Shown here: in pieces, positions 1 through 31,647 of the stretch
How the letters are laid out: every line of letters begins with the position of its first letter
Numbering within the stretch: the first letter of the stretch is position 1
Assembly: GCA_048941285.1 (NCBI GenBank)
Contig: JBHLNS010000038.1
Location: 1-31,647 of the forward strand
Reading direction: 5' to 3'
From: Promethearchaeota archaeon
GTDB lineage: Archaea; Asgardarchaeota; Lokiarchaeia; Sigyniarchaeales; SOKP01
DNA: 31,647 bases
Translations under genes and position numbers: made by a program
The notes under the pieces: generated by a model
Databases searched by the model: none
Told to the model about the DNA's origin: nothing
What the model saw: only the letters and a program-made list of their open reading frames with translations

Positions 1-183
1 AAAGTCGAAATTTTAAGTTATAATGAACACTCTGAAAATTTTATGAGAGGATGGACTAAATTGATTGAAAAGTATCCACAATACAAAACATGGGCTCATG
101 AGGATTTAACTCCAAATGATCCCGGTTTACGGAGGATTATGCAAATAATACCAATTGATAAAGTCTCATGGGGTTTTCCATAA
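1..183 (+). CDS. Partial (5'-truncated by window edge) pyridoxamine 5'-phosphate oxidase-like, split-barrel flavin/F420-binding protein
   Basis: Frame 1 is open from base 1 to TAA at 181-183: KVEILSYNEH...KLIEKYPQYKTW...RIMQIIPIDKVSWGFP. The L-x-x-KYPQY and I-x-P-x4-SWG segments are typical of PPOX-class C-termini. Confidence 0.6.
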   Translation, partial: KVEILSYNEHSENFMRGWTKLIEKYPQYKTWAHEDLTPNDPGLRRIMQIIPIDKVSWGFP

Positions 184-210
184 TTGATATCTTTTAATTC
201 AAAACCTGTG

Positions 211-263
211 CAAAGGTTGGTCAACTTGTTACTAAGATTTCTTAACAAGCTTCATTCCATTCG
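211..263 (-). promoter_or_regulatory. Candidate eukaryote-type SECIS element (kink-turn hairpin)
   Basis: The minus strand reads CGAA-UGG-AAU-GA-A-GCUUGUUA-AG-AAAU-CU-UAG-UAACAAGU-U-GA-CCA-ACC-UUUG. It has an AUGA...GA core, an 8-bp upper helix, apical AAA 11 nt after AUGA and a lower helix UGG/CCA plus CGAA/UUUG. It lies just 3' of a UGA-containing ORF. Confidence 0.7.
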
Positions 264-267
264 AATC

Positions 268-501
268 TTATATTAAAATAACAGAGAATAAACAATCTTG
301 TTTGAGAACAAATTTGATAATATTGTCTAACCAAGAAGAAATTACCAAACATCCTCATCCATCTCCACCAATAATTCCACTATTATGTAAAATCAGTATA
401 ACAGCAGTAATTATTGCTGCTAAACCAACTACACTGAATATAATAATTAGTATTTTCTTGGTATCTATTCTCTTTACTTGTTCTGATGCAAATTCACTCA
501 T
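268..501 (-). CDS. Small single-TM membrane protein; candidate selenoprotein (77 aa with Sec at codon 49, or 48 aa if TGA at 355-357 is a stop)
   Basis: ATG at 501: MSEFASEQVKRIDTKKILIIIFSVVGLAAIITAVILILHNSGIIGGDG-[TGA]-GCLVISSWLDNIIKFVLKQDCLFSVILI-TAA(268-270). A clear TM helix follows a KK pair, and a SECIS-like hairpin lies downstream. Confidence 0.65.
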
Positions 502-590
502 AATTATAAGATCAATTTAAATCCTATTATTAGTTATTAGGCATTATACACTATAAATTTTAACTTAATTAAAAATCTATTTTCCTTAAT

Positions 591-1628
591 CTATGAACTT
601 TTACCTTCTTTATACTTGAAAACAGTGTATAAACCAATAATGAGCGTAAAAGCTGCGAAAAATATCCATAATATTTGAACTTGTTTTATTATCATTTCTA
701 AGATTATCGGAGGGGGGAGTATACTAATTACTTCTTGCCAAATCTTCATAAATTGAGCAACCAATTTTATAAGGATTAAAAATAGTGCTATTGTATCAGC
801 TTTAAATATCTTAAGTTTCTCCTTTATATAGTCAATTCTATCATAGATTGATCCTATAATATATACAAATAATAGTAAATCAATGAGAAATGAAAAAATA
901 TCATATGGACCGCTGTTAATAAAGAGAAATTCTGCTAAGAGATCCACAACAAGATAAACAACATAAAAGTAAGTTAACAAATTAAATAAAGAAATATAAG
1001 CAGCCAATTTCTTAGTAAATATTAATCTAATTAGAGTAATTACTACTATTGTAATTCCAATTAGAAAAAGGATAAAGAAGGATCTTGCTATATTTGTTCC
1101 TCCTAAAATCAGGGCATTATTAAAAAACCTCATCGTTAAAGAAATAAGCCACCATGTAAGAAAGAAAAATAAAGCAAGTTCGAGAATTCGTGTAAATATT
1201 CTAGAACGTTTCTTGCTATACAAGTAATCATCAACTTTTATCGATGTATCCATACATACTTTATAAGCAAAAAAAGCAATTAGAATAGAATCAGCAAGGG
1301 CAAAAAAAATGAATATGTAAACTAAAATCCATATATATACATACATTACAATCAATATGAAAATCAAGAAAATAGGTATTGCTAAAATTATGGCAATGAT
1401 TATTAATAGTTTGCCCATTTCATCAATCTGTTTGAAAAATGAGATTATTAATAGTACAAACATAAATGCTGTTAATGCACCAATAATGAATAAAAAATAA
1501 ATCTTAAATTCTGAACTTCCATAAATATCAAATATAATGAAGAGAAACCAAGAAATAACAAATATAACTACGATAGTTAATAATAGAGTCTTTTTTATTA
1601 GATTTTTTAGCCCAGAAATAAATCTCAT
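591..1628 (-). CDS. Multi-pass membrane protein of unknown function
   Basis: 345-aa ORF with about 9-10 hydrophobic segments; no family motif recognised. Confidence 0.8.
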   Translation of the reverse strand: MRFISGLKNLIKKTLLLTIVVIFVISWFLFIIFDIYGSSEFKIYFLFIIGALTAFMFVLLIISFFKQIDEMGKLLIIIAIILAIPIFLIFILIVMYVYIWILVYIFIFFALADSILIAFFAYKVCMDTSIKVDDYLYSKKRSRIFTRILELALFFFLTWWLISLTMRFFNNALILGGTNIARSFFILFLIGITIVVITLIRLIFTKKLAAYISLFNLLTYFYVVYLVVDLLAEFLFINSGPYDIFSFLIDLLLFVYIIGSIYDRIDYIKEKLKIFKADTIALFLILIKLVAQFMKIWQEVISILPPPIILEMIIKQVQILWIFFAAFTLIIGLYTVFKYKEGKSS

Positions 1629-1830
1629 TTTTAGTTTACTTATGATATTTTGATATAAAATTTGTTAATATACAATATGTTAATTAATTTTTTTATAAAA
1701 CCAGAAAAAATTCACATTTCTGTATATAACCAATAAGAAGCTGTACTTAGCTATTTTTAATTTATTAAAAGAATGTTTTTATCCTTCAAATAATTCTTTA
1801 GCATATAAATTTATTATAGTGAATTAGTCA

Positions 1831-3036
1831 ATGTCTGAAGAACAAAAAGTTAGAAATCGTTGGGTTGTTGTTATTGGAGCTATCATGATCCAATTAGCAT
1901 TAGGTACAATTTATTCATGGGGTACGCTTACTCAATTTGTAAGTCCTTATGTTTCTGAAATAGAGGAAGTAACTGTTTATGTGTTTGGTGTAGGTTTATT
2001 ATCATTTGCTGTAACAATGATTTTTGCAGGAAAATTGCAACAAAAATATGGACCACGAAATATTGCTATTTTAGGGGGAATTTTAATGGGTGGAGGTGTC
2101 ATTTTGTCTGCTCTTATGACAACATTTATAGGATTATTGATTACGTATGGAATAATCTTTGGTATGGGAATCGGTTTTGGATATGTCTGCCCGATTGCTG
2201 CAGCAAGCAAATGGTTTCCAGATAAAAAAGGCTTTATTAATGGAATTGCTGTTGCGGGTTTCGGTGCGGGTTCTTTTGTGTTTAACTATGTAATACAAGG
2301 ACTTTCTTTTAATATTCCATTAATGTTTATTATCCTGGGTATAATATACTTAGTATTAATTATTGGAGGAGCTATGACATTAAGTAATCCTCCTGAAGGT
2401 TGGAAACCTGAAGGTTGGGAACCTCCAGCACCTTCTGAAAAAAGTGGGATTTCTGGACTTGAATTTGAACGAAAACAAACAATAAAACTACCTCAATTTT
2501 GGATGCTTTGGGCTACTTTCATTTTAAGTGCAATATCTGGTTTGATGGTAATAGGATCATATTCTAGGTTCATTGAATCATTCTTAATAGTAGATTTTGT
2601 ATTAATAGGAAGTTTAGCAGCTTTATTCAACGGTCTAGGTAGAATTGCGTGGGGAAAGTTAGCGGATTTAATATCATACAAAAAAGCAATGTATTTAATG
2701 TTTTCAATCCAGGCAATACTATTGTTTCTTTACTTTACAACAAATGTAAATGGAATATACTTCTTGATAATGACCTGCGCAATATATTTCTGTTTCGGAG
2801 GGAATTTTAGCTTGTTCCCTACTGCTACAGCAGATTTATTTGGAACTAAAAACTTAGGACCTAATTATGGAATAGTATTCACTGCTTATGGAATTGCTGG
2901 ATTTATGGGTGCTACAATGGTAAATACTTTTGTTATATTATTCGGAGGATATTTAACCTTGTTTATAGTTATGGGGATTATGTCCTTAGGGGCAGCTATA
3001 CTAGCTTATTTATTAAAACCTCCCACTCGAAAATAA
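1831..3036 (+). CDS. MFS transporter, oxalate/formate antiporter (OFA, OxlT/YhjX-like) family
   Basis: Motifs RWVVVIGA..QLALGTIYSW, KWFPDKKGFINGIAVAGFGAG, FNGLGRIAWGKLAD and FGTKNLGPNYG; about 12 TM segments. Confidence 0.92.
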   Translation: MSEEQKVRNRWVVVIGAIMIQLALGTIYSWGTLTQFVSPYVSEIEEVTVYVFGVGLLSFAVTMIFAGKLQQKYGPRNIAILGGILMGGGVILSALMTTFIGLLITYGIIFGMGIGFGYVCPIAAASKWFPDKKGFINGIAVAGFGAGSFVFNYVIQGLSFNIPLMFIILGIIYLVLIIGGAMTLSNPPEGWKPEGWEPPAPSEKSGISGLEFERKQTIKLPQFWMLWATFILSAISGLMVIGSYSRFIESFLIVDFVLIGSLAALFNGLGRIAWGKLADLISYKKAMYLMFSIQAILLFLYFTTNVNGIYFLIMTCAIYFCFGGNFSLFPTATADLFGTKNLGPNYGIVFTAYGIAGFMGATMVNTFVILFGGYLTLFIVMGIMSLGAAILAYLLKPPTRK

Positions 3037-3048
3037 TAAATATAATTA

Positions 3049-3065
3049 TTTTCTTTTTATTTTTT
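3049..3065 (+). terminator. Oligo-T tract after the OFA gene (archaeal intrinsic terminator-like)
   Basis: ttttctttttattttttt-type run about 12 nt after the stop codon, between convergent genes. Confidence 0.4.
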
Positions 3066-3110
3066 ATTATAAATTAGAATTGATTTCGGTTGGTTTAAAG
3101 AGAGAAAGCA

Positions 3111-3950
3111 TCATATCTTACTCGATAAATTCTTCGATACTAGAGTTATTGAATGATTAGGACATTTCGAAACACAAATTCCACATCCAAAACATCTTAC
3201 TGTATCGAAATTTAATTTATCATTAATAATCCTTCTCGCTCCAAAATAACACCATCTTTCACAGGTTCCACAATTAAGACAATCTTCTAAATTAGTTTTA
3301 GCAATAAAATCACTCTTAATCATTTGTGGTGAACCGTTTTTAAGAAATCTACTAAGTACAACACAACAACAAGGACAACAATTACATATTATATAATAAA
3401 ATTGTGGATTCGGAAAGTAAATTAATTGATGAACTAATCCTCTTTTGTCAGTTTCTTCAAGTAAATGTTTGATTTTTTCTTTTGATACCTTTTTTAGATT
3501 GTAAGATTTATGAGGAATATCATAAAGAGAATTACCAAAGCTTAGATGAATGCATGAAAACAATGGATGTGTACAATTCGGTTCTCCATTTTTTCTTTGC
3601 ACTGATCGACAATAGCACCAACTTATACCCACAACATTTGAACGTTCTACAATTCCTAAGATTTCTTGAGAGGTGATAAACTTTGAATCAAAATTAATAT
3701 TCCTTCCTAAAGGAATAACTCTTCCACCCCAACGCCCTTTTAAGATATATTTATCAATTACTCCCATGGTATATATGTTGAATTTTTTATCTACTCTTCG
3801 AAAGAACTCAAGAATATATAGTTCAGAAATTCCAAAGAGACTTGATAAAAGTCTCCCTAATGTAGGTATTTTTTTCAATATTGAATCTATTTTAGATTTA
3901 AAAACTCTATTAGTGTGTGAATGTAATTTATTTTTTACCATGAAATTCAA
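3111..3950 (-). CDS. Fe-S protein with a C-terminal 2x[4Fe-4S] ferredoxin domain and an N-terminal Cys-rich domain
   Basis: CYCR...C..C, ICNCCPCCC, CLNCGTCERWC and CFGCGICVSKCP motifs. Confidence 0.88.
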   Translation of the reverse strand: MNFMVKNKLHSHTNRVFKSKIDSILKKIPTLGRLLSSLFGISELYILEFFRRVDKKFNIYTMGVIDKYILKGRWGGRVIPLGRNINFDSKFITSQEILGIVERSNVVGISWCYCRSVQRKNGEPNCTHPLFSCIHLSFGNSLYDIPHKSYNLKKVSKEKIKHLLEETDKRGLVHQLIYFPNPQFYYIICNCCPCCCVVLSRFLKNGSPQMIKSDFIAKTNLEDCLNCGTCERWCYFGARRIINDKLNFDTVRCFGCGICVSKCPNHSITLVSKNLSSKI

Positions 3951-4121
3951 TTAGATATTGTGGATATATACTGTCCATACATATTCCATTTAAAAATGAT
4001 GCTAACTTGGTGTATACCTTAAATAATTATGTTATTATAAATATGTTATACTTTATGTATTATAGGAAAAATAATAGTTCATCATAGGTAGAAATCAAAA
4101 TAACAACGAAAAGAGAATTAA

Positions 4122-5855
4122 ATGACTAAAAAAAGCTTAACTCTCTACGCAATTGCTAAATATGCAAATAAGGAACTTCTTTTAGAATCATTAATTCAGG
4201 GTAAAGGTTCTTATCAATCATTATTTTTAGAAAAATATAAGAAAAGAGAGAGAAGCTTTAAAATTAAAGTAATTATAACAAAAATCCTCTATTCTATAAT
4301 TTTTGGGCTTTTGCCGATAGTTTTAGTATTAACTTATTTAGAAATCATTCAAATTATTGAAGTTTATCCACTAGCAATTGAAAATATTCTATTAACTGGT
4401 ATACTTTTTTTCGGTTTATTTTTTGTTTTACAATTTTTTAATTTTTTCCTCATGGGATTATTAGAATCTAGTTTAGTAATGTCGGGATTAGTTTTTGCGT
4501 GGTTTGAGACACTTCCTATCCCTAGAGAGAGATTGAAAAAACTAGCCTATTTAACTATTTTTCGAACTTTTGATATCCCGATAATATTTATTGTACTTGG
4601 ATTTCCAATTACAATGTTAATTCAAACTCAAAATATCCTAATATTTTTAGTTAGTCTTGGGATTTCGGTAGTAAATATCATATTTTCTTTTGATCTCCTT
4701 ATTTTATTAGGAGAAAGACTTCAGAGAGTTTTATATTCTAAAAGGTTAAGCGCTAAAAAAGCCCTTGCGATAAGGGTTCTGAATATCTTCAGTTATATCG
4801 CTGTGATTCTTAGCAGTATATACATTATCCAGTGGTTTTTAGGCTCTATAAGTGATATATTTAGCTCTATTCTTTTCTATTATGAAAACGCTGAATTAAC
4901 TAATATAATCCTTAGTACTCTTCCCTATCCATTTAATCCCAGTTATTTATTATCATTAGTAATTACCCCTACTCAAATTTCCTTTAACCTATGGACAAGT
5001 ACAATTGTCGGTTTAGGCCTTTTTATCATTATAACTTATACTCTTCATGAAAAAACATCAAAAGTTCTCACAAAAATCACAAACTCAAGTTCTATGGGTA
5101 TTCAACAAATATATGTAAAAGATAAAATTCAAATTAGGATCAAAACTCGTCCTCCAATAAGAGCGTTTATACGCAAAGATATTTCTGTTGCCACGCACGA
5201 TATTAAAATATTTTTATCATTAATAATGCCTATAATATTATCATGTATTTTCGTATTTTCATATAATATAGGGATTGCTACGAGTCCTATCTGGATTGTA
5301 AGGGATACTATATTTTATTTTTTGGGTATTTTACTTTTTTGTCCCATTATTTCTAGCATGTTAGTTTATGGGATATCTAGTATCGACATCTCAGGAGAAG
5401 CTGCATTAGCACCTCTGCCAATAATAGCACGAGATCGAGTTAAAGCAAAACTAATTTTAATGATGGTATTACAAACAATAGCTCTATTTGCTCCATCTTT
5501 TATTTATTTTTTAACTCCTAAATTTCCACTCTTTCTTTCAGCTACCATAATCGCAACCCCATTTGTATGGGTCTTTCTCTTTATGACCTATGAATTAAAA
5601 ATTTATTTCTTTAATAAATTTGGAACGCGATACGTTATTGGTGATATTAACCCACAGAAAAGAATCATTAAATGGACTCTAATAGTTTGCATCCAGTATA
5701 TTATTAGTTTCTGGATCTTAACTTTTGTTCTTTTTTTCTCTAATATTCAACAAATAATTGTTATTCCAACATTTTATGTGTTTATTATTATTATATTTGT
5801 TATAGTAAGTTCTCTAGTTTATAAAAAAATGTTTCCAGCTATTCAAAAATATTAA
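4122..5855 (+). CDS. Large polytopic membrane protein, ABC-2 exporter permease-like
   Basis: 577 aa in two TM-rich halves, each with an LxxLP-type motif (FETLPIPRE, LAPLPIIARD) and a RKD motif at the start of the second half. No ATPase gene is adjacent. Confidence 0.65.
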   Translation: MTKKSLTLYAIAKYANKELLLESLIQGKGSYQSLFLEKYKKRERSFKIKVIITKILYSIIFGLLPIVLVLTYLEIIQIIEVYPLAIENILLTGILFFGLFFVLQFFNFFLMGLLESSLVMSGLVFAWFETLPIPRERLKKLAYLTIFRTFDIPIIFIVLGFPITMLIQTQNILIFLVSLGISVVNIIFSFDLLILLGERLQRVLYSKRLSAKKALAIRVLNIFSYIAVILSSIYIIQWFLGSISDIFSSILFYYENAELTNIILSTLPYPFNPSYLLSLVITPTQISFNLWTSTIVGLGLFIIITYTLHEKTSKVLTKITNSSSMGIQQIYVKDKIQIRIKTRPPIRAFIRKDISVATHDIKIFLSLIMPIILSCIFVFSYNIGIATSPIWIVRDTIFYFLGILLFCPIISSMLVYGISSIDISGEAALAPLPIIARDRVKAKLILMMVLQTIALFAPSFIYFLTPKFPLFLSATIIATPFVWVFLFMTYELKIYFFNKFGTRYVIGDINPQKRIIKWTLIVCIQYIISFWILTFVLFFSNIQQIIVIPTFYVFIIIIFVIVSSLVYKKMFPAIQKY

Positions 5856-5890
5856 ATAATTTAAATTAGAAATGAGAATTGTGATAACTT

Positions 5891-6370
5891 ATGTATTTAA
5901 ATGTAATTTATGAGGAAAAAGTTCAAATAGATGTTCAGAAAGCATTTGACCTAACATTTCAATGGTTAAATGGCCTGCAAAAAGCTAAAATTAAAGCATC
6001 AACACCACCTACATTTATTGAAGCTAAGCAGGGAACAATGATGACAAATACAGGTCATGATCCAAATTGGAAAAAGCGAATTCGGATAAATTTTTATACT
6101 TTGGAAGGAAATCAAACATTAATTAGAGTTGATGCGACACCAATTGCAAGAAATATATTTAGAGTTGAAAAATTAAAACAATCTTGGTACAATGGACTTT
6201 TTTCCCATCTATTTTCTCTCTTAAATAATTACGGACAAACATCTAAACAGGAAAAAGTGATCGACGCTAATGTTATCGAAGGCCTAATAATTAAATATTG
6301 CTCATATTGTGGGAAAAAAGTAGACAATGGTGCTAAAATATGTCCCAGTTGTGGAATTGATATAGACTAA
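5891..6370 (+). CDS. Protein with a C-terminal zinc ribbon
   Basis: Ends in YCSYCGKKVDNGAKICPSCG. Confidence 0.85.
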   Translation: MYLNVIYEEKVQIDVQKAFDLTFQWLNGLQKAKIKASTPPTFIEAKQGTMMTNTGHDPNWKKRIRINFYTLEGNQTLIRVDATPIARNIFRVEKLKQSWYNGLFSHLFSLLNNYGQTSKQEKVIDANVIEGLIIKYCSYCGKKVDNGAKICPSCGIDID

Positions 6371-6529
6371 AAAAATTTTGATTATTCTTTTTAAGCCATT
6401 TTTATCTATTTTTCTAAAATTTGTCGGAGTCCTTTAGCATATATAGAGATGCATTAATCTTCTTCTTATGACCAGTTCAGATTCTTATCATGATTGGGAA
6501 TTGAGTGTAAATCCTAAACAACAATATCT

Positions 6530-6890
6530 AAAAAGAAAGAAGGGACGAGAAGTTGCAAATGAATACCCGAAAGTTTTCATCAGCAAACGGTATTGTTTTG
6601 TTTTTTCACTCAAGTGAAAAAATTACAAAACATTGATTCAATTTGCGTTGTGAAGAGAAATACCAAACATCAAATAATTTCTTATTCTTTGAATGGTGTT
6701 ATCGTTTGATAACCTTACTAATTCTTGCGAATTAGCCAGATCGAACACCCAATATAAACCTAATGGTCTACATTTTAGTTCAAATTATGCTTTTACACAT
6801 AATTTCCTTTCATATCGCTATTGATTACCTTGCGGTGCCAATGCTTTGAGGTAACAATACCTCTTCTCGACGTCCAAACCGTTAGGATTG
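6530..6890 (-). ncRNA. Candidate large structured non-coding RNA (family not recognised)
   Basis: The 5' arm GGAC-GUC-GAGAAG (6875-6863) pairs with the 3' arm CUUCUC-GUCC (6552-6543). At least 8 internal hairpins include two GCAA loops and one GAAA loop. TATA at 6916-6923 lies upstream and a U-rich tail at 6530-6541 lies downstream. There is no long ORF. Confidence 0.65.
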
Positions 6891-6915
6891 AACAATATAT
6901 ATTTTGAAGAATTAC

Positions 6916-6963
6916 TATATAAATGAACCTATTAATAGGTTATTAAACAATTAAGTCGACTTA
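6916..6963 (-). promoter_or_regulatory. TATA box plus two perfect palindromes upstream of the ncRNA candidate
   Basis: TTTATATA on the minus strand (6923-6916); AACCTATTAATAGGTT (6926-6941, 16-bp perfect palindrome); TAAGTCGACTTA (6952-6963, 12-bp perfect palindrome). Confidence 0.55.
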
Positions 6964-7054
6964 GAAGAGTTAACATTTTTTAAAGTCGGAGTAATACAAA
7001 AAAAATAGAATTTTAGTTAATCATGAAAGCAATAATGAATAGATAAGATTAGTT

Positions 7055-7432
7055 TTAGAATGGGAAAATATCGATAGTTACATGTAATAACGCGCTAAGT
7101 AAGATCACAACGAGAACATATAATAAGAAAGCTATAACAGTAATAACAATAGCGCTTAATAATCCCACACTATGCATGACACTAATAATTAACCATGTTA
7201 TAATTAATGCTACTAACCATGCGAGCCAACTTTCTAAAAAAAGAAAAACTAACGCAAATGTAATTGTTATTAAGAATGCTGTTAGAAATACATGCCCAAA
7301 TTTAGTATTTCTTGCTTTGCTGAAGAATCCTAAAGCTATTTTAAGGAAAATTGCCATTATTAACAGGACAATAAGGTAAAATACTAAAAACCACATTACT
7401 TCTTCAAATGTCTGGAAAATCATTTTTATCAC
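7055..7432 (-). CDS. Small 4-TM membrane protein
   Basis: 125-aa ORF that is almost entirely hydrophobic; the true start may be ATG at 7423. Confidence 0.75.
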   Translation of the reverse strand: MIKMIFQTFEEVMWFLVFYLIVLLIMAIFLKIALGFFSKARNTKFGHVFLTAFLITITFALVFLFLESWLAWLVALIITWLIISVMHSVGLLSAIVITVIAFLLYVLVVILLSALLHVTIDIFPF

Positions 7433-7530
7433 AAATTATGATTCTTAGATTTAGCTTAAACTTTAAGAATAATATAAACTAGATAGAATTAGAAAATTAC
7501 CATGATTTATAAGATTAGTTGAGTTATATT

Positions 7531-7899
7531 ATGAATTTAAAAGATCCAAAATTGACAGTCCTACAATTTAATGAATATATTAATAATCAAGACATTGAAG
7601 GTCTCACTTCCCTCATGACAGAAGATCATATATTTATAGATCGTGCAGGAGATAGATTTGGAGATATGGTTAATGGGTGGAAAGAGTTTTTCACTAATTT
7701 TCCTAGCTATAGAAACTACTTCACAAGAGTGGAATCACGGGATAATTTAGTTGTAATTATTGGATATGCTAAATGGTCAACGGAGTCACTAGAAGAAGAT
7801 CATGCTATATGGACAGCAAAAGTTGATAACGATAAAGTTGAATTGTGGCAAATCTATGAGGATACTGAAGCAAATAGAAAGAAATTTGGACTCTTCTAA
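7531..7899 (+). CDS. SnoaL/NTF2-like fold protein
   Basis: VLQFNEYINNQDIEGLTSLMTEDHIFID...AKVDNDKVELWQIYED pattern. ATG at 7531 is preferred over TTG at 7519. Confidence 0.85.
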   Translation: MNLKDPKLTVLQFNEYINNQDIEGLTSLMTEDHIFIDRAGDRFGDMVNGWKEFFTNFPSYRNYFTRVESRDNLVVIIGYAKWSTESLEEDHAIWTAKVDNDKVELWQIYEDTEANRKKFGLF

Positions 7900-7907
7900 T
7901 TTTAGAA

Positions 7908-8012
7908 CTAAAGAAAAATACCAATAAGAACCAATATAACAACAGCTAAAGCTATCAATCCTGACATTCCAATGATAGCCATTAATATTTCATAAAAACC
8001 CTTTAGATTCAT
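7908..8012 (-). CDS. Putative 34-aa single-TM microprotein
   Basis: MNLKGFYEILMAIIGMSGLIALAVVILVLIGIFL*, with purine-rich AAGGGA upstream; below the ORF-track cutoff. Confidence 0.5.
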   Translation of the reverse strand: MNLKGFYEILMAIIGMSGLIALAVVILVLIGIFL

Positions 8013-8214
8013 TTTTTTGGTTTTTCCCTTTTTTAATTTAATTCTATTATACTATTATACCCACTCTAGTATATAAAAGTATATATTTAAAAGTTATGAT
8101 TATGAATAATTTTATTTAATATTAATGATACTTTTTATTACATAAATATCTTAATATATATTAATATATATTTCCCAGAATTTTTCAATAAATACGAAAT
8201 TAGTCTCAAGCAAA

Positions 8215-9147
8215 CTAAAATAGAATCATAGTGACACCAATTAAAGTAGTAATGACTCCTATGTACCCTCTTTTAGAAAGTTTTTCTTTATTTATTAAAT
8301 AAGAGAAGGGGATTGTAAATAATGGCATTGCTGTAGATATAAGAGACATAAAAATCGCACCTGCTGTATGAACAGCTTCTCCAAAAAAGATACTTCCAAT
8401 GGAATAACTCAAGAAAGCAGAAATGAGGAGTATTATCCAAGTATTGCGACTTTTAGGTATTGGTGTTCTTTTTCTTTGTATTACTGCAATCATACTTAAT
8501 GAAACGGAAGCGAATAGAAATCTTACTGCCATAGCTATCATAGTACTTAAAACACCTAAATTTAAGATTTGATCAACCTGATTTATCGAATAATCTGTTA
8601 AAGCAACCCCAATCGCCCATGAAATTGCAGTAATAAGTGCCAAGAGGGCTCCTTTAAATACTTTAGACAAATGGACTTTACTTAATTCTTTTTGAGTAGA
8701 TTTTTTATCATTAGAATCATTAACTTCTTCTTTTGTAATTGTTATAACTCCGATTCCAATTATTATACCTGAGAGAATCATTTGAACAGAAATTGAGCGA
8801 TTTAAAAAAATCACGGCAAATAATATTGTAAAAAATGGGGTTGTAGTAGTAATTGCAAGTGCTTTAGCAGGTCCTAGAATCTTCTGTGATTGAAGATATG
8901 CAGTATCTCCAATAATTACCGTAAATAAAATACTAATAGATAAGATTAAAATCAATAAAATTGAAAGAGAAAAAATTTTCAAGAATACTCCAAAGGATAA
9001 ACAGATAATTAAAAATGTTATAAAGCCTACTATCGAGCGAATAGTATTTTGCAGAATTGGTGTTGCTTCATTTTCTATCCTTCTTGCTAATACAAATGAA
9101 ATTGCAAAAAATAAAGTTGTAAGGACCGCCATTATCTCCCCATACAT
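8215..9147 (-). CDS. DMT/EamA family transporter
   Basis: Two EamA repeats (GDTAY...LGPAKA...PFFT..FAVIFL and GS.FF..A...AGA...PLFT.PFSYLI.KEK); 10 TM segments. Confidence 0.9.
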   Translation of the reverse strand: MYGEIMAVLTTLFFAISFVLARRIENEATPILQNTIRSIVGFITFLIICLSFGVFLKIFSLSILLILILSISILFTVIIGDTAYLQSQKILGPAKALAITTTTPFFTILFAVIFLNRSISVQMILSGIIIGIGVITITKEEVNDSNDKKSTQKELSKVHLSKVFKGALLALITAISWAIGVALTDYSINQVDQILNLGVLSTMIAMAVRFLFASVSLSMIAVIQRKRTPIPKSRNTWIILLISAFLSYSIGSIFFGEAVHTAGAIFMSLISTAMPLFTIPFSYLINKEKLSKRGYIGVITTLIGVTMILF

Positions 9148-9312
9148 ACCTAATCTGAACTCTTTATTGTGGTTTGGTTTATTTTTCTATTTTAAGGACT
9201 GTTACGTTTACAATTTTTAAAATTTATTATCTCTATTACATTTTTAAAGAGATTTGTTTTTTTAATTGTTTATGCATAATTTTTATGATTTCTATCAAAT
9301 GGAGAATCTTTA

Positions 9313-10095
9313 ATGGAAACACATAAAAATAATTTTACTAACAAAATTAATAGCAAAATTGATAAGCTACAAAAAAACTTTGAAAAAATTTTGACTGAAA
9401 ATGCTTATAACTCTTATAATTTTAACGATATTCCTCCTATAATCGGAATTCTAATTGCAGATCAGTATGGAAATACATTGATGGTAATTGAATATGAATC
9501 TACCAATCAAAACAGCTTTGGACCAATAAAATCTTATTTATCAGAAAATGAAAAAAGTTTTTTAGAGATCGATTTGATATCGATGTATTTTAGCTCACTT
9601 AAAACATTTGCTGGACAAACAAATATTCAAAATTTATCGAATTTAGAAGTCCATGGGTCTAACTTAAAAGTCCAAATCTTCTTTCCATTTGATAACTATA
9701 TGATTATTATTTTCTTGAATTCTAAAACAGAATTAAATTTGAGAGAAAAAACACTAATTGTAAAATTTTTCGAAGAGAAATTAACTAAATACGAATTTGA
9801 GTTTATGCATTTTAATGCAGCAAAATCAAGAAAAATTCTCAATATGTTAGAACTTAAGGGAAAAGCATGGCTTAAGCAATTAAATAGGAACTATTTACAT
9901 AATTTTAAAGATATGTATTTAAAAAAACATGAAATTATTGATGAACTAACAAGGGAAATTGAACCGATAATTAAGGAAGTAGTTTTAGAATATTTGGAAA
10001 ATATTCCTGAAGATATTATCCAAAATATATCAAAAGAAATAAAAACTAAAATTCAAGACTCCCTGTTTGGATTTAATGGTAATTTTAGTTATTAA
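9313..10095 (+). CDS. Longin/roadblock-like (profilin-like fold) domain protein
   Basis: IIGILIADQYGNTLMVIEY beta-hairpin, helix LISMYFSSLKTFA, three further strands and a C-terminal helix, matching the pattern of Asgard longin-like proteins. Confidence 0.6.
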   Translation: METHKNNFTNKINSKIDKLQKNFEKILTENAYNSYNFNDIPPIIGILIADQYGNTLMVIEYESTNQNSFGPIKSYLSENEKSFLEIDLISMYFSSLKTFAGQTNIQNLSNLEVHGSNLKVQIFFPFDNYMIIIFLNSKTELNLREKTLIVKFFEEKLTKYEFEFMHFNAAKSRKILNMLELKGKAWLKQLNRNYLHNFKDMYLKKHEIIDELTREIEPIIKEVVLEYLENIPEDIIQNISKEIKTKIQDSLFGFNGNFSY

Positions 10096-10102
10096 AAAAT
10101 TA

Positions 10103-10483
10103 TTACCTAATTTTATGAGAGAGCTTATGGACGATCCACCATTTACCATCAATTTTCATGAGGTTAAAGTAATCAATGTACCCAACTTTTTCGCATTCGA
10201 TTTTTAGTTTTACTGCAGCATTATTTCCAGTAACATCAATATTATAAAATTCTGTATTCCAAGTTAAATCTTTATTCAGATTCTTTGGGTCATACCATGA
10301 CATATATTCTTCCTTATTAACAATTCTAAGTTGCCCATCATTATCAAAGAAGAAAAATTTCCATTGATCATGGAGAATCTTCTTATATAGCTCAGGATCA
10401 CTTTTAACATGTCCCTCATGATAATAATCAAGAATAGCTTTTTTAATTGCTTCTTGTTCATTCCTATTATTGTTAAATTGCAT
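10103..10483 (-). CDS. NTF2-like (putative lumazine-binding family) protein
   Basis: EAIKKAILDYY...IDVTGNNAAVKL...YIDYFNLMKIDGKWWIVHK. ATG at 10483 is preferred over TTG at 10579. Confidence 0.88.
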   Translation of the reverse strand: MQFNNNRNEQEAIKKAILDYYHEGHVKSDPELYKKILHDQWKFFFFDNDGQLRIVNKEEYMSWYDPKNLNKDLTWNTEFYNIDVTGNNAAVKLKIECEKVGYIDYFNLMKIDGKWWIVHKLSHKIR

Positions 10484-10739
10484 TTTACTCAATATTAGCT
10501 TTATAATTAGATTGGTGGTATGAAATAATAAAATAGAACTTAAAAAATTTTTTTTATAAAATAGTAAAAATATTATCAATAACTCTGTATTTTCCTCTAA
10601 TCGTTCAAATTCGTACGCAATGTAAGTCGAATAAATCTTTAATTCGATATCAGTTGTTGTAAAACAACATAAGAGCTTAACTTATTATTATGAAAGAATA
10701 ACTAAAACCATATATAAAAACTAGACATTATCAATATTT

Positions 10740-10961
10740 TTAGCATAATTTTTCTATTTTCATCTTACGATTTCTAATAACAAGAAATCCGAGAAGTATA
10801 AAAACCAATTCAAAAAGAATATCTTTCAAATATAACGTAATCCCTGTGTACCAAATCAATAAACTTAATACTAAAGTTATAACACTATATACAACGGAGA
10901 GTAATCCGATTGATAATAATAAATATCCGATATATAAATTAAGATCAACTTTTCTTCGCAA
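10740..10961 (-). CDS. Small 2-TM membrane protein
   Basis: 73-aa ORF with two hydrophobic segments and a TTG start. Confidence 0.5.
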   Translation of the reverse strand: MRRKVDLNLYIGYLLLSIGLLSVVYSVITLVLSLLIWYTGITLYLKDILFELVFILLGFLVIRNRKMKIEKLC

Positions 10962-11110
10962 TTTTAATTCTCTACAAAATTAAAGCTTTTTTTTGCGTTA
11001 TTTATGAATTTGATTATTACTATGAAAATATAATATTTAAAATTCATCCATTTTATTTGAAATTATCATATTAATACTATAGGTATGATAAAATTCTACT
11101 CAAAGTTACA

Positions 11111-11347
11111 TTATTTATCATATTTTCGAGAATTAGCGTAAAAATTGAATTGATTCCTTTTTACCTTAAATGGTCTTTCAGGTAAATTGAAATAACAATC
11201 AGGGCAAAAAAGAGCAATCATAGAGTCATTCCAAATACTTTTAGCTCTTAATTTTGAAATGGATGGATTATCTCTTAAAAATTCTGGAAATGATATTAAT
11301 TTTCTACATATCATACATCGTTTATTCTTCAAATCTTCACTAATCAT
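11111..11347 (-). CDS. Small CxxC...CxxC zinc-binding protein
   Basis: RCMICRK...IWND...FCPDCY; likely ATG at 11347. Confidence 0.7.
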   Translation of the reverse strand: MISEDLKNKRCMICRKLISFPEFLRDNPSISKLRAKSIWNDSMIALFCPDCYFNLPERPFKVKRNQFNFYANSRKYDK

Positions 11348-11549
11348 TTTAATCTTCAATTTCTTATGGTTTAGTAATTACATATCTTTATTTATTATTT
11401 AAAAGCATTAGAGTCATACTGTTTTCCTAAGGATGGTAGATTAGCAGAATAAAACAGGATAAAATATTTTAATTCTTCGTCTTAACTTCGAACTTCGCGA
11501 AAAGTTTCAAAATAGAAACTATATATCGAAGTATACCTATATTAAAATT

Positions 11550-11966
11550 ATGAGCTTAAAATCTATTGGTAAAAAATACAATTTAGCTGAGATAGTTATT
11601 CCCTTTTCTGAATTTGGAGAGTCAAAAAAAGATCAAGATTTGTATGAAGGAACTGAAAAAATGCCATTTTCCGAAAGAGATCCTCAATACAAAGAAATTT
11701 TAAAAGATGAATTTGCCCTAGGTGACCTTTTTGAAATGTATCAACATTTAATCAAGATAAATTATATATTAACCAAATTAAGTGATTAAGAAATGTCTAC
11801 AGAATATTATATGTTTTTAGAAGAAATTCGAATGATTTCTGGCCATATAGACATGCTTCAGAAATCAACCAACCAAAAAGTTTTGAAATCCATGTTTTTC
11901 ATGGAAGATCTCATATCACATATAGATTGTGTAGAGAATCTATTAGCGAGGGAATTACAAAAATGA
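11550..11966 (+). pseudogene. Helical hypothetical protein interrupted by an in-frame TAA (or two abutting small genes)
   Basis: ORF 11550-11789 ends in TAA. The same frame continues GAA ATG TCT... for 58 codons (EMSTEYYMFLEEIR...ELQK) to TGA at 11964-11966. Confidence 0.5.
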
Positions 11967-12029
11967 AAAGAAATGGAATTAAGGAAATAATTATAAGAAA
12001 TGATATTGTTATCCGTGTATAAATGAACC

Positions 12030-12878
12030 TCAATAAATTTGAAGATCATTTCCAGAAACAACTTTTCCATCATACTCTTTTTTTACTTCAGCTACTAATT
12101 CTCCTTCACTAGCACCCCAAAAAAGCTGGTGATAAAGAATTAATAATTCCGGCTTAACCTTAGATGCAATTTTAGCAAGTTCAGAAGAAGATGTATGTAC
12201 ATTCGAATGGTATTTCTTCCATTCTGGCGGTAACATTTTAAATGTTCTTGAGAGATAGACTTCATGTATCAAAATATCACATCCTTTATAAAAATCAATA
12301 CACTCATCGAAAGGAGCAGTATCACCTGAAATAACAATATTTTTCTCGGGGGTAATAAACTTAAAACCAAATGAAGTTAAAGTTCCATGATTAACAGGGA
12401 ATGCTTCTACCGTTATATTTTCATCTTCATAAATTACTCCAGTTCTTATTTCATTAATTAGTGTCTTATATCCAGAGTTATTAGCTGGTTCTAGACCGTT
12501 AATTCTCTCCCGAATGTCTAGATCGTAAGCCTTAATAATATTTTCTGTCATTTCTTGTGTCCCTGGGGGGCCATAAATTACAAGAGGTTCCGATCTTCCC
12601 ATTATCCATGGAGTTAGAATAAGATCTGGATATCCAAGGGTGTGATCCGAATGCAAATGAGTTAAAAAACCTTTGGTTAATCGAGATGACTCGAGGGAAT
12701 TAATTCCAAAATCATAACATGCATTGTTGATTCTACGAGTAATTCCTACACCAAAATCGATTAAATAGGAAGAATTGTTTACGATTATGGCTAATGAAGG
12801 GCCAAATCGCATGGGATCAGGATTTGGATTTCCAGTTCCTAACAGTATAATTTTAGACTTATTTGAATTTAATCTCAT
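12030..12878 (-). CDS. Metallo-beta-lactamase fold hydrolase, RNase Z/BN/AtsA-like
   Basis: LLGTG, THLHSDH, VNHG, SGDT, DILIHE, HT and LYH motifs. Confidence 0.92.
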   Translation of the reverse strand: MRLNSNKSKIILLGTGNPNPDPMRFGPSLAIIVNNSSYLIDFGVGITRRINNACYDFGINSLESSRLTKGFLTHLHSDHTLGYPDLILTPWIMGRSEPLVIYGPPGTQEMTENIIKAYDLDIRERINGLEPANNSGYKTLINEIRTGVIYEDENITVEAFPVNHGTLTSFGFKFITPEKNIVISGDTAPFDECIDFYKGCDILIHEVYLSRTFKMLPPEWKKYHSNVHTSSSELAKIASKVKPELLILYHQLFWGASEGELVAEVKKEYDGKVVSGNDLQIY

Positions 12879-12954
12879 ATAAACATCTCATTGAGACAAA
12901 AAAGGAATTTTAATGATATATGTTGATTATTTTTTAAAATTTATATCTTTATCA

Positions 12955-14733
12955 TTAATATAATTGCTCATAAGTTGGATACCAATATAGATTTCTCATA
13001 CTATTGTATAAAACACCTTTCAAAGTTTTAGAATGAACATAATAAAGCTTATCATATTCTACTCCCATATGGTATTGGTATTTATCCATAATTAAATATT
13101 GAAGTTTTTTATAGTATGAGTATCTCGTAGCGGTATCTTTTTCAGCTAAGGCTAACCCTAAAAATTTGTTTATCTGAGGATTGTCAATTCGAGCAAAATT
13201 GGATGAAGATGCGGGATTAACTAATGGATCAATCATATTAAAAGTTTCAAAGTAATCAGGTCCCCATCCGACGAAGTAGATATGGAGTCTATCAGGGTGA
13301 TTTTCTCCCATTTCTATGAATTCATCCCAAGTCAAAATTTGGATGTTAATCTCAATTCCAATCAAATCCATATCAAATTCGAATCGTTGAATGAGAAGTT
13401 CCATGAAATGACTTCCTTGTCTATGACGGAAGTTAAATCCATTGGTAAAGTTCCCAACAGCTGGAACCCATGATGCGGCCTTCCAAAGAGCTTCATCTGC
13501 TCCAGGAGTGAATACACTTCCAACTTGGGAGCCTACCTCCCATCCTACTCCAAAACCCATGCTCTGCATTTTTTGTCTGGCGTAGGGAATGTTGTAGACA
13601 CCACCTTTAACTGTATAATTATGAGCAGGGAAACCTGGAGGAACTAAGGAATTAGCTTTCACTGTAGTTCCCTCATCAATTTCTTTGTTCAGATAGGTGT
13701 AGTTAAAGGCAGAGGCAATAGCTTTTCTCCAGGTAACATTTATATAAGGGGAGTTAAATGCAATATACCAATAGATAGAACCGTTGATATAATCATGAAC
13801 TCCATCTCCAGTTACCGTGATATAAGGGCTCGCTTCAAAATATTCCTTTAATGTTTCAATACCTTGACCTAAGTAGTCAATATCTCCAGCCAGCATAGCA
13901 TTATTAGCACTAACAGCATCTCTATAATAAATATAAGCGATTTCATCCCAGTAAGCAGGCCCATCCCAATATCTATCCCAACGCTCAAATCGAACCTCAG
14001 AGTTTGGTACATATTTGACTAATTTGAATGGACCAGTTCCAATGGTTAGATCTGTAGCGAGTTCTAACATCTCATGCAGGGGAGTAGAATCAGGATGGAC
14101 AATTGAGCTTGCTGTGTATGTTAATAATCCTTCGGCAGGAGCAAACGGAGCATTCAATCTAATGGTAACCTCCAAGGGGTTGTTCGGGTTTACAAAACTG
14201 AGGCTATGATTGAAGATTGGTGTTAAGCCTGGAGGCTTATCAGGAAATTTATAAAAAGAATGTGGAAAAGCCATATGATGAGGAGAAGATAAGGTACCAG
14301 TAGCGTTGCCAAAGAAATTAATTCTCTCGAGGGTATGAATGACGCATTCTCCAGTGAGAAGGCAACCATCATGGAACAATACATTTGGTCGTAAGTTGAA
14401 TACGATTGTGGTCTCATTGGGCCAAATCCAAGATTCAGCAAGTCTTCCGACAAGGGGATATGCAGGATCTGATAAATTATAGGCAATAAGAGTCTCAACT
14501 ACCTGATCAAGTATATCATTTGAAACACTGTCCTTGCTATCACATGGATCCATAGTAACTGGATTAGCCGTTCTTGAGATTTTGAGTACTTCCCAGTCAT
14601 AATGGTAGGGTTCATTCCAATACCAAGGAATACTCATTAAGATTGTGCTATAAATGCCAAAAACAATTATATTAGCAATTAGAGCAATACAAATCATTGA
14701 GTTCAAAAATTTATCATTATCTTTTACTCTCAT
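12955..14733 (-). CDS. ABC transporter substrate-binding protein, family 5 (OppA/DppA-like), N-terminally membrane-anchored
   Basis: MDP, ETL, LAESW, FNLRPNVLFHDG, IGTGPFKL, RKAI and GWGPDY motifs; N-terminal TM helix. Confidence 0.92.
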   Translation of the reverse strand: MRVKDNDKFLNSMICIALIANIIVFGIYSTILMSIPWYWNEPYHYDWEVLKISRTANPVTMDPCDSKDSVSNDILDQVVETLIAYNLSDPAYPLVGRLAESWIWPNETTIVFNLRPNVLFHDGCLLTGECVIHTLERINFFGNATGTLSSPHHMAFPHSFYKFPDKPPGLTPIFNHSLSFVNPNNPLEVTIRLNAPFAPAEGLLTYTASSIVHPDSTPLHEMLELATDLTIGTGPFKLVKYVPNSEVRFERWDRYWDGPAYWDEIAYIYYRDAVSANNAMLAGDIDYLGQGIETLKEYFEASPYITVTGDGVHDYINGSIYWYIAFNSPYINVTWRKAIASAFNYTYLNKEIDEGTTVKANSLVPPGFPAHNYTVKGGVYNIPYARQKMQSMGFGVGWEVGSQVGSVFTPGADEALWKAASWVPAVGNFTNGFNFRHRQGSHFMELLIQRFEFDMDLIGIEINIQILTWDEFIEMGENHPDRLHIYFVGWGPDYFETFNMIDPLVNPASSSNFARIDNPQINKFLGLALAEKDTATRYSYYKKLQYLIMDKYQYHMGVEYDKLYYVHSKTLKGVLYNSMRNLYWYPTYEQLY

Positions 14734-14758
14734 TTTGCTCTTAAAATTATTTTTAAAT

Positions 14759-15277
14759 TCAATAATAAAATAAAAACATTGGAAAGCCTATCATAAAAGT
14801 TATCAAATTAGCGGTAATTGTTGATTTTATTATAGTTTTGGACATTGCACCGTATTCAAAATCATATTCAAAAAAATAATATTTTCTAAAGATCTTTAAA
14901 TATAACAAGCATTCTAACATAATTGGAAAGATTTCGACAATTATAGAAATAAATAGAATAGTGTTAAAGTTGGATAAATTAGATAAATAAAAAACAAAAC
15001 CAAATAATTGTGTTAAAGGAAACGTCAATAGATTGACTGCAAATACTGATTTGTAGAATTTCCTAGAGGATTCCCTAGCTATATTGGATCCTAAAAAAAT
15101 TCTGATTATACTACTTTCCACAGTAAATGTAATAAAAAATAAAAATACCAATTTTAGAAACATAAATGGGCCAAAAAAGGATACTATAACTGGATTTGCT
15201 TTTACTTGAGGAATAATTGAAATAATAAAAGCCAAAATTAGTAATATACTACTAATTCGTCTTCCAAATTTCGTCAT
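14759..15277 (-). CDS. Membrane protein with a signal-peptide-like N-terminus
   Basis: VKA-NP cleavage-like site, then repeated TVE/LE and VNLLT/ANLIT TM pairs. Confidence 0.75.
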   Translation of the reverse strand: MTKFGRRISSILLILAFIISIIPQVKANPVIVSFFGPFMFLKLVFLFFITFTVESSIIRIFLGSNIARESSRKFYKSVFAVNLLTFPLTQLFGFVFYLSNLSNFNTILFISIIVEIFPIMLECLLYLKIFRKYYFFEYDFEYGAMSKTIIKSTITANLITFMIGFPMFLFYY

Positions 15278-15415
15278 ATAAAATTATAAGTTATTTTGGG
15301 TTTCTCGTTAATTAATTGATATTTTCTTTTATAATAATATAAATTTTTGTCAAGTTTTGATATGCTTTTATAATATCATATCAGTCACGCAAGGATATCC
15401 TCTCCTTATAAAATT

Positions 15416-15883
15416 TTAATATCTAGGGATTTCTTTAATCTCTTGGTAATATGATTCGATACCTATTTCTTTCATTCTATTATTTATTTGAATCCATCTT
15501 CGCTTAAGATGTTCATCAAAATTAGTCTTCTCGCAAGGAAACTCATCACATTGAAAACAAAAATCAACACCTTTATTTTTATAGCAATCTCTAACTCCAC
15601 AATCAGGATATAAACAAGAACCTTTCCTACATCCTAGACAATTCTCTTCTCCAAAATACTGAAGTAATACTTTGAAGGAGGGATATGCTTTAAATATAGG
15701 TAGGAATGATGAAAACCTTTCAGCGTATATATCGAATGATCCTAATAGATTTTGTAACCTTACACTAGTCTTTCGAATTGCTCCCTCGGAGTTCGCAAAA
15801 CACTTAATACAATTAAGTCCACATGGTGCTAAAGCCTGTAATAGCTCTTTATATTCGATTTTCTCTAAACTTTTTTTTTTCAT
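15416..15883 (-). CDS. DUF3795-like Cys-rich (Fe-S/Zn) protein
   Basis: APCGLNCIKC, CLGCR, C..C and FCFQCDEFPC motifs. Confidence 0.85.
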   Translation of the reverse strand: MKKKSLEKIEYKELLQALAPCGLNCIKCFANSEGAIRKTSVRLQNLLGSFDIYAERFSSFLPIFKAYPSFKVLLQYFGEENCLGCRKGSCLYPDCGVRDCYKNKGVDFCFQCDEFPCEKTNFDEHLKRRWIQINNRMKEIGIESYYQEIKEIPRY

Positions 15884-16125
15884 TAGATATTATTGCTGTT
15901 TGTAGCTCTAATTCTTCTTTTAAATATCGAAATACCAATTGTTAAAATTATTTCAATTACCAATAACGCACAAAATACTGCAATGCTGTAGAATAAGAGA
16001 TATTCTCTTGAACGTCCTATACTTATCGTTAAACCAATACCAATTACTATAATTATGATCCAACGTATAAAAATCATGAAATTAACAAGACCTATATAGT
16101 TTTTTAATTGAGATTCTTTATCCAT
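15883..16125 (-). CDS. Small 2-TM membrane protein, translationally coupled to the DUF3795-like gene
   Basis: 80-aa ORF whose TAA overlaps the next ATG at 15883. Confidence 0.65.
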   Translation of the reverse strand: MDKESQLKNYIGLVNFMIFIRWIIIIVIGIGLTISIGRSREYLLFYSIAVFCALLVIEIILTIGISIFKRRIRATNSNNI

Positions 16126-16287
16126 TCATTTCACTAATCATTATATAGATTTACGCACATTTAATCAATATAATAAGACTTTACATTTAAAACTAACAGA
16201 ATTGAATTTGTAAAAAAATTTCATGTTTTCAAAAGAAATTTTAAAGTTTAACATCTAAATCTTGAATCATGAAATTTCCAAATTTCC

Positions 16288-16512
16288 ATGGGAGATTTTA
16301 ACACAGAACCAGATACACTTTACTATAATATGTCCGTTGCGGTTTTAAAAGATGCATGGGTAAATGCATCATCAAGTGGAATCGATAGACCTAGTTTTGA
16401 CTTGTCAGAACGTATTGATCACATATTCATATCTCATAACTTTACAGTTTTAGAAACTATATATATTAATTATACAGCATCCGACCATCCAGCACTTTGG
16501 ACTGAAATCTAA
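16288..16512 (+). pseudogene. C-terminal fragment of an endonuclease/exonuclease/phosphatase (EEP) family gene
   Basis: GDFN, RIDHIF and SDH motifs are present, but the N-terminal part of the fold is missing; an in-frame TGA lies at 16270-16272 upstream. Confidence 0.75.
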
Positions 16513-16699
16513 TTTTAATTCTCTAATTTTTTTAAACTTTGTACTTATTATCGAATATACTGTAGTCTCCTTTACTAAATTAGAAAAACTTCAAAATCAT
16601 TCCAACGGGTTTTATAATACCTTTTTAATACCATTTTATTAAATATAAAAAAACTTGAATAAAAATACAAAATTAATGAAAAATTTGGATGTGATTTAA

Positions 16700-17032
16700 A
16701 TGAGTTTTGATGAATTTGATGAAGAATTAGGTGGAGGAGAACCCGTAAAATCTAAAACTCCCGCCTCTAAAACCCCTTCAAGTGGAAAGAAATTAACCCT
16801 ATATTTTATGTCAACAATTGGCCCTGGTGAAAAGAAAGAGAAACTTACAGTGAATGATAGCAATAGAGTAAGCGATATTAAAAATACATTAGGAAATTTA
16901 TACGGACTTGATCCTAATGACTTTCATTTATCATCTGGTGGAGTGACGATGGACGAAAATAGTTCTTTAAGAGACTATGATGTAAATAACGGTGATGATA
17001 TTCTATTAATCCCTGCAAGTACTGCAGGGTAA
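16700..17032 (+). CDS. Ubiquitin-like (beta-grasp) protein with an acidic then Ser/Lys/Pro-rich N-terminal extension
   Basis: LTV...RVSDIK..L....G..P..F.L..GG..MDE..SL.DY.V.NGD.I.L matches the ubiquitin pattern; the C-terminus is STAG. Confidence 0.85.
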   Translation: MSFDEFDEELGGGEPVKSKTPASKTPSSGKKLTLYFMSTIGPGEKKEKLTVNDSNRVSDIKNTLGNLYGLDPNDFHLSSGGVTMDENSSLRDYDVNNGDDILLIPASTAG

Positions 17033-17034
17033 AA

Positions 17035-17060
17035 TTTTTTTATTTTTTTTTACTTTTTTT
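17035..17060 (+). terminator. Oligo-T terminator after the ubiquitin-like gene
   Basis: Three consecutive runs of 7 or more T directly after the stop codon. Confidence 0.55.
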
Positions 17061-17164
17061 ATCTAAATTTTGGTTTTGGTTTAAGATTTCCTTGCTTTAA
17101 AAGATGCAGTCTTAATTTTTGTTTAAAGCTCATTATAGTTAATTTTATCATTACGATAATTTTT

Positions 17165-17336
17165 TGTGTATTCATTTTTACTAATACACACTCTTGCAAA
17201 ATTTTTTAAAATATAATTAGAATGCTTATAATCTCAATATTCTTGATTTCCACAATCTTAAATACACACTTCGATCCACAACATTTAAATATGATGATAC
17301 ACACCTTATGATCAGAGAATAAAAAATTATACACAC
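17165..17336 (+). promoter_or_regulatory. Repeated operator-like ATACACAC boxes around a TATA box
   Basis: ATACACAC at 17184, 17262, 17297 and 17329; inverted TGTGTATT at 17165-17172; TTTAAATA at 17284-17291. Confidence 0.6.
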
Positions 17337-17362
17337 TCAAAAAAAAATTAAAAAATAAAAAA

Positions 17363-17461
17363 ATGGTGGAAAGAAAAATGGAAAATAGTTATGAATATTA
17401 CAAGAAAATAAAAGCCCAGTTTGATGCTGAAAGAGCGTTTATTGGCAAAAGATATTATTAA
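17363..17461 (+). CDS. Micropeptide 1 (32 aa)
   Basis: MVERKMENSYEYYKKIKAQFDAERAFIGKRYY*; similar to micropeptide 2. Confidence 0.55.
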   Translation: MVERKMENSYEYYKKIKAQFDAERAFIGKRYY

Positions 17462-17483
17462 ATACATTTTTTTTTTATTTTTT

Positions 17484-17528
17484 TTATCAAGGTTATCAAA
17501 ATTATCAAAATTATCAAAATTATCAAAA
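17484..17528 (+). repeat. 9-bp tandem repeat (TTATCAAAA)x5, first copy TTATCAAGG
   Basis: Directly visible; preceded by a long T tract at 17467-17485. Confidence 0.9.
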
Positions 17529-17573
17529 AACATTATAAAGAAAAGAATTAGAAACGAATTGGAGGCTAAAAAT

Positions 17574-17681
17574 ATGAAAAGAATAGAAAATAATGAAAGA
17601 AAAGAAAATGGATATGGATATTATAAAAATCTTAAAATCAAATTAGATTCCAAATCTGAGAATTTTAAATTATTTTTTTAA
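17574..17681 (+). CDS. Micropeptide 2 (35 aa)
   Basis: GGAGG SD at 17561-17565, then MKRIENNERKENGYGYYKNLKIKLDSKSENFKLFF*. Confidence 0.6.
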   Translation: MKRIENNERKENGYGYYKNLKIKLDSKSENFKLFF

Positions 17682-17704
17682 ATTAAACAGGAGGTTATAA
17701 AAAT

Positions 17705-18388
17705 ATGAAAATATCTGGATCAGGAACCCTTTCAGAGGGAACAATTAATGATGAATTATATGTTTCCGGTTCCGCAAAAATAAAAGGGAATTTTGAATGT
17801 AATGGTTTTCACTCATCTGGTTCTTTGAGAGGGGAAGGAAATTTAACCATTCACGGGGATGTTAAGAGTTCTGGATCGTTCAGGCTCGCAGGCAATCTTT
17901 ACGGAGATGGAGTTCTTAAGTCATCTGGTTCGATGTCAGTTGATGGAGAAGTTTTAATAAAAGGTAAACTCAATAGTTCTGGATCATTTAGAGCTGGAAA
18001 GAAAGTTGAAGCTATTGATGGAATTAGAATTTCAGGCTCAGCAAGAATTCAAGGAGATCTATTGACTCTAGAACATGTAAACATCTCAGGGTCAAGTACT
18101 ATACATGGAAATATTACAGGGACGGATGTGATTCTCGGACGTGAACGGATATTAACTAGAAGTATTTATAAACATCAGAATAAAGTGCATGGAACTATAT
18201 TAGCAAGAAATAACATTGAAATTACCAAAACTTTGGTTGAAGGGGATGTAAAGGGACGAGATATAGTGATTGGTAGGGGAACAGAAATTTTAGGAACAGT
18301 ATATTACGTGGATACTATCGAAGTTCATGAAAAAACAATTTTAGTAAATGAACCTGTTAAAATTTCAGAGAAAGAATTACATTTATAA
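17705..18388 (+). CDS. Polymer-forming cytoskeletal (bactofilin-like, YhbE/YhbF-type) beta-helix protein
   Basis: Regular xSGSxxxxG repeats about every 17-18 aa, C-terminal VEGDVKGRDIVIGRGTEI, and an AGGAGG SD upstream. Confidence 0.85.
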   Translation: MKISGSGTLSEGTINDELYVSGSAKIKGNFECNGFHSSGSLRGEGNLTIHGDVKSSGSFRLAGNLYGDGVLKSSGSMSVDGEVLIKGKLNSSGSFRAGKKVEAIDGIRISGSARIQGDLLTLEHVNISGSSTIHGNITGTDVILGRERILTRSIYKHQNKVHGTILARNNIEITKTLVEGDVKGRDIVIGRGTEILGTVYYVDTIEVHEKTILVNEPVKISEKELHL

Positions 18389-18415
18389 AAAATAATCGTA
18401 TAGGTGGTTAAAATA

Positions 18416-19357
18416 ATGTCTTATAAAAATAATTGGAATGAAAATGAAGACAAAAGAGAAGAAGAAAAAGAAAAGAGTAAAGTCAGCTGGCAATTAAATG
18501 ATATTCGTGATGAGCTTATGTTTGAATTAGAAGATTTATATGATGATTTAAAAGATGATATTGAAGATTTAAAAGATGAAGCTGACGATATAAAAGAAGA
18601 TTTAAGGGATGATTTAGAAGACCTTATGGAAGAACGAGAATCTTTATTAAGAGAAGTTGGAGATTTTAAGGAAGAAGTAGGAGAATATAAAGAAGATGCT
18701 AGGGATAAGATAGCGAATGCTAAAGAAAAGCTTGAGCGTTTAAAAGAAAAAATCGAAGCACACGAAGATAAATTTAATAATAAAGTGAGGAGAAAAGTAG
18801 AAAGAGCAACAAGAAAGGCATCAAGGATAAATATTTCCGTAGACCCTGAGATGAGTGATGAGTGGAGAGACTGGGCAGATGGCTTAGGTGCTTCAGTTTC
18901 AGAATTAGTAAGAAAATCAATGAAATTTGTAAAAAATAATATTGGAGATATCGCAAAATTAGAAATGTTAGGTCGAAACCTTGATAAAATGGGATTAGAT
19001 ATAGAAAAAGCGGTAAAAGACTCAGGTATTGAAGAAATTGGGGGAAAAATTGAGAAAAAGTTCGATAAAAAGTTCGGAAAAAACAAAAGTGAACCTAGAA
19101 TTAAGGTAGTTCTTGATACGGATTCAAAAAAGGAAAGAATTAAGAAAAGAGTAAGTGGTTTAATAAAACTACACAATAGTCTGCCTATTGATAAATTAGC
19201 GCAGGCAATCGAAAAATCTTATGATGATGCTGAGAATTTAATTTATGAATTAGTAGCGGAAGGCATTGAAGGTACGCTTGAAGAAGGAGTATTTAAATTT
19301 ACAGGGACAGCAGAAGATGTTATATCAAAATTAAATGAATTAATAGAAAAAATGTAA
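18416..19357 (+). CDS. Acidic coiled-coil + ribbon-helix-helix + PCI-like winged-helix protein
   Basis: N-terminal D/E/L heptad-like repeats; RINISVDPEMSDEWRDWADGLGASVSELVRKSM (CopG-type RHH); C-terminal LPIDKLAQAI...AENLIYELVAEGIEGTL. GGTGG at 18403-18407 is a likely SD for ATG at 18416. Confidence 0.75.
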   Translation: MSYKNNWNENEDKREEEKEKSKVSWQLNDIRDELMFELEDLYDDLKDDIEDLKDEADDIKEDLRDDLEDLMEERESLLREVGDFKEEVGEYKEDARDKIANAKEKLERLKEKIEAHEDKFNNKVRRKVERATRKASRINISVDPEMSDEWRDWADGLGASVSELVRKSMKFVKNNIGDIAKLEMLGRNLDKMGLDIEKAVKDSGIEEIGGKIEKKFDKKFGKNKSEPRIKVVLDTDSKKERIKKRVSGLIKLHNSLPIDKLAQAIEKSYDDAENLIYELVAEGIEGTLEEGVFKFTGTAEDVISKLNELIEKM

Positions 19358-19360
19358 TAA

Positions 19361-20485
19361 ATGGAGAAATTAAAAATGATTAGTCAATTTTATCAAAAGT
19401 TAGCAAAATTAGCAATTAATTACTCTGTTAGCATTAAGAAAGGTGAAAGAGTATTTATTACTGGTCCAGCATTAGCAAAAGAGCTTTTCCAAGCTATCTA
19501 CATTGAAACCATTAAAGCCGGAGGTCATCCTCTTTTACAAGTAGCAATTGAAGGAATTCAAGAATTAAAGTATAAGTATGCTTCTGATGAACAGCTACTT
19601 TACATGGATCCGATTATCAAAACAATTCTTAAAGAATTTGATGCTTATATCGTAATATTTGGAGATTATAATACACGAAAATTAAGCATGGTGGATCCGA
19701 AATTGATATCAAAAGCAAAAGGATCACCAGCTAATAGAGAACTCTGGGAAATTTTGACAAATAGAATAGGAACGAAAGAATTGAAGTATCTCGTTTTACC
19801 ATTTCCATGTAATTCAATGGCTCAAGAAGCAAATATGGATTTGTTTTCCTATTTTGATTTTATTGAAAAAGCATTATACCTGAATAAAGTGGATCCCGTA
19901 AAAGAATGGTTAGAAATTGAGCGAAAACAAGAGACGGTTTGTAATTATTTAAATAAAATTACTGAAATCCACGTAATCGGGGAAGATACAGATTTATCAA
20001 TGCTAATAAAAGGAAGAACTTGGCAAAACGATTGTGGACGTTTAAATTTACCAGATGGTGAGCTTTGTACAAGTCCTATAGAAGATTCAGTGAATGGTCA
20101 TATTCGATTTACATATCCAGGAATCTATCACGGGAAAGAAATCCAAAATATATATCTGGAATTTAAAAATGGAAAAGTAATAAACTTTTCTGCAGATAAA
20201 GGTGAAGACCTGTTAAAAGAAATATTAAAAATTGAAAATGCAGACATACTTGGTGAATTCGCAATCGGAACTAATTATGGTATAACTAAGTTTACAAAAA
20301 ATATGTTGTTTGATGAAAAAATCGGTGGAACAATTCATTGCGCTCTAGGATCTGGAATCGTAGAGACAGGCTCAAAAAATAAAAGTGGAATTCATTGGGA
20401 TATCTTAAAAGATATGAAATTACCCTCCTCTAAGATTTTAGCTGACGGTAATTTGATTTATGAAGAAGGAAAATGGAAGATTTAG
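19361..20485 (+). CDS. Aminopeptidase, M29 (AmpS/AmpT/PepS) family, paralog 1
   Basis: NLPDGE, GEFA, LFDEK, H and HWD metal-ligand motifs. Confidence 0.93.
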   Translation: MEKLKMISQFYQKLAKLAINYSVSIKKGERVFITGPALAKELFQAIYIETIKAGGHPLLQVAIEGIQELKYKYASDEQLLYMDPIIKTILKEFDAYIVIFGDYNTRKLSMVDPKLISKAKGSPANRELWEILTNRIGTKELKYLVLPFPCNSMAQEANMDLFSYFDFIEKALYLNKVDPVKEWLEIERKQETVCNYLNKITEIHVIGEDTDLSMLIKGRTWQNDCGRLNLPDGELCTSPIEDSVNGHIRFTYPGIYHGKEIQNIYLEFKNGKVINFSADKGEDLLKEILKIENADILGEFAIGTNYGITKFTKNMLFDEKIGGTIHCALGSGIVETGSKNKSGIHWDILKDMKLPSSKILADGNLIYEEGKWKI

Positions 20486-20519
20486 TAATAAAAAATAAAT
20501 AGAGAGGTAAAAATGAAAA

Positions 20520-21629
20520 ATGTTTAATCCAATTTATGAAAAATTTGCCAAACTAGTAGTTAATTATTCACTTGAGATAAAAAAAGGGCAAACGGTCTTT
20601 ATTGGAGGGCCTTCCTTCGCTGAGGAATTATTCCAAGCTTTAAATATAGAGATCATTAAAGCAGGTGCTCATCCGATGGTGGTTCCTGGGTTGGATGGAA
20701 TACGTCCAAGTTTTTTTAAATACGCAACAGAAGAACAGTTGACCTATGTCAGTAAATTTGAAGAGTTATTGTTTAAAGATTTTGATAGATTAATCGAAAT
20801 AAGAGCAGATTATAATACACGTACATATAGTAATATAGATCCTACTAAATTGGCTACTTTTATGAATGTGCCAAAAAGGAAAGAACTAAGAGAAATTCAG
20901 GAACAAAGAACTTCAAGAGGGGAACACAAATGGGTTGTAATTCCCTATCCTTGTAACGCTCATGCTCAAGAAGCAAATATGGATTTATTTTCATATGCAG
21001 ATTTCGTAAAAAAGAGTTTGTTTTTAGATAAAGAAGATCCTGTCGATGAATGGAGAAAAATGCAAGAGAATCAAGATTTAATTATAAAACATCTGAATAA
21101 GGTGAAATATATTCAAGTAATTGGGGAAGATACTGATTTAAGGCTCTCCACAGATAGCCGCAAATGGATAAATTGTAGTGGTAAAAGAAATTTACCTGAT
21201 GGAGAGGTATATACAGGACCAGTCGAAGATTCGGTAAATGGGCATATTAGGTTTACATATCCTGGGATATACATGGGGAAAGAAGTTGAAAATATATATT
21301 TAGAGTTTAAGGATGGGAAAGTAGTAAAATATTCAGCGGAAAAAGGAGAAGATATTCTACAAGAGATATTAAAAGTAGAGAACGCTAATATAATTGGAGA
21401 GTTTGCGGTTGGAACAAATTATGGAATAACAAAATTTACAAAAAATATGTTGTTTGATGAAAAACTTGGTGGAACATTACATTGTGCTTTAGGGCTTGGA
21501 TTTGAATGGACGGGCTCAAAAAATAGATCCTCAATACATTGGGATATTTTAAAAGATATGAAATTACCCAACTCCAAAATTTTGGCTGACGGTAAAGTAA
21601 TTTATGAAGAAGGAAAGTGGAAGTTTTAA
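20520..21629 (+). CDS. Aminopeptidase, M29 family, paralog 2
   Basis: Same motifs; clearly similar to the upstream gene. Confidence 0.93.
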   Translation: MFNPIYEKFAKLVVNYSLEIKKGQTVFIGGPSFAEELFQALNIEIIKAGAHPMVVPGLDGIRPSFFKYATEEQLTYVSKFEELLFKDFDRLIEIRADYNTRTYSNIDPTKLATFMNVPKRKELREIQEQRTSRGEHKWVVIPYPCNAHAQEANMDLFSYADFVKKSLFLDKEDPVDEWRKMQENQDLIIKHLNKVKYIQVIGEDTDLRLSTDSRKWINCSGKRNLPDGEVYTGPVEDSVNGHIRFTYPGIYMGKEVENIYLEFKDGKVVKYSAEKGEDILQEILKVENANIIGEFAVGTNYGITKFTKNMLFDEKLGGTLHCALGLGFEWTGSKNRSSIHWDILKDMKLPNSKILADGKVIYEEGKWKF

Positions 21630-21702
21630 ATTAAATAATAAAAAAGAAAATTTACCAAATATAATAAAAAATAAAAAAAAATAGGAAATTAGGAGAATTA
21701 AA

Positions 21703-22989
21703 ATGGAAATAATAGCTAATAAGGAAACATTCAAGAATTATTTGTTTTTTTGGAGCGGACAATTATTTTCTTTGCTTGGTTCGATGGTAGTATTTTTTGT
21801 GATAACGTTTTGGATTGCTGCTATTTACAATGATCCTGTAATAAGTGCCTTTGCTTCATTTTTATATATATTAATGATGACTATAACCATGCCTTTTGCA
21901 GGTGTCATTGCAGATAGGATTAGTAGGAAGGTGTTAATTATCATTGCAGATTCATTACAAGCATATGTTACGCTCTTATTGATTATAATCTTTTATTTTG
22001 GAATCGCAAATATCGGGATTGTTTACTTATTTATCAGCCTTCGTAGTATATTCCAAGCGTTTCATGTGCCTACTGTTAATGCGATTATTCCAACAATGGT
22101 TCCAAAAGATAAGCTATCAAGAATTAATGGTGTAAACTTTTTATTTACTGGAGTAGTTCAACTTTTAGCACCGTTTATAGGAGCAATTATGTTAGTGTTT
22201 TTATCAGTATTTGCCATTCTTTGGGTGGATGTAATTACATATTTTATCGCATTGATACCCTTATTACTGATAACTATACCCTCTGTAAAGCAAATCGATT
22301 ATACTAAAGAAAGACAAGTAAAAAATTCATTTTTCAAAGAATTTAGACTAGGTCTTAAAACATTGAAAATAATCCCTGGATTAGTGATTATGGTTATTCT
22401 ATCGATGTTATTAAATTTTTTGATCCAACCAGTTAATGCTCTTATGGCTTTATTTATTATGGATGTCCATGGAGGAGGTCCAGGTCATATAGCTTTAGCT
22501 GAGATCATTCTCACATCAGGGATGATTGCTGGGGCGTTACTTACTTCAATTAAGAAGAATTGGAATAATAAACTCAGAGTAATTTTTATGAGTATAATAT
22601 TCGCCTTGATAGGATATATGACATTTGCTATAGCACCTATTGGAAACTATTATATAATGGGTTTAGGAGGGATTATTTTAGGATTTAATTTGCCAATAAT
22701 AAATTCTCTATATCAAACGTTTTTACAAACTACGGTTCCAGCAGATAAAATGGGAAGAGTTTCTTCAATTGATCATACATTATCTTCAGCAATATCACCA
22801 ATGGGGTCCTTAATTGCTGGGCCTTTGGCAGTGTTTTTAGGTATTCCCTCATTGTTTTTCTACAGTGGATTTCTTGGTGTAATATGTACGATTGGTTTTT
22901 GGAGTTTTTCAGGCATTCGTAAAGTAGATATTGACAGTGAAGCTGCACTTAAAGAAATTAACGGAAATATTGAAAAGATCTCAATATAA
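21703..22989 (+). CDS. MFS transporter, DHA3/MefA-like, paralog 1
   Basis: WSGQLFSLLGS, AGVIADRISRK, PTMVPKDKLSRING and VPADKMGRV motifs. Confidence 0.9.
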   Translation: MEIIANKETFKNYLFFWSGQLFSLLGSMVVFFVITFWIAAIYNDPVISAFASFLYILMMTITMPFAGVIADRISRKVLIIIADSLQAYVTLLLIIIFYFGIANIGIVYLFISLRSIFQAFHVPTVNAIIPTMVPKDKLSRINGVNFLFTGVVQLLAPFIGAIMLVFLSVFAILWVDVITYFIALIPLLLITIPSVKQIDYTKERQVKNSFFKEFRLGLKTLKIIPGLVIMVILSMLLNFLIQPVNALMALFIMDVHGGGPGHIALAEIILTSGMIAGALLTSIKKNWNNKLRVIFMSIIFALIGYMTFAIAPIGNYYIMGLGGIILGFNLPIINSLYQTFLQTTVPADKMGRVSSIDHTLSSAISPMGSLIAGPLAVFLGIPSLFFYSGFLGVICTIGFWSFSGIRKVDIDSEAALKEINGNIEKISI

Positions 22990-23025
22990 TTTTTTTCTTT
23001 TTTTTTTTTAAAATGGGTGAGAAAA

Positions 23026-24312
23026 ATGGCTGAAGATTTGGTAAATAATCATACTTTTAAGAATTATATTGTATTTTGGATTGGGCAGCTTTTTTCAGTG
23101 TTAGGATCATCAATTTCACAATTTGCTATAATTTGGTGGATAACAGATACAACCGGAAGCACGACGCTTCTTTCATTAGCAAGTTTTCTTTACGTATTAC
23201 CAATGACAATTGTAGTTGCCTTATCTGGAGTAGTCATTGATAAATGGAATCGAAAGACAATTATCATTATAGTGGATTCACTACAAGCATATGTTATGCT
23301 TTTGGTAATTATAATATTTAATCTTGGAGGAGCTAATCCAATTTTGATAATTGCTATAATGAGTTTATTAGGAATTTTTCAAGGGTTTCATATCCCAACG
23401 GTAAGCGCTATTGTACCGACAATGGTTCCAAAGGAAAAACTAAGTAGAATGAATGGAGTTAACTTTTTCTTTAGAAGTTTTATTCAAATAATAGGTCCAG
23501 TAATTGGTGCTATGTTATTTTCATTTATGCCATTTGAGATCATTCTTTGGATTGATCCACTTACATTTATTATTGCTTTTATACCATTGATATTAATTAA
23601 AATTCCTAAAATTAAAAGAGATAAAGCTACTGTTAAGGAGAATTCATTTCTAGATGATTTTAAAATAGGATTTCGCACATTAAAATCAATTCCTATAGTT
23701 TTAATGATGCTAATTATATCGATGTTTATTAACTTTCTTATAATGCCATTTAATATCTTAATGCCATATTTCATTAGATATAACCACTCGGGAGATCCTT
23801 CAAATTTGGCATTTGTTATAGCTTTTATGAATGGAGGAATGCTCTTAGGTGCTTTTTTAACGTCTATAAAGAAAGAGTGGAAAAATGCTCTTCCTATTTA
23901 CTTCGCACTTGAATTCATTCTAGTAATGAATAGCGGGATTGTAGCTATAACACCATATCGATTGTTTTTAATGATGGGTATTATAGTTAGTATTACCGGA
24001 TTAACAATTCCAATCCTAAATACAATTTATCTAACAATCATGCAATTAAGAGTTCCAGCAGATAAAATGGGAAGATTATCTTCTCTTGATTGGGCAATTT
24101 CATCAGCAATCTCTCCAATTGCCACAATAATCGCAGGACCTTTATCTGATATAATTGGAGTGCAGAATTTGTTTATTTCTTTTTCAATTATAGGAATGAT
24201 GATAACTGTTATTGTATGGTGGATCGCTCATAATCGAATAAATAAGAATAATGGCAAGAAGAAATTTGAAGAATTTAAAAAAGAAAGTGAAATTGTTTCA
24301 CTTGACTCATAG
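23026..24312 (+). CDS. MFS transporter, DHA3/MefA-like, paralog 2
   Basis: WIGQLFSVLGS, GVVIDKWNRK and VPADKMGRL motifs. ATG at 23026 is preferred over GTG at 23017. Confidence 0.9.
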   Translation: MAEDLVNNHTFKNYIVFWIGQLFSVLGSSISQFAIIWWITDTTGSTTLLSLASFLYVLPMTIVVALSGVVIDKWNRKTIIIIVDSLQAYVMLLVIIIFNLGGANPILIIAIMSLLGIFQGFHIPTVSAIVPTMVPKEKLSRMNGVNFFFRSFIQIIGPVIGAMLFSFMPFEIILWIDPLTFIIAFIPLILIKIPKIKRDKATVKENSFLDDFKIGFRTLKSIPIVLMMLIISMFINFLIMPFNILMPYFIRYNHSGDPSNLAFVIAFMNGGMLLGAFLTSIKKEWKNALPIYFALEFILVMNSGIVAITPYRLFLMMGIIVSITGLTIPILNTIYLTIMQLRVPADKMGRLSSLDWAISSAISPIATIIAGPLSDIIGVQNLFISFSIIGMMITVIVWWIAHNRINKNNGKKKFEEFKKESEIVSLDS

Positions 24313-24333
24313 ACATATTTACCACAGTCCTAT

Positions 24334-24840
24334 CTATTCTTTCTTATTTTTACCATTCCTATTAATCCAATTCAATAGATCTTTACTTTTCTTGGGGTAT
24401 AGGTGACTAATGATATCTATTGCGGTTTTTTTCACTTCAGGATCTTTATCTGAAAGAAGGCAACTTTCAAGAATATTGTAGACTTTATTACTCCTAAGTT
24501 CTAAAATTTTAAAAGCGATAATACTTATCTTTCTAATCTCTTTATTCTCACTATTTTCTATGAAATAATTCAACAAATCGATAGCTTCTGACTTAGTTAT
24601 CTGATTTGTTGTGAGGTAATCATAAACTTTAGCTACAGTAAAATCTTTACTCATAAAATCAAGCGCGTCTTGATAAATTGGTTTATCTTGAGAATTAATC
24701 GATTTATCCTTTTTCCTTAAATCAAAGGGACAATCATGATTTTCTGGTAATCTATGCCTATTACAAAAGAGCATACCACAAAATTTACATCTGTATGGGA
24801 TATCTTTTATTTTAATTTCACATAGATAGCAATTTGTCAA
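24334..24840 (-). CDS. AN1-type zinc finger protein with C-terminal HEAT-like repeats
   Basis: CYLC...PYRCKFCGMLFCNRHRLPENHDC is a full AN1 signature; ENKEIRK and LLSDKDPEVKKTAI are HEAT-like. Confidence 0.88.
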   Translation of the reverse strand: MTNCYLCEIKIKDIPYRCKFCGMLFCNRHRLPENHDCPFDLRKKDKSINSQDKPIYQDALDFMSKDFTVAKVYDYLTTNQITKSEAIDLLNYFIENSENKEIRKISIIAFKILELRSNKVYNILESCLLSDKDPEVKKTAIDIISHLYPKKSKDLLNWINRNGKNKKE

Positions 24841-24915
24841 GATGAAGATATCGATCTATAATGTTTTTATTCTAATATTCTGTAGGATATTTTCATTTAA
24901 AACTTCTATAAAAAA

Positions 24916-27321
24916 TTATAATGTATGTTCTAATCTATCAATGATATCGTTTTGAATAGGAATTCCAAGATCTATAAATGTTGCATTATACCCTCCAACT
25001 TTTACTATTAAATCGGGATATTTTTCAGGATGTTTCTGAGCATCCCTTAATGTTTCAGTTGAAACAGCATTTGGCTGTACTTGCATCCCACCCTTATTAA
25101 AATATCCTTTTAATAAAGAATAAAACTTTTCAACATTTTCTTCACTAATAAGATTTTGAGGATGGATTCGGATATTTAATGCAATACCATTTGTGGCATA
25201 CTCATAATTTAATTTGGCAACTGAATTTAAAATGGCTGTGAGACCTTCTTTTTCAACATTATTTACTGGGGATAAACTGTTTGAAATTGCCTCCATTGCT
25301 TTTCTACCATCTGCTGTCGGTTGGGTAAAAAAACCTTCCATCACATGGATTCCCATTGAATAAGCACCTGCACTATATCTCCCACCTCTAACTGGTTTAT
25401 ATTTTGCAACTTCTTTACAAAATAATTTCCATAATTCATTTGCGAATACGTCGATATCTTCCTTATCATTTCCCCATTTTTCATAATTATTTATTAACTT
25501 TTGTCGAAAACTTTCTTTACCCTCGAAATTTGAATTTAATATAACAATAAATTCTGGTAAAGTCAGTAGATTTTCTTCAAAGACAGCCTTTTTGATATTG
25601 TATAATGAATCAACTAATGTAGCAAAACCATAGGCAGTGATGGAAGAAAAATTATATTTTGCACCTCCACAAACATAATCTATACCCTTTTCCATACATC
25701 CTTCTAATGTTGCAGAAATAAATGGGTGTTGCATATATTTCATGGCTTCTTCATCACCCAACTGTGCTATTTTTACCGATTTTTCTATATTAAATCTCAA
25801 TTGCCGTATAAAGCTATTAAAGAATTTCTCATACGTAGTAAAAGTAACAGGATCTCCTGTTTTTAAACCATCAACTTTTTTTGAAAAGTGACTGTAGCCA
25901 TTATTCAAAATTAACTCGAGAATTCCTGGTAGGTTCATAAACATTCGACCAGTAGCAGAAAAACTATTACCTTGACCTGTTGGTTCGACACACCCAATTA
26001 TCACATAATTTCGAGCATCTTTTAATGAATAACCAGCTTTAACTAATGCAGGAATAAGTACATCATCATTATAAAATGCTATACCTGAAGTGGTTTTAAG
26101 AACTCTTATTGCTTCTTTTATAAATTCCTTTGGGGTATTTTTATGAATCCTAACAGATAAATCCGTGGTGAAAACTTTTAGATTTTTATACGCTTCAAGG
26201 AAAAGATAAGATAATTCATTTGTAGTATCCTTTCCCTCAATATCCATACCAGATATTGTTATTGTTTGAGTATTTTGACCTAAAGCATTAGCAACCATAG
26301 TAAAATCTGTAGGTAATAAAGTTAAATTCCAAGTTAATTTGAGATTTAATTCTTCGATTAACTCAAGTGCAAACTGATGGGTTATTTTATTTAATGATAT
26401 ATCTTTTTGATAAAAAGGCCATAAAATCTGATCCAATCTGCCCAACGCGAGAACACTGCGCTGATAAATAATATTTGCAATATTCTGTGAAAACCATATA
26501 TGTTGAATAGCTTCATAAAAAGTATCTGGAGGACTTTCTGTGAACTTTAACATCATTTTACTAGTAACTTCCAGCTCCTCTTTCCTAGCATTGTTTATTT
26601 CATTGTTCGCTAGTTCTGCTGCTAAATTCGAATATCTTTTAGAAAAATCTATAGCTGCCCTATAATAAATCTTAACAGCTTCATAAAAATTATACTTCTC
26701 TTGAAATTGATTTTCTTTTTCATCCAGTTGATCCTGAAAGAACTCCGCTTGGGCAATAATACCTTTATATCCCAATTTCAATAGTTTTTCATATCCAGCG
26801 CATATATGGCCTTCAATAGCTCCTTGATGTATGGCAATATTAGGTACTAACGATTCAATCTTTCCTGTTCCAGTAATTAAACCTTCTTTTAAGAGCCTAA
26901 TATTAATCCTATCCGCAACTAATGATTTCCCTTTCCAGAAAGGAATCATATCTAATAACTCTTCACGTTCGTTATCTTCAATAAAAAAAGGCTGGAGTTT
27001 TCTTCTCGCTAACTTTTTGTACATACTGGGTTTATCTAAGCTATTATCATATCTAAGGAGGTCCAGGTTGATTTTTTCTCCTAAATTTTTGCTTGTTTCA
27101 TTTCCAACTAGTATTTCATCATCCCTGATGAAAATTGTCATATTTTTTAAAGTATGTGCAACTGCTTTAGCTCTTTTAATAATTTCTGGGTCATTGGGAT
27201 ACTTTTTATATATCTCAGTGAAATACCTCATCCTTTCAATACATAATTCATATTTGCAAGATAATAGTTCATTTTTTAATTTGATGGTTCTTTTCGGCGA
27301 ATTTTCAGTAGTTAACATCAA
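24916..27321 (-). CDS. Glycyl-radical enzyme (PFL superfamily, PflD/eliminase-like), substrate unknown
   Basis: DEILVG, GRLDQ, the GCVEP cysteine loop and the C-terminal glycyl loop PDLIVKVGGYNATF. Confidence 0.92.
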   Translation of the reverse strand: MMLTTENSPKRTIKLKNELLSCKYELCIERMRYFTEIYKKYPNDPEIIKRAKAVAHTLKNMTIFIRDDEILVGNETSKNLGEKINLDLLRYDNSLDKPSMYKKLARRKLQPFFIEDNEREELLDMIPFWKGKSLVADRINIRLLKEGLITGTGKIESLVPNIAIHQGAIEGHICAGYEKLLKLGYKGIIAQAEFFQDQLDEKENQFQEKYNFYEAVKIYYRAAIDFSKRYSNLAAELANNEINNARKEELEVTSKMMLKFTESPPDTFYEAIQHIWFSQNIANIIYQRSVLALGRLDQILWPFYQKDISLNKITHQFALELIEELNLKLTWNLTLLPTDFTMVANALGQNTQTITISGMDIEGKDTTNELSYLFLEAYKNLKVFTTDLSVRIHKNTPKEFIKEAIRVLKTTSGIAFYNDDVLIPALVKAGYSLKDARNYVIIGCVEPTGQGNSFSATGRMFMNLPGILELILNNGYSHFSKKVDGLKTGDPVTFTTYEKFFNSFIRQLRFNIEKSVKIAQLGDEEAMKYMQHPFISATLEGCMEKGIDYVCGGAKYNFSSITAYGFATLVDSLYNIKKAVFEENLLTLPEFIVILNSNFEGKESFRQKLINNYEKWGNDKEDIDVFANELWKLFCKEVAKYKPVRGGRYSAGAYSMGIHVMEGFFTQPTADGRKAMEAISNSLSPVNNVEKEGLTAILNSVAKLNYEYATNGIALNIRIHPQNLISEENVEKFYSLLKGYFNKGGMQVQPNAVSTETLRDAQKHPEKYPDLIVKVGGYNATFIDLGIPIQNDIIDRLEHTL

Positions 27322-27450
27322 ATCATCGAAATTTTTTATTAATTAATATTTTTAAAATAATTTGAAAGCTAATTACTATTTATAATTAATCATTCAATAA
27401 AATAATTGAAATTAAATTGTAAAAAAATAAGACTTTTAAAATTTAATCAA

Positions 27451-28224
27451 ATGTCTTTTCCTAATTATCCAGATAAATTTCGTGAGAAATCTTTCGCAAC
27501 AGCTAAGGATTTTTGGAGATATAAAAAAGAAATAGGAAGAGTCCCTAAAATTGATCCTCCAAAGGGAGTTATAATTTGCTATTCAACAACACTATTTAAT
27601 TATATAATGGAAAACCATCCAGTTAAGAAGGTAGATTATATTTTTGGAGGTCATTTTTATATATTAGATGATAGAAATGAAAAAATAGGGATCTGTGGTG
27701 GATTTGGAATTGGTGCACCCATGGTTGCTATCTTATTAGAAGATTTTAATATTTTTGGTGTAAAATTATTTCTCTCAATAGGAACAGCTGGTTCATTACA
27801 AAGAGATTTAAAGTTGGGGAGCATAGTAATATGTGATAAAGCTATCAGAGACGAAGGTACTTCACATCATTATTTAAAATATGAAAAATATTCATATTCA
27901 TCTGAAAAGGTAAATAAAAAATTAGCTGAAGTAATGGAAAGTCTGAAGCTTGATTTCACTATTGGCGCAACTTGGACAATTGATGCCCCCTATCGAGAAA
28001 CTTACACTGAAATAGAAAAATACCAAAAAGAAAATGTGTTAACGGTTGATATGGAAGCAGCTGCTATGTTTGCTGTTGCTGAATATTTAAAATTGGATGT
28101 TGGAGCAATTTTTACAATAAGTGATTATTTAAGTAAAGATCGTTGGGAATTACATTTTCATTTAACTGAAAAGAATCTCCAAACTTTATTTCATATAGCT
28201 AAAGAAACAATAGTTACCTTATAG
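27451..28224 (+). CDS. Nucleoside phosphorylase (purine/uridine phosphorylase family 1)
   Basis: GIGAP, IGTAGSL, IRDEGTSHHY, WTIDAPYRET, VDMEAAA and ISD motifs; likely ATG at 27451. Confidence 0.92.
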   Translation: MSFPNYPDKFREKSFATAKDFWRYKKEIGRVPKIDPPKGVIICYSTTLFNYIMENHPVKKVDYIFGGHFYILDDRNEKIGICGGFGIGAPMVAILLEDFNIFGVKLFLSIGTAGSLQRDLKLGSIVICDKAIRDEGTSHHYLKYEKYSYSSEKVNKKLAEVMESLKLDFTIGATWTIDAPYRETYTEIEKYQKENVLTVDMEAAAMFAVAEYLKLDVGAIFTISDYLSKDRWELHFHLTEKNLQTLFHIAKETIVTL

Positions 28225-28253
28225 TATAAGTAAGATAAAAGAAGTGATATAAA

Positions 28254-29114
28254 TTGAATTTTGAAACTATTAAATTTGAATTAAGAGAAGATGGGATTGG
28301 AATTTTAACCCTTAATCGTTCGGATAAACTGAATGCTTTGAATTTTCAAATGATTGAAGAATTACATACTTTATTTGATCATCTAATGGTAAATTTAGAT
28401 TGTCGTGTTCTTATTTTAAGAGCAGCAGGTAGAGTTTTTTGTGCTGGTTTAGATCTTAAAGAGTCTACGATTCTGCAATCTAAAAAGAAACCTGAGGAGC
28501 TTAAAGAAAAATTCTTCTTTATGAAAGCTCCAGATAAAGATACAATAAAATCTAAGATTTATGCTCAGGCAAGAGCTAGTCAAATAATTTCTAAAATGAG
28601 GAAAATAAGCCAACCAATCATAGCTATTGTGCAAGGAGCTGCTACTGGGGCGGGATTTACTTTAGTTTTGGCTTCAGATATAAGAATTGGAGGAAAAAGC
28701 ACTAAATTAGCAAACTCATTTATTAATGTTGGTTTTTCAGGTGCAGATCTTGCAAGTAGTTATCATTTGCCTCGATTAATAGGTATGTCTCGGGCTGCCG
28801 AAATATTATATACTGGACGTTTTATAGAAGCTGAAGAAGCTGAGAAGATCGGCCTTGTTTCAAAAGTAGTAGAAGGTGATGAAATTAAATTATTCGAGGC
28901 AGCAATTGAAATTGCTGAAAATTTGCTTACTAAAAGTCCGCTTGGTCTTAGAATGACAAAGGAGGCAATTAATATCTCACTTGACTCCCCTAGCTTAGAT
29001 ACAATTATACAACTTGAAAACCGTACTCAAATGCTCTGTTCAACTTCTTCTGATCTTTTGGAAGGCGTTAATGCTTTTTTTGAAAAAAGAAAACCAGAAT
29101 ATCCAAAATCATAA
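28254..29114 (+). CDS. Enoyl-CoA hydratase/isomerase (crotonase) family, paralog 1
   Basis: LNAL, FCAGLDL, QPIIAIVQG, ASDIR and LPRLIG motifs. Confidence 0.92.
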   Translation: MNFETIKFELREDGIGILTLNRSDKLNALNFQMIEELHTLFDHLMVNLDCRVLILRAAGRVFCAGLDLKESTILQSKKKPEELKEKFFFMKAPDKDTIKSKIYAQARASQIISKMRKISQPIIAIVQGAATGAGFTLVLASDIRIGGKSTKLANSFINVGFSGADLASSYHLPRLIGMSRAAEILYTGRFIEAEEAEKIGLVSKVVEGDEIKLFEAAIEIAENLLTKSPLGLRMTKEAINISLDSPSLDTIIQLENRTQMLCSTSSDLLEGVNAFFEKRKPEYPKS

Positions 29115-29139
29115 ATACTTGAATAATATGTGAAGAAAC

Positions 29140-29985
29140 GTGGATTATAAAACCATTAAATTTGAATTACTAGAAAATGGCATCGGTATTTTAACTTTGA
29201 GTAGGCCTGAAAAATTAAACGCCATTTCATTTCAAATGGAAGAAGAACTTCATCAAGTATTAGATGATTTAATGATAAATTTGGAATGTCGAGTATTAAT
29301 ATTTCGAGGAGAAGGTAGAGCCTTTTCAGCAGGAACGGACTTACAAGAAGGATTGATTTTAAATTCCAAGAAAAGTCCAGAGGGTTATAATAAATTTTAT
29401 TTCTTGAATGTTGCAGAACCAATTAAGAGAAAAATATATCACCAGTGGCGAATAACTCAAATTATAATAAAAATGAGGAAAATTCCACAGCCAATTATAG
29501 CTGTTGTCCATGGAGCAGTTGCGGGCGGAGGATTTGGATTTGCTATGGCTTCTGATATTAGAATTGCAAGCGATGATGTTAATTTTATAAATGCCTCAAT
29601 GAATATTGGTTTATCTGGAGCAGATATGGGAAGTAGTTATTTTCTTCCTCGTTTAATTAATCTTTCAAGAGCTGCAGAAATAATTTATAGTGGGAGGGGT
29701 ATTTCTGGAAAAGAAGCTGAGAATATCGGCTTTATTCAAAAAGTTGTTAGTAGAGACAATTTATTAAGTGAAGCATTAAGTTTAGCGGAAGAATTGTTAA
29801 CTAAAAGCCCTTTGGGTCTAAGAATGACGAAAGAAGTCCTTAATTTATCACTTGATTCTCCAAGTTTGAATAATATATTACAATTTGAAAATAGTTCAAT
29901 AGTTTTAACCTTTTCCTCTAAGGATATAAATGAAGCAGCAAATGCATTCTTTGGAAAAAGAAATCCTGAATATGGGTTAAAATAG
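29140..29985 (+). CDS. Enoyl-CoA hydratase/isomerase (crotonase) family, paralog 2
   Basis: RPEKLNA, FSAGTDL, AGGG, ASDIRIA and LPRLI motifs. Confidence 0.92.
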   Translation: MDYKTIKFELLENGIGILTLSRPEKLNAISFQMEEELHQVLDDLMINLECRVLIFRGEGRAFSAGTDLQEGLILNSKKSPEGYNKFYFLNVAEPIKRKIYHQWRITQIIIKMRKIPQPIIAVVHGAVAGGGFGFAMASDIRIASDDVNFINASMNIGLSGADMGSSYFLPRLINLSRAAEIIYSGRGISGKEAENIGFIQKVVSRDNLLSEALSLAEELLTKSPLGLRMTKEVLNLSLDSPSLNNILQFENSSIVLTFSSKDINEAANAFFGKRNPEYGLK

Positions 29986-30070
29986 AAAATTTTTCAATAT
30001 CACTTCAGAAAAAACTATATTTTTTATAAAGTTGAAATAATAATTATTTATATTCAATAGGGTAGTAATT

Positions 30071-31402
30071 ATGGAAGAAGTCAAAAAGAAACCGAAACTA
30101 AAACGCAGAGTATCTTTATTTGCGCTTACTATATATGGTGTAGGAAATATTTTAGGCGCTGGTATCTATGGATTAGTAGGATCAGTCGTTGGGATAACAG
30201 GAAATCTTTCTTGGCTTTCCTTTATTTTAGCTGCCATAACTGGGGCACTTACAGGATTATCATATGCAGAACTTTCTGCTATGTATCCAAAAAGCGCTGC
30301 TGAATTTGTATATACAGAAGAAGCATTTAAAAAACGCATATTATCTTTTAGTCTGGGGTGGATTATTATTTTTTCAGGAATCTTATCTGCGTCTACTGTA
30401 TCTCTAGTTTTTGGTGGGTATCTTTCTGATTTAATCGGCGTTAATACGATTTTTCTAAATATCCTTTTTGCTATAATTCTCGTGGTAGCTCTTAGTTTTA
30501 TAAATTTAGTTGGAATTAAGACATCAACCAGAACCAATATAATATTCACTCTTATAGAAGCTTCAGGTTTATTAATAATTATCTTTTTAGGGCCTTTTGG
30601 AGAACAAGATCCCAATTATTTTGCACCTCCACCAGGATCTTCTTTTCTAGTAATTTTTTCTGCAGTTGCATTAATATTTTTTGCATATATCGGTTTTGAA
30701 GATATTGCAAATATTGCTGAAGAAGTAAAAGAACCTCATAAAAATCTCCCTCGAGCAATTATGTATTCCATTATAATTACCACAATTCTATATTGCTTTG
30801 TAGCAATCTCGATAGTCAATATATTGGATGTTTCCACAATCGCTGCCTCCGAGGCACCTTTAAAAGATGTCGCTGAGGAAATACTAGGACCTTCTGGTGG
30901 TATACTATTATCTTTTATTGCTTTATTTGCTACGGCGAATACAGTTCTCATTATGTTAATTGTTACCTCTCGTATGATGTATGGTATGGCAAGAGATAAA
31001 GCTCTTCCAAGAGGATTGAAAAAGATATCCTCTAAATACAGAACTCCTATAATCTCTGTATTTTTAACGATGAGTTTCACAATAGTACCCATTTTTTTTG
31101 GTGACATTTCAATAGTCGCGCATGCTACGGTGTTTGGAGTCCTTATTAACTTCTTCTTAGTCAATATAAGTTTACTCGCATTACGTAAGAGTAAACCTGA
31201 TCAAGAAAGACCATTTGCATTAAAACCAAGCTTAAAAGGATACCCTATAATTGCAATCTTAGGAGCGATTATATGTATTGCTCTCTTGTTTACATTTAAT
31301 TGGTTAACAGTTCTTATTCAAGTTATAATTATTGTTGTTGGAATCGTGGTATTTTATGCCATGAAATCAAAAATAGAAACAAAAACTATAAGAAAGTATT
31401 AA
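30071..31402 (+). CDS. APC superfamily amino acid permease
   Basis: GNILGAGIY, SYAELSAMYP, FFAYIGFE, AEEVKEP and SRMMYGMARD motifs. Confidence 0.93.
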   Translation: MEEVKKKPKLKRRVSLFALTIYGVGNILGAGIYGLVGSVVGITGNLSWLSFILAAITGALTGLSYAELSAMYPKSAAEFVYTEEAFKKRILSFSLGWIIIFSGILSASTVSLVFGGYLSDLIGVNTIFLNILFAIILVVALSFINLVGIKTSTRTNIIFTLIEASGLLIIIFLGPFGEQDPNYFAPPPGSSFLVIFSAVALIFFAYIGFEDIANIAEEVKEPHKNLPRAIMYSIIITTILYCFVAISIVNILDVSTIAASEAPLKDVAEEILGPSGGILLSFIALFATANTVLIMLIVTSRMMYGMARDKALPRGLKKISSKYRTPIISVFLTMSFTIVPIFFGDISIVAHATVFGVLINFFLVNISLLALRKSKPDQERPFALKPSLKGYPIIAILGAIICIALLFTFNWLTVLIQVIIIVVGIVVFYAMKSKIETKTIRKY

Positions 31403-31409
31403 GTCTCAA

Positions 31410-31646
31410 CTACAATCCTTTTATATTACAATATCCTACAACATCATCTCGCAAGAATACAGTAAAAGGCAGATCTTCATATTTATATTTTTCCATCAAT
31501 CCTAATAATGTTTCATGTTCAGGTTTTGAAAAAATCTTCTTATATTGTTCACCAACACCTTCAAGAAATTGATATTGCTGTAAAACAAAATTACCATGGA
31601 ATCCTATGTTCCTAAGAAATTTCATAATATCCTCAATATCCTCAGC
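31410..31646 (-). CDS. Partial (N-terminus outside window); resembles the C-terminus of an NrdG/PflA-type radical-SAM activating enzyme
   Basis: The frame is open to the window edge: AEDIEDIMKFLRNIGFHGNFVLQQYQ...; the EDI..I...L.....FVLQQ pattern recalls activase C-termini. The CxxxCxxC motif is not visible. Confidence 0.4.
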   Translation of the reverse strand, partial: AEDIEDIMKFLRNIGFHGNFVLQQYQFLEGVGEQYKKIFSKPEHETLLGLMEKYKYEDLPFTVFLRDDVVGYCNIKGL

Positions 31647-31647
31647 A

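What the first reader, a model, noticed from the sequence alone, without database searches (positions are those of the whole stretch)
211..501. Unannotated candidate membrane selenoprotein with its own eukaryote-type SECIS
Seen: a minus-strand ORF from ATG 501 encodes one TM helix, then NSGIIGGDG-TGA-GC, and stays open for 28 more codons to TAA at 268-270. Five nt later begins a hairpin with a textbook kink-turn (UGG/CCA stem, AAU bulge, tandem GA/GA), an AUGA core, the helix GCUUGUUA/UAACAAGU and apical AAA. Established: Lokiarchaeia use 3'UTR SECIS elements resembling eukaryotic ones. The lokiarchaeal selenoproteins I recall are soluble (SelD, HdrA, VhuD/VhuU, Prx-like), whereas eukaryotic SelK/SelS are single-TM proteins with Sec in a GG-U-G context. 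Inference: this is a new small membrane-anchored selenoprotein with a U-G-C motif, possibly SelK/SelS-like. Homology to SelK/SelS is not shown, because here Sec is close to the TM and not near the C-terminus.
Basis: partly seen in the sequence, partly recalled or inferred. Interest (0 to 1): 0.92.

Follow-up and report, generated by a model that had tools for sequence, protein, structure and literature searches.

The report
New small membrane selenoprotein of Lokiarchaea
This is very probably a real, so far unannotated gene for a tiny membrane-anchored selenium-containing protein of Asgard (Loki-type) archaea, which adds a new family, seemingly without sulphur-only relatives, to the short list of archaeal selenoproteins.

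Summary
On the minus strand, ATG 501 opens a frame that meets one TGA (357-355) and runs 28 more codons to TAA 270-268. A SECIS-like hairpin follows.

The hairpin is a genuine Loki-type SECIS. A covariance model trained only on the SECIS of PrxL, HdrA-VhuD, VhuD and HdrA genes of this genome found it genome-wide (38.6 bits, E 9e-5). It was one of three non-training hits in 3.55 Mb.

Related genes with the in-frame TGA occur in 44 of 54 genomes of the genus, in three sister genera and in a second family. In a 38-sequence alignment the only invariant columns are Met1 and the TGA. A SECIS core follows in 37 of 38, and its helices covary.

The Sec machinery is present. TGA is otherwise a normal stop codon here.

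Public databases hold only 39-62-residue truncated "hypothetical proteins", or translations with W at the TGA. No clear Cys homologue was found.

The predicted layout is N-terminus inside, one membrane helix, a Gly-rich linker and U-x-C (or C-x-U) at the outer membrane face. I infer a selenol/thiol redox or soft-metal site.

SelK/SelS homology found no support. Function, expression and partnership with the conserved upstream membrane protein remain untested.

The parts
268..501 (-). Coding sequence of the small selenoprotein: 77 codons plus TAA, with Sec at codon 49
   Evidence: translation; homologues align over the full length and the Sec column is invariant.
355..357 (-). In-frame UGA read as selenocysteine (U49)
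   Evidence: TGA at this aligned column in 19 of 19 and 38 of 38. TGA otherwise closes 181 of 1454 long frames in the genome.
388..453 (-). Single transmembrane helix (about residues 17-38), preceded by a K/R-rich segment
   Evidence: Best 19-residue hydropathy window is 17-35, mean 3.05. The AlphaFold2 model has a helix at 8-40. Over 38 members there are 151 K+R in the 10 residues before the helix and 3 between the helix and Sec.
349..372 (-). Gly-rich linker and U-G-C motif (IIGGDG-U-G-C)
   Evidence: 38 members: U-x-C in 27, C-x-U in 6, U-(x2-3)-C in 2, no nearby Cys in 3.
271..348 (-). C-terminal tail after the U-G-C motif (26 residues, LVISSW...SVILI), predicted helix, moderately hydrophobic
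   Evidence: The residues after Sec number 26-33 in 17 of 19 members and at least 26 in 25 of 38. Model helix at 51-76. Best 19-residue hydropathy is 1.23, against 3.05 for the membrane helix.
197..266 (-). Complete Loki-type SECIS element in the 3'UTR
   Evidence: Model R1 (from PrxL, HdrA-VhuD, VhuD and HdrA SECIS) hits 215-263: 38.6 bits, E 9.2e-5 for the whole genome. Covariation.
252..255 (-). AUGA of the SECIS core (the 5' half of the kink-turn-like tandem G.A pairs)
   Evidence: Invariant in 19 of 19 aligned SECIS.
221..222 (-). GA of the SECIS core (3' half)
   Evidence: Invariant. GA in 36 and AA in 1 of the 37 cores found.
223..251 (-). Helix II (9 bp, 251-243 with 231-223) and 11-nt apical loop AGAAAUCUUAG (242-232)
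   Evidence: 6 of 9 pairs change on both sides and 89.5% of cells are paired. The loop has 11 nt in 32 of the 37 cores found. This matches the published lokiSECIS description (PMC4989117, section 11).
591..1628 (-). Conserved upstream neighbour on the same strand: a 345-residue polytopic membrane protein of no known family
   Evidence: A homologue lies directly upstream on the same strand in 21 of 30 family loci. 66% mean column identity. No Pfam match. Atlas look-alikes are only Promethearchaeota hypothetical proteins.

Best explanation
Window 268-501 (minus strand) encodes a real 77-residue selenoprotein of a family that I could not find described.

How it is made (shown by comparison). The UGA at codon 49 is recoded to selenocysteine by the Loki-type, eukaryote-like SECIS at 266-197, which starts 2 nt after the stop codon. 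The genome's archaeal/eukaryal-type Sec machinery does the recoding. The SECIS core lies 102 nt after the UGA.

What the product looks like (predicted). It has a short K/R-rich cytoplasmic N-terminus, one membrane helix, and an 8-25-residue Gly-rich linker. The Sec sits at the outer face of the membrane, at the start of a second, less hydrophobic helix. Sec is paired with a Cys one residue away, as U-G-C in most members and C-G-U in one clade.

What it does (inferred). The Sec/Cys pair forms a reversible selenylsulfide on a flexible Gly-rich arm. It acts as a membrane-tethered redox shuttle or as a soft-metal(loid) ligand site outside the cell. It probably works with the polytopic membrane protein encoded directly upstream.
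For: SECIS identity
- Model R1 was built from only four SECIS of known selenoprotein genes of this genome.
- Over the whole 3.55 Mb it gives 7 matches at E<=1. Four are the training set. The others are C36 (40.4 bits), this hairpin (38.6 bits, E 9.2e-5) and one weak hit at C92.
- R1 also hits just 3' of the homologous frame in 19 of 19 family loci, 16 of them at E<1e-4.
- In the 19-sequence MAFFT alignment, 14 of 21 pairs change on both sides. 87.5% of cells pair, against 30-51% when partners are slid by 1-3 columns. 0 of 500 shuffles reach the score.
- The features equal the published lokiSECIS: AUGA, 9-bp stem, 11-nt loop that starts A-rich and ends AG, then GA (PMC4989117 section 11).

Conserved UGA
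- A single protein query found 14 congeneric genomes at E<=2.2e-4, each with exactly one in-frame TGA.
- A profile found a TGA-containing match in 44 of 54 genomes of the genus.
- It also found matches in sister genera g28 (20 of 42), g29 (3 of 7) and g27 (2 of 10) and in family f6 (2 of 3).
- Of 20 such non-genus hits that I opened, 13 have G-rich-U-x-C followed by a SECIS.
- Met1 and the Sec column are the only invariant columns in 38 sequences.

Translation beyond the UGA
- The tail has 26-33 codons in 17 of 19 loci. The two other frames stay open for medians of about 3 and 18 codons.
- The genomic background for at least 26 open codons after a TGA is 11%.
- The tail has the same length, 33 codons, in 12 of 38 members despite divergent sequences.
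- Second codon positions change least (52/22/66 changes at positions 1/2/3, summed over 8 related pairs).

Machinery
- tRNA-Sec at 59.4 bits, next to SepSecS at 472.6 bits.
- Two SelD genes with in-frame TGA.
- A PSTK-like gene and an EF-Sec-like gene at 239.7 bits on the same contig.
- SepSecS in 53 of 54 genomes of the genus.
- TGA is a normal stop elsewhere in the genome.

Topology: 151 against 3 K+R on the two sides of the helix.

Sec/Cys pair: 33 of 38 members have a Cys exactly one residue away, on either side of Sec.

Neighbour: conserved in 21 of 30 loci.
Against: - There is no direct evidence of expression or of selenium incorporation.
- The sequence of the tail is weakly constrained: 71 nonsynonymous against 35 synonymous codon differences in the 8 pairs.
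- The tail is cut to 2-20 residues in 12 of 38 members, so it cannot be essential everywhere.
- Two sister-genus genomes (G241, G243) have TAA at the Sec position and no SECIS. G241 nevertheless has a tRNA-Sec at 62 bits. A Sec-less, truncated form can therefore persist.
- No clear Cys homologue exists. This is unusual for selenoprotein families and removes the classic Sec/Cys-pair criterion.
- tRNA-Sec was detected in only 31 of 54 genomes of the genus. It was missed in 5 family-positive genomes even when all or nearly all first-look candidates were scored.
- Three of 38 members have no Cys near Sec.
- The only nearly invariant Cys of the neighbour lies, by my reading of its hydropathy, on the cytoplasmic side, which is not where the Sec is predicted. 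That reading is my own and was not computed.
- The structure model is of modest confidence (mean pLDDT 68.6).
Confidence: 0.85

Rival explanations
1. Same gene and same Sec insertion, but the U-x-C pair is a soft-metal or metalloid ligand site (Hg, Cu(I), As, Se species) rather than a redox shuttle. It would hand its cargo to, or receive it from, the upstream polytopic membrane protein acting as a permease.
For: Passages of a preprint (10.1101/2022.07.06.499078) describe a Cys-Ser-Cys motif that is occasionally Sec-Ser-Cys in a family of Cu/Zn-efflux-type permeases. They also describe Sec at substrate-contacting positions of transporter subunits. The neighbour is a conserved multi-helix membrane protein. 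A Cys sits one residue from Sec on either side in 33 of 38 members. Both readings predict this.
Against: The neighbour matches no transporter family. No metal-resistance genes were seen in the flanks I clustered. Nothing tested here separates this from the redox reading.
Confidence: 0.25
2. The gene is a distant homologue (ancestor-like relative) of the eukaryotic single-pass membrane selenoproteins SelK/SelS.
For: It is a small protein with one N-terminal membrane helix. Sec lies in a Gly-rich context (GGGG-U-G), which resembles the GG-U-G ends of SelK/SelS as I recall them. One member ends two residues after Sec (GGGGGUSG-stop). The host lineage is the closest archaeal relative of eukaryotes and uses a eukaryote-like SECIS.
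Against: No member matched any SelK or SelS family in Pfam, even at E up to 10 (0 of 19). The profile against PDB sequences gives nothing relevant. The K/R bias predicts Sec outside the cell, whereas SelK/SelS expose Sec to the cytosol (recalled). Sec sits 8-25 residues after the helix rather than at the end of a long disordered region. The short-tailed member keeps the usual UGA-to-SECIS spacing of 108 nt, as expected for a recent nonsense mutation in the tail. Huang et al. report no eukaryote-specific selenoprotein family in Asgard archaea (PMC11227280 section 13).
Confidence: 0.04
3. The UGA is simply the stop codon. The product is a 48-residue membrane micro-protein, and the conserved downstream hairpin is an RNA element with another role (terminator, stability element or small RNA).
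For: Public gene calls end there: 32 of 43 library hits are 39-62 residues long. Two relatives end at that codon with TAA. The tail sequence evolves fast. The fold energy is unremarkable.
Against: The hairpin scores as a SECIS with a model trained on other selenoprotein genes and is one of three extra hits in the genome. The stop of the extended frame sits within 4-23 nt of the SECIS core in 33 of the 37 members in which a core was found. Tails are far longer than the 11% background allows in 25 of 38 members. The codon at that column is TGA in 38 of 38 aligned members, although TAA is the commonest stop in this genome; 2 further relatives, not aligned, carry TAA there.
Confidence: 0.04
4. The N-terminal helix is a signal or leader that is cleaved. 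The mature product is a released or lipid-linked 25-35-residue peptide that begins at or near Sec.
For: The layout (basic N-region, hydrophobic core, small Gly-rich residues, then U/C) loosely resembles a signal peptide with a Cys-type cleavage or modification site. This is my reading.
Against: The hydrophobic core is about 19-23 residues long, more like a membrane anchor than a signal-peptide core. No lipobox-like consensus is conserved before Sec. Tails are as short as 2-10 residues in some members. No processing enzyme was seen in the conserved neighbourhood.
Confidence: 0.04

Closest known systems
Lokiarchaeal selenoprotein genes with a lokiSECIS (PrxL, VhuU, HdrA-VhuD; Mariotti et al. 2016, PMC4989117; Huang et al. 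2024, PMC11227280)
   Same: The recoding signal is the same: AUGA, 9-bp stem, 11-nt loop that starts A-rich and ends AG, then GA, placed right after the stop codon. It scores with a model built from those genes in the same genome. The UGG/CCA lower stem fits the [U/C]GG_C[C/U][A/G] lower stem reported for frhA genes.
   Different: The protein belongs to none of the seven families listed for Asgard archaea (SelD, FrhA/VhuU, HdrA, FrhD/VhuD, Prx-like, AhpF-N-like, DsbA-like). It is membrane-anchored, has no known domain and has no clear Cys homologue.
VhuU, the ~50-residue selenopeptide subunit of archaeal F420-non-reducing hydrogenase
   Same: It is a very small archaeal selenoprotein with a single Sec, and it works only as part of a larger complex (described in PMC4989117 section 10).
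   Different: VhuU as I recall it is soluble and carries the C-terminal Ni-ligand motif of the hydrogenase large subunit. This family instead has a membrane helix, a Gly-rich linker and U-x-C. Its conserved neighbour is an uncharacterised membrane protein, not a hydrogenase.
Eukaryotic SelK / SelS
   Same: Small size, one N-terminal membrane helix, Sec flanked by glycines.
   Different: No member matched any SelK or SelS family in Pfam (0 of 19). The predicted orientation is the opposite. Sec is next to the membrane rather than next to the C-terminus. There is no long disordered region.
   Same: A chalcogen pair at very short spacing on a flexible Gly-containing segment, which can form a small-ring (seleno)disulfide and shuttle electrons. 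Here U-G-C or C-G-U follows a Gly run.
   Different: Those arms are tails of large flavoenzymes. Here the arm is a free-standing membrane-tethered mini-protein predicted to face outwards. No redox partner is identified.
Sec-Ser-Cys / Cys-Ser-Cys motif of SO_0444-type metal efflux permeases (Haft preprint 10.1101/2022.07.06.499078, passages)
   Same: U-x-C in a membrane protein context, interpreted there as a soft-metal site.
   Different: That motif lies inside a multi-pass bacterial permease that has Cys versions. This family is a single-pass archaeal protein without Cys versions.

Membership tests
Selenoprotein gene (archaeal/Asgard type) | In-frame UGA conserved at one aligned position among orthologues | tested here: met
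   TGA at the same column in 19 of 19 and 38 of 38. A TGA-containing match in 44 of 54 genomes of the genus.
Selenoprotein gene (archaeal/Asgard type) | Reading frame maintained and coding-like downstream of the UGA | tested here: met
   Tails of 26-33 codons in 17 of 19 and at least 26 in 25 of 38, against an 11% background. Second codon positions change least. Sequence constraint is weak (71 nonsynonymous against 35 synonymous), and 12 of 38 tails have 20 codons or fewer.
Selenoprotein gene (archaeal/Asgard type) | SECIS element of the host's type in the 3'UTR | tested here: met
   Model from known selenoprotein genes: 38.6 bits, genome-wide E 9.2e-5. Hits in 19 of 19 family loci. A core was found in 37 of 38. 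Covariation.
Selenoprotein gene (archaeal/Asgard type) | Sec machinery in the genome (tRNA-Sec, PSTK, SepSecS, SelD, EF-Sec) | tested here: met
   tRNA-Sec 59.4 bits. SepSecS 472.6 bits. Two SelD genes over cut-off, each with a TGA. The PSTK-like gene scores 153.9 bits and the EF-Sec-like gene 239.7 bits; both are below the curated cut-offs of those models.
Selenoprotein gene (archaeal/Asgard type) | Cys-containing homologues that align Cys with Sec | tested here: not met
   None among 23 hits of the word-indexed search. In the exhaustive profile search (43 hits), 32 proteins are 62 residues or shorter. Of the 11 longer ones I fetched 9: 7 have W at the TGA, one is a repeat protein, and one is a weak Cys-containing candidate (P0056, E 2.7e-4). 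TM plus Cys-rich proteins of other Asgard families match only the helix part.
Selenoprotein gene (archaeal/Asgard type) | Selenium demonstrably incorporated | not testable with these tools
   No RNA run holds the locus. No proteomic data were available.
SelK / SelS | Sequence match to the Pfam families for SelK and SelS | tested here: not met
   No member matched any SelK or SelS family, even at E up to 10 (0 of 19). Only sub-threshold matches to unrelated membrane families appeared.
SelK / SelS | Sec as second or third residue from the C-terminus | tested here: not met
   Tail after Sec is 7-33 residues in 37 of 38 members. One member has 2 residues.
SelK / SelS | Sec-bearing C-terminal part on the cytosolic side (topology recalled) | tested here: not met
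   By prediction only: 151 K+R before the helix against 3 after it, which places the C-terminal part outside. No experiment.
Eukaryotic SECIS (Rfam SECIS families) | Match to the curated covariance models | tested here: not met
   No hit at gathering score in the window and none at E up to 10 in bases 1-700. The same was reported for all Loki SECIS (PMC4989117). The AUGA / A-rich loop / GA features are present.
Kink-turn | Canonical stem, 3-nt bulge, tandem sheared G.A pairs | tested here: inconclusive
   The sequence fits: UGG/CCA, AAU, GA/GA. The 3-bp stem covaries in 3 of 3 pairs, but only 78.9% of cells pair. Non-canonical pairs and protein binding cannot be tested here.

The most novel reading that the evidence does not exclude
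Asgard (Loki-type) archaea make lineage-specific, Sec-only mini-proteins that place a selenol at the outer face of the cell membrane. This family would be the catalytic or ligand arm of a new membrane redox or metal-handling system, formed with the conserved upstream polytopic protein. A second, unrelated two-helix candidate lies in the same genome. If so, archaeal selenoproteomes are systematically under-counted, because surveys have relied mainly on homology to known families.
Probability: 0.3. Interest if true: 0.85.

Novelty: new member of a known kind. Interest (0 to 1): 0.72.

Why it matters
Archaeal selenoproteins known so far are few and almost all soluble redox enzymes of hydrogen and energy metabolism. 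The 2024 survey of more than 400 Asgard genomes lists seven families, found by homology to known ones. A 2026 review repeats that list.

[quoted passage not shown] This one is membrane-anchored, probably extracytoplasmic, and has no clear Cys counterpart.

The family also gives a compact natural test case for how the eukaryote-like SECIS works in archaea: 77 codons with the SECIS 102 nt from the UGA.

It further shows that SECIS-first searches in these genomes still yield new genes. Public annotations truncate the protein at the UGA or translate the UGA as Trp.

Tried and rejected
- Rfam, at gathering score and at E up to 10, gave no SECIS or other credible family for the hairpin. This is expected for Loki SECIS.
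- The minimum free energy of the hairpin is not exceptional, so I did not use it as evidence.
- MAFFT mis-aligned the extended SECIS of the four known genes. I therefore built the model on the ungapped 49-nt core only.
- The weak model hit at C92 has no A-rich loop and no upstream Sec frame. I rejected it as chance.
- The search for related loci with the single protein found no relative in genome contigs.
- The Pfam, PDB-sequence and Atlas searches gave no family for the small protein or its neighbour. The three sub-threshold MauE matches cover the membrane helix, and I treat them as noise.
- Complex prediction of the 345-residue neighbour with the 48-residue code-11 product gave no verdict (score 0.00, controls not folded).
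- No RNA holder is listed for the locus. Read laying was not used, because only DNA contigs were on offer.
- Co-occurrence of the family with tRNA-Sec in the genus is uninformative: 26 of 44 carriers against 5 of 10 non-carriers, my tally. tRNA-Sec is simply not found in many of these assemblies, although SepSecS is in 53 of 54.
- I did not run a fold search on the model, because a two-helix hairpin at pLDDT 68.6 would give meaningless matches.
- Novelty searches: searches found no paper describing this family.
- What I saw of the papers. I read sections 6, 13 and 14 of PMC11227280 and sections 10, 11 and 17 of PMC4989117, plus passages of the latter. I read passages of PMC13188914 and of preprint 10.1101/2022.07.06.499078. 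For PMC9622424 I saw only the search listing and the start of the abstract.
- Supplementary tables of these papers are closed and could list candidates that I cannot see. The groundwater-MAG study mentioned in PMC13188914 was not seen.
Full report
**What is in the sequence**

On the minus strand, ATG 501-499 opens a frame of 48 codons that ends at TGA 357-355. Read through, it continues for 28 codons to TAA 270-268. The product is MSEFASEQVKRIDTKK, then a hydrophobic stretch of about 22 residues, then HNSGIIGGDG-U-GC, then LVISSWLDNIIKFVLKQDCLFSVILI.

Its details are correct apart from three points. The main helix has nine pairs. The apical loop is the 11-nt AGAAAUCUUAG. The conserved structure reaches from 266 to 197, with a closing helix and a small side hairpin.

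Taken alone the locus would not be convincing:
- The fold energy is average (z = -0.41).
- Rfam finds nothing.
- 11% of all TGA triplets of this genome are followed by at least 26 open codons.

**The genome uses selenocysteine**

The window is contig C65 of a 3.55-Mb assembly of 101 contigs with 29.7% G+C. The genome holds:
- a tRNA-Sec (59.4 bits) beside SepSecS (472.6 bits);
- two tandem SelD genes, each with an in-frame TGA;
- a PSTK-like gene;
- an EF-Sec-like gene 4 kb from the tRNA.

The last two score below the curated cut-offs of those models. TGA closes 181 of 1454 long frames, so it is an ordinary stop codon here and not reassigned.

**The hairpin is a SECIS of the host's own type**

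A simple pattern scan of the genome picked up the 9-bp-stem, 11-nt-loop motif behind a Prx-like gene, an HdrA-VhuD pair, a VhuD gene and an HdrA-like gene, and behind this frame.

I built a covariance model, R1, from those four known cases only. Over the whole genome it gave seven matches at E<=1:
- the four training sequences (56-64 bits);
- C36 (40.4 bits);
- this hairpin at 215-263 (38.6 bits, E 9.2e-5);
- a weak hit on C92, which I rejected after inspection.

The features match the published lokiSECIS point for point: AUGA, a 9-bp stem, an 11-nt loop whose first bases are mostly A and whose last is G preceded by A, then GA (PMC4989117 section 11). The UGG/CCA lower stem fits what Huang et al. 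report for frhA genes (PMC11227280 section 14).

**The gene is conserved with its TGA**

- A six-frame search of 61 related genomes with the read-through protein found 14 congeneric genomes at E<=2.2e-4. Every one has exactly one in-frame TGA.
- In 19 extracted homologues the TGA sits at one aligned column.
- A profile of these found a TGA-containing match in 44 of 54 genomes of the genus.
- In a draw of 400 genomes of the phylum it found matches in sister genera (20 of 42, 3 of 7, 2 of 10) and in 2 of 3 genomes of another family of the class.

I opened 20 of the non-genus hits:
- 13 show the same layout, G-rich-U-x-C with a SECIS behind.
- 2 (G241, G243; nearly identical to each other) have TAA at the Sec position and no SECIS.
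- 1 was spurious.
- 4, from other Asgard families, are single-pass proteins with Cys-rich repeats and no TGA. They match only the helix.

In a 38-sequence alignment the only invariant columns are Met1 and the Sec column. Four loci were left out of it; see Tried and rejected.

**The SECIS travels with the gene**

- R1 hits directly 3' of the frame in 19 of 19 loci: 16 at E<1e-4 and three weaker, at 16.9-20.9 bits.
- A simple core search finds it in 37 of 38. The UGA-to-AUGA distance is 37-125 nt, and 102-118 nt in most.
- In the 19-sequence MAFFT alignment the proposed structure has 87.5% of cells paired, against 30-51% when the partners are slid.
- 14 of 21 pairs change on both sides, and no shuffle out of 500 reaches the observed score.
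- The closing helix covaries in 4 of 6 pairs and helix II in 6 of 9.

**Translation past the UGA**

- Tails have 26-33 codons in 17 of 19 loci. The two other frames close after medians of about 3 and 18 codons.
- 25 of 38 tails have at least 26 codons, and 12 have exactly 33.
- The final stop lies 4-23 nt before the SECIS core in 33 of the 37 members in which a core was found.
- Among eight related pairs, changes at codon positions 1/2/3 number 52/22/66.
- The tail is not strongly constrained, however: 71 nonsynonymous against 35 synonymous codon differences.
- Some members have tails of only 2-20 residues. Two of these (tails of 2 and 16) keep the usual UGA-SECIS spacing, which looks like a recent nonsense mutation in the tail.

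The Sec and its immediate context are therefore the conserved core, and the tail is accessory.

**What the protein looks like**

- Over 38 members there are 151 Lys+Arg in the ten residues before the helix and 3 between the helix and Sec. By the positive-inside rule the N-terminus is cytoplasmic and Sec is outside.
- AlphaFold2 on the 38-row alignment gives helix 8-40, loop 41-50 and helix 51-76, at a modest pLDDT of 68.6. Sec thus sits at the start of the second helix.
- The tail is much less hydrophobic than the anchor: best 19-residue hydropathy of about -0.3 to 2.0, against 2.5-3.5.
- A Cys lies one residue from Sec in 33 of 38 members. It is U-x-C in 27 and C-x-U in 6 members of one clade. 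Two members have it 3-4 residues away and three have none.

The swap of order with preserved spacing argues for a Sec/Cys pair rather than a fixed recognition sequence. This is an inference.

**Function**

No domain is recognised. No member matched any SelK or SelS family in Pfam (0 of 19), and only sub-threshold membrane noise appeared. Nothing turned up in PDB sequences.

A 331-345-residue polytopic membrane protein lies directly upstream on the same strand in 21 of 30 loci. It is well conserved (66% mean column identity). It has no family either.

I therefore commit to the following, marked as inference. The Sec/Cys pair on a Gly-rich arm at the outer membrane face forms a reversible selenylsulfide and serves as a tethered redox shuttle. 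This works like the C-G-C and G-C-U-G arms of known oxidoreductases, which I recall and did not retrieve. The main rival is a soft-metal ligand site, as proposed for U-S-C motifs in bacterial permeases (preprint passages). I cannot separate the two.

**State of annotation and literature**

The word-indexed search gave 23 hits, and the exhaustive profile search over 1.84 billion representatives gave 43. Of the 43, 32 are 39-62 residues long, which fits truncation at the TGA. The six of those I fetched all end just before that position. The named ones are called 'hypothetical protein'.

Of the 11 longer hits I fetched 9. Seven have W at the Sec position, which indicates gene calls made with TGA read as Trp. 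One is a repeat protein. One (P0056, E 2.7e-4) is a weak Cys-containing candidate.

Mariotti et al. ran a SECIS-based search on the first Loki assembly and a metagenome and report only HdrA, VhuD, VhuU and PrxL (section 17). Huang et al. searched more than 400 Asgard genomes by homology to known families and list seven families (sections 6 and 13). A 2026 review repeats that list (passages). Four full-text searches found no description of this family.

**Taxonomy**

All 80 listed records are titled as Asgard MAGs or 'uncultured archaeon'. Most are Promethearchaeota, the current name of Lokiarchaeota. Some are labelled Hod-, Hermod-, Odin- or Thorarchaeota. Among the upstream frames I could extract from these records are further members of the family.

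**Verdict**

This is a real selenoprotein gene of a new family that uses a known recoding system. The link to SelK/SelS is not supported. Expression, selenium incorporation, topology, partner and chemistry remain to be shown.

Noticed in passing
L033:2251-2466 (+) = G000:C36:38441-38656, outside the window: A second small candidate selenoprotein in the same genome. It has 71 residues, two hydrophobic helices and one in-frame TGA (…FSIIA-U-GHIL…). A lokiSECIS follows (R1 40.4 bits, E 3.4e-5). TGA-containing homologues occur in only 2 other genomes of the 61 searched (including the window's own), as 3 and 2 tandem copies.
   Followed up: partly
L032:210-686 (-) = G000:C24, outside the window: A 158-codon frame with two adjacent in-frame TGA (…VVHAD-UU-ADVMRERL…) ends 8 nt before a 9-bp/11-nt AUGA…AA hairpin found by my pattern scan. 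Model R1 did not list it at E<=1. Its family is unknown.
   Followed up: no
window 197-266 (-); L030, L031, L034, L035: The SECIS elements of PrxL, HdrA-VhuD, VhuD, HdrA and this family share more than the published core. They have a closing helix (consensus CCGAA…UUCGG) and a small side hairpin (ACC…GGU) between the GA and the closing helix, which makes a three-way junction. In the family alignment the closing helix covaries in 4 of 6 pairs. I found no mention of 'junction' or 'lower stem' in PMC4989117.
   Followed up: partly
L068 and L076 (two genomes of sister genus g28): Here the extended frame ends at a second in-frame TGA, and that TGA is the UGA inside the SECIS AUGA core itself. In L038 and L075 a terminating TGA lies 1-5 codons before the core.
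   Followed up: partly
L062, L063 (G241, G243, genus g28): These homologues have TAA exactly at the Sec position (…GGGGGGGTIFG-stop-C…) and no SECIS behind. G241 still has a tRNA-Sec at 62.1 bits. This looks like loss of the Sec part of this gene without loss of the Sec trait.
   Followed up: partly
L071, L072, L080, L081 (Asgard families f13 and f18): Single-pass proteins with the same K/R-rich start and membrane helix, followed by repeated C-x-x-x-C motifs (…CANACGTACSNSC…) and no TGA. The profile matches only their helix part (E 2e-7 to 2e-4). They could be analogues or very distant Cys relatives.
   Followed up: no
L048 (G065): One family member reads GGGG-U-P-C-U, with a second in-frame TGA three codons after the first. 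It may be a two-Sec form.
   Followed up: no
G000:C39:20517-22862: Two tandem SelD genes, each with Sec in …G-U-x-CK… Each has a type-II-like SECIS (AUGA, 5-bp stem, AAAA bulge, ministem). A further 3' hairpin follows, and its stem differs on both sides between the two copies.
   Followed up: no
genus-wide: The Rfam tRNA-Sec model finds a tRNA-Sec in only 31 of 54 genomes of the genus, although SepSecS is present in 53 of 54. Five family-positive genomes with no hit in the genus-wide search were rescored with all or nearly all first-look candidates, and again none reached the cut-off. The gene is either often unassembled or divergent in part of the genus.
   Followed up: partly
public protein collections (P0002-P0008, P0011, P0025, P0031, P0047, P0061): Full-length versions of this family exist in public protein sets only as translations with Trp at the Sec codon. 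That suggests gene calling under a TGA=Trp code on short contigs.
   Followed up: yes
window 1831-3036 (+): An MFS_1 transporter gene (E 4.7e-38) lies divergent from the membrane-protein/selenoprotein pair. MFS-like genes also recur near the family in other loci, in varying orientation (cluster 1).
   Followed up: no

What the first reader, a model, noticed from the sequence alone, without database searches (positions are those of the whole stretch)
6530..6890. Large, highly structured orphan ncRNA candidate (about 350 nt) with paired ends and GNRA loops
Seen on the minus strand: a closing helix GGAC/GUCC + GAGAAG/CUUCUC (6875-6863 with 6552-6543) encloses a nearly continuous series of stems. 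These are GAGGUA/UACCUC (6848-6863), ACC-GCAA-GGU within AUUGG/UCAAU (6820-6842), AAAUUAUGU/GCAUAAUUU (6782-6805), AAUGUAGACC/GGUUUAUAUU (6751-6774), GCUAAUUC-GCAA-GAAUUAGU (6717-6736), GUUAUC/GAUAAC (6698-6713), GAAUAA-GAAA-UUAUUU (6672-6687) and a 7+9 bp hairpin (6594-6632) inside GCAAA-U-UGAAU/AUUCAUUUGC. The G-U wobbles and GNRA loops work only on the minus strand. A TATA box lies upstream and UUCUUUCUUUUU follows the 3' arm. I do not see RNase P, SRP, group I/II intron or tRNA signatures. Inference: a stand-alone multi-domain RNA of an undescribed class.
Basis: partly seen in the sequence, partly recalled or inferred. Interest (0 to 1): 0.85.

Follow-up and report, generated by a model that had tools for sequence, protein, structure and literature searches.

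The report
New modular structured RNA in Asgard archaea
This stretch is the gene of an abundant, elaborately folded non-coding RNA of about 350 bases that matches no known RNA family and belongs to a new, modular RNA family found only in one family of Asgard archaea.

Summary
The finding is real. Window 6535-6893, minus strand, is a stand-alone gene for a structured RNA of about 330-360 nt. It has its own TATA box and an oligo-U end. It folds far better than shuffles (z -6.6 against -3.6 for the plus strand). Across 28 homologs, 114 base pairs are 93% kept and 37 show compensatory changes (0 of 500 shuffles reach this). Metatranscriptome contigs from 4 studies cover only 6546-6876. No Rfam family matches. 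The genome carries its RNase P RNA and SRP RNA elsewhere.

Four do not, nor does the outer half of that eighth; covariation supports the long-range helices P2 and P3 and a local 3' hairpin instead.

The RNA founds a modular family. A conserved scaffold (P1, P2, P3, Px, P12) carries interchangeable interior domains. Shorter forms, composite forms, tandem genes and three-module transcripts of about 740 nt all occur.

The family was found in 54 of 135 genomes of one Promethearchaeota family and in 0 of 125 genomes sampled from 26 other families of the phylum. It sits in at least four gene contexts, with no linked protein gene.

Function is unknown. My best inference is a trans-acting architectural scaffold RNA.

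The parts
6535..6893 (-). The RNA gene as inferred: start near G6893, end in the U-tract. Metatranscriptome contigs cover 6546-6876.
   Evidence: TATA box centred about 26 nt upstream of 6893 and a U-tract at the end. Homology block. RNA contigs lie only within 6546-6876.
6916..6945 (-). Promoter: TAATAACCTATTAATAGGTTCATTTATATA, which includes the TATA box TTTATATA at 6923-6916. It is conserved in front of family members in two genera.
   Evidence: The 30-nt pattern (up to 3 mismatches) and a looser regular expression each occur once in the genome.
6955..6990 (-). Further conserved upstream elements: TCCGACTTTAAAAAA (6990-6976) and CGAC (6958-6955).
   Evidence: Seen upstream of type 1, 2 and 3 genes. 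The distal-motif pattern occurs only 4 times in the genome, and the combined architecture is seen only at this gene.
6872..6893 (-). 5' hairpin: GUUCA..CC-UAAC-GG..UGGAC.
   Evidence: 7 pairs, 96.4% of cells paired, 1 pair with a two-sided change (helix 1). Absent in one family member, L205. Its 5' half is not covered by RNA contigs.
6863..6869 (-). P1 5' strand CGAGAAG, which pairs with 6546-6552.
   Evidence: 98% paired; 4 of 7 pairs are invariant in 28 sequences (helix 2).
6546..6552 (-). P1 3' strand CUUCUCG.
   Evidence: helix 2. Part of the most conserved stretch across 60 modules.
6853..6861 (-). P2 5' strand GGUAUUGUU, which pairs with 6589-6597.
   Evidence: 93.8% paired. G-C changes to A-U in 4 and in 6 sequences at two pairs (helix 3).
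6589..6597 (-). P2 3' strand AACAAUACC.
   Evidence: helix 3.
6839..6848 (-). P3 5' strand CAAAGCAUUG, which pairs with 6626-6635. In many homologs it is longer by CUC/GAG.
   Evidence: 12 pairs, 5 of them with two-sided changes (helix 4).
6626..6635 (-). P3 3' strand CAAUGUUUUG.
   Evidence: helix 4.
6827..6836 (-). P3a hairpin ACC-GCAA-GGU, with a GNRA loop in most homologs.
   Evidence: helix 5 (91.6% paired, no two-sided change).
6645..6818 (-). Interior 'domain A'. P4 (6818-6816 with 6647-6645) and P5 (6812-6805 with 6658-6651) close a six-way junction. The junction carries P6 (6804-6783), P7/P8 (6782-6742), P9 with a GCAA loop (6736-6717), P10 (6713-6698) and P11 (6697-6662).
   Evidence: helices 6-13: 90.5-98.8% paired, and every one of these helices has at least 1 pair with two-sided changes.
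6602..6621 (-). Px hairpin UUUUUCAC-UUGA-GUGAAAAA.
   Evidence: On 60 modules all 7 pairs show two-sided changes and 94.8% of cells are paired (helix 1; the alignment is fitted to the model).
6555..6584 (-). P12 3' hairpin: GCUGAUGAA / UUCAUUUGC around ACU-UUCG-GGU.
Evidence: On 60 modules, 11 pairs, 7 with two-sided changes, 90.9% paired (helix 2).
6530..6541 (-). U-rich tract UUCUUUCUUUUU, the likely archaeal terminator.
   Evidence: A similar T-run follows all family members printed.
6543..7050 (-). Presence/absence block (promoter plus RNA). Three close relatives without the RNA have an unrelated filler of 135-156 nt here, between the same two flanking genes.

Best explanation
Window 6535-6893 (minus strand) is the gene of a stable, abundant, stand-alone non-coding RNA of about 330-360 nt. 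It is 'type 1' of a previously undescribed modular RNA family, found in one family of Promethearchaeota (Asgard archaea).

Shown:
- A dedicated promoter with conserved upstream elements and an oligo-U end.
- A covariation-supported fold. The 5' and 3' ends pair (P1). Two stacked three-way junctions (P1/P2/P12 and P2/P3/Px) form a conserved scaffold. P3 carries a variable interior domain, here a six-way junction.
- The same scaffold carries other interiors in other genomes. It can hold two interiors at once, and it can be repeated three times inside one closing helix.

Inferred: it acts in trans as an architectural RNA. The sequence-conserved P12/P1 platform and the exchangeable interior domains bind partners, which could be proteins or further copies of the RNA. 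Module number and gene copy number would then set the capacity of the scaffold or the amount of partner sequestered.

My odds: about 0.95 that this is a real, expressed, structured RNA of a family not in Rfam; about 0.45-0.5 for the scaffold or sequestration mode of action.
For: Fold: z -6.63 on the minus strand against -3.60 on the plus strand.

Homologs: full-length matches at 73-91% identity in 14 further genomes of the first draw; 33 of 54 genus genomes by BLAST.

Structure on 28 sequences: 114 pairs, 93.0% of cells paired, 37 pairs and 133 cells with two-sided changes against 21.5 and 41.3 in shuffles (0 of 500 reach either). Slid controls give 14-25 such pairs and 35-43% paired. The 3' domain on 60 modules: 14 of 18 pairs with two-sided changes.

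Expression: 11 of the 20 runs that hold part of the stretch are on record as RNA. In the 4 runs laid, from 4 studies, contigs lie only within 6546-6876 (one 331-nt contig is exactly that span). Cover is zero on 6300-6545 and 6877-7100.

Non-coding: the three small ORFs are intact in 9, 1 and 5 of 28 homologs.

Stand-alone: at least four unrelated neighbourhoods, and the promoter architecture is unique in the genome.

Modularity: the type 2 interior differs. One scaffold in L232 holds a type-2-like and a type-1-like interior. Six transcripts of about 740 nt hold three modules each; in all 6 the first 5' strand pairs best with the last 3' strand (-9.6 to -10.8 against -5.9 to -7.9 kcal/mol within the module). 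Tandem genes occur in L059.

Helix strands are more conserved than unpaired columns (0.88 against 0.79). The P12 3' strand plus the P1 3' strand is the most conserved stretch over 60 modules. This suits a recognised platform better than a catalytic core.
Against: No partner is known, and no protein gene is linked to the RNA.

The RNA was not found in 17 of 54 genus genomes, 8 of them 95% complete or more. It is therefore dispensable.

Module repetition also fits RNA-only self-assembly, or mere duplication.

Transcript ends rest on contigs, which cannot show true ends. Contig stops at 6875 and 6876 sit beside a variable site and may be assembly breaks.

The homologs are close kin, so shuffle controls overstate significance. 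The alignment for one search was fitted to the model.

No full-length covariance model could be built, so distribution rests on a 103-position model of the 3' domain. That model would miss relatives with a different 3' domain.
Confidence: 0.5

Rival explanations
1. RNA-only quaternary assembly. Like the bacterial GOLLD, ROOL and OLE RNAs, the RNA forms homo-oligomers without protein. On this reading the three-module transcript is a covalently linked version of such an oligomer.
For: The RNA is large and has many helices. It carries two GNRA loops (P3a, P9) and a UUCG loop. It is patchy across genomes and abundant. Three modules sit inside one closing helix in 6 of 6 such transcripts. The paper on GOLLD, ROOL and OLE reports 14-, 8- and 2-mers (abstract and the section 'Biological relevance of homo-multimerization' read).
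Against: There is no homology to those RNAs. I saw no palindromic loop that stays palindromic while it varies; this was by eye on the alignments, not a formal scan. The scan found no convincing extra helix. The same paper found the raiA RNA to be a monomer, so size alone does not predict assembly. No phage link was found.
Confidence: 0.15
2. Ribozyme: a large catalytic RNA, for example self-processing at module borders or acting on another RNA.
For: Size and complexity are in the range of known large ribozymes. Some unpaired stretches are nearly invariant among type 1 RNAs, for example GAUAUGAAA at 6816-6808, and this motif is kept in the mini variant L217.
Against: Unpaired columns are on average less conserved than paired ones. 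The interior that holds those stretches is replaced wholesale in type 2 and type 3. There is no match to any ribozyme family in Rfam. The RNA is dispensable in many genomes.
Confidence: 0.1
3. RNA of a mobile or conflict-related cassette: the unit of promoter plus RNA moves or is exchanged between genomes and serves a selfish, defence or counter-defence role.
For: The unit sits in at least four contexts. It is a clean presence/absence block of about 508 nt against a filler of 135-156 nt at one syntenic site. It is patchy across genomes. Copy and module number vary. A three-module copy in a genus-g1 genome is 97% identical to one in genus g14.
Against: There is no integrase, transposase, reverse transcriptase or defence gene beside it. 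No terminal repeats bound the block; the second ACUCCGAC at 6430-6423 is also kept in RNA-less genomes. There was no hit in viral contigs or phage records beyond one 61-nt match at E 7e-4. The 97% pair lies on a 6.3-kb contig of a 79%-complete genome bin and may be mis-binned. Types 2 and 3 share a position after a PolB-family gene in both genera, which speaks for vertical descent.
Confidence: 0.15
4. A known RNA in disguise (RNase P, SRP, an intron, a Y-like RNA), or a cis-acting leader or antisense element of a neighbouring gene.
For: It has a closing helix of the two ends and a size near 350 nt, as in RNase P and SRP RNAs.
Against: The genome has an RNase P RNA on another contig (119.3 bits, above the cut-off) and an SRP RNA on another (68.7 bits, full length). 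Rfam finds nothing here. The TROVE domain was found in 0 of 54 genus genomes. The gene downstream is convergent, the RNA ends in its own U-tract, and the neighbours differ between genomes.
Confidence: 0.03

Closest known systems
GOLLD, ROOL and OLE (large 'ornate' bacterial and phage RNAs)
   Same: Large stand-alone RNAs with many covariation-supported helices and GNRA loops. They are highly expressed, patchy across genomes and of unknown function (paper read in part).
   Different: No sequence or structure match. This RNA is archaeal and smaller as a single module (about 350 nt). No phage link was found. Oligomerisation is untested. The family is openly modular, with exchangeable interiors and one to three modules.
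Archaeal RNase P RNA (Rfam RF00373)
   Same: About 300-350 nt, the 5' and 3' ends pair, multi-helix junctions, abundant and stable.
   Different: The genome has its own RNase P RNA elsewhere. There is no RF00373 match at this locus even at E <= 10. The RNA is not universal (17 of 54 genus genomes lack a match).
Archaeal SRP (7S) RNA (Rfam RF01857)
   Same: About 320 nt, closed by end pairing, with GNRA-capped helices.
   Different: A separate full-length SRP RNA match lies on another contig, and there is no match here.
Protein-sequestering RNAs with variable repeat number (CsrB/RsmZ type, 6S) and 'flexible scaffold' RNAs such as yeast telomerase RNA. This comparison is recalled, not from a call.
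   Same: The number of repeated units varies between relatives, and domains can be moved or combined on one backbone. Both are seen here.
   Different: No homology, no known protein partner, and the units here are about 240-nt multi-helix modules rather than short hairpins. This is a likeness of logic only.

Membership tests
Archaeal RNase P RNA (RF00373) | Match to the family covariance model (P1-P4 core with conserved regions CR-I to CR-V) | tested here: not met
   No match at 6300-7100 even at E <= 10. The model does find a 119.3-bit match on contig C30 of the same genome.
Archaeal RNase P RNA (RF00373) | One essential copy in every genome | tested here: not met
   Not found in 17 of 54 genus genomes, 8 of them 95% complete or more, and not found in 10 of 13 genera of the family.
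Archaeal SRP RNA (RF01857) | Match to the family covariance model (helices 5, 6 and 8) | tested here: not met
   No match here. A full-length 68.7-bit match lies on contig C36.
Group I / group II introns | Match to the intron models; insertion in a host gene; an intron-encoded protein for many group II introns | tested here: not met
   No Rfam match. The RNA has its own promoter and terminator in intergenic DNA. The neighbouring ORFs examined have no reverse transcriptase or maturase domain.
GOLLD / ROOL / OLE / raiA | Match to the Rfam models of these RNAs | tested here: not met
   0 matches in the window at gathering score, none at E <= 10 on the locus, and none at E <= 0.1 on 8 loci of other family members.
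GOLLD / ROOL / OLE | Homo-oligomeric RNA-only assembly | not testable with these tools
   This needs mass photometry, native gels or cryo-EM. Three modules in one transcript is only a hint.
Y RNA / Ro RNP | A Ro60 (TROVE) protein in the same genome | tested here: not met
   PF05731 was found in 0 of 54 genus genomes, while the control genomes rang as expected.
cis-regulatory leader / riboswitch | Lies in the 5' UTR of a co-oriented gene, with a conserved downstream gene class | tested here: not met
   A U-tract follows the RNA and the next gene is convergent. The neighbours differ between genomes.
Type III toxin-antitoxin RNA | Tandem RNA repeats directly upstream of a toxin (endoribonuclease) gene | tested here: not met
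   Tandem modules exist, but no conserved adjacent protein gene does.

The most novel reading that the evidence does not exclude
Asgard archaea of this family carry a new class of large modular RNAs. A conserved double three-way-junction scaffold is used as a chassis. Whole structured domains have been swapped onto it, stacked on it (two interiors on one scaffold) and multiplied on it (three modules inside one closing helix). On this reading the RNA works as a programmable architectural RNA. It either nucleates an Asgard-specific RNP or self-assembles into an RNA-only complex, and the three-module form is the single-chain version of an oligomer. That would be the first 'ornate' accessory RNA class known in archaea, and a prokaryotic parallel to flexible-scaffold long non-coding RNAs of eukaryotes.
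Probability: 0.3. Interest if true: 0.9.

Novelty: categorically new. Interest (0 to 1): 0.8.

Why it matters
Few large, complex-folded RNA classes are known. In archaea, to my knowledge, they are essentially limited to rRNA, RNase P RNA and SRP RNA. New classes of this size have usually turned out to have sophisticated functions.

This one is abundant in sediment and soil metatranscriptomes. It belongs to the closest prokaryotic relatives of eukaryotes. It also shows an unusually clear natural record of RNA domain shuffling: the same scaffold carries different, combined or triplicated domains. That record gives direct handles for experiments, such as comparing one-module and three-module forms or swapping domains.

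The consensus structure and covariance models obtained here also allow annotation of this RNA in Asgard genomes, where it is at present unannotated intergenic DNA.

Tried and rejected
Known families. Rfam gave nothing at gathering score on the window, only four matches with E between 5 and 10 on the locus, and nothing at E <= 0.1 on 8 loci of other family members. RNase P and SRP RNAs lie elsewhere in the genome. The Ro/TROVE idea fell: 0 of 54 genus genomes.

GGAC/GUCC, GAGGUA/UACCUC, AUUGG/UCAAU, the long-range GCAAA-U-UGAAU/AUUCAUUUGC and the outer 7 bp of the 6594-6632 hairpin were rejected on counts. An alternative register, in which the P3 3' strand pairs with the P2 3' strand, is possible in most sequences (81.5% of cells). 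It breaks where P3 covaries, so I kept P2 and P3.

Leader pairing. A 9-bp pairing of the 5' leader with the P7 3' strand looked attractive. One lineage changed the columns together. But duplex energies are no better than for shuffled leaders, and the best site is not constant across the family. Dropped.

Domain swap in three-module RNAs. Only the outer closing helix is clear. The internal junction strands are weak and ambiguous, so I make no claim.

Remnant of the RNA in RNA-less relatives. The filler aligns to the cassette no better than shuffles (scores 93-105 against means of 84-91, sd 5.5-6.8). The direction of the change, gain or loss, is therefore unknown.

Linked protein. The upstream 125-aa ORF is a small hydrophobic protein. 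It is present in 5 genomes that lack the RNA and not found in 8 that have it. I do not consider it a partner.

Regulon. The upstream motifs occur nowhere else in the genome in this arrangement.

Viruses. The motif gave 0 hits in viral contigs, and phage records gave one 61-nt match at E 7e-4.

Pattern scan of genome contigs. My 17-mer was too short and most of the 118+ hits are chance. I used only the titles of the archaeal hits.

Model R1 came out without base pairs and was not used further.

Literature. Searches (listings only) and a term search in one 2026 preprint found no description of this RNA. Supplements were closed, so lists of candidate motifs there could not be seen.

Depth and uncovered parts are not used as measures of expression level.

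K-turn, bulge-helix-bulge and tetraloop-receptor motifs were looked for by eye only; none was convincing.
Full report
OBSERVATION. As single-stranded RNA it folds to -106.1 kcal/mol. That is 6.6 sd better than 100 dinucleotide shuffles, none of which fold as well. The plus strand reaches -84.6 kcal/mol (z -3.6). The region is intergenic. The ORFs on either side are 5891-6370 (+, zinc-ribbon domain) and 7055-7432 (-, 125 aa, no Pfam family). GC content is 34% in the RNA, 21-26% in its flanks and 30% in the window.

NOT A KNOWN FAMILY. Rfam 15 gives no match in the window at gathering score. In E-value mode on 6300-7100 there are only four matches, with E between 5 and 10. The same genome has an RNase P RNA on contig C30 (119.3 bits, above the cut-off) and a full-length SRP RNA match on C36 (68.7 bits, below Rfam's 96.5). 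The candidate occurs once in its genome. No tRNA lies in the window. The TROVE domain of Ro proteins was found in 0 of 54 genus genomes.

HOMOLOGS AND COVARIATION. BLAST over relatives found full-length matches at 73-91% identity in 14 genomes of the same genus in the first draw. Over the genus, 33 of 54 genomes matched at E <= 1e-5. I aligned 28 full-length 'type 1' sequences (A3). RNAalifold on a first set of 15 gave 103 pairs, 30 of them with compensatory changes.

My curated structure has 114 pairs in 16 helices. On A3, 93.0% of cells are paired. There are 37 pairs and 133 cells with changes on both sides, against 21.5 and 41.3 in shuffles; 0 of 500 shuffles reach either figure. Sliding the 3' partners by 1-3 columns gives 14-25 such pairs and 35-43% paired. 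The sequences are close kin, so the shuffle figures overstate significance. The slid controls do not have that weakness.

The four reader helices that conflict with this structure are 25 pairs. They are 80.6% paired and their covariation is not above shuffles (141 of 500 reach it).

CORRECTED ARCHITECTURE (window coordinates, minus strand).
- 5' hairpin: 6893-6872.
- P1: CGAGAAG (6869-6863) with CUUCUCG (6552-6546).
- P2: 6861-6853 with 6597-6589.
- P3: 6848-6839 with 6635-6626.
- P3a: hairpin ACC-GCAA-GGU (6836-6827).
- P4 (6818-6816 with 6647-6645) and P5 (6812-6805 with 6658-6651) close a six-way junction. The junction bears P6 (6804-6783), P7/P8 (6782-6742), P9 with a GCAA loop (6736-6717), P10 (6713-6698) and P11 (6697-6662).
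- Px: hairpin 6621-6602.
- P12: hairpin 6584-6555, with a UUCG loop.
- U-tract: 6541-6530.

P1/P2/P12 and P2/P3/Px are two stacked three-way junctions. For example, pair 36-315 is G-C in 19 sequences and A-U in 4, and pair 55-271 is C-G in 21 and U-A in 5. The P3 3' strand can also pair with the P2 3' strand in 81.5% of cells. But it is not the fold that evolution keeps.

A GENE WITH ITS OWN SIGNALS, AND EXPRESSED. TTTATATA at 6923-6916 is centred about 26 nt before G6893, and a U-rich run follows P1. Conservation among relatives starts upstream of the TATA box and stops just after the U-tract.

Of the 20 public runs that hold part of a 601-nt probe, 11 are on record as RNA. The 20 come from 12 studies of sediment, soil and mangrove. 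I laid four metatranscriptomes from four studies. All contigs lie within 6546-6876:
- a 331-nt contig equal to 6546-6876,
- a 258-nt contig at 6552-6809,
- a 267-nt contig at 6609-6875,
- a 240-nt contig at 6618-6855,
- and a few shorter or more diverged pieces.
Nothing lies on 6300-6545 or 6877-7100.

Contigs cannot give true ends. The stops at 6875 and 6876 sit beside a site that varies among relatives and may be assembly breaks. So it is open whether the 5' hairpin is part of the mature RNA.

The small ORFs that overlap the RNA are intact in 9, 1 and 5 of 28 homologs. It is not a protein gene.

A MODULAR FAMILY. I therefore modelled the 3' domain: the P3 3' strand, Px, the P2 3' strand, P12 and the P1 3' strand. 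R2 was built from 14 sequences with a structure I set. R3 was rebuilt from 60 matches. On those 60 modules Px and P12 are 92.4% paired, and 14 of 18 pairs have two-sided changes (0 of 500 shuffles reach this). The alignment is fitted to the model.

The models and BLAST revealed variants. The type names are mine.
- Type 2. P1 to P1' is about 240 nt. It has a second 5' hairpin and a different interior of four hairpins. In one genome there are two tandem genes, each with its own promoter.
- A composite RNA of about 665 nt. One P1/P2/P3 scaffold holds a type-2-like interior, an extra domain and a type-1-like interior (L232).
- A mini type 1 of about 198 nt that keeps the GCGAUAUGAAAAG motif (L217).
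- Type 3. Six transcripts of 735-741 nt, each with one promoter, one 5' hairpin, three tandem modules and one terminator.

In all 6 type 3 RNAs the first module's 5' strand pairs best with the last module's 3' strand (-9.6 to -10.8 kcal/mol, against -5.9 to -7.9 within the module). So one P1 closes all three modules. The inner junction strands are weak and ambiguous. One genome has both a type 1 and a type 2 gene.

None of these variants matches Rfam. Across 60 modules the most conserved stretch is the P12 3' strand plus the P1 3' strand. Within type 1, paired columns are more conserved than unpaired ones (0.88 against 0.79).

DISTRIBUTION AND DYNAMICS.
- In the genus, 37 of 54 genomes have a match. 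Of the 17 without one, 8 are 95% complete or more.
- In the whole family, 54 of 135 genomes have one: genus g1 36 of 53 plus the window's own genome, g14 16 of 42, g17 1 of 6, and the other ten genera 0 of 33.
- Other families of the order: 0 of 19.
- A phylum-wide sample of 26 other families: 0 of 125.
These are samples, searched with a 103-position model under strict filters. The right wording is 'not found', not 'absent'.

Neighbours differ between groups of genomes. They include a nitronate monooxygenase-like protein, a radical SAM protein, an alpha/beta hydrolase, AsnC, a gelsolin-domain protein, a PolB-family protein, a GyrI-like protein and a methyltransferase.

The 125-aa ORF upstream is a small hydrophobic protein. 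It is next to the RNA in 17 genomes. It is also present in 5 genomes that lack the RNA, and it was not found in 8 that have it.

Three of those RNA-less relatives keep the same two flanking genes, but window 7050-6543 is replaced by 135-156 nt. That filler aligns to the cassette no better than shuffles. So promoter plus RNA behaves as one presence/absence block.

About 110 nt upstream are conserved across types and genera: TCCGAC..AAAAA, CGAC, then TAATAACCnnTTAATAG and the TATA box. This arrangement occurs only here in the genome. No link to viruses was found. One type 3 copy in a genus-g1 bin is 97% identical to a genus-g14 copy. This is either transfer or mis-binning of a 6.3-kb contig.

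HOW IT MOST LIKELY WORKS.

Shown: a stable, abundant, non-coding, stand-alone RNA with a conserved closing scaffold and exchangeable interior domains. It is dispensable and variable in copy and module number.

Inferred: it acts in trans as an architectural RNA. Three observations point this way. Helical strands of the P12/P1 platform are conserved in sequence beyond what pairing needs. Whole interior domains are swapped, combined on one scaffold, or encoded as separate genes in one genome. Modules are multiplied inside one closing helix. All three are what one expects if each module is a binding unit for a partner. They are less expected for a catalytic core or a ligand pocket.

Whether the partner is protein (an RNP scaffold or a sponge) or the RNA itself (self-assembly, as shown for GOLLD, ROOL and OLE) cannot be told here. 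I give about 0.5 to the scaffold or sequestration reading, 0.15 to RNA-only assembly, 0.15 to a mobile or conflict-related cassette, 0.1 to a ribozyme and about 0.03 to a known or cis-acting element.

NOVELTY. No Rfam family matches. Five literature searches (listings only) and a term search in one 2026 preprint on prokaryotic non-coding sequence space found no description of this RNA. To the extent these tools can show, it is an undescribed RNA class, and a rare case of a large complex-folded accessory RNA in archaea.

CAVEATS. The distribution rests on a model of the 3' domain only. The transcript ends rest on contigs. The homologs come from one taxonomic family, so the number of independent substitution events is smaller than the number of cells counted. 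The mechanism is inference. The comparisons with CsrB-type RNAs and with telomerase-type scaffold RNAs are recalled, not tested.

Noticed in passing
L212:418-1165 (also L213, L214, L222, L224, L225): Single transcripts of 735-741 nt with three tandem modules of this RNA family inside one outer closing helix. The modules are separated by spacer hairpins. Pairwise identity among the six is 83-97%.
   Followed up: partly
L232:945-1610: A composite RNA of about 665 nt in a second genus. One P1/P2/P3 scaffold encloses a type-2-like interior, an extra domain and a type-1-like interior.
   Followed up: partly
L214 against L212: A three-module copy on a 6.3-kb contig of a genus-g1 genome bin (79% complete) is 97% identical to the copy in a genus-g14 genome. 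This is either horizontal transfer or a mis-binned contig.
   Followed up: partly
window 6543-7050, against L233, L234, L235: Three close relatives keep the flanking 125-aa ORF and the zinc-ribbon gene but have an unrelated filler of 135-156 nt in place of the promoter plus RNA.
   Followed up: yes
window 6916-6990: An elaborate conserved upstream region (TCCGAC..AAAAA, CGAC, two TAATA boxes 11 bp apart, then the TATA box) that is unique to this gene in its genome. It may be a dedicated transcription-factor site.
   Followed up: partly
window 6423-6430: A second ACUCCGAC lies downstream of the RNA, repeating the one at 6985-6992. It is also kept in RNA-less relatives, so it is not a border of the cassette.
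   Followed up: partly
run X11, record 4, laid on window 6697-6725 and 6791-6819: A 492-nt metatranscriptome contig at depth 364 shares only two 29-nt pieces with the RNA, with 66 other letters between them. It is probably a more distant, very abundant relative of this RNA.
   Followed up: no
window 6872-6876, 6778-6782 and 6742-6746: UGAAC recurs in the 3' arm of the 5' hairpin and in the P7 5' arm. One lineage (G012, G043, G056) changed the matching columns together. A leader-to-P7 pairing is possible, but it is no more stable than with shuffled leaders.
   Followed up: yes
L051 (G063), L218 (G013 second copy), L205 (G062): Probable decayed or atypical copies. One lacks the Px 3' half and the P2 3' strand. 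One keeps only the 3' domain. One lacks the 5' hairpin.
   Followed up: no
G000:C36:8789-9111: The genome's SRP RNA scores 68.7 bits, below Rfam's gathering score of 96.5. Standard annotation would miss it in this AT-rich lineage.
   Followed up: no
L018:1914-3044, and upstream of L212, L213, L222, L223: Type 2 and type 3 genes in two genera lie just downstream of a PolB-family gene. This looks like an old, shared position for that branch of the family.
   Followed up: partly
L055:2358-2948: A gelsolin-repeat protein is encoded beside one homolog of the RNA. Gelsolin is one of the eukaryote-like proteins typical of Asgard archaea.
   Followed up: no
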